Origin: Mobula hypostoma
Lineage: Eukaryota
Length of the DNA: 64,000 nt
Assembly (NCBI RefSeq): GCF_963921235.1
Contig: NC_086108.1
Span: forward strand, 75,084,001 to 75,148,000
Direction: 5' to 3'
Shown here: positions 1 through 64,000 of the stretch, one piece after another
Layout: each line of letters starts with the position of its first letter
Numbering within the stretch: the first letter of the stretch is position 1
Made by a program: the position numbers and the translations under genes
The notes under the pieces: generated by a model
Seen by the model: only the letters and a program-made list of their open reading frames with translations
Database searches by the model: none
What the model was told of the DNA's origin: nothing

Positions 1-49
1 CTGGGAAAAAGCATCTGACTATCTACATGATCAATGCCTCTCATCATCT

Positions 50-3000
50 TAGAACATAAGACATTGGAGATAACATAAGGACATTTGTCACATCGAATCT
101 GCCTCACCATTCCATCATTTATTATCCCCCTCAACACCAGCTTCCTCTCCATAACCTTTGACACCCTGACTAATCAAGAACCCATCAAACTCTGCTTTAA
201 ATATATTCAATGACTTGGTCTTCACAGCCGTCTGAGGCAATGAATTCCACTGACTCATCACCCTTTGGCTAAAGAAATCTCTCCTCATCTCTGTTCTTAA
301 GGGACATCCTTCTATTCTGAGTCTGTGCCCTCTGGTTTTAGACTCCACTATAGGAAACTAACTAGAACCCTCTGGTTTTAGACTCCATGTCCACTCTATA
401 TAGGCCTTGCAATCTTCACTGGGTTTCAATGAGATTCACCCTCATTCTTTTAAGACCATAAGACATAGAAGAAGAATTAGCCCATTTAGCCCATCAAGAC
501 TGCTCTGCCATTCAATCATGGTTGATCCTTTTTTACCCCTCCTCAGCTCGACATGCAGGCCTTCTCCCCATAGCCTTTGGTGCCATGGCCGATCAAGAAC
601 CTATCTACCTCCACCTTAAATACACCCAACAACCTGGCCTCCACAGCTGCCTGTGGTAACAAATTCTACAAATTCACCACTCTCTAGCTAAAGAAATTTC
701 TCCACATCTCTGTTTTAAATGGATGCCCCTCTATCCTGAGACTGTGCCCTCTTGTCCTAGACTTCCCCACCATGGGAAACATCCTTTCCACATCTGCTTT
801 GCCTAGGCCTTTCAACATTCTAAAGGTTTCAATGAGATCCCCCTTCATCCTTCTAAATTCCAGCAATTTCAGGCCCAAAGCCATCAAATGTTCCTCATAT
901 GAAAACTATTTCATTTCCAGAATCATCTCCGTGAACCTCCTCTGAAACCTCTCCAATGGCAACACATCTTTTCTTAGATAAGGAGCCCAAAATTGTTCGC
1001 AATACTCAAGGTGAGACCTCACTAGTGCCTTATAAATCCTCATCATCATATCCCTGCTCTCGTATTCTAGACCTCTTGAAATGAATGCTAACTTGGCATT
1101 TGCCTTCTATACCTCTAACTCAACCTGCAAGTTAACCTTTAGGGTGTTCTTCAGAAGGACTCCCAAGTCCCTTTGCACCTCAGATTTTTGGATTTCCACC
1201 CTGTTTAGAAAATAGTCTTCAAATTTATTTCTTCAACCAAAGTGCATGACTGTGCTTTTTCCAACATTGTATTTCATTTGCTACTTTCTTGCCATTCTCC
1301 TAATTTGTTCAAGTCCTTCTGCAGCCTTTCTGTTTCCTCTGCACTACCTACCCATCCACCAATCTTCGTATCATCTGCAAACGTAGGAAAAAACCATCTA
1401 TTCCATCAGCTAAATCATTTATATACAGCATAAAAAGAACCGGTTCCAACACTGACTCCTGCGGAACACCACTAGTCACTGGCAGCCAACCAGAAAAGGA
1501 TCCTTTTATTCTCTAATCATTTTGATAACTTTCCTGTAGTACCATGGGCTCATAACTTGGTAAGCAGTCTCATGTGTGGCACCTTGTCAAGGGCCTTCTG
1601 AAAATTCAAAATTCAAATGATGAACCATTGGAATTCAAATATACAACATCCACTGTATCCCTTTTATCTATCCAACTTGTAATCTCTTCAAAGAATTCCA
1701 ATAGGTTCATCAGGCAAGATTTTCCCTTAAGGTAACCATGCTGACATTGTCCTACCTTGTTCTGTGCCAGCAAGTACTACATAACCTCATCTTTAACAAT
1801 AGACTCCTACATCTTCCCAACAACTGAGGTCAGGTTAACTGGTCTATAATTTCCTTTCTGCTGCCTCCCTCCTTTCTTAAAGAGTGGAGTAACAGTTCCA
1901 ACTTTCCAGTCGTCTGGAACCATGCCAGAGTCAAATGATTCTTGTAAGATCATTACTAAGGCCTCCACAATCTCTATGGCTGCCTCTTTCAGAACCCTAG
2001 GGTGTAGTTCATCTGGTCCGGGTAACTCATGTACCCTTGGGTCCTTTCATCTTTTTGAGCACCCTTTCCCTTGTAATAGTAACTGCACTCACTTCTCTTC
2101 CCTCACACCCTTTAACATCTAGCAGAGGGCTAATGTCTTCCACAGTGAAGGCAGATGCAAAATACTCATTTAGTTCATTTGCCATCTCCTTGTCCCCCAT
2201 GAGTATTTCTCCAGCTTAATTTTCAATCCTATATCCACTCTCATCTCTCTTATTTTTTATATACTTGAAAAAGCTTTTTCTATCCACCTTGATATTGTTT
2301 ACTAGCTTCCTTTCATATTTCATCTTTTCCCTCCTAATTATTCTTTTAATTGCTCTCTGTAAGTTTTTAAATCTTCCCGATCTTCTATCTTACTGGTAAT
2401 TTTTGCTATGTTGTATGACCTCTCTTTTGCTTTTGCATTAGCTTTGACTTCCCTTGTCAGCCACATTTTTACTATTTTGCATTTGAGTATTTCCTTGTTT
2501 TTTGAATACATTTATCCTGCACCTTCCTCATATTTTCCAGAAACTCAACCCATTGCTGCTCTGTAGTTGTCCCTGCCAGCATCTCCTTTCAATTTACTTT
2601 GGCCAGCTCCTCTCTCAAAACACTGTAATTTCCCTTACTCAACTGAAATACTACTACATTAGACTACATTCTCCCAATCAAATTTCAAGTTGAACTCAAT
2701 CATATTGTGATCACTATCTCCTATGGTTCCTTTGCCTTAAGCTCCCTAATTGCCTCTGGTTCATTACATAGCACTCAATCCAGTATAGCTGATCCCCTAG
2801 TGTCCTCAACAGCAAACTGTTCTAAAAAGCCATCTCGTAGGCATTCAACAAATTATCAGGACTGATTTGGACAGGATGGTTCCAATTTTCCTAATCGACC
2901 TGCACGTTAAAGTCTCCCATGACTATAATAACATCGCCCTTTTGACATGCCTTTTTTATTTCCCATTGTGATCTATGGTCCACATTCCAGCTAATGTTGA

Positions 3001-3500
3001 GAGCCCTGTACGCAACTGCCATCAGGGTCCTTTTACTCTTGCAGTTTCTTAACTCAGCCCACAAGGATTCAACATCTTCTGATCCTTTGTCACATCTTTC
3101 TACTGATTATATGCTATTCTTTACCAGTAGAACCATGCCTCCCCCCTGCCTAACTTCTTATCCCTCTGATACAACATGTAACCTTGGACATTCAGCTCCC
3201 AACTATAACTATCCTTCAGCCACGATTCAGTGATGGCCACAACATCATACCCGACAATCAGTAGAAGTGCAACAAGATGATCATCCACATTATGTCTTAT
3301 ATTTCGTGCATTGAGATATAACACTTTGAGTTCTGTATTTGCTATCCGTTTTGATTCTGCATCCCATAGCACTGATACTCACCCTGCTGGCTGTAATGTT
3401 GTCCTATCTTCTGCTTGCCCTTCCTTAAACTCCAATGACTACAGGCCTAAGGCCATCAAATGCACCTCATACGTTAACACTTTAATTCCTGGCATCATCA
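50..3500 (-). mobile_element. Nested CR1 (HER1-like) LINEs: a long ORF2-containing copy (~453-3428) inserted into an older CR1 3' fragment (50-452 plus 3429-3500)
   Basis: ORFs 115..348 and 684..887 give the CR1 ORF2 C-terminus (TRGHSLRI...FFSQRV). ORF 3121..3372 gives an APE endonuclease N-terminus (VLYLNARNI...DVVAITESWL). The older copy resumes at 3429. Many frameshifts and stops. Confidence 0.9.
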
Positions 3501-4290
3501 CCTATTCTCATTCTAGGTTATCTCTTTTCCAAGTTTAATATTATAAACCAAACTGATAATTTGATTAAAAGCATTTAAATTCCAATTGTGTACATGGAAT
3601 GCACAGATATGGCAGCTTATTTATATTGAAATGTTGATGATGATAATGAGTATTCTGATTCTTTCTTTTCATTGTTGGATGAATAAAATTATGTGTCAGG
3701 GATAATTTTTTCTACCAACATTGTATAAGACGTTATAAGATGGAAAACAATCGCTTTGTTCTCCTTTACACTCATGCACTGAAGAATGACAATAAACAAA
3801 CGTGAGTCTCTGTACTAATCATATTAAGAGTGAAAAATCTGACACTGAGCATATCGTCCAAAGTCAAAGTCTATCCAACAACATTATCAAATAAGCAACA
3901 GAAGGGATTAATAATTCCGCAGCACAACACAAGCTGAAGTGGATTTGAACTTATGGTGAAGTTGTATAGGGCATGAAATGGTCTACATAATTTGTATCAA
4001 CATTGAAGAATTCTAGCCTTTTTCAATAAAAAAATTCATAGTCAGTTGATTTACTACAAGCATTCTACTCTGGGAAGTCAACAGACCTGTTCAGCCAGAT
4101 ATAGAGAGCATGATTTTTCACTTCTTGCATAAAAAAATTGTGTCTAGCCTTAATGCACAGCATAATTTTCCACATCTCCTGTCCCCACCCCTAATAAAAT
4201 AGCTCAAGTGCTCAATCTAACATCTTAGTACATCAGCTTACTCGATCCACAAGTAAAACCAGCAAAGAAGGAAAACACTGCACTATCTGC

Positions 4291-4686
4291 AGGGGGGATC
4301 TTATTGAAACGTATAAAATCCTAAAGGGATTGGACAGGCTAGATGCAGGAAGATTGTTCCCGATGTTGGGGAAGTCCAGAATGAGGGGTCACAGTTTGAG
4401 AATAAAGGGGAAGCCTTTTAGGACCGAGATTAGGAAAAACTTCTTCACACAGAGAATGGTGAATCTGTGGAATTCTCTGCCACAGGAAACAGTTGAGGCC
4501 AGTTCATTGACTATATTTAAGAGGGAGTTAGATATGGCCCTTGTGGCTAAAGGGATCAGGGGGTATGGAGGGAAGGCTGGTGCAGGGTTCTGAGTTGGAT
4601 GATCAGCCATGATCATACTGAATGACGGTGCAGGCTCGAAGGGCCGAATGGCCTACTCCTGCACCTATTTTCTACATTTTCTATGT
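4291..4686 (+). mobile_element. Young CR1 LINE 3' fragment
   Basis: ORF 4330..4593 (RGHSLRIKGKPFRTEIRKNFFTQRMVNLWNSLP), then a 3'UTR with GGGCCGAATGGCCT and a TTCTAT-type tail. Near-identical to the inverted copy at 63613-63837. Confidence 0.9.
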
Positions 4687-4714
4687 CTATCTTCCTTTAG
4701 TTTTGGTGCTGAAG

Positions 4715-5205
4715 ATCACTGGAACTTATTTCCCATCTGAGTAGCCTCCAACTTGACAACATGAACATCCATTTTGCTAGCTTCTGGTAATTTCTCCCCT
4801 CTCCCCCTCCCCTCTTTTTCCATTCCCTTCTTACTGACCCCTTCCCTTCTCCTCATCTGTCTATCACTTCACTCTGGTGCCACAACTCCTTCCTTTTCTC
4901 CCATGGTCCACTCTCCTCTCCTATCAGATTCCATTTTTTTCAGCCCTTTACCTTTTCCACCTATCACCTCCCAGCTTCTCACTTCATCCCACCTCCCCTA
5001 CCTACATAAATTCCTCCTCACCTGATTTCACCTATCATCTTCAAACTTGAGCTCCTTCCACTCATCCCACTTTCTTACTCTGGCTTCTTCCCCATTCCTT
5101 TTCAGTCCTGATGAAGGTTCGCAGCCTGAACTGTTGGTTTCTTTATCCCTTTCTGTAGACACTGCCTGACCTGCTGAGCTCCCCAGCATTTTAAGCAAGT
5201 TACCC
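4715..5205 (+). mobile_element. Penelope-like element 3' end (older subfamily) with decayed hammerhead motif
   Basis: End of GIY-YIG coding sequence, pyrimidine-rich 3' region, AGTCCTGATGAAGG..GCCTGAA at ~5104, then CTGCCTGACCTGCTGAG terminus. Confidence 0.8.
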
Positions 5206-5358
5206 TGTAACTAACTTATTTGTGTGTTTCAATGTTCTGCAGTAGAAAAACCCGATAAACATTGCTTCTTCTTGAAGTTAGTTAGGTCATCAAAACTGTC
5301 TTTGCCTGTCTTCTCACTTCATCCTAGTGTTGTGTGATAAACAATTCTCTTTCTGCAG

Positions 5359-5415
5359 GGGTGGCTGCAAGGGAGTATCAAAGGAAGGATAGATTTTCCA
5401 TCTCTCCAAGAAAAG
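5359..5415 (+). other. Candidate 57-nt exon of unknown transcript
   Basis: Acceptor TTCTCTTTCTGCAG and donor AAG|GTATTT; length is a multiple of 3; two frames open (GWLQGSIKGRIDFPSLQEK / VAAREYQRKDRFSISPRK). No homolog recognised. Confidence 0.2.
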
Positions 5416-6857
5416 GTATTTTGAGGCAACGCTAACCCATTCTATGTTCTCATACTCTGCTCATTTGAATGATTATGCAAATGATCAATGCTAACCATAC
5501 TATGTATTGGCCTCACATATCCAAGGACCCAATATTGTCATTTGTACTAGCCTTCACCTTTAAAGACAATATAAATTACAGATGGAGGTTCTGTTAGAAA
5601 TTGTGCAATTCATTGATTGGACCTAGGAAATCTTGAGGAATGGCCTACTATAGGATAGAGCAGGCTTTGAAGATGCATGTTAATTAGCTTCATGACGTGT
5701 CCATGGGCATAGTTCAAACAGACCTTCCGCCCATATTCAAAACCTATGCACCAATATGGAATTTTCAACAGAAATCTGCAACAGATCTTCAAACAAATGT
5801 TTTAAGTACAGTCTCATGCTTCAGGTATACCAACATAATTTACATTTAGTGCAGCACTTGTATTTGTCAGCTTCAGTAATATATTTCCATTTTTCATAGA
5901 AAGATGAAGATTCAGAACATTAAAAAAATGAATGCACCTACTTCCAAGTAGGTATAAAAAATAGCCAACAGAAATGAGAACCCTGTCAAACTGAGAAAAG
6001 TATAATTGGAAACAACATTTTACAAAATTGAATTTGCCATTACCTGAAGGGATCATTACTTCTATAAAAAGTGTCCAGACAAAGTGTTATTAATGTTGTC
6101 TTTATATAATACAAATTATACCATTGGACCAAATGGTGCTTATACCATCTGTGGAGCTATTCATTCCTGTCTGGATACACTGGCTGTAATTATGTGTGTA
6201 TAGCTTATACCGAATCTTGAAGGAAGCCTTATTAGTGTTGCCAGACAGGGAGACAGAACTGGTTGACCTCAGGAAGATTTACAACTTACACCAGTCACTT
6301 ACAACTGAGGGCCCAGTTTCATTTGAGTTTACAGCTTCTTAGACAGTCCAAGTAAATAACTAATTCTGAACTTCTAAACATGCAAAGATAAAACATGGCT
6401 ATCACCATTGCATTAATTTGTAAACTAAAGTAAGCAATGAATAAATTACAAATCATCTGTTGATAAATTGGGTGTTTTGACAGGGCTGATTTGGACAGCA
6501 TGGTTCCAATTTGAATCTGAGGCTATAGAGATGAAAATCCACCCCATTGTTTCCAAGGTTTGAAAGGAAAGGGCAATTTAGCAGAAATCTTCTGTTCCAG
6601 CTTTATGTTGTTGCTTATTAGAAAGCTGATCTTTGTGCCTGTGGCTGAGAATAGAGTTAAGCCCGATTTTAATTTCCATTGCATAGTAACAGACAAGAAC
6701 GATATGGGTTATCAAACTATGACCTCTGAAAAAGTGATATTAGTTCTGTCTGCAAAGCGTAAAGTAGTTCAATTACAATACTGGGATTTTCTACTGAAGC
6801 ACTGAAATTCATATTCACAGTCGGAGGTCTTTAATTCATACCCTCCTGACAAATGGT

Positions 6858-7463
6858 GGTGGTTGGTATCTGTCTGTCTCGAAGGATAATGGGTGATGAT
6901 CGTTATCATCACAAGCCTGGGCAGAAGGTATGAGAGCCTGAGGTGCCCAGTCGAAAAGATCTCCCTCTTGGCCTCAGCAGCTTATAAAGCAATACACTTG
7001 GCACCAGTTTGGTTGCAGAAGATGCCGGAAGGATGTTCAATGACATCCAGCTGCTTTAGAGGCTTCACTCCGGTTTTGCTGTCTGGGTTTACTCCCGTAG
7101 CCTCATCTCTCCCGAGGCTGCCCACAAGGCAGTACGGCTATTTACCCGTAGCTGGGGATCTGGTTCACAAGCATTAGGGCGTGTCCACAGGCTGGTGGGC
7201 CTGCGTGCTACCTGTGCAGGGGCCAGACCTCCTCCCCATCCTCTGCAGTTCAGCCTGAGTCCAAAAGGAGTTCAGTTTTCATGTGTCGCCAGCGAGGAGG
7301 ATTGCTGTTAGAGTGGCTAAGTACTGGCAGAGAGAGACTTACACACTCAGCTTTCCTTTTCAGGAGACTGCTAGCCAACGGCGGTAGTTGAAAGTGAGAG
7401 TGACAAGCACTACCCACTACACCACCACACTAGAAGCGTCACAACAAACATTTTGACACCAAA
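6858..7463 (-). mobile_element. Non-autonomous RTE-related SINE-like element, probably full length, with internal HDV-like ribozyme
   Basis: Degenerate TSD CCCTCCTGACAAATGGT (6841-6857) / CCATCCTAACAAATAGT (7464-7480). A-box-like head GTGGTGTAGTGGGTAG on the minus strand, ACC-type tail. Second 5'-truncated copy at ~57033-57350. Confidence 0.75.
7244..7346 (-). ncRNA. Degenerate HDV-like self-cleaving ribozyme
   Basis: Minus strand reads P1 GTGTGTA...GACACAT; P3/L3 (T)CC TCCTCGCT GGC; P4 CTGA..TCC TTTT GGA.TCAG; J4/2 GCTGA; P2 3' ACTGCA. The 14-mer CCTCCTCGCTGGCG matches the P3-L3-P3 core of the genomic HDV ribozyme. Confidence 0.65.
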
Positions 7464-7764
7464 CCATCCTAACAAATAGTATGTTAAAGGAGAAGTAAAT
7501 GAATAATTGCTTTTATTAAACAGAAGGATCAGTCATTCATTGCATTTTTACCCAGGCTCCTTAGAATCAGCTTTCTTGCTTCACTATGATCCTGCTACAT
7601 TCCATTTGCTCAATCACAACTGGAGAAGTGGTAAGGTACTGGAATGATAATGATCTAGATTATGTCTAGGTTTTACTCATTGCTCCAAGATAAAAGAAGA
7701 CTGCCTCCTCTTCACTTTTCAATTCTTCTCTGAATCCCATGTTTTACATTAAAGTAATAAACTC

Positions 7765-8030
7765 TAAATAGACATTCCTTTAGAACAGAAATGAGAAGGA
7801 ATTTCTTCAGCCAGATTGTGGCGAATCTGCAGGCAGCTGTGGAGGCCAAGCTATCAGGTACAGTCTGTTTAAAGTGGAGGTTGATGGGTTCCTGATTAAT
7901 AAGGTGGGCAAAGGTCATGAGGAGAAGGCAGGAGAATGGCGTTGAGAGAGATAATAAATCAGCCGTGATTGAGCAGAATCAAAGGGCTAAATTGCCTAAT
8001 TCTGCTTCTATGTCTTATAGTCTTTTAGTC
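7765..8030 (+). mobile_element. CR1 3' fragment
   Basis: CCTTTAGAACAGAAATGAGAAGGAATTTCTTCAGCCAG and a TCTTATAGTC-type tail. Confidence 0.8.
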
Positions 8031-8167
8031 TAAAGTATAGACTAAAAGGTGTGTTCAGCAGCTGAGCAGACATGTGGGAAATCCCTCAGCTGTACAACAG
8101 GGTAAGCTAGTATAATAACTGCAGTCCCATTCATTTCAATAGGCACGCCAAACCTATCATGAACAGT

Positions 8168-9320
8168 AACACATACAAAATGCTGGAGGAACTCAGCAGG
8201 TCAGGCAGCATCTGTGGAAATGAAGGTGATAAATGAAGCCAGGTGGGAAGCAAATGTAAAGTGCTTGAGAGGAAGGAATCTGATAGGAGAACGGGCAGGA
8301 AGAGGGAGCCAGGGGAAGGTGATAGGCAGGTGAGAAGAGGTAAGAGACTAGAATGGGGAATAGAAGAAGAGGGAATTTTTTTTTCACCAGAAGGAGAAAC
8401 TGAACCTTATGCCATCAGGTTTGAGGCAGTGTTCCCTCTAATTTGTAATGACCAGTGTGTGCAAAATTCTTGTGCAGTGCAATTTTTTTCCCTTGTGACA
8501 ACAACATTTGCGTACTGAATAATTTCTTCAATAAAAACAGCATAAGTAAGCCAGTTCTAAATTCTGCAGACAAATCATCGCAAACTCCACGTTGTCAAAA
8601 CTGCATGCATGAGAAGCCGGAAAAGGAAATGTGATTGTGAACGATTGTGAAATATATTTAACATGCCAACAAGGTAGAGGGTGACAACCTTTTGGGCACA
8701 GTTTAAATTCCTTTGTGCACTAGTAGCAAAAGATGTATGTGTGTGCACATGTGCATACCTTAGAAGGAACATTGGTTTGAGACTACCTGGACAGAATATA
8801 GATATTACTCTTCCACCCTGAGGGTGGCCTCATTATGGGACAAGAAGTGGTCATGGACCGACATGTCAGAATGGGGAAGGGAATCAGAATTAAAATGTTT
8901 GGCCATTGGGAAATACTGCTTTTGGTGGATGGAGCAGAGATGCTTGACGAAGCAGTTCCCCAATTTACAACAAGTCTCAGTAATGTAGAGGATGCCACAT
9001 CGGGAGCACTGGAAACAATAGATGACCCCAGCAGAAACCTGGGTGAAGTGTTGCCTCATGTGGAAGGTCTGTTTGGGGCCCTGAATGGAGGTGAGGGAGG
9101 AAGTGAATGGGCAGATGTGGCACTTTGACTGCTCGCAGGAGTAAGTGCCCAGAGGGAGATTGGTGAGAAGGGATAAAAGGGAATCACGGAGGGAGTAATT
9201 CCTGCAGAAAGCGGTGGGGGTGGGTTTGGGGGAGGAAGGTAAAGATATGTTTGGTGATAGGATCACTTTGGAGATGGTGGAAGTTGAGAAGGATATGTTG
9301 AATGAGGAGGCTCAGGGGGC
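8168..9320 (-). mobile_element. Penelope-like element fragment (GIY-YIG endonuclease plus 3' end)
   Basis: ORF 8805..9266 (CHICPF...HFTQVSAGVIYCFQCSRCGILYITET...AKHFNS). 3' terminus ACACATACAAAATGCTGGAGGAACTCAGCAGG at 8170. Interrupted by the element at 8427-8774. Confidence 0.9.
8427..8774. mobile_element. hAT-like non-autonomous DNA transposon (MITE)
   Basis: TIRs CAGTGTTCCCTCTAA / TTAGAAGGAACATTG; 8-bp TSD GTTTGAGG (8419-8426) / GTTTGAGA (8775-8782). Confidence 0.8.
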
Positions 9321-9549
9321 CATATTTTACTTATATTAAAATTCTTAATCTTTTAAAATGTCACTTTAAGGAGATTTTAAATGTATTTTAAAAATATTTT
9401 ATTTGGTTATTTAAATGGCTGTGCACATCTAAAAAATATCATTGATTCCAGACTCATTTAGAAACAGTTCCAAAGGCTTTGAGAGTGATTTACCCTGTGG
9501 ATTACCACTTGATATGGTGATCTGTGTGGCCAGCTCTCCACATTTGGCC

Positions 9550-10480
9550 TTTGCATCTGCTCCTCTGCTAAATAAGATCATGTTTCATCTTTCCCATCGG
9601 TGCCATTTCCCCGTTCTAACTCTACACCCCTTGATTCCTTACCATCTAATAGTCTACCTATCTCTGTCTGGAATACCTTCAGTGACTGTGCCTCTACACT
9701 CTCCTTGGCTCAAGGAATCCAAACCATTCACCAGAAGAGGTGGAGAAACTTTTTCTCATCTAAATTCTGAATGGCCGACCACTTATTTTCAGACTGCGAT
9801 CCCCGGTTCAACACATTAAGTCAAGGAAAACGCCATCCACACATGTATCCTATCAAGCTCATAAGAAGTTATGTTTCTGTGAGCTGATCTCTCATCCTTG
9901 TAGTGCCCAGTCTTGTCATCCCCTCATACCAATAAACCCAACATCCCATCAATCTATCTGGTGAATTTTTTTGCGTTATTTTTATTGAAAATTCATCCTT
10001 CCTTAGTAATAGAGACTGGATCTGTATATAGTTCATACCCAATCTCCCCAGATCCCAGTATATGTTCAGCAAGGTAATTTTAGCTTTAAGATAAAGACCA
10101 ATATACTGGTTTCCCTCTATTGTTTTTTTCTATCCACATGTTAAGTTTTGGGAATGCAAACACGAGAAAATCTGCAGATGCTGGAAATTCAAGCAACACA
10201 CACAAAATGCTGGTGGAACGCAGCAGGCCAGGCAGCATCTATAGAAAGAAGTACAGTCTGGCCTGCTGCGTTCCACCAGCATTTTGTGTATGTTGTTAAG
10301 TTTTGGGAATCATTTTCAAAGATCCTCAGGTTCCTCTGAATGTCAACATTATTATCCCTCTTACTTCATGTTTTTACTTTTTCTACCATAGTGAAGGGCC
10401 TTATATTTTTTACATCACATTCTCTCTGCGATGTCCATGCCCATTCACGTAGCAAGCTTATACACCCTTAAATACCTTCA
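9550..10480 (-). mobile_element. Old decayed CR1 fragment
   Basis: Diverged CR1 3' motifs (CCAAACCATTCACC..GAAACTTTTCTCATCT); interrupted by the PLE insertion at 10156. Confidence 0.55.
10156..10293. mobile_element. Head-to-head (fold-back) PLE 3'-end insertion
   Basis: Inverted arms of the PLE terminus; exact 17-bp TSD TGTTAAGTTTTGGGAAT at 10139-10155 and 10294-10310. Confidence 0.9.
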
Positions 10481-11379
10481 GCGTCATCCTCGCAACCACC
10501 ACTAAGTATGTTATACTTAATTCCTAAATCCAAAATCTGCCTTACTGTTGAAAATAATTCCAAAGCAATAGAGACCAGTTTTCATGTAGTACAATTACAT
10601 TAGAATGTATTTCAAACTAAAAAGAACAACTTTCTTTACCAATTTTTGTTTTCATTGAAGTAAAATAAATCTTATTTGGAATTTACTTCAGTCAAGTGAT
10701 GTCTGCTGTCATAATAAATCTCCTTCAATTTTTTAATGTCCCTGACAGCAAGAACATCAACAGAAAATGTGTTTGGTTCTTTACCTGGTTTAGGTTCCAT
10801 GGCTAGCCTTTGAGAAGAGGGAGCCCACTTAAACTTTTATACTGCAAATGGGCTTTATGTGGTTGAATGTCACCCATTCCTTTTGGGTTTGTGGGTATTA
10901 CACTCCAACAGGAACTAACTCTATAGTATTAAAAGTCCACATCAAAATTATTGTAGCCAAACAATCAATTCTTGAGGGGAATAAATTAAAATATGTCAAC
11001 CATATGTGAGCCAAGTTTTATTGGATCTCAGTCTTATAAAGAAAAACTGTTATATGGATCCTGTAATGTCTTGGGAGCTTTGAAGGATTTAAATTAGATT
11101 ACAATTCAGAAACTCTGTTAACATTTTCTCGTCACTTGGTCACTGATTCAGGTTGAATCCTGTCAAGGGATGAGTGTCTCTTAAAAACTGAACAGCTTGT
11201 AAGTTCAGGTGTTAATCTAAATAGTTTCAGACTCACAAACCCTTAACAGCCATATGTGATCAGTTTATTTCCAAATCTTTTGAACTTCCTTAACAGAGTC
11301 AAATATATGAGACAAAATGCAAGTACCAATAAACAGTTCTGAAGAAAAATTACTAGTCTTTTGTGTTTTCAAAGTCAAA

Positions 11380-12500
11380 TACATGGCCCATATCCTTTGT
11401 TCCCTTTCCTATCCGTGTACCTTTCAAAATGCCGGTTAAATGATTGTATCTGTCTCTACCACCTCTTTTGGCAGCTTGTTCCATATACCCACCACTAAAA
11501 ATTTTGCCTCTCCAGTCTCTCCTCATAACTCAACCCCACTGGGAGTGGAGGGCTTGAGTTATGAGGAGAGACTGGATTGGCTGGAAGTGTTCTCCCTGCA
11601 GCAAAGGAGGCTGAGAAGTGACCTTAAAGAAGTTTATAAAATCATGTTCAAGATGGATTGCCCAAGTCTATTTTTCCTGAGTGTAAGGGAATGTAAAAGG
11701 TTTAAAAGGCACTTGAGCAGCAAGCTTTTCGCGCAGAGGATTGTGGGTATATGGAATGAGCCGCAAGTGGAAGTGGTAGAAGCAATAACAATTATAACAT
11801 TTAAAAGATATTTGGACAGGTACATTGACAGGAAAGGAGAGAGAGATTTGGGCCAAATGCGGGTAAATAGGACTAGTTTAGCTATGCACATGGAAGAAAT
11901 GGGCTGAAGGACTTATTTCCAGCTTTATGACTCTGTGACTCCACTTTAATGTCATGAACAAATTTACTTACCAGACCACAGATATTCACATTCAAGTCAT
12001 TTACAGTATATGCTGTATATGGCAATCAGAAAAGGCCCCAGAACCATTCCCTGCAGTAACCCTCTGGTTACAGATTTCCATTCGGAGAAATAACCCTCCA
12101 TCATTACCTCTCCTTCTCTAAACACCAAGACAACTTTGGAATCAGTTTGCCAAAACATTTTGGATCCCACATGCCCTTACATTCTGGACCAGTGTACCCT
12201 GTGGGACCTTGGTGAAGTCCATATCTATTGCCTTGCCTTCATGAATTTTCTTAGTAAGTTCCTCAAAAAAACTCAGTAAGATGTGTGAGGCAGGATTTCC
12301 CATAAACAAAACCAGGCTGACTCCCCCTAATCAGCTTCTGCCTTTTCAAGTGATCGTAAGTCCTGCCCCAAAGAACGTTTCTGAACTGCACCTCCCCTAC
12401 CTGACATAAAGTATTCATTCAGGACACCACATATATCCTAATGTCCACACACAAACTTTACTTTTTTATCCCTGAGGGAACCTACTTTTTCCTTCCCTGA
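11380..12500. mobile_element. Cluster of CR1 fragments in both orientations
   Basis: ORF 11440..11907 (LSYEERLDWLEVFSLQQRRLRSDLKEVYKIM...FAQRIVGIWN) on +; flanking decayed minus-strand CR1 pieces. Confidence 0.75.
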
Positions 12501-13019
12501 CCTCTTGTTTCTAACATATTGTTGATATTGCCTTAATTTTTGTTGAAATATGCAGATATACTAGAAGATTGATTGTGATCCCAAGCACTCCAGTTAACCT
12601 CAGTTAAATTTCAGTACAGGTCTTTAAGGGCAATATTCTAACCTGCACAATTACCCAGATCCCAAGGTATTTGGCCCTTTCAAGAAAATGATAAATTATC
12701 TCTGAATTTGTGTGCTGCTGTTCAGCTGTCGGGAATGCTGCTGGTTTGTTGTGTTACTTTAAATATGTTTAGATTTGTTTCAGTGAACTAGGTGAGCATG
12801 CACCACTGGTGGTCCAGTGCATCTGAGGTTTACACAGCTGATCCCGGGCATCCTGTTGTGAATATTCTCACTGTCTGGCATTTGAAAAGAAGTCTCACTC
12901 CTTAGCAAAATGAATGAATATTCTCCAGAATGCATTTATTCAAGGTAAATGTGTAAAGAGTGTAATTGGTTCCTAAGTGGAGTTACGAGCATTTTGTTCA
13001 TCATTCTATGATCTGATGA

Positions 13020-13292
13020 ACTGAATTCTGAGGCTTTGGGCCTACTCTGGCCTGCGCCAGGATTTGGATATAGGACTCAATTTGGTTTGGAATGCTGTTG
13101 TTGTTGCTCGTTTCTTATGCTTGCATGAATTGATTTCTGTTTTTTTTCTTTTTCTCTGTGGGCACCGAGGTTGGTCTTTTTTTAAAATTGGGTTCTTTTG
13201 GGTTCCTTGCTTTGTGACTGCCTGTAAGCAAACAAATCTCAAGGTTGTATAATTTATACATTCTTTGATAATAAATGCACTTTGAATCTTTT
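13020..13292 (+). mobile_element. Rex1/Babar LINE 3'UTR fragment
   Basis: GCCTGTAAGCAAACAAATCTCAAGGTTGTATA...AATAAATGCACTTTGAATCTTT terminus, shared with other Rex-type tails in the window. Confidence 0.65.
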
Positions 13293-13434
13293 GACGTCAA
13301 TCTTAATTGCGCCATGAGTTACTAGAGATGGCAGTGTATATAAACTCCTTCAGTAGGCTGAGTTTACATAATGTTTGTAATATCAGAAAACATTTATTGA
13401 ACAGTGTCTTTAAATATTTTATGTTTCTTAATTT

Positions 13435-14600
13435 GTTGAGTTGGGATGTTATGTTGAAGATCTGTAAGACATTGGTGAGGCCTAATTTGGAGTATTTGAC
13501 ATCTATATCAATGATTTGGATGTTAATGTAGTTAACTGGATTAGTAAATTTGTAGATGACGCCAAGATTGGGGGTGTAGTAGACGGTAAGGAAATCTATC
13601 AAAGTCTGCTGTAGGATCTGGAACAGCAGGGAAAAATGGACTGAAAAATGGCAGATGGAATTTAATGCAGCCAAGTGCACTTTGGGGAGGGCCTAGCTGA
13701 GTAGGTTTTACTCAATGAGTGGCAGGGCACTGAGGAGTGCAGTAGAACAAAGGGATCTAGGAATACCAGTCCATAATTCATTGAAAGTGGCATCACGGTT
13801 AGATGGGGCCATAAAGAAAGCTTTTGGCTCATTGGCCTTCATAGATCGATGTATTAAGTACAGGAGATGGGATGTTATGTTGAATTTTATAACATGCTGT
13901 TGAGGCCTAATTTGGAGTATGTGTATTTAAAAATGCAAACACGAGGAAATCTGCAGATGCTGGAGTTTCAAGCAACGCACATAAAAGTTGCTGGTGAACG
14001 CAGCAGGCCAGGCAGCATCAATAGGAAGAGGTACAGTCGACGTTTCGGGGGCGAAGGGTCTCGTATGTGTGCAGTTTTGGTCACCTACCTACAGGAAGGA
14101 TGTCAATAAGATTGAAAGAGTACAGAGAAAATTTACAAGGATTTTGCCTGGACTGAAGACCTAAAGAAAGATTGAATAAGTTAGAACTTTATTCGCTGGA
14201 ATGTAGAAGATTGAGGGGAGATTTGATAGAGGTATACAAAATTATGAGGGTTATAGATAGGATAAATGCAAGTAAGCTTTTTTCCATTGAGGTTGGGTGA
14301 GAATATACCTAAAGGTCATGGGTTAAGTGTGAAAGGTGAAACATTTAAGAGAAACATGAGGGGGAGACTTCTTCAATCAGAGGGTGGTGAGAGTGTGGAT
14401 TGAGGTGCCAGTGCAAGTGGTGAATGTGGTTTTGATTTCAACATTTAGAATAAGTTTGGATAGGTACATAAATGGGAGGGGTATAGAGGACAATCGCCCA
14501 AGTGCAGATCGATAGGACTAGGCAGTTTAAATGGTTCGGCATGGACTAGGTGGGCAGATGGGCCTGTTTCTGAGCTGCAATTTTCTATGACTCTGTGACT
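13435..14600 (+). mobile_element. CR1 LINE RT/C-terminal fragment with PLE insertion at ~13925-14062
   Basis: Decayed KFADD-like motif, EQRDLG, LVRPNLEY and 3' tail TTCTATGACTCT. The PLE insert is flanked by GTATGTGT (13917-13924, 14063-14070). Confidence 0.85.
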
Positions 14601-15771
14601 ATATGTATCCAATTTCTGAAGTGCAGTCTCTGGAAAAATACTACTTGAATAATTAAGAACTCATATTCCGACAGGAATTACTCCTGATGCACATCTACAG
14701 TAATGGTGGCTTTGCCCATTATGATAACATATATACATAAACTTACATTAGCACGTCTGCCAATACAATACTCCCTCAAACTCCACAGCAATCTATTAGA
14801 AACATGCTCCTGAATTGCTCATTTCATATTGGGGGTAAGGGTGGATCCAGAACATGTGGTTTAAGTGAACATAATTGTATTTCCTATGTGTAAGTGGAGA
14901 CCTGATCTAGTTGGAGAGGTTAAAAGGTATCCAGGTGTCCAAAGAACCTGAGGCAGGCAAGTCCCTGGTTCCAGGAGTCTATGAAGAAGGGATTACAGTA
15001 AATTACATTGTACGTGGCCTCCTGACAGTGGAAGGACTTGGACTGAAATTATTAAAAAGTCGAGAGTCAAAGAGTGACTGGCCATGTATGCTGAGCTCTG
15101 CTTGGCCAAATATCAACAGAGAACTAACTCTAGCTATTTTGCAAAACTAGTAGAATGGACACATTTTTAATATGACCTGCAAATGTGACACAAGTGCCCT
15201 GAAGTTTCCTATTCGTTTATGACGTTAGACTACTTGAGAAGTACTGGTGGCTCACGTAATTTATTCACAGGATTGCCAGTGTATGCTTCTACACATGTGC
15301 CAAATATGGTCGCCAATGACAGCCATTAACAGTAGCTCCTGTTACTTGACATAAACCTGCAGATCCTTTTCCTGATTTCGTCAATGGTCAATTAAATTAT
15401 TTAGTCAGGTGCACTGGATATAGTAGGATGTGAAAGACTACCCAGATGTGAAATGCTGAGTTTTGAGGTTTTATTGTTTACTGCTTTTTCCTTGAAGCTA
15501 ATTTCCTATCTATGCTGCTAGACAAGTTATGCTGCTAATCAAAATGGTCAAAAATAATTTGTCTTGAATAAACTTGTATTGTGTTTGCTTCATCATTTCA
15601 GACATCTCCCAACGCCTTTTATTTCATTCCCTAATAATTAATTTTAAATCTTGCCCATAGCTAAGATTAAGCTAAATGGCCTTTAACTTCCGAACATAAA
15701 CTTTTAATCCTTATTGAACATTTGCTAATTTCCCTGCACCAAGGGAAGATGGGAATATTATGATAAGCATT

Positions 15772-16240
15772 TAGAGTCATAGAGAAGTACAGGACCTTTG
15801 GCCCATCTAGTCCATACTGAAACCCTTTAGACTGTCTATTCCCATCAAACTGCACCGGGACCATAGCTCCCCATATCCTTACGATGCAGGTACCTATCCA
15901 ATCTTCTTTTAAACATTGAAATTGAGCTCGCATGCACCACTTGTGTTGGCAGCTCATTCCACACTCACGACTTTCCGAGTGAAGAGGTTCTCCCTCATGT
16001 TCACCTTAAAACTTCTCACCTTTCATCCTTAACCCATTATCTCTGGTTGTAGTCCCAGCCCAGCCTCAGTGGAAAAAACCTGCTTGCATTTCCACTATCT
16101 ATGTCCCTCATAATTCTGTATACATTTATTAATTTTTTTGTCTCAGTCTTTTACATTCTAAAAAAATACAGTCTTAACCTATTCAATCTTTCCTTATAAC
16201 TCAGGTCCTCCAGATCAGGCAACATCCTTGTAAATTTAGA
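15772..16240 (-). mobile_element. CR1 3' fragment
   Basis: AGAGTCATAGAG tail complement and CR1 C-terminal motifs. Confidence 0.8.
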
Positions 16241-16398
16241 CTGCCTACAGGGCTATGGGAGTAGGCAGTCTTAATGGTAAACTTCACTTGTGAGTCTGTT
16301 GGGGTCATTTACTGTATCCAGTGCTCCCAGTGTGGCCTCTTACATATAGGTAAGACCTGACGTAGATTGGGAGATCACAAACTCAATGCTCCTCTGTT

Positions 16399-16626
16399 AA
16401 CACACACAAAAACTGCTGTTGAATGCAGCAGGCCAGGCAGCATCTCTAGGAAGAGGTATAGTCGACGTTTCAGGCCGAGACCCTTCGTCAGGACTAACTG
16501 GAAGGGTCTCGGCCCGAAACGTCAACTGTACCTCTTCCTGTAGATGCTGCCTGGCCTGCTGCTTTCACTAGCGTTTTTTGTGTGTGTTGCTTGAATTTCC
16601 AGCATCTGCAGATTTCCTCGTGTTTG
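16399..16626. mobile_element. Head-to-head PLE 3'-end insertion carrying two opposed hammerhead motifs
   Basis: Short end on the left (ACACACACAAAA), long end on the right (..GATTTCCTCGTGTTTG). Imperfect TSD GCTCCTCTGTTAA / GCCCCTCTGTAAA. A GIY-YIG fragment lies just upstream (~16278-16378). Confidence 0.85.
16460..16495 (-). ncRNA. Minimal type I hammerhead ribozyme motif (intact core)
   Basis: Minus strand AGTC CTGACGA A GGGTCTCGGCCT GAAACGTC GACT: helix I AGTC/GACT, CUGANGA, helix II, GAAA, palindromic ACGU helix III, GUC cleavage triplet. Confidence 0.8.
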
Positions 16627-16699
16627 CCCCTCTGTAAATCTGTGCATAGATTTTCCCTGCAACAGTAAGGGAATGCGATGCAAAGGCTATGGGGCATTC

Positions 16700-19389
16700 A
16701 CTTCCATCACATAGCATGTGACATGACTGCACCTATACCTTAAGGTGAGGTGACATAGGCTAGCTTCACTGGACTATGTGGATCATAATGATTGAATACA
16801 GTGTCTGATGTTACCATTTACTTGACCTTTTGGAAAGCCACCTCACACTGCTTTGTCCATTGTCAGTTCTTCCCAATCTGTAGTAATGAGTTAAAGGGGT
16901 GCGGCACAGTTGCCAGGTTTGGCAGGAACGCTTATAGTAATTGACAGATCCTAGAAAGGACCGGAACTGTGACACGTCCCTTGGCCTTGGGGTATCCACC
17001 ACTGCTTGAATTTTCTCAGCACCCTTATGTAAACCTTGTGCATCAATTGTGTGACCACAGTAAGTGATGCTTGGTTTAATAAATTGATACTTACTGCGGC
17101 ATGTTCTGAGGCCATATTCTTCTAATCTTTTTAACACTGTACTGAGATTTTGGAGGTGTTTCTCATCATCCTTACAATAATACTGAGCGCCTGGGCAGCC
17201 TTGCTTTCTGCCAGAGTGCAGATGCAGACGCTACTCCAAAAGTGTGCCTATTGTAGTGATAACGATATAGGGAGTGCTTATGGTGAGAAACACTTTGGAC
17301 TCTTCTTCCAACTCCATCTGTCTGTGGGTAGACCTCAGCTACATCCATTTTGCTGAAGTGTTTTCCTCCAGAAAGGTTTGCAAATATATCCTCCATCTTG
17401 GCAGAGGGTATTAATCTACTTTCAGTACTGGGTTGATGGTGAAATTAAAATCACCGCAGTTCCATTCAGACCCATTCTTCTTGGCTACTGGGACCACTGG
17501 CATTGCTCATGTGATCCACTCAGCCTTGGAAAGAATTCCTTCAGCCTCCATGTCATCTACCTCATTGGCTACTTTATCACAGATGGTATAAGGAACCAGA
17601 TGGACTTGTAAAACCCAGGTGTGGCATTTTCATTTAACATTATTTTACCCTTAATAAGTTAGAGTTTTCCAGTGCCATCCTTGAACACTGCTGTGGCATC
17701 ATCCAGTACCTTTTAAAATTCACTTTCAATTGACTCTATGACAGGGGATGTGGCATGCAAATGGTGGATGGATCTCCAATTAAGCTGTAGTTGTCTCAGC
17801 CACTCACCCCCACAATGCTGGCCCTCCTGTTTTTACCACATTCAAGCCAAATGTGGCATTGTTATTTTATTTCACTGTTATGAATGGCATTCCCACAGGA
17901 ATTATCTTTGCTCCAGTATAACTTTGCTGGATATCTGCAGGCTTCAGATTAGTACCTTTGAAATGCCGTTCAATTTCATTTTGTTGAATGACTCAAACAG
18001 TCAAACCAGTGTCCAATTCCATTTTAATTAATTTGCCATTCACTTCTGGTGTAAGCCATATTGTTTTGTCTCCCGTTAGTTTATACATAGTAAATCTCAA
18101 GGCTATTCAGTCCTGTCTTACTCTCATCATCAGATTTTTCATCAACATCATGCAGACTAATGCTTCTTTTGAAACTGCAACTTGACTTTTGAATCTTTTT
18201 CTCTTCCCTGAGCAGTCCATTTATTTTTGTCTGCCCTTTATATGTGTCCTAATTCATAGCATTGTCTATACTTTCACCTTTAAGTCTGCATTGGTCTGGT
18301 GTATGTGAGTTCCTGCCACAACAGTAACACAGTTTGCTCAGCCAGACAGGTTTCTGTTTAAACATTGCAGTTTTGGTCACACTCACTTTCGTTCCTGACT
18401 GCAACTCAATTGCATTGCTCTCTGCAGTTTCAATGGATATAGCTATTTCAACTGCTCTTTTAAATGTAAGGTGTGCTTCAGCTAGGAGCCTTTTATGTAT
18501 TCTTTCATGTAAGATTCCACAAACAATCTCTTGGTGCATCATTAAGCCCTTTACAGAACTGACAATGCTCAGACAATCTCTTCAATTCAGCCACATACGC
18601 TGAATTGGATTCCCCTTCCTTTTGATTCCAATTATGAAACCTAAAGTATTCTGCAATCCACAGTGGCTTTGTTTTTAACTGTTCCTGCATTACTTTCATA
18701 TCAACAAAGCTCATTTTTGCAAGTTTAGTTGGAGTAGTTAAACTTCTAAGCAAATTGCATGCCTTTAAATCCAACACGTGCAACAAAATTGGCACTTGCT
18801 TTTCATTGTCTATTTTATGTGCTTCAATATACTGCTCAATTTGCTCAGTATACAATATCCAGTTATCTCTTGTGCAATCAAACTCTTCTATCTTTCCAAA
18901 GTAGCCATCCATTTCTGCTCTTTTATTTTATTTATGATTATCATCAAGTGGTACTCATTGTTTATGAACCCATGAACTTGTCTGTTTTCTGCCTTTTTTG
19001 GAATTCAACCTTGTCTGTCCTCTCCCGAAGAAGCATGTTTTTTAAAAACTCACTGTCACTGTGCTTCAACAGGTAGCTAATCATCTTGGGTTTGTTTGAA
19101 TCTTTCCTGTCTCCACTGTTATATTTTGTAACTCCAACATATGAGATGTTGCCTGGCCTGCTGCGTTCACCAGCAACTTTGATGTGTGTTGCAGGAAAAA
19201 GATGTGAGTTCAGGAGAATGCGTCTTAGCTTCGTTTTACTTTAAGTAAAACACACATGTATGGTGTGCTGGCATGATGATATTTCTATTCATGTACTTTT
19301 GCATATAAATGAATTATTTAAATGAACAAGAATGCTTAATGAAACAATATATTTACAATATTACTTAAATATCACTGAAATACACAACA
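16700..19389 (-). mobile_element. Decayed Gypsy LTR retrotransposon (Mag/K02A2.6-like), copy A: 5' LTR, gag, protease, RT
   Basis: LTR 19117-19389 (TG...AACA on minus) followed by PBS-like GTGGAGAC. gag ORFs 18505..18912 and 18249..18542; RT ORFs 17172..17396 (EDIFANLSGGKHFSKMD) and 16811..17137 (LRSFLG-like, VNYY). A small PLE end sits inside the LTR (~19143-19192). Confidence 0.9.
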
Positions 19390-19391
19390 GT

Positions 19392-19890
19392 AAAGTCCTT
19401 GAAAGTGAGTTTATAGGGTGAGTAGTCAATTCGACATTGAGGTGAGTGAAGCTATCCATGCTAGAGCAGGAGTGTGACAGCTGTAGTGTAATAGCTATTC
19501 CCGAACCTGGTGGTGTGGGCCCTAAGATTCCTATACTTCCTGTTCGATAGCAGTAGGGAGGAGAGAGTATGGCCTGGATGGTGGGTGCCTTTGATGATGG
19601 CTGCTGCTTTCTTGTGGCAGTGCTCCTCGTAAATGTACTCAATAATGGGGAAGACTTTTCTTGTAGTGGACTGAGCTGTATCCACCACTTTCTTTAGACT
19701 TTTCTGTTCCTGGGCATTGGTGATTCTATATTGGTGCAACCAGTCAGGACACTCCCCACCGTGCATCTATAAAAAGTTTGTCAAAGTCTGAGATAACATG
19801 TTGAACCTATGCAAACTTTTAAGAGAGAAGAGGCGGTGCTGTGCTTTCTTTGTGATGGCACTTATGTGCTGGTCCCAAATTTTCTGATAT
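19392..19890 (-). mobile_element. Rex1/Babar LINE 3' fragment
   Basis: ORF 19461..19766 (KKAAAIIKGTHHPGHTLSSLL..RKYRNLRAHTTRFGNSYY). Confidence 0.85.
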
Positions 19891-20624
19891 GTTAGTGCAT
19901 GAAGTTCAGGAGACTTCTAGATTCCCTTCTATGTTAACTGTTATCTCTCTTTCCACATTTTATCTGTCTTTCATTTCCCTTCCAGGCTCTTGCTTGGTTC
20001 TTAATGGGCTTACTCACCTGATGCACATCATGCATTTTTCTTCTTATTTCTTTATTTTTTCTATCTCCTTTATCATAAAAGGGTCATTTGCTTTAGTTCC
20101 CTTACCTTTCCCCTTTGCAGGAAAGTGTGAAGTCAATACCTGGATCATTTACATTTTAAAGGGCATCTAAGTATAACATTACCAAAAAAATTGGTTCTGA
20201 TTTATCCTTGTCAGTCCGTTCTCATCCCATTGAAATTTAGCCCTCTTTCAAATTAGAAGTTTCACTTTAGATTTCACAAAATTTGTATACTGAAAAGGCA
20301 AATTCCTGTAAAAGTGCTTTTTATACTTTCCATTCATTAAAACTTGTAAATTAGCAACAGCACAGCACTTTGAGTGGGTGAAACATGTGAAATTCTAGAT
20401 CAATGGTACCAAGAATAAATCTGGTAGATTGTGGTCAGGGCTCATTCATGATTTAATCGTGGAGAAATTGTTCATTTCTCTCCTACTCATACTAAATACT
20501 AAAGGCATCTCTAAGGCATTAAAGGGAAAAGATATGGAAGCAAATTAAACGATGAAAATTTAAAAAATTGGCAGAATTACTCTGCTCACAGTTGCACAGA
20601 CTACTGGGGAATTATTAGGCAGTA

Positions 20625-22635
20625 CAGTCAACCTTCACTAATTCAACTACCAGTAATCTGGTTCCTTCGATAATCTGGCACTGATGTCAAATTTTCCGCG
20701 CAACTGTTATTTCAGATTTCCCAGGCCACCGTACCAATCTGCTGGGCATTGTTTTAGTTGCGCTAGATCTGTTCACTTGTTGGCGCGTTCTTGTTTCTGC
20801 TTGTTTTCCTGCAGTTATTAATATCATTGGCTCTTTTTTATCACCAATTATGGCCCCAGTGAGTAAAGCAAATGCACTTCGTGCTGTGAAGCGAAAACAC
20901 CACACATTATCCATTAAAGATAATTAGATTAGATTAGATTCAACTTTATTGTCATTGTGCTGAGTACAGATACAAAGCCAATGAAATGCAGTTAGCATCT
21001 GACCAGAAATGCAAAGAGTAGTGTTATTTACAAAATAACTGCGAATAAAGAGTAAGTGCTACAGCACACAAATATAAAAGTACTGAGACAGTACAATATG
21101 GGTGCAATGCTGCTTAGTGCTGTGATGTGAGATTCAGCAGTGTCACAGTCTCAGGGAAGAAGCTCTTCCTGTGCCTGCTGGTGTGGGAGCGGAGGCTCCT
21201 GTAGCGCCTACCGGATGGGAGGAGAGTAAGAAGTCCATGGTTAGGGTGAGATGCATCCTTGATAATGCTTTTCACCCTGCCCAGGCAGTGTTTATGGTAG
21301 ATGTTCTCAATGGTGGGCAATTGGGTGCCAATAATCCGCTGGGCAGTTTTCATCACACGCTGGAGTGCTGGACAGTGGTGTATCGGTGAAAAGCTTGTGC
21401 GGGTGTTACGACATTGGCTCTTCCACAGTGTACGATATAAAGAAACAGAAAGAAAAACTGCTACATTTTTTGCTGATAGTGGTTCAAAGAAACAGATCTG
21501 CATAAGAAAAACAATGAAAGACAGAAGAAGTTAGGAACTAGATAAAGTGCTGATAATGTGGTTTAATCTTCGTATAAGTGAAGGTGTTGAACTGTCTGGA
21601 GATATGGTGAAGGAACAAGCAAAAGTGTTTCCTGAAGAACTAGAACTTGATTATGAGTGTGACTACAGTGAAGGTTGGCTTCATCGGTTCAAGCAGAGTC
21701 ACGGCTTACAGTTTCGTGCAGTGTGTGGTGAAAAACATTCAGCAGACAAGGAAGCAGCAGCAGAGTTTGTTGGCAAGTTCACCAAGTTAGTCTCCGATGA
21801 AAAATTCAGCCCCCAGCAGGTGTACAATGCTGATGAGACTGCTTTGTATTGGAGATATACACCAAGAAGAACACTAACAACAGCAGATGCAGAATCACCA
21901 GCAGGGTATAAGGTATCGAGAGATCGTGTGACTTTGCTAGCAGGGAGACTTTCTATTGACAGGCTAATTAAGTTGACAGGTGAATTGCTGAGAGCAACGA
22001 TGTTTTATAACTGAGCAAGAAATAATGAGTGTTTATATGTTGCAGGATAAGCTAATCAAAGAGAGACCAAAATATATGAAACAGCTTACCTTGGAAGATA
22101 TGTTCAAAAAAATTACTAGAAGAAGTGCAACAGGGGAGCTAACACTTCAAAATCCAGTGCCATCAACTTCTGCTCACCCAGATGTGCTGTCACCAACATC
22201 AACAGTTCTTGAAGAAACTGTTGTGCCAGATTCAGCACCAGTTCCTGATGCTTCACTCATTTTTCAAGATGAAGATGTTGATGATCCTGACAACCCCACA
22301 CTTGCAGACATGTAACTTTGCCTGAAGGTACATTAAGTGTCTCAGTTTAGAAGTGGAAGTGCTCAACTTTTCTGTATAAGTTAACTCCTGTACATTTACC
22401 TGTACCCTTTATTTTATCTGTGCCTGTGCAGTATATTACTTTAGTAAAATTTCACTTGCTACTCATTTAATATTTCTGTTTCATTATTATCTAATTTGTA
22501 CTGATTTGCACGATATTTTAAAGGTAGGATGAGGCGGTTAGCTATTGGTTAGTGTGATCCTTCTGTCATTCAGCATTTTCCCGAATCCGGCACTCCTCAG
22601 ATCCCAACGGTGCCGGATTAGTGAAGGTCGACCTG
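20625..22635 (+). mobile_element. Tigger/pogo DNA transposon, internally deleted, with Rex1 insertion
   Basis: TIRs CAGTCAACCTTCACTAAT / ATTAGTGAAGGTCGACCTG with flanking TA. Transposase starts at 20850 (MAPVSKANALRAVKRKHHTLSIKD); CENP-B HTH (SEGWLHRFKQSHG) and start of DDE_1 (VYNADETALYW...DRVTLL) in ORF 21547..22014. Confidence 0.9.
20925..21372 (-). mobile_element. Rex1/Babar LINE 3' fragment inserted in the Tigger transposase
   Basis: ORF 21114..21503 (LQRVMKTAQRIIG...LLPSGRRYRSLRSHTSR); (ATCTA)n tail at ~20925-20940. Confidence 0.9.
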
Positions 22636-22754
22636 TAGTTACATTCAGTTACTTTTCTATCATTAAAATGCCAATTTCTACTTTCTGCACAGTAGTTTAT
22701 TTGTAAATCAGGTAAATTAGAGAAAAGAGATATAAGAATAATAAAATAATGTTT

Positions 22755-23060
22755 AGAATCAAAGTTCAAAGTGAAATTTATTATCAGAGTATATACATGT
22801 CACCAAATAAAATCCCGAGATTCCTTTTTTGAGCACATACTTAGCAAATCTATAGAACAGTAACTATAAACTGTAAACATTAGGAACTGTAAACAAAACT
22901 GTGGAAATGTGGATATAAATAAATAGCAATAAAAATGAGCATGAAATAATAATATCACAGAGTCTTGAAATGAACGTAACTATCCTCTTTTGTTCAAAAG
23001 CCTCATGGTTGAAGGGTAGTAAGTGTGCTTGAACCTGGTGGTGCAAGTTCTGAGTCAGCT
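22755..23060 (-). mobile_element. Rex1/Babar 3' tail fragment
   Basis: CAAAGTTCAAAGTGAAATTTATTATC tail complement and TTGAACCTGGTGGTGC coding remnant. Confidence 0.7.
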
Positions 23061-23546
23061 GAGGCATCAGATGAGAAATACCTGCTGTGGTGCCATCTTT
23101 AAAGAACGTATTGATGTGTTGTTGGAGTGAAACCAAGTCTGTGGGGGGAGCCTGTAAACACCAGCACTGAATGGACCAAATGGCCTGGTTCTATGTTACA
23201 ACGCTTACGTGAATATATTTTGAGACATTCCTGGGATGAAATGCAGGCAATAGATTTCATCAGTACATGCCCTTCATTTGGAAAGGTGAGATTTCAACAT
23301 GTATGATACTTCACAAGTGAGACATATGTATATACAGTATGGCCACATAGGAAAATATAAGGTCGATTCAAATCTGTGCTGCCACATCTTGGTGGAGTAG
23401 AGCATCACATGTAAATCCCATTTTTTACGACATTATGCACGATTTAGAAAATATTTTCTGTGCAGTAACTTACAAAATGCAAGGCAATAATAGCAAGTGA
23501 GGTCAATTGTTCTTCTGAAACAAATAATGCCATACCAATGGTGTAT

Positions 23547-24295
23547 GGACACTTCACCTGTGAGTCGACTGGGGTGATATACTGTGTCTGGTGCTCCCGA
23601 TGCGGCCTTCTATATATTGGTGAGACCCGACACATACTGGGAGACCGTTTCGCTGAACACCTATGCTCTGTCCGCCAGAGAAAGCAGGATCTCCCAGTGG
23701 CCACACATTTTAATTCCACATCCCATTCCCATTCTGATATGTCTATCCATGGCCTCCTCTACTGTAAAGATGAAGCCACACTCAGGTTGGAGGAACAATA
23801 TCTTATATTCCGTCTGGGTAGCCTCCAACCTGATGGCATGAACATTGACTTCTCAAACTTACACTAATGCCCCACCTCCCCATCATACCCCATCCGTTAT
23901 TTATTTATATACACACATTCTTTTTCTCTTTCTCCTTTTTCTCCCTCTGTCCCTCTCACTACACCCCTTGCCCATCCTCTGGGCTTCCTCATCCTTTTTT
24001 TCTCCCTAGGCCTCCTGTTCCATGATCCTCTCATATCCCTTTTGCCAATCAACTGTCCAGCTCTTGGCTCCATCCCTCCCCCTTCTGACTTCTCCTATCA
24101 TTTTGGATCTCCCCCTCCCCCTCCTACTTTCAAATCTCTTACTAGCTCTTCTTTCAGTTAGTCCTGACGAAGGGTCTCGGCCCAAAATGCTGACTGTACC
24201 TCTTCCTAGAGATGCTGCCTGGCCTGCTGCGTTCACCAGCAACTTTTATGTGTGTTGCTTGAAATTTCAGCATCTGCAGATTTCCTCGTGTTTAC
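23547..24295 (+). mobile_element. Young 5'-truncated Penelope-like element (GIY-YIG domain, 3' pseudo-LTR)
   Basis: ORF 23538..23867 (HFTCESTGVIYCVWCSRCGLLYIGET...PVATHFN...GSLQPDGMN). Mutated hammerhead at 24160-24195; long 3' end ..GATTTCCTCGTGTTT. Confidence 0.92.
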
Positions 24296-25534
24296 GTGTA
24301 TCTCCTTAACCAATCTTAGAATCATGGATTAAGATGATGATTCATCCAGTGTGGGATGACTCTTTCAGAGGCCAATTCCATTAGCTCGCTCTCCCATTTT
24401 CTGCAAATCTTGCAAATTTCTTCTGTTCAAGTATTTATCTAGTTCTATTTTAATGCCCGCTATTCCAACTTCACTATATTCCAAATACTAAGCACTTGTA
24501 GTATATGAGGAAACCCTTATGTTGCTTTAGATTCTTTTAGCAATCATTTTCAATGTATGCCTTCCAGGCATCAAAAATAATTTTATTGAAACTCTTCATT
24601 TAAACCTTCATGATTTAAGCAGCTCTATCAAACTTCTTTCTACCTTCACTGTTTAAAGAACAAATTCATCTTTTACAGTATTATTATAACTCCTCATTCA
24701 TAAATTTCATCTGCCTATTCTCTAAAGCCATCACATCATTTTGCACAAATATTTCACCAGTTTGCTCAGAGACTTCAAATGAGGGAACGATGAATATCTT
24801 GTGTAGATTTAATGTTTCTTTCTGGATTTGTACTCCATGACTCTGTAAGCTTACTCAATGTTTCTTGCCTTTAACAAAGGTTTGATTTGGCCAATTATAA
24901 AAAGAATTGTAATCAATGTTTTACTACGAAAAGGAATGTAACTGTAAAATTGTGAACTTTCTGGTTCAGAGCAGTGATTTGAAATTAATATATTGTTAAG
25001 CTTAAGTTCTAAATTTCTGTAATGTGCGTAATGGTCAATTGGTCAATTATTGAACAATCCTGCCAAGTTTTGTTTTAAGGGTGAAATAAAGAAAAGGATT
25101 ACAAAATTAGCAAGTGGTCAAATTAAAGTGGTAAATGGCTACTTTTGTTGAATGGTTAAATAGATTGCAAATGCAGTATAACGAGATTTTGATTGTGCAA
25201 AATAAGTAATCAATGAATAGCTTTGCTACCAAGTTCAAAGGCCCACTGGCAAGAACTTAGAATACTTAATTATGCATCATAAATTGTCAGAATATGAAAC
25301 TTCTGGAAGGAGACATGTTCTTAGAGTTTTCGGAAAATAATTTATAAATCGTCAGAAATAAAAATAAAAAATGGTTTTCTCAGATCAGAAATGTAAACTA
25401 TTTTTTTCTCTTCACAGATGCTACCTAACTGCTGAGTGTTTCTAGCATTTTCTATTTTTATTTTAGATTTCCAGGATCTTTATTATTCGTTTTGCATTTA
25501 CTATCAAACCTAAAATTTATTTCCACTTGCCTAA

Positions 25535-25885
25535 GTGTATAAGATAATGAGAGGCATTAATCGTGTGGATAGTCAGAGGCTTTTTCCCAGGGCTGAAATG
25601 GCTAGCACGAGAGGAAACAGTTTTAAGGTGCTTGGAAGAAGGTACAGAGGAGATGTCAGGGGTAAGTTTTTTACACAGAGAGTGGTGAGTGCATGGAATG
25701 GGCTGCCGGCGACGGTGGTCAAGGCGGATACGATAGGGCCTTTTAAGAGACTCCTGGATAGGTACATGGAGCTTAGAAAAATAGAGGGCTATGGATAATC
25801 CTAGGTAATTTCTAAGGTAAGGACATGTTCAGCACAGCCTTGTGGGCCAAAGGGCCTGTATTGTGCTGTAGGTTTTCTATGTTTC
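25535..25885 (+). mobile_element. CR1 3' fragment
   Basis: ORF 25535..25798 ([17 protein letters not shown]...[14 protein letters not shown]). Confidence 0.9.
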
Positions 25886-26659
25886 CACTCTAATACTTTC
25901 ACAATTCACCAATGCAGAAAAGATCTTTTAACATACTTTATTTTTCCCAATGTAGTAGTTAGGTTATTCACTTCAACTGTAATTTCATAATGATAAGTTA
26001 CTGTACGTCCCTTTTGCATTTCCATTGTAAATAATTATTTTCACATGTCAGACATTAGGGCATTAAACCATGATTTTTCATGATTTTTCAGAGAAACAAA
26101 TTAAACAAAATCTTAGAAATCATTTTAATTGTAAAAGGAGTCAACTTCTTCAGCTATCTTGAACTTATGAGTTTCATCAGGGTTTTTTTCCCATTTAATT
26201 TTGAATTTTTAACATTATTGGGACTGTACTCATTTTATTGAAACTAGATGTTCATTTAATTGAGTGTTGTAGGATGTCATGGATGTTTTATTGACTGTGC
26301 CTCAAACAGATGGATTGTCAGACTTGCATCACTATTCAGTATTGCTATCCTTTCTCCTCCTTTTATGCGGGTACGTTTTGGCTGCAACAGTTCAGTACCT
26401 GAATCATTATGGCATTGCTGAAACCAAAAGAGGGTAACACAAAGATTATAGTCTTAGAGTTAAACCCACAAAGAACTACGTAATTAACTGAGGTATTAAA
26501 AAAACATAAATAGATATTGCCAATTTAAATGAGTCATCATACTTGAAATGCAGTTTTTAATGCTTAGTACATTAAACCTGTTAATGCAGCAAACACAATG
26601 CAGCTTGGAAAATCAGTCTCCAGTTCAGGTGATTACAGGAATGAATAACTGACTGATAA

Positions 26660-26965
26660 GTGTGGACACTGTAGTGCTGATACCTCACCGCTCCCGCTCC
26701 TGATCCTGATTTCTGGTATTCGCTTCTTGTTTCTGTGATTGCCTGAGTTTAGGTAAACTCCAATTTCCTCCCACATATCAAAAAATATACATTTTGACTA
26801 TTGTAAATTACCCATAGTGTAGATTTTGGGAAGGGAAATCATCAGGGATAATTTATGGCCTGTGAAAAAGAAAAGATTACATGGAAATAAGTGGGAGAAT
26901 TGGATTGATGGGATTACCTTATGAGTCAGCATAAACTTGATGGATCAAATGGCCCCTTTCATTGT
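26660..26965 (+). mobile_element. Decayed HE1/V-SINE-like tRNA-derived SINE
   Basis: V-domain-like CTCCAATTTCCTCCCACAT, TGTAAATTACCC and CR1-type end GATGGATCAAATGGCC. Confidence 0.6.
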
Positions 26966-28055
26966 CAGATACAATTATGAGAATATGGTACGTCATTCTT
27001 CCTATTTCTGTTTAACATGATTCCCTCTCCTACTTTTATGATTTGAAGTAATGTTAGTTTCAAAACAACACTTATATAGCTGCGCAAAGGAACAATGGAC
27101 AGAAAGAAGAAAATGAATTGTAATGCATATTGAAATAAAAATAACTGTGGAGCTGGCAGGTTATGAAAAATAAATATAACAATTTGGAGAATTGGGGTGC
27201 AATCAGCAGTACGGATGTAGGTCATTCCAAAAGTTTCCCCTGGTTTCTGAAGGTTTTTTTCCCTTAAATTTCCCTCAGAAATCTTGCTATCAGTTGGATC
27301 ACTGGCCACAAAATCAGTTAGTCTATCATGAAAAATTACCTGGTTTACTAATGCGCTTCAAGAAAAGAAAACTGATCTGTTTACTTGCCTGGTGTGTATG
27401 TGTATATTTATAAAGTTTTCACCCCATTCAGGGCTGGTCTGCAACATCGACATTTCATGACTAAATTGAAAAAAGAGCTTGATAGAAGAGTTTGTCAATT
27501 AGATTTGCTAATTGACAGTTATTTACTAAATTAGAAAATTATTTGTAAGCTTTAAAAGTATACACATCTTCTTCTTAAAGTACCATCTTAAATTTTAGGC
27601 TCTTCTTAAATTCTTGCAGCCACAAGTTAATGTTAATTCAGTCTATGGGTGTCTCCAGTTTTGTGGCCACAGGATGCTTTGAGTTTGTCATTTTTAAAAA
27701 CAAAAACTGGTGCAGAAGGACAAGTTAATTTGATTTGAAACCACTAATGTGTATTTAGAATTCTGCATTCCTTTGCTTTAATTTAAAAACAATGTGATTG
27801 AGTAGAAACTCAATATCAACACTCAGTTCCTATCTTGCACACATAGTTGGTACAAAATAATTATATGTAGCTGATCTTTGGATTACTCAACCGAAATGCT
27901 CAGGTTTCAGAGTTCTTTCAAATACTGCTCTGGTTCAATGATAATAAGTTTTAAAAGTCTTTTATCAGAGAAATGTTAAGAGTAAAGTTCATATTTAAAG
28001 AAGGGATGATGGTACTTCCCAGTAGCCTTCCATTTGTTCAATGTCATGAACTTCT

Positions 28056-28112
28056 GAGATTGTGTGTGTGTGTGTGAGATTGTGTGCATGTGTGTGGTGT
28101 GTGGGGTGTGTG

Positions 28113-28143
<31 letters not shown>

Positions 28144-28218
28144 ATTGTGTGCATGTGTGTGGTGTGTGTGTGTGTGTGCGTGTGTGTGTGTGTGTGTGTG
28201 GTGTGTGTGTGTGCGTGC
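28056..28218. repeat. Compound (TG)n microsatellite with ~65-bp higher-order duplication
   Basis: TG runs; GAGATTGTGTGCATGTGTGTGGTGTGTG occurs at 28076 and 28141. Confidence 0.95.
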
Positions 28219-28624
28219 GCATTGAAACAATGAAGACTGAGAAGTGCTAAAGATCAGATACTCACTTGGTGCACTCAGTTTCACATCTAGCCTCAACTGT
28301 GGAAAGGAGCAGAGCCCTCAATGGGATACACCAAGGGATGACTTTGAACTTTTACTGTGCTCATGGACTTCTTCATCAAGTTATGGCATTGTTGCACTGT
28401 TGTAACTATATGTTATAATTATGTGGTTTTGTCAGTTTTTTTAGTCTTGGTCTGTCCTGTGTTTTGTGATATCACACCAGAGGAAACATTGTATCATTTC
28501 TTAATGCATGCATTACTAAATGACAATAAAAGAGGACTGCGTGTTCTCATAATCTGAGTGAGTTCAGCAGTGGCACAAAAGGTGGTGAAAAGCCAGACCA
28601 GGGGTTATAGTCCAAGCACAGGAT

Positions 28625-28830
28625 GTTCTACAGATGATAGAAATCCAGAGAAACACCCACAAAATGCTGACGGAACTCCGAAGGTCAGTCAACATCAAAG
28701 GAAAGGAATAGACTATCAAGCATTCATGCCAAGTCTTGATAAAGGGTCTCAGCCTAAAACATCAACTGTTTGTTTCTTTCCATAGATGCTGCCTGACCTG
28801 CTGAGTTCCACTAGCATTTTGTGTGTGTTG
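28625..28830. mobile_element. Older head-to-head PLE 3'-end element
   Basis: CACAAAATGCTGACGGAACTC... and ...GATGCTGCCTGACCTGCTGAGTTCC..TTTTGTGTGTGTTG; decayed hammerhead at ~28732. Confidence 0.7.
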
Positions 28831-29004
28831 TAGCCTAAAGCTAAGGTAAGCCAATTATGAATGAAATGAGGAGAAATTTCTTTTCTGAGAGGTACTGTAA
28901 TTCTGTGGAATTCTTACTACAGAAATCTGTTAAACCCAAATTAGTATTCAAGAAGGAGTTAGATATTGTTCTTAGGGCCAGAAGGAGCAATGTACTAAGT
29001 TTGG

Positions 29005-29570
29005 TGATTACCCATGATCCTTCTAGGGTGCATCACAAACTGGTATGGAAGTTGTCCTGTCCAAGACCGAAAGAAGCTGCAGAAGATCGTGAACACGGTG
29101 CAGCACATAACACAAACCAACCCTCCGTCCTTGGACTCACTTTACACCGCACGCTGTTGGAGCTGTGCTGCCAGGATAATCAAGGACACAACCCACCCAG
29201 CCAACACACTTTTCGTCCCTCTTCCCTCCGGGAGAAGGCTCAGGAGCTTGAAGACTCATACAGCCAGATTTGGGAACAGCTTCTTTCCAACTGTGATAAG
29301 ACTGCTGAATGGATCCTGACCCGGATCTGGGCCGTGCCCTCCAAATATCCAGACCTGCCTCTCGGTTTTTTTGCACTACCTTACTTTCCATTTTTCTATT
29401 TTCTATTTATGATTTATAATTTAAATTTTTAATATTTACTAATTTTTACTATTTTTAATATTTTTAATATTTAATATTTGTAATCCAGGGAGCGGAAAGC
29501 GCAGAATCAAATATCGCTGTGATGATTGTACATTCTAGTATCAATTGTTTGGCGACAATAAAGTATAAAG
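29005..29570 (+). mobile_element. Rex1/Babar LINE 3' fragment
   Basis: ORF 29014..29319 (GCITNWYGSC..DRKKLQKIV...LPSGRRLRSL..RFGNSFFP); tail AATAAAGTATAAAGT. Confidence 0.9.
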
Positions 29571-29969
29571 TGTACATGGGTGGAGGTGCTGAGAAGATGC
29601 AAGCTTGTAGTCCTTACTCTTATTCAGCAAGTACTCTTGCTCCTTGTTTTGTGTCAGATGCTTTCAATATGCCTTTAATTAATTGTACTTTGTTCAATAA
29701 TGTTTAAAAATAACAAAACTAGCATGCTTTTTAAATGCCTCTCTCAGACGCATTATGAAATTTTTCAAACTTTTATGAAGGTGAGGTCTAGCCAGCACTT
29801 GGAGGTCACACCACCACTTAGCTTATACAAGCCCCTGTATCTAGAGAAAACAAATCTGTGGGTAGTGTAATTCAGCTATAAGTGTTGTAGATCATAAAAT
29901 TGTTGAGGGAGTTTAAGAGGAATACAGATTACATTAAAACATCAGATTACTGAGCAGTAAATTGAATGG

Positions 29970-30080
29970 TAGTCATCGTGGCTATCCCCCGAGGTCGAGG
30001 ATGATGATTTTTGTTCTGTTGATCTACTTATGGGCTCTCAAGTGGCTTATGAGTCCAATCTTGGCTTTGAAAGTTCTTCG
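29970..30080 (-). mobile_element. RTE-clade LINE extreme 3' end
   Basis: Minus strand RTFKAKIGLISHLRAHK* (C-terminal Zn-finger-like motif) followed by a short 3'UTR. Confidence 0.65.
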
Positions 30081-32029
30081 GTCTGCTGTGTGAAAGTAGA
30101 AGAGTTGGGACGTTTTACTGTATCGTTGGTGCTGTACGCCACTTGATGTTAGTGTTGTTGCCACTGTGGGTTCAACATGTATATTAAGATCCTTCTGCAG
30201 AGCCCACTGTAAAGAGGAATCTGCAAAAGATAGCAATTCAGGAGAGGAATCTATTATAAACAGTACGTCGGAAAGAGAAATAGAGAGAGAGAAATAAATG
30301 TGCAAAGAAAAATTGATGCATACAAAGTCATTTTATTAAAGAAAAGTTATTAATTTTTATTTGGCAGCAGAATAAGAAATGTTGGGCCATGTGGAAACAT
30401 GTTCTAATTTGCTCCACTAATGGCAAGACTAAATCTTGAGTCATAAGCTCTACAGAAGTGAAAGCATCTGGCAAATCTTTCATGTACATTTGTTTTCTAT
30501 AGAGTAATGTAGGAAATTTCCTAAATGACGAAATGCTTACTATAATGGTGGCTAGACCCTTTCTGTGTATTTATAGGGAGTTCCATGAATGCTGCCATTT
30601 TCCTGGACATTTCTATTTCCGAGTGGATATGGGAGCCAGGAAACAGATGAAACTCCTTAAGTCAAGGACATTAAACATTACTTGAGTGAGGAAAGATTAT
30701 AAATGATAGGCTGAAAAATATCAAGTAAAATTGATTTCTAAATGAAAAAGGAAATAAATAGGTTTGGATGAATGAAAACGGTGGCCAAGAATTTCATGAG
30801 AGCTGCTCCTCCCGCACTGTAACCTCAAAACCTATTTATGTAGCTATGCCAGAGGTGCAGAGCAAACAGAATTTTTACTGCACTTCTGGCAGAGTAACGG
30901 TGGTCAGTCTGAGGAAATTCCATCTGGTATTTTTATTTATTTTAAATTGTGTTTTGCATATTTAGATATGATATATCTAATATTACAGTAATACAATATG
31001 CCAGATTTTGGAGTGTGGTACTGTAGAAGTGACTAGTTTTAGCTTAACGGTGCACAGTTCTATTTAAAAGAAAACAAATCATATGGTCTGCAAACATGAG
31101 GCACTTCCCTGCTCTCTGGCCGCTTTGAGAGCTGAAGGCAATGTGATCAATGATTCTGCACTACCACTCTATTAGCCGTGAATTGCAGAAGTATTTGTGG
31201 TCCTCTGCTGAAATACTGAAAATTAAATTGAAGTTGAACTTTTATAAACTTGTTCATTGTCATTGGATATTTGGCCTCTTTGAGCACGTTCTTCTAGTGA
31301 TTCCCATAACGTCTGCATTAACAATAATAAAATAAGGTTTACAACAGAAGTCAGTTAGCAAAAAAAAAAGCTCGACTATTCAGAACATATGAACACATGA
31401 AAGAAAACTAGAATATATTTATTGGTTCAGTAAAATATTTTGAAGCAAGTGCTTGCATTGGATATAGATTAATATATCCCCAGTTCCAGGGTGTCAAGAT
31501 CTCTGAGGATCTAACCTGGTCCCAGCATTTTGACGTAGTCATAAAGAAGGCGAGACAGCAGCTATACTTTATTAGGAGTTTGAAGCAATTTGGCATGTCA
31601 ACAAATACACTCAAAAACTTCTATAGTTGTACCGTGGAGAGTATTCTGACAGGCTGCATCACCGTCTGGTGTGGAGGGGCTACTGCACAGGACCAAAAGA
31701 ATCTGCAGAGGGTTGTAAATCTAGTCAGCTCCATCTTGAATACTAGCCTACAAAGTATCCAGGACATCTTTAGGAAGCGGTGTCTCAGAAAGGCAGCATC
31801 CATGATTAAAGACCTCCAGCACCCAGGGCATGCACATTTCTCACTGTTACCATCGGGTAGGAGGTACAGAAGCCAGAGGGCACACACTCAGCGATTCAGG
31901 AACAGCTTCTTCCCCTTTGCCATCCGATTCCTAAATGGACTTTGAAGCTTTGGACACTACCTCACTTTTTAAAAATATCTAGTATTTCTGTTTTTTGCAC
32001 TTTTTTAAAATAATCTATTCAATATGATT

Positions 32030-32496
32030 CAACACCTTATATTCCATCTGGGTAGCCTCCAACCTGATGGCATGAACATCGACTTCTCTAACTTCCGCTA
32101 ATGCCCCACCTCCCCCTCGTACCCCATCTGTTACTTATTTTTATACACACATTCTTTCTCTCACTCTCCTTTTTCTCCCTCTGTCCCTCTGACTATACCC
32201 CTTGCCCATCCTCTGGGTCCCGTCCCCCCCCCGTCTTTCTTCCCGGACCTCCTGTCCCATGATCCTCTCGTATCCCTTTTGCCTATCACCTGTCCAGCTC
32301 TTGGCTCCATCCCTCCCCCTCCTGTCTTCTCCTATCATTTTGGATCTCCCCCTCCCCTTCCTACTTTCAAATCCCTTACTCACTCATCCTTCAGTTAGTC
32401 CTGACGAAGGGTCTCGGCCTGAAACGTCGACTGTACCTCTTCCTAGTGATGCTGCCTGGCCTGCTGCGTTCACCAGCAACTTTTATGTGTGTTGTT
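32030..32496 (+). mobile_element. Young 5'-truncated Penelope-like insertion
   Basis: Near-identical to 23795-24257; exact 14-bp TSD TATTCAATATGATT (32016-32029, 32497-32510); short 3' end ..ATGTGTGTTG. Confidence 0.92.
32397..32432 (+). ncRNA. Minimal type I hammerhead ribozyme motif (intact core)
   Basis: AGTC CTGACGA A GGGTCTCGGCCT GAAACGTC GACT; predicted cleavage after C32428. Confidence 0.82.
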
Positions 32497-32823
32497 TATT
32501 CAATATGATTTACTTGTTTAGTTATTATGTTTTATTTTTATTATTTTTTTTCTCTCTCTCTGCTAGATTATATATTGCATTGAACTGCTGCTGCTAAGTT
32601 AACAAATTTCACGTCACATGCCGGTGATAATAAACCTGATTCTGATTCTGAATATTGAGATAAAATATGAAAGAAATATGTAAATTGATAAGCCTGGTAT
32701 TATCAAACTGAAATATCAACTCTAGTTCTCTGTCGACAGATACTGCTTGACCTGCTGAATATTTCCAATGTGATTTTAATTTCAAGATTTCCAGAATCTG
32801 CAGTTTTGTTAATTATTTATTTA

Positions 32824-33112
32824 GAGTTACAGCATGGAACAGACCCTTCTGGTCCAAAGAGACGCACCATCTAACAACCCACTTAATTTAACCCTAGCCT
32901 AATCGCAGGACAATTTACAATGACCAATTAACCTACCGTACCAACCAGTACGTCTTTGGAATGTGGGAGGAAACCAAAACACCCAGAGGAAACCCACGTG
33001 TTCACGGGGAGGACGTACAAACTCCTTACGGATGGCATCAGAATAGCACTCCGATCTCCGATGCACCCAGCTGTAATAATCACTTGCATTAATCACTACG
33101 CTATTGTGGTGT
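32824..33112 (-). mobile_element. V-SINE (HE1-like)
   Basis: V-domain complement TGTGGGAGGAAACC..CACCCAGAGGAAACCCACG and GGACAATTTACAATGACCAATTAACC. Confidence 0.8.
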
Positions 33113-35244
33113 CCCCTGTTGTCTTTTTTTGTCCTATCCCTTACACTTGATGAGGCAGATGATATACCCTGGATTTTGTTGTAACACAGTAATAATTAGC
33201 TTATATGGAATAGGGTAGCAGAGATGGCGATGTTGGGCACTTGGTACTACAGACTAATAATTTTATTGTTCATTGGAGGAAAATGTTTCTCTGAATTAAA
33301 ATAAGGAGTTTATTTACCATTAGCATTTCCATTTTCAAATAAATAACATTAACTTTTGAGGGGGAGATTCTAAAAATAAAAAACAGTCTTTCCAATATCC
33401 ATTGAAGGAGTCCTTTCTTGATTTGTGCACAGAGTGTTTAGAAAAATCTTTGTGCAAGTCGTTCAACATTTATCAAAGGCTGAGGATTTAATGCTCTAGC
33501 AAACTAGGCTAGGGTGATACAGCTTTCAGAACAGAACAGTAACAGAGGATTAGAGCCCACTTTCCTTGTTTCTTCCGGTTGGGTGGACAGAGAACAATTG
33601 ATCCTCTGTTCTGTTGAATTAGTGTTAGTTTGGGAAGTACTTTTGTTTAATTGGATTGATATGATGTATTGTTCTACACCTTGGCAAATTCCACATGTGC
33701 TGCATTATCAATGGTTTCTTCCTCAGTGCAGTCAACCCCTGTCAGCAGCCATTCATACAGCTTTCAGCAACAAATGCAAATGTTGAATAAAAAGACCAAT
33801 GTGGATGGTGTCATTCTGAAATAAATGCATCATCAACAACAAACTCCCCAGGCATTGATTTTCACTAAAATGGCAGTTAGTAAAATATCCAGAAAGGCTG
33901 GATCTTCTTTGTGCCACTATTCTCCATGTAATTAATAAACTGGGCAGTATTCCCTATTCTGTCTGATTGTTTCGCAGCTGGAAAGTGGGATGATGGAATG
34001 TTAAATGTTTCGTGAGGACCTTATGTGTTTCCTTGGAAGAAATTTTGGGCAAGATTTTATATGTGAATTCTAACTGATGTGACTCATTACTCAAAGGGAA
34101 AAATGCTTGAGGACTCTTAGGAACTATAGATGCCATTGCATGGTGTGGCACAGGTGAAAGATTGTCTACAGCTGACCCTGTCTTAATTTTAAAGGATAGA
34201 TTTAATATGAAAGAGGAGTAGTCCAGATCCAGCTGATACTGCTCCACATTCTGGTACTTCTGCGTGACTGAAGATTTTTCACCGCCCTTCCGCTCCTAGT
34301 CTTTAGGGCCAGAAGATTTTGAATGAAAATAGCTTATGTGCTTATATAATTCCATCAAAATTCCTTAACTTTTCCTGGAAGCTGACTACATTTCTGAACA
34401 AAATAGACTGGAAAAAGAGCAAAGGAATCTGCTGCAAAGTAAAATTGTGACCCATCTCAGGACACCGAACAAAATAGTTACTCATCCCTAAAGCTAGCTT
34501 TCTCAAAGTGGATCGCCTCTATTTTCGAGTAGCGTATTTTTGTAGCAATAAACTTTAAAACCTTAATTAGTGGACAAGATAGCTTTACATTTGAGACTGG
34601 TTTGCTGTTTTCTGCCTGTATTATAAAAGCAAGGGTCAATATTCCATGTATTTTAAGAACTTTTGCTTGAATTTTATGGCAAATATCAAGGTTTTTCAGC
34701 TTTGGTTTCTGAGTCGAAAGCCTTTTGCTGCTGTGAGTATGACCCCCAGCTCCCCCAACAGCACCACCCTAATCACATTAGAATTGTGGCTGCACAGAGA
34801 CACAATTCCAAAGCTCAGAGACAAGGTCATATGTATGATATTGACAGATCCACTGGTAATACACGTAATTGGATGTAATCAGATTTGCTGCCACCATCCC
34901 AGCAAAGTTCCAGTGAAGTGGCGGCACAGAGTCTGGAGGAATTCAGAGCTGTGTTCTTAATTTGACCGGCTGAACGCTACATTTCCCATAGTTTAATTTC
35001 CTATGGATAAAAAAGGACATTGTAAGTTATTTATGAAAAATGTTTTAATTTCCTTAGTAATTATATCAGTATATTTATGATCTTGTAATAAGGATATATT
35101 TAATCTTCATCATAGAGTTTTGACCTGTGCAATATCTGGACTCAATGAAAGCCAATTTGGTGGTCAGTGCTTACAGTCCCATTACATTCATGCTGAAATT
35201 TAGAAGACAGTTAACTAATATTATTGAAAAATATCTCTAAAAGT

Positions 35245-37282
35245 AAACTCAACTCTCTCCTTACTGATCTCAACCTTACCATCAAACCCAAACCCACAGA
35301 CAAAGGGGGTGCTGTTGTAGTGTGGTGCACTGACTTCTGCCTTGCTGAGGTTGGGCAGCAACTCTCAAACACCTCCTCATACCTACCCCTAGAAGAGGAC
35401 TCCACTCCAGACCAGCAGAAAACTGTCTCCGACACCATCACTGACCTCATCAACTCAGAAGAACTCCCATCCACTGTCAACAATCTCTTATTTAACTTAC
35501 CCTGCACTGCTCGTTTCTACCCCCTACCCAGATTCCTCAAACTGGACTGCCCAGGCAGCCCTATTGTCTGCATGCTCTTGTCCCACTGAACTCATATCCT
35601 CAAACCTGGACTCCATTCTATTCTTCTTGGTTCAGTCCCTTCGCACCTACATCCGTGACACTTCTCAGACCCTCGATCTCCTCAGTAACTTTCAATTCCC
35701 TGGCCCTGACTGCCTCATTTTCACCATGGATGTTCAGTCCCTATACACTTCTACCACCATCAACAAGGCCTCAGGGCTCTCCGCTGCTTTCTCAACAAAT
35801 TAACCAACCAGACCCCTCCGCCACCATCCTCTTCCATCTGGCAGAACTGGCCATCACCCTCAACAATTTTTCCTGTGGTTCCTCCCACTTTTTCCAAACT
35901 CGAGGGGTAGCCATGGGGACCTGCATGGGTCCCAGCTATGTCTGCCTCTTCCTTGGCTACGTGGAACAGTCCACGTTCCAAGCCTTCCCCAGTAATACTC
36001 CCTAACTCTTCCTCCTCTACACTGATGACAGCATGCACCCATACTGAGCTTGTTAATTTTATCAACTTTGCCTCAATCTTCCTTTCTGCCCTTAAATTCA
36101 CTTCCATCTGACACCACCCTTCCCTTTCTCAATCCCTCTGCCTCCATCTTTGGAGATATGCTCTCAACCTACTGATTCCCACAGTTATATTGACCATACC
36201 TCTACCCACCCTATCTCTTGTAAAAATACCATTCCCTTTTCTCAGTTTCTTCACCTCCATTTCATCTGTCCCATGATGTGGCTTTTCACTCCAGGACATC
36301 AGAGATGTCTTCCTTCTTCAAAGAACAGGGATTCTCTCCCTTCAGTATTGATGGTGTCCTCACCCGCATCTCCTCCATTTCCCGAAAATCCATGCTCACC
36401 CCACCTTAACAGTGATAGAGTTCCTCTTGTCCTTACCTACCACCCCATCATCCTCTGCATCTGACACATCATCCTCCACAAGCTCCACCATCTGCAAAGG
36501 GATCCTACCGCTAAATACTTCCCCCTCCACTTTTTGCAGAGATCGCTCTCTCTGTGATTCCCTTGGCCATTCATCCCTCTCCACTGATCTCCCTCTCGGC
36601 ACTTATCCCTGCAGGCGGCCTATCTGCTACACATGCCCAAGATCTCCTCCCTCACCTCCATTCAGGGCCCCAAACAATCCTTCCAGGTGAGACAACACTT
36701 CAACTGCAAATCTGCTGGGGTTGTCTATTGTGTCCGGTGCTCCCAATATAGCCTCCTCTACATTGGCGAGACCCATCGTGAATTAGGAGACTGCTTCATC
36801 GAGCACCTCCGCACCATCTTGTGCCAAGATGAGGACACCCTCAGGGTGGAGGAGCAACACCTTGTATTCATCTGGGTAGCCTCTAAACTGATGGCATGAA
36901 TATAGATTTCTCCTTCTAACAAACAAAATCCCCACTCTGATCTTTTACCTCTTCTCGCTTGCCTATTATTTCCTTGAGTCCCTTCCTCCATCCCTTTTCT
37001 CATATAGTCCACTGCCTTTTCCATCAGATTCCTTCTTCCCCAGCCTTTGACCTTTCCCACCCACCTGGCTTCACCTATCACCTTCCAGCTAGCCTCCTTT
37101 TCCTCCCCTTACCTTCTTATTCTGGCATCTTCCTCCCTCCTTGTAAGTCCTGAAGAAAGGTCTCACATTGAAATGTTGACTGTTTATTCTTTTCGTAGAT
37201 GCTGCCTGACCTGCCGAGTTCCTCGGGCATTTTGTGTGTGTTACTTTGGATTTCCAGCACCAGCAGTCTTTCTTGTGTTTAA
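35245..37282 (+). mobile_element. Long decayed Penelope-like element (RT, GIY-YIG, 3' end)
   Basis: PLE RT motifs DKGGAVVV, ARFY.LP, FTMDVQSLYTS, GVAMGTCMGPSY; GIY-YIG in ORF 36633..36899; decayed hammerhead at 37146-37181. Multiple frameshifts. Confidence 0.92.
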
Positions 37283-37424
37283 GGTAAAATAGTATTTTTA
37301 ATCCCATTAGGATTCCATGATAAATTTTTGCCTTTAATTGATAGAAAGGTGGTTAAGAAAATTCACAATTTATGGTCTGCCATGATTTAAAGCAGAAAAG
37401 AAAGGAAATGAAATAATAAACATG

Positions 37425-38110
37425 TGATTCCACAGATGGTGGAAATCTTCATCAACACACTCAAAATTCTAGAGGAACTTACCAAGTCAGTCAGCATCTA
37501 TGGAGGGGAATAAGCAGTGAATGTTTTGGGATGAGGCCTTTCACCAGGGCTGGAAAGGAAAGGGGCAGAAGCCAGAATAAGAAGTTATCCATCACCATTA
37601 TCAATATGTGCCATGTTGGATGGCGTAGAAAATCATGGTGACCATGATTGTTCTTGGCAAATTTTTCTTCAAAGGTGATTTGCCATTGTCTTAGAAACAT
37701 AGTGTCTTTACAAGACCGGTGACCTCAATCATTATCAACACTCTTCAGAGACTGCCTGCTTAACGTCAATGGTCACACAACCAGGACTTGTGAAATTCAC
37801 CAGCTGCTCAAATGACTACACACCTCTTGCTTCCATGGCTACATGTGACCCTGATCAGGGAGATAAGCAGGTGCTCCACCTTGCCCAAGTTGACCTGCAG
37901 GCTAGCGGAGGGAAGGAGCGCCTTACATCTCCTTTGGCAGAGACGTAGATCCACCCCAACACCCAAAGAAATTATCCAACTTCTGGTAATTTCTCCCCCC
38001 ACCCTCCTTTCCAGTCCTGATGAAGGGTCTCGATCAGAAATGTTGACTATTTATTCCTCTCCATAGATGCTGTCTGACTTACTGAGTTCCTCCACCATTC
38101 TGTGTGTGTT
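37425..38110. mobile_element. Older head-to-head PLE ends with a SINE inserted between the arms
   Basis: Minus arm ~37425-37580, plus arm ~37975-38110; hammerhead remnant at 38013-38048. Confidence 0.7.
37592..37965 (-). mobile_element. RTE-related non-autonomous SINE-like element
   Basis: TSD AAGAAGTTATCCA (37579-37591) / AAGAAATTATCCA (37966-37978); RTE/Bov-type motif ACAATGGCAAATCAC; TGA-type tail. Confidence 0.7.
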
Positions 38111-38224
38111 AAATACAGGAAGGACTTGTTTCCCTAGATTTTTATTGCAGTAACATTTCTAGCTGTACTGTTAGATCTTTTCATTAACAATAGTTTTGCC
38201 ATATTCTCACATTTATTTACAACA

Positions 38225-38515
38225 AAGAAGGAAATAAGTGGCCCATTGAGTCAATACCAACTCTCAGAGCAATCCTATCAATACCCTACCTCTAAATTTC
38301 TCTGCAATCCCACATATGTCCATTCACAATTCCTGATTCTTTTGCCATTAGAAACACTTGGAGAACTTTACAATAAACAAACTATTCTTTGTGATGTGGG
38401 AAAAAACAGAATCACCTGAAGGAAACTCATGAGAAAATGCCAACTTTACACAGACAGTACGTGAGGTCTAAGTTCAACCCAGGTCACCAGAGATAGCCGC
38501 AGTACCATCATTTTA
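38225..38515 (-). mobile_element. Decayed V-SINE
   Basis: GATGTGGGAAAAAACAGAATCACCTGAAGGAAACTCA..TGCCAACTTTACACAGACAG..TTCAACCCAGGTC. Confidence 0.6.
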
Positions 38516-38706
38516 CCCACTCTATCAATTTACAGCTTGTACTTGTATTTGAAACCGTCCCCCATGGCATAGAAACACGATTTTACTTGCACAGTTTCAT
38601 AGTATCTCTCATTTTATTTTCACATCTATCCTCAAGTGCACTCTGAGCTCATCTTGCCAACGTGGCACATGTCTTTACTCCTTTATGATTAAAAATACCA
38701 ATCACC

Positions 38707-38927
38707 TTGTTGCTGTTGTTGAGTGCCGTCAAGTCACTGTTGACTTATAGTGTAATTGTCTATAGGGTTTTCACCTATGAGTTTTCACAGCAAGATATGG
38801 AAGTAGATTGCCAGGCCTTTTTTTCTCCATAGATACTGTTGCTGCCCAGGTTGGGATCTGGCCAGATTTGAACTTAGGACCATCCGCCTTGAAGTCCAGT
38901 GCTGATGAAACTAAACCCCTGGCCGGT
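38707..38927 (-). mobile_element. tRNA-head / RTE-tail SINE (older)
   Basis: tRNA-like head related to 47790-47860; (CAA)n tail and TTGTTGAGTGCCGTCAAGTC RTE-type 3' end. Confidence 0.7.
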
Positions 38928-39277
38928 TTTACTGACCACCGTATCCCGTAAATAATATTCTCCCCTTAGATTCGAATCTTTTCCCAAACTATTGTCATTA
39001 ACTACATTGGATAAAATCCATCATTGATTCCTATTTATACTTTTAGGCTACTAGTCCCATTTCTGGGATGTTAAATTAACCAGACTATTCATACTATCAG
39101 CAGTGGTGGTTTTTCACCAAAGTAGGTTTCAGGGTATGTGTCTACTCTACTTCATGCTACTTAAACCCTCATCTATGTCTTTGTTGCCTACAGATTCAAC
39201 TTCTCAAATATTCTTTCTGCTCCCACACACTGTAAACTTCAACTTATTCAAAGCTGTACTTTCCAAATCTAATCATA

Positions 39278-40995
39278 CACTTAGTGGCCACTTTACTAGG
39301 GACTCCTGTACACTTGCTCATTAATGCAAATATCTCACCAGCCAATCATGCGGACATGGTCAAAAGTTTCAGTTCTTGTTCATACCAAACATCTTAATAG
39401 GGAAGGAATATGATCTAAGTGATTTTGACTGTGGAATGATTGTTGGTGCCAGACCGGGTGGTTTGACTATCTCAGAAACTGTTGATTTCCTGGGATTTCC
39501 GTGCACAACAGTCTCCAGAGTTTATGGAGAATGGTGAGACAAACAAAATAAAAATAATAATTGGGGCAGGGGGAAATATGATGCTATTGGACAGAAATAT
39601 GGGAACATAAATTGGGAGCAGATGTTCTCAGGGAAATGCATGGTAGAAATGTGGCAAATGTTCAGGGAATAATCTGATTGATGAAGGTAGAGCAGTAAGG
39701 CACTTGATATGGTTCCCCATGCAAGGCTCATTCAGAAAGTATTGAGGCATGGAGGACGGTGATCAGTGGTGTTCCACAGGGATCGATTCTGGGACCCCTT
39801 CTCTTTGTGATTTTTATAAATGACCTGGATGAGGAAGTAGAGGTGTGGGTTAGTAAGTTTGCTGATGACAAAAAGTTGGTGGTGTTGTGGATAGTCTAGA
39901 AGATTGTCAGAGGTTACAACGTGACATCAATGGGATGCAGAACTGGGCTGAGAAGTGGCAGATGGAGTTCAACTCAGATAAGTGTGAAGTAGTTCATTTT
40001 GTTCGGTCAAACTTGAAGACAGAATATAATTTCAATGTTAAGGCTCTTGGCAGTGTGGAGGATCAGCGAGATCTGGGGGTCCATGTCCATAGGACACTCA
40101 AAGCTGCTGCACAGGTTGAGGGTATTGTTAAGAAGGCATATGGTGTGTTGGCCTTCATCAACCGTGGGATTGAGTTCAAGAGCCATGAAGTAATGTTACA
40201 GATAAGAGCTTAGTTAGACCCACTTGGAGTACTATGTACAGTCTGGTCATCTCACTACAGGAAGAATGTGGATGCTATAGAGAGAGTACAGAGGAGATTT
40301 ATAAGGATATTGCCTGTATTGGAGAGCATGTCTTATGGAGTAGGTTGAATGAACTTGGCCCTTTCTCCTTGGAGTGACAGAGGATGAGAAGTGACCAAGT
40401 AGAGGTGTACAAGATGATGAGGGGCATTGATCCTGTGGATAACAGTGGCTTTTTCCCAAAGCTGAAATGGCTAACATGAGGGGGCATAGTTTTAAGGTGC
40501 TTGGTAGTAGGTACAAGGGAGATGTCAGAGGTAAGTTGTTCCACAGAGAGTGGTGAATGCATAGAATGCACTGCCAGTGATGGCGGCAGAGGTGGGTAAA
40601 ATAGGATCTTTTAAGAGACTCTTAGGTAGGTACACAGTGCTTGGAAAAATAGAGGGCTATGTGGTAGGGTAATTCTAGATAGTTTCTAGAGTACATTACG
40701 TGGTTGGCTCAACGTTGTGGGTCGAAGGGCCTGTAATGTGCTGTAAAGTTTTATGTTTCTATGTATCCAGTGAGCAGCAGTTCTGTGGGTGAAAATGCCT
40801 TGTTACTGAGAGGTCAGAGGGGAATAGCCAAACTGGTTCAAGCTGACATGAAGGCAACAGTGACTGAAATAACCATGTATTACAACACTGGAGTACAGAA
40901 GAGCATCTCTGAATGCACAACATGAGAAGTGGGTGAGGTATAGCAGGTGAAGACAACACCAGGTTTCATGTCTGTACCTAATAAGGTGGCCACCG
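39278..40995 (+). mobile_element. Tc1-like non-autonomous DNA element interrupted by CR1
   Basis: TA plus TIR CACTTAGTGGCCACTTTACTAGG, opposite end CCTAATAAGGTGGCCAC; transposase N-terminal remnant (GMIVGARPGG..ISETVDFLGF). Related fragment at 55404-55600. Confidence 0.7.
39590..40762 (+). mobile_element. CR1 LINE RT and C-terminal fragment
   Basis: [22 protein letters not shown] and SKFADD motifs; ORF 39887..40213; tail TTTATGTTTCTATG. Confidence 0.92.
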
Positions 40996-41199
40996 ACACT
41001 AGGCAGACAATTATTTCACCCCAGAAATTAGCCTAGTGTACCTCTTTTGTATCATTTTTTAGGAGACAAAAACTGTACACAGTATTCCAGGTGAGCCTTC
41101 ACCAACACTCTGTACAATTGCAAATATACTGTATCTCCCTATTTTATGCCCTTTGCAATGAAAGCATAAATGCTGTTTGCCTTCTTAACTACTTACTGG

Positions 41200-41488
41200 A
41201 CTTCTCATCCTTTTTTTCCAGTCCTGATGAAGGGTCTCAGGCCGAAATATCAACCGTTTATTCATTTTCATAGGTGCCACCTGACCTGCTGAATTCCTTC
41301 AGCATTTTGTGTGTTTTGCCTTCGAATTCCAGCATATGCAGATTTTCCCTAGGAAGAGGTACAGTCGACGTTTCAGGCTGAGACCCTTCGTCAGGCCTGC
41401 TGCGTTCACCAGCAACTTTGATGTGTGTTGCTTGAATTTCCAGCATCTGCAGAATTCCTGTTATGTGCAGATTTTCTCATGTTTGTAC
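41200..41488. mobile_element. Older PLE 3' end with a younger head-to-head PLE insertion (41348-41462) inside it
   Basis: Duplicated AT(A/G)TGCAGATTTTC at 41334-41347 and 41463-41476; hammerhead core on minus 41363-41398 and decayed motif on plus 41220-41255. Confidence 0.8.
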
Positions 41489-41834
41489 TTGCTGAACCTG
41501 AATGATAACTCTTCTGTCATTCATGCATTAGAATACCTAGATCTATCTCTTCACTTCACTTGCAGTCTCCTTCCTTTCAGATAATAATCTGCCCTTTAAT
41601 TTCTCTTATGGATGGATGTGTGTGACCTCAGCCTCCCTCACATTAAGATCCACTAAGTACACTGTACTTATCTAAAGCAACACATTTATAACCTTTGTGC
41701 CACATACATCCAGATTCAATGGCTCCGGTGAAGTATGAGGCAGCATATTTCAAATACATATATCCCAGAGAGCAAAAACTGATGCTTCCAGACAAGTTCA
41801 AGGATGTACTGGTGAATGATCTCCAAACTTTTAC

Positions 41835-41897
41835 CGTTTTGATGTTCATTGGGAAGGGAATGCTTTCAAACTTCATGCGCTGTTCCCCTACATATTC
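41835..41897 (-). other. Candidate 63-nt exon of unknown transcript
   Basis: Acceptor TTTATTCTCATTCATTGCAG and donor ACG|GTAAAA; single open frame EYVGEQRMKFESIPFPMNIKT. No homolog recognised. Confidence 0.25.
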
Positions 41898-42064
41898 CTG
41901 CAATGAATGAGAATAAAGGAAGTGGTTGAATGGGGCTAAGCATTTTGATCTCTCTTCATTGTAGACAAACAAGTTATAATTATCAGACCCTACAGGATGA
42001 AGTCTGGACAATCAAAGCTAAAGAACAAATTAGAGAACTGCCAAACAACTGATCTGGAGATTCA

Positions 42065-42870
42065 CAATTCAAGATTCAAGACTGTTTATTGTCATTTTTC
42101 AGTACATGAATGTAAAGGAGAACAAAATGATTGTTACTCCAGATCCAATGCAGCACAAAAAACACAACGAGCATAAACATAATAAATATAAGTAAAAAAA
42201 GCAATGTGCAAATAACTATTGAGTGTGAGTGTACATATTTAAGTTTAGCTCATGTACATAGACTGATTGTATGTCCATAAGGTGTCGCTAGGTGCAGGAG
42301 TATGTGAACATAAGGTGACTGACAGGAAATGATAAAGTGGTTGATGTGGATGTAGTGGTGGTGAGGTGGGTTAACATGTGGAGGTGTTGATCAACCTGAG
42401 AGATTGGGGGAATGCATTTTTGAGTCTAGTGGTGCTGGCATGAGTGTTACGTGGCATCTTCCATGATGGGAGTGGGACAAACAGTCTATGAGCAGAGTTG
42501 GTGGGATCCTTCATGACATTGTTAACCTTTCTCTGGCATCTTTCTGTATATATGTTGTTGATGGTGGGTAGGCTGGTGCCAGTGATGTGTTGGGTAGTTA
42601 TAACAGCCCATTGTAGAGCCCTCCTGTCCACCGCAGTGTAGTTTTCGTACCAAAGGGTGAGGCAGCATGTTAGAATGCTCTCAGTTGCACATCTCTGAAA
42701 GGTCATGTCTTGGTGTGCTCTCTTCTACCTCCTCAGAAATTGTGTACACCAAGAGTACACCAAGCTCTCTTCTACCTCCTCAGAAATTGAGTGTTGGTGA
42801 GCTTTCTTGAAGATGTGTTCTGGGACCATGAAACATTGTACAAGATATGCACTCCTAGGAGTTTGAAATA
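42065..42870 (-). mobile_element. Rex1/Babar LINE 3' fragment
   Basis: ORF 42371..42706 (ESILTCCLTLWY..DRRALQ...LFVPLPS); (TTGAATC)n-type tail at ~42067. Confidence 0.85.
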
Positions 42871-43549
42871 GGTTCAGTAAGAAATATTTTACCATATCAC
42901 TTCACCTTTAAAATTCCAACAATAACATTTTGAACTTACTGTTATAACAATCTCCTGTTTGTTAACCTATAACATAAATTGACATCTCCTCATAGAATCC
43001 TGAAGAAGGGCATTGAGTGAAACTTCCAAATTAGTTCCATTCCCCTTGCTGCTTTTCAATCGTCTGCAACTCCTTCCCGTTTAAGTTTTTATCTGACATC
43101 AATTCGAGTGTTACATGGAATTTCTCAAGCAGTGTATCCCTAATGATAAGAATTCAAACTATAAATTATTTAATCTCATGTCACCTTCATTTCTTTATTA
43201 CCTTAAATTTGTTTTCTAGTTTCTTATTAGCTGTCAACATACTTACTGCATATTCTATTAAACCTTGTCTTCAACATCTCTGACCTAAAAATTTTCTTGT
43301 CTCACAATATAGAGAATCTCCCTTTATATTTCCCATTACCGACACTACTCTAATATCTCCCATGCATCATTTCTAAGGGTTCTTTATGATTGTTATGTAA
43401 TGTAAGTTATGTAAGTGTATCTTTAATGACTGAATACTTATATGGTATGACTTTGATATAGCATTAGGGCTGCATTTTAGTTGACTGTATTCACTAAAGG
43501 ATGTTTTGTTTGTGGCTTTACTTCAGTTACTGTATTTGCCTTAGTGAGA

Positions 43550-44170
43550 TGAGTCATAGAGGCATAGAATTGTACAGCACGGAATTGGCCCAAGTCATCC
43601 CTTCTGATCAAGATGCATTCCTGAGCTAGCCCCATTGTAATGCATTTGACCCAATCCCTCCTTTCCTGGGCATGTTCCTGCTCTGACCATCTATGCCTCT
43701 CATAATTTTGTATACTTGTCTGTCATCACTCAGCCTCCAGTACTGGAAATAAACAATCCAAGTTTGTTCAACCACTCTTTTGCTAATGCCCTTTGATCTA
43801 GGCAGCAGCTTGGGGAACCTCTTCTGCACCTTCTTCAAAGACTCCACATCCTTCTTGTAACATGCCAACCAGAAATGCACATAATACTCCAAATGTAGCC
43901 GAACCACATTTTATGTAGCTGCAACACAACGTGCAAACTTTTATGCTTAATACCCAAACTGTGAAGGCAAGTATACCGTACATCTTCCTTACCACCATAT
44001 GTCCTCGTGATGTTCCTTTCAGGGAGATATCAACTCACACTTCAAAATCCCACCTAAGGTTCCTGTCATTTACTATAACCTTTCCTTGTACATTTGACCT
44101 TCCAAAGTTCAAAGCCTCACACATGTGTGGATTAAACTCTGTCTGCCATTTCTCCACCCCTATTTCCAAT
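43550..44170 (-). mobile_element. CR1 fragment
   Basis: ORF 43626..43907 (VRLHLEYYVHFW..YKKDVESLKKVQKRF). Confidence 0.85.
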
Positions 44171-45777
44171 GGAAAAGCTCCTTTTGTAAGGAAACATTGT
44201 GCATAGTAACATAAACTTTACTGCCTACAACTGTTCAGTTTGTCTGGGAAAATCTGCAAAGTTAGTCTGTGTTACAATGGCACATATTTTGTTGACTCAC
44301 CCTGATGTGAACCTTCATTGATGGATTTTGAATCATCTGTGAAAACAACAGTGCAGTGAAGAAAAACAAAGTAATCATTTTTCATTAGGTCACTTCATTT
44401 TCTTTGTGGAAACTGGCTGACCTTAAATCTCTCTTTTAAATCAAGTTTTCAACTGAAGTAGGTCAAAGGCTATATTTTCCCATGCTGTCTCAAAAATGTA
44501 CTGACCTTGCATCTTAATATAGTGAAACAACTATGAAATAACAAGTGTAAGCTAACAAGCTGTTTGGATAGCATCAACAAAGGGGACTGGCATTTGTGAC
44601 AACTCAAGGAGTGTGCTTTGATGTAGATAGGTATCAACTTCAAGGAAACTCTATTTACAGCCTTCCCAAGGAGAATAATTATTGACTGTGTGGTCAATGT
44701 GTGTCAAATATCCCCATCCTCGTCATTCATCTCTGATTCTAAGACCCTTCATATCATTATAATCAACCGGTATTAAAGTCTCTTCAAAATGGCTATTAAA
44801 CATAAGCATTTTTCAACTTTCCTTCTTGATATAGAATACTCTAGTGCATTGATATGGTTCCCTATTTATCAGTCATTCAGTAGTCTAATTCTTCAACTAA
44901 AAATAAAGTACTTACAATGAGTGTTAAATAGGATTTAGAGAGCACTGTTGCGCTTTCTTCTGTACACAACATACAAATATTTTGGAGTTGAAGTTAGACT
45001 CTGTTGTTCTCAGTTTACACTTGCTAAATACATCCAGCGACTGTTCCAGTTGTGGGGTCTACAGTTTGTTCCATGAGCACCCAAGAGAAATGTTCAACTC
45101 ATTGGCTGTGACATTCTTTGGGCATCACCTGTGGATGTTGCAAATGCCTAAAGCCTGAAATTTGTTCTGTTCATATTAGATAGCCTGTAGAGAAGTAAGA
45201 GTTTTGGACTGAATTTCCAACACCAGAAACAGAAAACACTTCTGTGGGGGTTGTCACCACTATCTGTTTCCAGCATGCCTCTACTTATTTGAACTTGTTC
45301 CATCCCTCTTGGGTTTGTTGGATGCCTGAGCCAGAGTGGATCACAGCATCAGTTACATCAGAGCTGATGAACAATAACCTAAAACAGGGAGAGCAGGTCA
45401 AATCGGATATCAAGACATTTTATGTGTTTGCAAAAAGGAAACAACTGATGGGACCTTGCCCATCCCACTTCTCCCAAGATATTCCTCAATATTAATAGAG
45501 GAAATGTGCATGTTTTGTTGACAAGCACGCTTGTCTGAAACCAATCAATTAAAACTTTGTTGTTGCTCCTGAGAATTCCTATCTAATTTTAAAGTCCAAT
45601 TCCCCTAAATAAAACTGGATTTTCCAGGAGCTAAAATGTGCTATTACATTACAAATACCTAGATAATATCTTCAAATTTGAAAGTGGAAGAGGATTTTCT
45701 ATTACTGTATTTGTTGCTGTGTATATCACATAGTTCATTTGATCACAGTAATGTTAGAAGATAATTAAATGAAAGAC

Positions 45778-46092
45778 AGAAGAGATTCTGCAAGTGCTAT
45801 AAATCCAAAACAACACACACAAAATGCTGCAGGAACTCAACAGTTCAGACAGCATCTATGAAGGGGTATAAACAGTTGACATTTTGGGCTGAGACTCTTC
45901 ATCAGGACTGTAAAAAAAGCAGGAAGAAGCCAGATTAAGGTTGGGGAAGAAGAAGTACAAGCTGGCAGGTTGTAGGTGAAAACAAATGAGGGTGAAGGTG
46001 GTGGATGGAGGTGTGGGGGTGAGGTGAGAAGCTACGAGATGATGGGTGGAATGAGGTAAAGGGCTGAAGAAGAAGGAAACTGATAAGAGAGG
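45778..46092 (-). mobile_element. PLE 3' end with decayed hammerhead (45874-45909)
   Basis: CAACACACACAAAATGCTGCAGGAACTCA terminus and purine-rich complement of the PLE 3'UTR. Confidence 0.8.
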
Positions 46093-48725
46093 TGCTGTGT
46101 ATTTAATATTTCACTAATATTTGAGTAATCTTGTAAATATATTTATTAAACATTCTTTGTTTAAGTAATTCATTTTTATGTAAAAATATGTGGACTGCAT
46201 ATGTCATGACACTACCATGTGATGCATATGCACCACACATAAAGTAAACATGAAGTTTGACTCACATTTTGGTCTCCCGTGTCTTCCATTTACTTAGTTT
46301 AATGTTTTGAATTTACAATACATAACAGTGACGAAAGGGTATTTTTAAAATGAATATGAGACAACTATTGACCTGTTGAAGCATAGCAAGACACTTGAGT
46401 TATTTTTTAAAAAGCAGCACAGCACATGTTCTTCAGAAAGGAAGACACAATGGAGTATAAAAAATGCAGAAAACAGAAGAATTCATGGGTTCATAAACAG
46501 TGAGTACTGGATGATAATAATCATAAAAAAGAGTAGAAATGGCTGGCTTCATCAGAAAGATAGATGCCTTTGATTGTTCAATAGATAACTGGCTCATGTA
46601 TACTGAGCTAATTGAATAGTATTTTGAAGCAAATTAAATAGCTAATAAGAAATGAATGTCAATTTTGCTGAGTGCATTGGGTTTAAAAGCAAACAGTTAG
46701 CTTCAAAGTTTAACTGCTCCAACCAAAACAGTCAAAATAAGCTTTGCTGCTTTTTTGAAAGTAATACAGGAACATTTAGAACCTAAACCATTGTTGATTG
46801 CAGAACACCTTAGGTTTCATAAGTGGAATCAAAAGGAAGGGGAGTCCAGTTCAGTGTATACAGCTGAATTGGAAAGATTGTCTGAGAATTGTCAGTTCAT
46901 AGTGGGCTTAATGATGCACTGAGGGATTGTTTAGTTTGTGGAATCTTACAAGAAACCATTCAAAAATGGCTCCTAACTGAAGCACGATTCACATTTAAAA
47001 GAGCAGTTAAAATTGTTGTTTCAATGGAAACTGCAGACAGAGACACAATTGACTTGTTGTCAGGAATGAAAGTGAGTATGAGCAAAACAGCAAAGTCTAA
47101 ACAGGAACTGGCCTGGCTGAAAAATTGTTAGTGTTGTGGCAGGGGCTCACATGTACTAAACCAATATAGATTTAAAGGTGAAACTTGTAGAAAATGCAAC
47201 AAATTAAGACACTTAAAAGTATGTCGGGGAGACAAAAATAAATGGACTGTACAGAGAAGGAAAAAAGATAAAATATCAAGTTGCAGTTTCAAAAGGAACA
47301 CTAACCTGCATGCTGTTGATGAAATGTGAACTAATTATTCTGCCTTTTAGGCAATTAATTTATGTTAAATAATTTCACCTTTTATTTTAATGAGCTGTTT
47401 TAGATCCATATTAGGTCACTTTCTGTGCAGTCAAGAAGTAGAACATAGAAAAGCACATCATCTTGCAACAGGTCAGAGGTTTATGTCAGGAGCTAAAGAA
47501 GATTTATCTAAATCCATCCTGTTGATTCCTCAGCAGAAGAATGTAATTAATGTTTTATTGCTTAGAAGTTCATTTAAAGGTACCAATATGATTTTGCTGA
47601 AATAGGAAAGGTACGTTGCATCTGGAGTTTCTCCAATTTGCGGACAATTTCCCTCCACTCCTCTCTGATGTACTGGGGAACCGTGTACGAGGCAAGTTAC
47701 AGCAGTGGTTTGCCATTGCCTTCTGCCGGGTGAGTTTCCAAAGAGATCACCAGCTCATAACCCAGCACAAATGGAAAGCGTGCAGGGGAGCCAGCTGGAT
47801 TCGAACTCGAGACCTTTCGTCCCGAAGTCCAGCGCTGATGCCACTACACCACCAGCCGGGTCTTTGCTGAAATAGAATGTTATTTTTCAGCTTATTAGAC
47901 ACCAGATGCTAATGGTTTACACATACTATTTTCCTGTAGTATTTACGTGTCAGAGTCTTATAATACTTACCTGCAGGGAACTTAACTAAGTTCTGACTTA
48001 TCTATGCATATTTACTTAAGTGAATGGAACAACTTGATGATTGCATTGCATTTTGCTTTTTTTTTCCAGTTTCACTCCTTATTTATTATGTCCTTAAGAC
48101 CTTAAGATATAGGATCAGAATTAGGCCATCTGGCCCATCGAGTCTGCTCCGCCATTTAATCATGGCTGTCCTTTTTTATCTCCTCCTCAACTCCAGTTCC
48201 CGGCCATTGAGTCTGCAATAAAACCAAGGAGCTAGGATGCTATACCCTGACTCGCATGTCATTTTTGAATGATGTTTGGCTGATTGTCTAGTTGATGTTG
48301 CAACAGCTCAGCAGGGGTAGTATACTAACAATAAACAAGCAATATAACTTATGCCAGAGGTGAATGGCAAATCAATTAAAATGGAATTGACACTAAGTCA
48401 GATTTTTCAGTCATTCTACGAAATGAGTTTGAACAGCATTTCAAAGATACTAAACTGGAGCCTGCAGATATCTAATTAAGAACTTATACTGGAGAAAAGA
48501 TAACTCTTGGGGGAATGACATTCATAGCAGTGAAATACAATAATCAACAAGCCCCTTTGAGCTTGTATTGGTAAAAACAGAAGGGACCAGCATTTGGGGT
48601 CGGGGGGCATGATTGGCTGAGACAACTACAATTTAATTAGAGATCCATCTGTAATTTGCATGTCAAATCCCCTGCAATTAAGTCAACTGAAAGCAAATTA
48701 AGAAAGGTACTGTTTGATGCCACAA
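46093..48725 (+). mobile_element. Decayed Gypsy LTR retrotransposon copy B (same family as 16700-19389): LTR, gag, protease; interrupted ~47330-48320
   Basis: LTR 46093-46327 (TG...AACA) plus PBS-like GTGACGA; gag ORF 46889..47131 (LNDALRDCLVCGI..WLLTEARFTFKRAV); protease region 48325-48725 is colinear with the reverse complement of ~17690-18080. Confidence 0.88.
47606..47862 (-). mobile_element. Young tRNA-derived SINE with RTE/Bov-type body
   Basis: A box TGGTGTAGTGG, B box GAGTTCGAATCC, body AGAAGGCAATGGCAAACCAC; exact 13-bp TSD TTTGCTGAAATAG (47593-47605, 47863-47875). Confidence 0.9.
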
Positions 48726-48775
48726 CTATCTCCATGCTGTACACCATCAACTATTGCCCCATAGAGGACAAACAG

Positions 48776-48953
48776 GTATTGGTGCCAACCTCAGTGCCTC
48801 TCATTGGGAAGTATATTGGACCAAGAAAGGACCATGCTGCTCAGAGGAAACATGAGAGTGATGAAAGCAGTAGTTTAACTTCAACAGTTTTTGTAGGCAA
48901 CATATCTGAGAAAGCCTCTGATATGTTAATCAGGCAGTTACTTGCAAAATGTG
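48776..48953 (+). pseudogene. RBM25: RBM25 fragment (pre-RRM region and RRM start), probably processed
   Basis: VLVPTSVPLIGKYIGPRKDH...STVFVGNISEKASDMLIRQLLAKC versus recalled vertebrate RBM25 VLVPTVSMVGKHLGARKDH...TTVFVGNISEKASDMLIRQLLAKC. No polypyrimidine acceptor and no other RBM25 exons in the window. Confidence 0.88.
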
Positions 48954-49024
48954 AACTCACCTTTCAGACTTCTGTGTCTTTCTTTTAATTAGCTTAATGC
49001 TGTGAAATTGCAAAACCTAACTAA

Positions 49025-50185
49025 AGGAGAGAGGATCATGGGAAAGAAGAAAGGAGGAGGAGCCCCAGAGGGAAGTGAAGGGCAGGTGAGGAGAAGAGAA
49101 GAGGTAAAAGACAAGTCAAAATGGGGAATGGAGAAAGAGAGAAGGGGGAGGGGGAAGAAATTTAAAAATTCAGTCAGATATGACAGGTTACAATAAATCA
49201 TTTTATTAGTAAAAAATATGTAAAAAAAAACAATGGATTTACTGTTATTATTGACTTCCTCTCTAAATGTAAAAGTAGTAGTTACATTTTCTTTACTTGT
49301 TCCCAATGTATACCGGATTTGACAGATAATCCCTTACAAAGGAAATATATGGTGTAGTTTTAATAGGATACTCTGCCATGTGTGTCTCATGGCTTCAAAT
49401 TGATTTGAAGGAAGTAAATCTGAAGTACAACAGTTGAGGTTTAAGTTTATAAGTAAGTATATTTAGACTGGCCCTTAATGAGCAAGCATTTCTTGTTGCA
49501 ATTTTAGTATCCAAAAACCGATCAGATTTCAAAGTCCACATATTATAAAAGGGATTTCCGGAACTATACTTTCCACCTTTCTCAAATTGGATATATAATT
49601 TAGAATCCTTTATCAAATCTAAGATGATCCCATCAAAGTGCCATAGCACTGTGTGCCAGTTCTTTTAAAGTCAGGCTTTGTTAAACAATCATTAATGACC
49701 ATTTTAAGTAACACACACAAAACAGGTGAAGCCAGTTGAGTGGGAAAGGTAAAGGGCAGGAGAGGCAGAAATGTGATAGGGGAGAAGAGTGGACCATGGT
49801 AGAAATGGAAGCAAGAGAGGCACCAGGAGGAGGAGATAGGTAGGTGAGAAGAGATAATAGGCTAGAGTGGGGAATTGAGGGAGGAGGGAGGGATTTTTTT
49901 TCCGGAAAGAGAAATCGATATTTATGCCTGCAGTTGAATATAAGGTGTTGCTCCTCCACCCCATCAGTAGCCTCATTATAGCATAAAGGAGGCCATTGAC
50001 TGACATATTAGAATGGGAATGGGAATTAAAATGTCTGGCCACCAGGAAGTTTCCGCTTTTGGAAGATAGAGTGGAGGTGCTTAATGAAGTGGCCCCCCAG
50101 TTTACGACGGGTCTCACCAATGTAGAGGGGGCTGCATCAGGTGCACAAGAGACAACAGACGAACCCAGCAGATTTGCAGGTGAAG
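49025..50185 (-). mobile_element. PLE fragments (3'UTR at 49025-49160; GIY-YIG plus 3' end at 49705-50185)
   Basis: ORF 49704..50120 (FLVARHFNSHSHSNMSVNGLL); purine-rich 3'UTR complements. Confidence 0.8.
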
Positions 50186-50569
50186 TAAATATTCCACTGC
50201 CGAGTGTTCACTAACAAATTCTAGGATAAAGGTAGAGGATCAAACTTGCAGGCAAGCGGAAGAAAGATGCAAAAAATGTAGAGCAGTAATTATAGAGAAC
50301 TTCAATTATCATTGCACCCCGTAAGAAATAGAACACCATGTACAGGAAAAATTGTGAGGGGATTTCCTGAAATGTGTGGAAGAAAACATTTTGATTAGTA
50401 TGTTTCCAGGCAAATGAGGAAGGAAGCTGCACTGGATCTGTCTTTGGGAATGAGAAGTTACAAGTGGCAGAACATTTGGAAAACAGTAACCATAATACCA
50501 TTAGATTTAAGGTAGTTATGTTAAAGAGCAAAAAAATCCAAGGTAGAATACAAGGTGGACAGTCAGAAT

Positions 50570-52005
50570 CCTTTCCCCAGGCTGGAAATGTCAAATACTA
50601 GAGGACGCGCATTTAAAGTGAAAGAGGGAAAGTTCAAAGTACATTATTATCAAAGTATGTATCCCATATACAACCTTGAGATTCACGGTTTGAAGAGATA
50701 TGCGGCAAGATTTTTTTTCACAGAGTGGTAGGAGCCCTGAAGAGAATCCAGGGGTAGTACTGGAAGTAGACACAATAGTGTCATTTTAGAGGCCTTTAGA
50801 CAGCCCATGTAGTCCGAGACAAATTGTTATTCTGCCTACTCCCATCGACCTGCACCTGAACCATAACTGAAAATACCCCTCCCATCCATGTACATATCCA
50901 AATTTCACTTAATTGCTGCAATTGAACTTGTATCCATCACTTCCACTTGGAGCTCATTCCACACTTGCCCCACCCTGTTGAGTGAAGAAGTTTCCACTCA
51001 GTTTTCCCTTAAGTATTTCACCATTCATTCTTAATCTAAAACCTCTAATTCTCGTAATAGCCAACCTCAGTGGAAAAAGCCTGCTTGCATTACCCTATCT
51101 ATACTCCTAATAATTCTGTATATCTCTCTCACATCTCCCCTCATTCTTCAATGTTGCAGATCATCAGATAGAAGCGTAGGAGGATGAGAGGAAATTTGAT
51201 AGAAATGTACAAAATCATGAAGGGTGTAGATAGTCTAGATGCAAACATTCTCCTATGCTCCTAAACTATTTAACCTTTCCCTAGAACTCAGATCCTCAAG
51301 TCCCAGCAATGTCCTTGTAAATTTTATCTGTAGTCTTTCAATCTTATTGGTATCTTTCCTGTAGGTAGGTGATCAGAAATGCACACAATACTCCAAATCT
51401 GGCCTCAAGTTCAACATAATATATCAACTCATATACTCAGTTCTCTGATTTATCTAGGTCAAAGTGCCAAAAACTCTCTTTATGGACCCTTTTACCTTCT
51501 ACTTCCAAGGAATTATGGATCTCCATTCCCAAATCATTTCGTTCTACTGCATTCCTCAGTGCCCTGCTACAATCCAAACCTGGTTTGATCTCTGAAAGTG
51601 CAGAACCTCACATTTTTTCTACATTAAATTGCATCTGCCATTTTCAGCCCATTTTTCCAGCTGTTCCAGATTCCACTGCGAGGTCAGTAGGATGCACTGA
51701 GCTTCATTAATCAGAGTATTGTGTATAGGAATTGGGAAATAATATTGAAATTGTGTAAGATGTTAGTGAGGCCAAATTTGGAGTATTGTGTGCAGATCAG
51801 CACACCACTAGTCAGAGAGGCAACCAGCTACCACCACCCTCTAGCTCTGCCTTTCTCCTGAATGAATATGACACATAACACACAAATATGTTGAAATGCT
51901 GGGATATGGATCATCTGTAAGCAGAAAAGATTTTGTTTCATTTGGCATTGTGTTCAGCAGAGGCATCATGGACCAAGGGGTTCTATGCTTCACTGTTCTT
52001 TGTTC
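50570..52005. mobile_element. Mosaic of CR1 fragments in both orientations with a small Rex tail at ~50630-50685
   Basis: CR1 motifs TTTTTCACAGAGTGGT (+), GTGGAAAAAGCCTGCTTGCATT (-), GTGAGGCCAAATTTGGAGTATTG (+). Confidence 0.75.
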
Positions 52006-52085
52006 TATTCCTTCTCTCTCTCCTATCAGATTCCTTTCTCTCTAGCCCTTTACCTTTCCTACCCACCTAACTTCACCTATCATGT

Positions 52086-52680
52086 TGTCAGTACCTCCAG
52101 TTGAACTCTGTCTTTTTGCGTGTTTCCCCCTATCCGTCAGTCTGTGGTTTTATATTGCCATGTGTTCCCGTCCCTGCTCTACTCCGGCCCCTGTATTACT
52201 GAGTACTCCATCTCTCACCTGTTTCTCATTATTACCTGTATTGCTGCCACCTGTGTCTCACTGTGCTCCACCTATCATCTGCCTCTCTGTTTACTGCTCA
52301 GTGTATGTCAGTCCTGTGGTTTCACCTATTTATTGCCAGATTGTGCCAGTGAATTTTCCTGAGCTTTTCCAGTATTTGTATCTGGACTCTGTCTGTCTGA
52401 ATTTTGCCTCTGCCTGTTTCCTGATTCTGGTTTTTGGATTTCTCTGGATGTTTTGATCTCTGCCTGAACTTTGACGCTGACTTTGTTTGCACCTTGGGTT
52501 TGTACCCTGTCCACCTGAATTTTGCCTCTGCCTGTCTCCTGATTCTGGTTTTTGGATTTCTTTGGATGTTTTGATTTCTGCCTGAACTTTGTTTCGCACC
52601 TCGGGATTTGTTACTCAATTAATATCACTGTGTGCACAGTACTGGGTCAGTGGTTGGATCCCTGCTCCAGTGCCCTGTCA
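52086..52680 (+). mobile_element. Solo LTR (Gypsy-type) inserted in a PLE 3' end, with ~118-bp internal tandem duplication
   Basis: TGTCAG...CTGTCA termini; exact 5-bp TSD CATGT (52081-52085, 52681-52685); repeat units begin at 52397 and 52515. The host PLE spans ~52010-52835. Confidence 0.85.
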
Positions 52681-52909
52681 CATGTTTAGCTATCTTCCTC
52701 CTCTTTCTCCTTTTATTTTGGTATCTTCCCCCTTCCTTTCCAGTCCTGAAGAAGTGTCTCAGCCCAAAATATCACTTGTCTATTAATGTCCATAGTTGCT
52801 GCTTGCTCTGTTGATTTCCTCCAGTACTGTGTATGAATATGGTGCAGCTAGAGATTGTAATTGCTATACAGTATATTGGGCAAAAAAGAAGGGGAGGAGA
52901 GACTAAGAT

Positions 52910-53915
52910 AGTAGGCTTTGAAAATATGGTTAGCAAATGATTAACATCATAAACTGTCTGAACCCAAAATATTTTTCCCTGACATGTCTGAATTCTCTGA
53001 TCAGATATAGGTAAATGAGGGCAGTATAGTTGATATGTTTATTGGTACAGTGCATTGAAATCTTTCTAAAAAAAATCGAGGTTGCTAGCACCAGAAGTTT
53101 TATGAAATAAAACCACAATTGTTTGTGGTCAATAAATTTACAGATGGCTCAAAAATTGATAGAGTTGTTGGTAGTCAAAAAGATTGTCAAAGAATAAAGC
53201 AGTATATAGATCTGTTGGAGGTATGGATAGAGAAAGTGGTAGGAGGATTGTAACCTGACGAGTAATATTGTGAGGCCAAATGTACGGGGAAAGAATATAG
53301 CAAATGGCAAGACCCTTAGGAGCACTGATGTACAGAGGGACCTTAGAGATGCAAGTCCATACTGCCTGAAAATAGTAACAGATAAGATGACAAAGAAGGC
53401 ATATGGCATGCTTACCTTCATCAGTCGGACAAGAGTATAAAAGTTGGGAAGTCATGCTGCAGCTGTTTGAAACTTTGGTGAGGTTACTTTTGGAGTTCTG
53501 TGTGCAGTTTTGATCACCGAATTATACCGTTTGTAGAAAAGATGTTGGTCTTTGGAGAGTATGAAAAAGAGGTTCACTGGGATAGTGCCTGGATTAGACA
53601 ACATTATCAATAAGGAGAGGTTGCACAGTCTTGAATTGTTTTCTCTTGACTATCGGAAGTTGAGGAGAGAATTGTTGGAAGCATGTAAGCTAATGAGAGG
53701 CATAGACAGAGCAGAATATCAGACTCTTTGTGCTGTCTAGAACTCTCCTAAAGGAGGTGGAGGTGGCAGATAGGATGTCAATATTAAAGAGGCATCCAGA
53801 TAGACACATGAAAAGTCGAGGGAAGAAGAGATAGTCTTATGCAGGCAGGTGAGATTATTTTAAATTGGCATCATGGTTATGACAGTCTGTTCCTGTGCTG
53901 TACTGTTCTAGTTCT
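52910..53915 (+). mobile_element. Old CR1 fragment(s)
   Basis: ORF 53552..53740 (ERLHSLELFSLDYRKLRRELLEACKLMRGIDR) and CR1 3' end. Confidence 0.75.
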
Positions 53916-55403
53916 ACGCTCATTATGCTCACAGAATTGTACCATTTTAATTTTACATCTGAATGCTGAATACAGCATCTTCTGTCAGTCAAAATGGCTT
54001 TAATTTAAATCTACTTTGGAAGTATGTTTAGCAAGCAACTGAACTGTACCAGATGTTCTATAGCTGAAGCTGACTATTTAAAAAGTGAACCCCTTGTTTC
54101 AATTTGCAGTGAACATTCTCTGTCCTGAAGTACAGTATGTTTAGCTTGTGCATTGTACTCAAGAGACAGGCAAGTATTCTATTACACTATTAAATTACAT
54201 GCTTAAGACAGTGTGGAAATTATGAAAGATTAAAATGTGAACTATTCATCGTAAGAGTACCCTGCCTATTTCCTGCTCTGGAGGCTATGCTGCTCAAGCA
54301 TTTGTACATTACCATGGGATGGTGATGATGGATAGCAAGCCAAGATGAAGCTCAGGTTGACAGAACCTATCTTTCTGTTGCTTGAGATGTTTGCTGTTTA
54401 TCACCTCAATAAATGGATTGCCACTTGCTAAGAACCAGCCAAAGCAGAAATATTCTTCACTATGTGATATAACTGGAACAATCCGCTTATTATTGGAAGT
54501 GTTAATGAAGGGCCATCCAATTCTGTGATGGTTGGTCTCCAGAGTTTTTGCTGCTTCTGCTCCCAAACTGATCCATCAGTCTTACACCCTTGTGTTTTGA
54601 TTTTGTTATTCTGTTTCATTATTGTCTCATCAACTTATGTCTATCCTTGCTGCATTTAGCTCAAGGTTACAGGCAGCATTATCTCATTGCTTTTCCCCCA
54701 AATAAGGAAATAAGGACTTGTGATCCTTGTCTTGGCTGTGCTTTCTACGTTCCCCCCCCCCCCGCCCCCAAAGTCAGGTTGATTCAAACCAGTTTGAGCA
54801 ATTCAGTTGCTGAGCTCAAGTTACCTTCATCCACCGACAAGCTCTTCTCATAAATCTGTGTTTTTTCTGACCATCAAGAAGTTGGTCAATTGATAAATTC
54901 ATTGTAAAGCGAGAATAATTCCTCCTTGTAACTTCTCCAGCTATTAGGTTAGCAGGAAAGTAATACGCCTCACGGCAGACATCCTTACACATTAGTCCTT
55001 GTGTATTTTCAATGCATTTGCCAGCTTTAAAGCATAATTGGCTATGTAAAGCATATCCATCCTCTCCATGCAGCGTGAAAATTATTCACAAGGCTTGCTA
55101 CACTCCCCCAGGCTCCTTCCAAAGACTTCCTTTCAACCACAATCTTATTTTTTTCCCACCACAGTGCCTGCATTTTTACGTTTTTATTCTGTTTGCTCTG
55201 GTGTTTGTACACTGACACCATCTTCCATGCTTTAATTTTATTTTAAAATTCATTGGCAGGTGGAGCTTTGAGACACAGTGGAAGAAGCTGCTGCCTGGAG
55301 CTCCTGAGCAACACTCAGTGGCAGGAGGAACTCGGCAGATTAGGCAGCATCTACAGTGGGAAATGAACAGTCGGCCTTTCAGGTCGAGACCCTTCATCAG
55401 GAC

Positions 55404-55600
55404 TATACTCAGTGACCACTTTATGAAGTACCCTCCATACCTAATAAAATGGCCAATGGGTGTGTGCTCATGGTCGCTTGTTGCCATAGGCCATCTACTT
55501 CGAGGTTTGTGGTGTTGTGCATTCAGAGATGCTCTTCCGTACACTGCTGTTGTATGTGTGGTTCTTCCTGTTTGCCTTTGACCTGACTTGTGCATCCTGT
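55404..55600 (-). mobile_element. Tc1-like element fragment with palindromic TIR pair, abutting a PLE end (55310-55404)
   Basis: ACTCAGTGACCACTTTAT..ATAAAATGGCCAATGGGT imperfect palindrome; internal part is complementary to ~40850-40930. Confidence 0.6.
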
Positions 55601-55694
55601 GCAAAATTAACTGACTGAATCTACAGTGGGGAGCTCTGACCATGCTACACGATTTTTGATTGAGTTTTCTCGAAACTTACACTGCTTTTAAAGA

Positions 55695-55897
55695 CAAACA
55701 ACAGGAATTCTGCAGATGCTGGAAATTCAAGCAACATACATCAAAGTTGCTGGTGAACGCAGCAGGCCAAGCAGCATCTATAGGAAGAGGTGCAGTCGAC
55801 GTTTCAGGCCGAGACCCTCCCCGGCCTGAAACGTCGACTGCACCTCTTCCTATAGATGCTGCTTGGCCTGCTGCGTTCACCAGCAACTTTGATGTAT
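55695..55897. mobile_element. Very young head-to-head PLE insertion with perfect 76-bp inverted repeat
   Basis: Arms 55736-55811 and 55822-55897 are exact reverse complements with a 10-nt spacer; exact 14-bp TSD ACTGCTTTTAAAGA (55681-55694, 55898-55911). Confidence 0.95.
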
Positions 55898-57032
55898 ACT
55901 GCTTTTAAAGATATGTTTTTCCTGACTTTGGTTTTACTCATATCATCCTCACCACTAACTGTAATGTGTATGGAGCTGGGCCACAGATACTTTTGGAATG
56001 CTGATGAATTGTACTTAACTTGCATCATGACAGAGACAAACATATCTCACTGCTTTCCTTCTTTGAAGAAGATTGTGTGTCCATTCTTTTCAGTTATACA
56101 CAGTTATTATACAGATCTTGTCTGCTTACTGGGTTATTGAGTTGATTTGACCTTCTCAGATATGTATTTCTGCCAAGAAAAAGATAACTATGCTGTTGAA
56201 AGGATGCTGATTGGTGGAAGAAGTTGTTTACTTAGCATAGTGTGTTTCTTGGGTTGAGGTCACAATTAAAAGAAATTTGGATTTGCTCCCTGCAGTTAAT
56301 AATTACATAATATGTAAACTGTTAGAGATATAATAAATTACTCTACTCTTCCGAGTTCATGAGAATGCCTATTTATGTTTCTGTACAGCTTCACGACCTT
56401 TTGGGGGGGGGGGAATTTCTGACCAATTAAACATCACTGGTAGATTAACATTTAAAAATGTAAATATGTCCCCAATACATTTTTAGTATTATGCTTGAAG
56501 AACATTGTACTTGAGGTACTGTATCACGCAACGTTGTTCACTAAAGGGGAAAAAAGGCTGAGAAGTGGCAGACGGAATTCAATCCAGAAAATTGAACAAC
56601 ACGACCTTACAGACAAACTTGAAAATTCATCAGGGCAGGTCCACATCTTTGTTTTAGTTTCACACCATCACAATACTTTAACTTTCAGAAACATCTGTAT
56701 GACCATTCTCAATTAATTCTGTTGCAGGGACATCATGTGTACATTCAGATGCTTTTTCAATGTCACCACTCTTTTGGGTAGTGAGTTTGAGACCTTCACC
56801 AGGAGAATCCTGCAATAAGCAACAGTAATTGGGCAGTCATAAAAATTTAAAACTAAATTCAAGAATGCTTTTTAAAAGTGTCTTACTTTTGTTTTATGGG
56901 AGTGGGTGTAATTTGATGAAATAACCAATAAGGAACTAACCACAACAATAAGCATTTTAATCATATTGCATTGTACCCACCTCCGAATGGTCTAAATTTA
57001 AATTACTGAAATATTTTTTTAAAAATACACAT

Positions 57033-57350
57033 TGGTTAGCGTCCATCTATCTCGAAGGACAATGGGTGTCGATAATCATCATCACAAGCCTGGGCAGAAG
57101 GTACAGAGGTCCTGAGATGCCCAGTCGTGCAGATCCCCCTCTTGGCATCACCAGTGTAATCCAAAGGAAAGCTTATGAAGCAATACATTTGGCACCAGCT
57201 TGGCTGCAGAAGCTGCCGGAAAGAAGTTCAATGACATCCAGCTGCCTTAGGGGCTCCACTCCAGAATTGCTCTCTGGGTTTACTTCTATAGCCTTCGTCT
57301 CTCCTGAGGCTGCCCACAGGGCAATGGGGCTATTTACCCATAACTGGGGT
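57033..57350 (-). mobile_element. 5'-truncated copy of the 6858-7463 SINE-like family (lacks the ribozyme)
   Basis: Colinear with 6860-7160 (ATCATCACAAGCCTGGGCAGAAGGTA...GGCTGCCCACA). Confidence 0.85.
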
Positions 57351-58154
57351 AATGTTGAATGAACATTCACTATTACATTTAAGAGAGTTTACTTGAACAA
57401 TAAGAGACATTCTACCACTTATTGCAAAGAGCAAAGTTGATCTTAAACTCTCACTGAAAGCCTGCAACTCAACACACATAACAGACCCTTCACATTTTCT
57501 CAAGTAATGGCTGGTCCATGCTAATGTATGTTGGGGATGGAAGGTTCAAGTGGTCTATTTTGGAGAAAGTGCCTGATTCTACCTAAGTTTTTGGAATAAG
57601 AATAAAAGATACAATGTAAATGAATGAACACTCCAGATAAAATTGTTAGAGACTGCAAAACAGTAATCAGTTATTTGTAAAAGATAAGCGAAAATTTAAA
57701 GAAATTATTCAAGGTTAAAATGCCTTCAAATCAGTGCAGTTAACAGAAGTTTCTGACCATGAACTTCACAATGATCAAAACTGCTCAGAAGGTGACCGGA
57801 AGGAGACACTTAATACTTATGATTAGAAGTATTTAGCATTTAGAGACTCCATTTCTTATCACAACACCTTCTCACCACCTGTAAACTACAAGTTAGTCTT
57901 GCCTAACAAGTTACAGCAGTGGGTCATGAGGTGGTACCTCAACACCCTCTTAAGGGCAATGATGGCAGCTCAGGTCTTTGTTCCAGTTTCATATGAACAC
58001 ATTATTTTAATTTTCTGAAATGCCTATCTGAATTTGTCTAAGAGTTGTATTTAGACAAATCACACTTTCCCACACTTGATTAGTGATCTTGCAGGTTGTG
58101 ACTGACCGTATGTACAGTACATCAAGATACCTTTCCAGTATGTATAGGTCACCA

Positions 58155-59020
58155 CATGCTGATGAGATGAAGGTTGGCAGTGCTGTGGATAGTGAAGGAG
58201 GTTTCAAGGGAACATTGATAGGAAGAGGAGCTGAGCTGAGAAATGGCAGATGGAGTTCAATCCAGAAAAGCATGAAGTAATGCAAACACTTTAGAAGGTC
58301 AAACTTGAAGGCAGAATGAAAGGTTAATGACAGGATTCTTCATAGTGTGGAGGAATAGAGGATCCATAGATCCCTTAAAGTTTCCATGCAAGTTGGTAAG
58401 GTTGTTAGGAAGATAATGGTGTGTTGGCCTTCATAAGTTGAATTCAAGAGAGGCAAGGTGATGTAGCCCCATAAAATTCTAGTTACACCACATTTGGATT
58501 ATTGTGTTCCATTCTAGTCACTTTGTTATAGGAAGGGTGTGGAAGGTTTAGAGAGGAGATTTGCCAGAATATTGCCTGGATTAGAGAGTGTGTCTTATGA
58601 GGAAAGATAGCAAGATAGGGCTTTTCTCTTTGGTGTGAAGCAGAACCAGAGGTGACTTGAAAGAGCTGCTTATGATGATAAGAGGCATAGATAAAAGTGG
58701 ACAGCCAGCAGCTTTTAATATGAAAGGGCAGAATTTTGAAGTGATTGGAGGGAAGTATAAGAGGGATGTCAGAGATAGTTTTTTTTTGCACACTTATTAT
58801 ATATCCAGTCTGGTGACTGGGTTACCGAGTTGCTTTGACCTCCTCAGCTATACATATCTGGCATGCACTGCCAGAGGTACTAGTGGAAGAAGATACATCT
58901 GGGACATTTAAGAGTCATATAAATAGACATATGGACGAAGGAAAACTGGAGAATTATGTGGGAGAAAAGCATTAGATTGATCTTGGAAGAGTGTAAAATG
59001 TTGGCACAGAATCATGGTGG
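58155..59020 (+). mobile_element. Decayed CR1 fragment
   Basis: GCTGATGA..AAGGTTGG, AAATGGCAGATGGAGTTCAATCC and CR1 C-terminal motifs. Confidence 0.8.
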
Positions 59021-60087
59021 AAGGGGAGAAAAAACACAATGAACTAATGCAATTAGTGCAAAAGCCCATGAATGAATTAGAATAAGAAGGAACTTGGATT
59101 TCTTTTGAACAGTTTTCCTTCTTCCTAATCTTTTCAGTATCTTTCTGGGCACAAATCACTAAGAACCTGTGCCTATGCCAGATTTCCCCCATTTGTTCCA
59201 GATACCACCCCACCCCATATTTCAAAGGCATGTATGTTAGTAGATAATTTGACCAGTGTGAATTGCTCCTTTATGTGAGTGGGAGAATAGGAGACTGTGG
59301 AGAAAATAAAAAATAGGATTAGCACGGGATTAATGTAAATGGTTGGTGGTTGGCACCCACTCATGAGGTGACTGTTTCTGTGCTCGATGATTCCTATGAC
59401 CTATGGCTAAAAGAAAGATTGTGGGTACCCTTCCTGACAGTGGTTGCAGTTGACATAATCTTGAACAGCTCTGAGCAAAATGCCCTGTATGTGACCTCCA
59501 TCATCCTGAAATACGCAGCCATTCTCTGGGCAAGACTGAAACAGTTTAGGCAGCATCTGTGAAAAGACAATCAGAATTAACATTTTTGGTGGAACTGAGA
59601 AAGGAGGGAAAATAAGTCAATGTAAGGATTGATCATATGCGGCAGAAATGTGCTTCGCTGACCTATTCTTCCTTGTCTAACTTGCTTTCTGTCTTTCCCT
59701 GTTCTGAAGAAGGTCTTCGACCTGAACCATTAATTTCTTTGCCCACAGATAGTCTCTGATTGTCAGCATTTCTGTTCTTATTTAAGATTTCCAGTATCTG
59801 GTATTTTTTGATTTCAGTCTAATTCAAGCTAATTGACTGGCACCCCTCTGAAATAGTGGCAGCTTCGCCAAGAATATGAATGCCTGCTTTTGTGCTCAGT
59901 TGTCTGGACAGAATCTGGAAGAATTTGATGAGAGTATGGGGAGAATAAAAAATGGAATTAATGTAGATTACTGTGAAGGATAGCTGATTATCAGTGACAG
60001 CTCATGTTTCTGTGGTCTATGACTCTGTGACTCTGAAAGGTTTGTTTCAGCAAGGGTGCATTATTCCATATTCTTGCACTGGGAGTT

Positions 60088-62225
60088 TGTCAGGCCTGAA
60101 CAGGCACACACCTCCCAGTCTCCACCCAGCTATCAGCAGTCACCATCTACAGCCTAGTTAAACCCAGCTCTCAACCGCATTGGTTGTTCACTATCAAACC
60201 AGCCAGACTCAACCAGTTGCTCATAGCCTTCAGTGGCCCCTTGTGGCTTGTTATTTTGCAGTTTAATATTAAAGTGATACCCTACTGCAAAATCATCTCC
60301 GCTGCTCTGCATTTGGGTCATGCCCCCCTGCATCTCCTGACAGGATGAGTGAACCATCAATTGACCCAGCAGAGTTTGCTTGCCTTAAGGAAGTTCCCAC
60401 TGACGTAAGTACACAATCCAGAAGCGGCCGGAATGACCATCTGTTCGCCACTCTCAACCAACGCTCCGTCTCATTACAGCAAACCCCACACCAGTCAACC
60501 TTCTTCAAACCCTCAGATTCCAGTGCCTGAATACTTCAATGCATCCCCAATCTGATGCCACAACTTCCTATCCCAGTCCATCTAACACTTCAAGGTCCAG
60601 CCATTTCTGTATTCTGTGGATTAGGCCAAGATAGCCTTCATCATTTCCCTCTTGACTGGGCGAGCTCTCTCTTGGGCCACCGCTGACTGGGACAATAAAA
60701 CCACCATCTGCAATAAAGGTGAGGAATTCACCATGAGGAGATGCGCCAGGTTTTCGACCATTCAGGAAGTGGAACGGAGGCAGTGGATTGGATACTTCCC
60801 CTGCATCAAGGCTTACGTTCAGTGCTGGATTACACCCTGGAACTCAGGACCCTCCAGCAGAGTGCAGCTGGAATGCAAAAGCGCTGCTGACCCATTACCA
60901 TCACCGCCTTTTAGATCGACTGAAAGACAAGCAGCCCACTGACCTTGAAAGCCTCACTTTGGCCCTCCATGTGAACAAGGAATTACCTTCCAGATCACCA
61001 GCCAAAACCCCATTTCCATTCCCACAACCATTTCAGGCGCAGGACCCTCATCAGCAAGGCCTCCAGAATACATACAGTTATTGAGAGCTCCTTTAATCCC
61101 CCCTGAGCATGAGCATCAGTGAAGAAGCACGCATGTTCAACTTGTATTGCGCCAAACTGGAGTAGGAAACAGGGAGCTTTTGTTGTTCAGTCATTCAGTG
61201 AAGTCTGACTCTTCCTGACCTCATGGACTCCTGCACACCAAGCCTTCTTGTTGGAAACTGCCTCTCTAAGATTCCCCAAGGTCACACACATTGTCTGAGT
61301 AATATTATCCATCCATTGTAGCCACTGTCATCCGCTCCTTTTATCTAACATGAGAGTCTTCCCCAAAGAATCCTGTCTTCTCATGATGAGGCCAAAATAT
61401 TTGAGCTTTTGTCTCATAATCAATCAAACCACCTAGTGAGCAGTCTGGCTGTATTTCTTCAAGAATGGACTTGTTAGATCTTCTTGTTGTCCAATGAAAT
61501 CTTAACACTTTCCTCCTGCATCCAAGTTCAAAGGCGTAGATTCTTTTGTATTCAGCCTTACTAATAGTCCAGCTCTCACAGCCATACATCACAACTGGAA
61601 GTACCATAGACATGACGATACAGATCTTCATAGACAATGTTATATCTCTGCTCTTCAATATTTTGTGTAAATTTGCCATTGCTGCCCTCCCCAGAAGTAA
61701 ACGCCGTTTAATTTTGTGGCAGGGGCCACTCACCGTTAAATGGGCCTTGCAGGAATGAAGACGTTGGCTGATGGGGAGTAGTGAGCCCTTTCTGATCTGG
61801 GCTGACCAGCACAACCTCATACCCATTCAGCAGACCCGCCAACTCAACCTACGTCAGACTCGCTGGGCCCTTTTCTCCAAGCAATTCAACTTCAGTACCT
61901 CCTACCAACCCAGCTCCAAGAACACTAAGGCAGACGCGCTGTCACAACAGCTTGACTCAATTGAAACACCAATCGTTCGTCAGCCTATCATTTCATCCTG
62001 ATAAATCCTTACCCCAGTCATCTAGGATGTTGAGAACTAGATCCACCAGGCCTTGCAGCACGAACCTGCTCTGGCTGACATCCCTGTCAACCGCATGTAT
62101 GTGCTGGCAGCCGTGCACAATGAAGCACTCCAGTGTGTCCACTCCTCGCCTCTCTCCAGCCATCCAGACACACAACGGACACTGGATTTTCTGCAATGCC
62201 AGTTTTGGTGGCCCACAGCACAAAG
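60088..62225 (+). mobile_element. Sushi/chromovirus-like Gypsy element: LTR, gag, deleted PR/RT, RNase H, integrase Zn-finger
   Basis: LTR 60088-60342 with TGTCAGG/CCTGACA ends; gag (AKIAFIISLLTGRALSWATA); RNase H VGNREL..VKWALQE..RQTRWALF..KNTKADALS; integrase H-x6-HP..FWWP. Confidence 0.88.
61180..61719 (-). mobile_element. RTE-BovB-like LINE 3' fragment
   Basis: ORF 61341..61826 (IKRRLLLGRAAMANLHKILKSRDITL..VVMYGCESWTISKAE..FELGCRRKVLR..WTTRRSNKSILEEI); BovB-type 3'UTR and CTGAA/CAA tail. Confidence 0.88.
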
Positions 62226-62469
62226 AGGTCTGAGCTCACTCACTTACTTGGAAGCAAAAAAGTAAATGTAACCGCAGCAAAGATGTGTGAGTGTGAAGGT
62301 GGTCATTGGGGATCAGGGAGATGGGATGTGAGCATAAGAACATTAGACATTTACTCGTGGTTATACAAGAAATAACAGGAGAGGATATAATGGCAGTTGG
62401 CAACAGGACCAATGTGATGACTTGTTACCGAAAGGAAATGCCAGTATTGATACATATAATGAACTTAAC

Positions 62470-62975
62470 CTCAATGTTCAAAAATTCAAAGTACATTTAC
62501 TAACAAAGTACATATACTGTACGTCACCATATACAACCCTGAAATTCGTTTTCTTTTGTACATACTCAGCAAATCCAAGAACCATAATCGCAACACTGAA
62601 ACAATAGGGGGGACAACAAACTTTGCAAATGGAAAAGGAAAATAATAATAAATAAATAAGCTATAAATATCTAGAACATGTCCTTGGAAGTGAGTCCATA
62701 GGTTGTGGGAACATTTCAGTGATGGGGCAAGTGCAGTTATCCCCACCAGTTCAAGAGCCCGATGCTTGAGGGGTAGTAACTGGTCCTGAACTTGGTAATG
62801 TGAGTCCTGAGGCTCCTGTACTTTCTTCCTGATGGAAGCAGCGAGACGAAAGCATGACCCGGTTGGTGGGGGTCCCTGATGATGGATGCCGCTCTCTCCC
62901 CTGTGATAGTGCTCCATGTAGATGTGCTCAATGGTGGTGCGGCCTTTACCCATGATTAACCGCGCTGTATCCACA
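62470..62975 (-). mobile_element. Rex1/Babar LINE 3' fragment
   Basis: ORF 62737..62931 (AASIIRDPHQPGHA..LLPSGRKYRSLRTHITKFRTSYYP); TTTGAA tail. Confidence 0.85.
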
Positions 62976-63612
62976 ACTTCTAACCTCAGTGTAAGGTTTG
63001 AACTATTTCTTTAATACCATGCTTTGGTTATTATTATTTAAGCTCAAATTATATTACACCACAAAAAAACTAAATTATGTTCTATTTACCGGGTAATGAA
63101 GATGGCTCCCTCGTGTAGAGCTATGTTTCAGAAACAGCAGTAATTATTGAGATGAATTTTGTGAACTGCTGCCACTTGAACTCAGTCGTCATGCGTTAAA
63201 GGCACACACACAACACCATCAGCTTCTGTAGCATATGTTTATTTTTATATGGTTGCACAGGTGATCCCTGAGGGCAGGGAGTCTCCTTGATTTAGCGACA
63301 AGACCTGACAAGATCACCCCGCTTGCAGGAGGGATGTGATTGTTTGAAGGCTCACAGGGAGTATTTAGTGCAGCAGGCAATCCAGGCAGTAAATTGTCAA
63401 GGAGATTGATGTTATAAACAATGCTGCCTGCACAATGACCAGCGGAACAAAAAATATCGTTATCACAAAAGATCGGAAAACATGTCCTCACAAATTGAAA
63501 TGATCATTATCTGTGCAGATCTTATCTTCCCCTTGATTCACGCTCTGCCAATGCCATTCTTTACACTACACTCACCCTCCTACTCACAGACTACCAAAAA
63601 ATGTTAATGTCA

Positions 63613-63837
63613 GAAACATAGAAACATAGAAAATAGGGGCAGGAGTAGGCCATTCGGCCCTTCAAGCCTGCACCGCCATTCAGTACGATCATGGCTGATC
63701 ATCCAACTCAGAACCCTGTACCAGCCTTCCCTCCATACCCCCTGATCCCTTTAGCCACAAGGGTCATATCTAACTCCCTCTTAAATATAGTCAATGAACT
63801 GGCCTCAACTGTTTCCTGTGGCAGAGAATTCCACAGA
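63613..63837 (-). mobile_element. Young CR1 3' end (same subfamily as 4291-4686)
   Basis: (AGAAACAT)n tail complement and near identity to ~4466-4686. Confidence 0.9.
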
Positions 63838-64000
63838 CATCCCACCCTGCAAAATCTCATTTCAGGGAGGTAGTACCCCCGCCCCCCGCAACTTCATATT
63901 CCCCCCACCCCCATCGACCTCCAAGGGTGTATGTAATACTTTGTTTAGTGATTTTGTCTCATCTGTAAACCAAGTCGGGTATATGCAGAAAATGTGACAT

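Follow-up and report, generated by a model that had tools for sequence, protein, structure and literature searches.

A decayed RTE-derived element in Mobula hypostoma and the HDV-like ribozyme predicted at the 5' end of its family

HDV-like ribozymes are reported at the 5' ends of RTE, R2, R4, baggins and L1Tc/Ingi elements (available portions of PMC6765202, PMC3774820 and PMC5786205), and the cleavage of RTE ribozymes is placed at the 5' junction in the excerpted text of PMC3774820. A cut at the element's first base is a known arrangement (RTE, R2 SIDEs, NARTc), and ribozyme-headed RTEs and internally deleted derivatives of them are already known. Drosophila R2 SIDEs (PMC3414825) and trypanosomatid NARTc/SIDER (PMC4035085), as described in the accessible parts of these papers, are short and internally deleted, carry a 5' HDV-like ribozyme and a LINE 3' end, belong to the R2 or Ingi clade and have demonstrated cleavage. 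RTESINE2, WALLSI3, MAR4_MD and RTE-N2_Lch combine RTE 5' and 3' ends with no ORF and no small-RNA head, and have a conserved mid-UTR domain and a microsatellite tail; the available part of PMC5786205 mentions ribozymes of RTE elements only as predicted and locates none in the ORF-absent elements. Here we compare with these systems the element at 7460-6855 on the minus strand of a 64-kb stretch of Mobula hypostoma DNA (the window, to which all coordinates refer) and its family, called family 1. The features of both groups recur in family 1, which differs from the R2 SIDEs and NARTc/SIDER in being a probable RTE-clade family, dispersed and flanked by target-site duplications (TSDs), with a predicted ribozyme, and from the ORF-absent RTE elements in that the ribozyme is mapped here, by prediction. 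We consider it very probable that the window element is a decayed, non-coding copy made of an RTE 5' UTR and 3' tail, and that the family's first ~229 bases, predicted as an HDV-like ribozyme, would cut before the first G. Like the ribozymes at other 5' ends, this one has the double-pseudoknot order, a cut predicted at the first base and a long J1/2; unlike them, it has a bulged P1 in the family's subfamily A, and the family is known from sequence alone. In drz-Agam-2-1, too, P1 and P2 are separated by a large J1/2 that a P1.2 stem closes; family 1, for which such a stem is predicted, differs by a P2 of 6 bp (not 12) and a linker of ~5 + 7 nt; by analogy with the drz-Agam-2-1 data, slower cleavage would be predicted for family 1 (PMC4908430, available part). 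With the genomic HDV ribozyme (record L250, RF00094) family 1 shares the identical 14-nt P3-L3-P3, a 7-nt P1' (the P1 3' strand), GG, and C-N-R-A followed by P2' (the P2 3' strand), whereas the letters of P1, P2 and P4 are unrelated and J1/2 spans 159 nt instead of 3.

Table 1. Features of the family 1 copies in the window
Feature	Position	Strand	Remarks
Whole element	6855..7460	-	subfamily A copy of a bipartite non-autonomous RTE derivative; 89.6% identity to family 1 majority
5' TSD, 15 bp	7463..7477	-	13/15 letters agree with 3' copy
P1 5' strand (GGTGTC)	7455..7460	-	5'-end/TSD mapping; unforced folds of majority and autonomous L225
Long J1/2	7302..7454	-	fold and sequence shared with autonomous copies; predicted basal P1.2-type stem
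12-nt deletion site between short direct repeats	7301..7302	-	alignment to family; P2 5' strand removed
P3-L3-P3 core	7288..7301	-	family 1 majority identical to genomic HDV core
P1 3' strand (GACACAT)	7281..7287	-	letters read; fold; pair count
P1.1 partner	7279..7280	-	GA in window copy, GG in family 1
P4 hairpin	7255..7275	-	7/7 pairs retained
J4/2 (GCTGA)	7250..7254	-	putative catalytic C7253, plus A7250
P2 3' strand (ACTGCA)	7244..7249	-	pairing partner deleted in window copy
Conserved mid-UTR RTE domain	7137..7157	-	matches RTE-3_BF/Ceph-SINE stretch printed in PMC5786205 (available part)
Joint of two LINE ends	6893..6911	-	near-palindrome of GAT/ATC repeats, subfamily A-specific
RTE 3' tail ending in short tandem repeats	6855..6892	-	86-93% to autonomous copies' 3' ends
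3' TSD	6840..6854	-	15 bp, 2 mismatches vs 5' TSD
Second, 5'-truncated family 1 copy	57033..57349	-	begins at conserved mid-UTR domain; without ribozyme

As an insertion, the window copy is dead and unremarkable (Table 1). A first-pass annotation had seen in it the decayed fold of an HDV-like ribozyme, carried by a non-coding retroelement between TSDs; the flanking TSDs and the HDV-like core were confirmed, but not the proposed layout, which started P1 at G7346 and took AGCAAT as the P2 5' strand. The letters themselves are all present on the minus strand (G7346-TGTGTA, AGCAAT at 7306-7301, GACACAT at 7287-7281, GA at 7280-7279, the P4 hairpin at 7275-7255, GCTGA at 7254-7250 and ACTGCA at 7249-7244), and CCTCCTCGCTGGCG at 7300-7287 is, as had been claimed, identical in all 14 letters to the P3-L3-P3 core of the genomic HDV ribozyme in L250. 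Two additional T (7462-7461) lie between the 5' TSD and the element start, in front of a cleavage point that modelling places immediately 5' of G7460. AGCAAT was rejected as the P2 5' strand: it pairs in 4/6 positions and is the leftover of a deletion, because the 12 nt holding the real strand are missing in this copy. Beside this deletion the first P3 letter is altered, and the pair count is 0/6 for P2, 2/3 for P3 and 7/7 for P4. GA at 7280-7279 is CpG decay of the family's GG; in the P1.1 column, 54/70 family 1 copies have G. C7253 and A7250 occupy the positions homologous to the J4/2 C and A of L250, and a catalytic role of C7253 may be supposed from this homology. Taken alone, the window copy failed the strict and all other descriptors and folded no better than its shuffles (z -0.84). 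It lost the P2 5' strand after insertion, and its ribozyme is likely inactive.

Where the family begins was mapped on tail-anchored copies, comprising 90 of the 100 tail matches listed (four already sampled and the last six were omitted; two of the 90 are near-duplicates). Starts fell at family positions 1-3 in 35 copies and within 1-12 in 45, with none at 106-125, the region of G7346 (position 115); none of 31 copies in a second sample (33 loci, two unscored) started near G7346 either. A TSD was called in 35 of 72 full-length copies, and in 19 of these 35 it ends at or on the first G; this G1 is present in 40/72. The element's first bases are complementary to P1', and the unforced fold of the majority sequence contains the terminal P1 and P3 (pair probability 0.6) together with P4. 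Among 63,993 7-mers in the window, only 19 can pair with P1' in the manner of the terminal P1. These data bear directly on the cleavage at G7346 proposed in the first-pass annotation, behind an A-box-like head acquired separately. Five pairs can indeed form there, six in the 13/69 copies with G at position 115, and an A-box-like 11-mer (7424-7414) is present. However, 55/69 copies have A at position 115, which lies inside J1/2 (~159 nt in family 1) as does the 11-mer, the internal P1 has a pair probability of 0.0 in the majority, and forcing it costs 15 kcal/mol. The internal P1 was therefore rejected, and cleavage at G7346 is very improbable, also in view of the origin of the head.

Longer family 1 copies are rare in the genome and pointed to an autonomous LINE. 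In 5/18 stretches examined, family positions 2-582 (80-86% identity) stand upstream of a broken coding region, and three of these five autonomous copies also show the shared tail within the stretch, with 3' ends 86-93% identical to that of family 1. One of three autonomous coding pieces matches the Pfam RT domain (PF00078, E 1e-14), the other two match nothing. The ORF is missing in family 1, a non-coding unit of ~630 nt composed of an RTE 5' UTR (582 nt) and an RTE 3' tail, and both its ends are common to the autonomous LINE. Endonuclease-like and C-terminal motifs of this partner, judged by eye, are taken here to be RTE-like. Assignment of the partner to the RTE clade is suggested by its 5' UTR domain (PMC5786205, available part), single coding region, short tail and these motifs. 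The partner with the shared ends stands in the same genome as family 1. Because autonomous copies carry positions 2-582 upstream of their coding region, the ~115-nt head that had seemed unusual is the LINE's own 5' end and, in the fold, a segment of J1/2; therefore neither insertion from uncleaved RNA nor separate acquisition of a head is required. A tRNA or other small-RNA head was likewise rejected, since no tRNA was found in 10/10 loci and no B box within one mismatch (the best candidate has two), so that of the suggested SINE-like head only the A-box-like match stands.

The best 40 scored near-full-length copies of 2675 candidates in the 3.48-Gb genome of the species are 78-83% identical to the window copy, and a 23-letter tail word occurs exactly 179 times. 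Family 1 copies differ from their majority by ~7% outside CpG, with little subfamily structure, and TSDs, a tandem-repeat tail and 5' truncations are all present. The majority restores P2 (6/6 pairs), P3, L3, the P1.1 GG, P4 and the J4/2 C, as had been expected of a consensus, whereas P1 is restored only at the element terminus and not at G7346. The nested double pseudoknot, with P1, P2, P3 and P1.1 in order, is found in the majority but not in the window copy; the conserved L3 letters are identical to HDV and the J4/2 C...A stands at homologous places. A strict core is retained in 14/106 copies, in three of these 106 with the terminal P1. Four copies (L054, L067, L092, L108) have internal deletions that drop the core and leave part of J1/2. 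Relatives also appear in contigs from sequencing runs, which are uninformative on ends or cleavage. No match was found to the named families printed in the available part of PMC5786205 and its supplement, nor did we find a description of family 1 in the papers searched.

The majority passes the strict descriptor, as does one of 3000 shuffles, and core plus terminal P1 occur in 0/3000 shuffles, for family 1 and likewise for a related family 2. A chance resemblance to HDV would fit the results with general models. Rfam scans of the window and of 11 copies, a check proposed in the first-pass annotation, gave no HDV-type or other ribozyme match in the window and no HDV-type match in the copies; the Rfam HDV models have a short J1/2. 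L250 scores 106 bits with RF00094, and a genome-wide scan with this model gave no match near an element and is weakly informative, as the control was also unmatched. A covariance model of family 1 (R1) gave 69.7 bits for the window copy, as expected from identity, found only the 14-nt core in HDV (11.9 bits) and missed family 2. J1/2 folds little better than its shuffles (z -1.2). Covariation within family 1, also proposed as a check, was not above shuffles (140/500 reach the score); this is expected because the copies decay from one master, and gives no support for the fold either. On viral contigs a 23-letter core pattern matched 40 unrelated stretches besides the HDV control. None of these 40 has both P2 and P1, however, which are found together in the HDV record alone, and with the shuffle counts and a family 2 that repeats the layout in other letters, mere chance is a very remote explanation.

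Family 2 (L285-L314, e.g. L286) is a bipartite RTE family, younger and abundant (4460 candidates), with 72% identity to family 1 further down the UTR. By manual assignment its P1 and P2 letters are wholly different, in the same layout and with P1 at the terminus. Among 30 copies P2 is intact in 28 and P1 in 18, and P1, P2, P3 and the C...A motif are jointly retained in 15. In its fold, L3 carries an additional 7-bp hairpin, GU follows P1', P4 is lacking, and J1/2 is closed by a stem resembling that of family 1. Only a descriptor that was relaxed once family 2 had been inspected accepts this fold, and the P1 of family 2 has a low probability, 0.07, when the fold is unforced. Family 3 (L315-L339) is RTE-derived, ~420 nt long and 82% identical to family 1 over 337-576. 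Its 5' ends are sharp (about 17/25 by eye) and lie in an apparent inner J1/2 hairpin, and the descriptor found no HDV-like fold in it; sharp ends alone are therefore no proof of a ribozyme. In none of the three families do the terminal ~29 nt of the tail pair with the 5' UTR better than shuffles do. A hairpin lies just upstream of the 3' tail at the joints of families 2 and 3 and of subfamilies A and B; the one of subfamily A (window 6911-6893) consists of tail-type repeats arranged as a palindrome.

The two subfamilies of family 1 differ at their first bases. G(T/C)GTGTC, of which G(T/C)G completes the 7-nt partner of P1', starts 13/16 autonomous and subfamily B copies and 0/75 copies of subfamily A. 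The T form, commonest among B and autonomous copies, gives a perfect 7-bp P1, whereas in 5/16 the second pair is a C-A mismatch; in L225, a natural autonomous copy, a TSD abuts the start and the unforced fold gives terminal P1 and P3. In subfamily A, the dominant one, the start is shorter by one base, and P1 is modelled with 6 bp and a single bulged A. Both the bulge and the C-A mismatch speak against activity, since mismatches in P1 can abolish it (PMC3774820, excerpted text). Subfamily B is likely older, with a divergence of 0.085-0.10 against 0.069 that is biased by being measured to the majority of A. At the 5' junction of five copies (L080, L134, L147, L158, L172) the first bases of the element are repeated in a short tandem duplication, which suggests re-priming on the template at the end of reverse transcription, and such a duplication could have produced the shorter start of A; similar shifts of the 5' start are described for R2 (PMC3774820, excerpted text). 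It is conceivable, though we hold it for rather unlikely, that the ribozyme was functional in the LINE and in subfamily B but is a relic in A, where an internal promoter would have set the 5' end and the first G may have been copied from a cap. This would agree with the lack of the 7-bp P1 in A, with G1 in little more than half of the full-length copies, with the sharp ends of family 3 and with L1Tc, in which promoter and ribozyme coincide in the first 77 nt (PMC4035085, available part). Against it, no core pair is lost in the majority of A and the putative catalytic C is retained, the start of A remains complementary to P1', where a G1-C pair can form, and a 6-bp P1 is common (accessible parts of PMC4908430 and PMC3774820).

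Family 1 is most likely an internally deleted RTE that is processed by its own ribozyme and mobilised in trans. Directly established are the two-part anatomy, the partner LINE, the sharp 5' ends, the TSDs and the pairing of all majority helices; folding, cleavage and mobilisation in trans would, as modelled, proceed as follows. A master copy would be read through from the host or from an internal promoter, and the ribozyme would release unit-length RNA by cutting before the element's first G. The partner's endonuclease and reverse transcriptase would then bind the shared tail and insert the RNA in trans by target-primed reverse transcription, leaving TSDs. Family 1 would add a vertebrate-type RTE family, with an autonomous partner and several intact copies, to the elements likely processing their own 5' end. 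With it, the ribozymes predicted for RTE elements can be put directly to the test, together with naturally occurring variants of P1 (7 bp, C-A mismatch, bulge). UTRs of RTE elements serve in gene-insertion tools (PMC13708176, excerpted text), where processing of the 5' end matters.

The bulged P1 in the main subfamily is one small addition to what is known of such elements; pile-ups of truncated starts are the other. A uniform distribution of the starts of 45 truncated copies would place 12 in 69-227, 0.8 in 228-238, immediately behind P2', and 1.8 in 314-336, the zone of the mid-UTR domain; observed are three, five and ten, respectively, in windows picked after inspection of the data. A second sample loosely repeats the pattern, with 2/20 at 225-233 and 7/20 at 312-340. 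Few of the truncated starts have a confirming TSD (1/16 in the first sample), and some may stem from later deletions. The second copy in the window (57349-57033, minus strand) starts at the mid-UTR domain, which is also the start of the RTE part in Ceph-SINEs. We regard it as possible, yet doubtful, that subfamily A spread with an active ribozyme despite a P1 bulged by a one-base shift of the 5' end and that, in addition, reverse transcriptase stops at the 3' edge of the ribozyme and at the mid-UTR domain. If true, the mid-UTR stop would coincide with the start of RTE-derived bodies in unrelated SINEs, and would explain why SINEs recruited the middle of the RTE 5' UTR and lost the ribozyme.

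The window also holds, at 61341-61826 (minus strand), what was judged by eye to be the remains of another, distinct RTE-like coding region. Broken reading frames at 4198-4593, 8805-9311, 16811-18927, 21114-22014, 23469-23867 and 31412-31945 resemble CR1/L2-like, Penelope-like, LTR-type, Rex-like and Tigger-like elements in their motifs.
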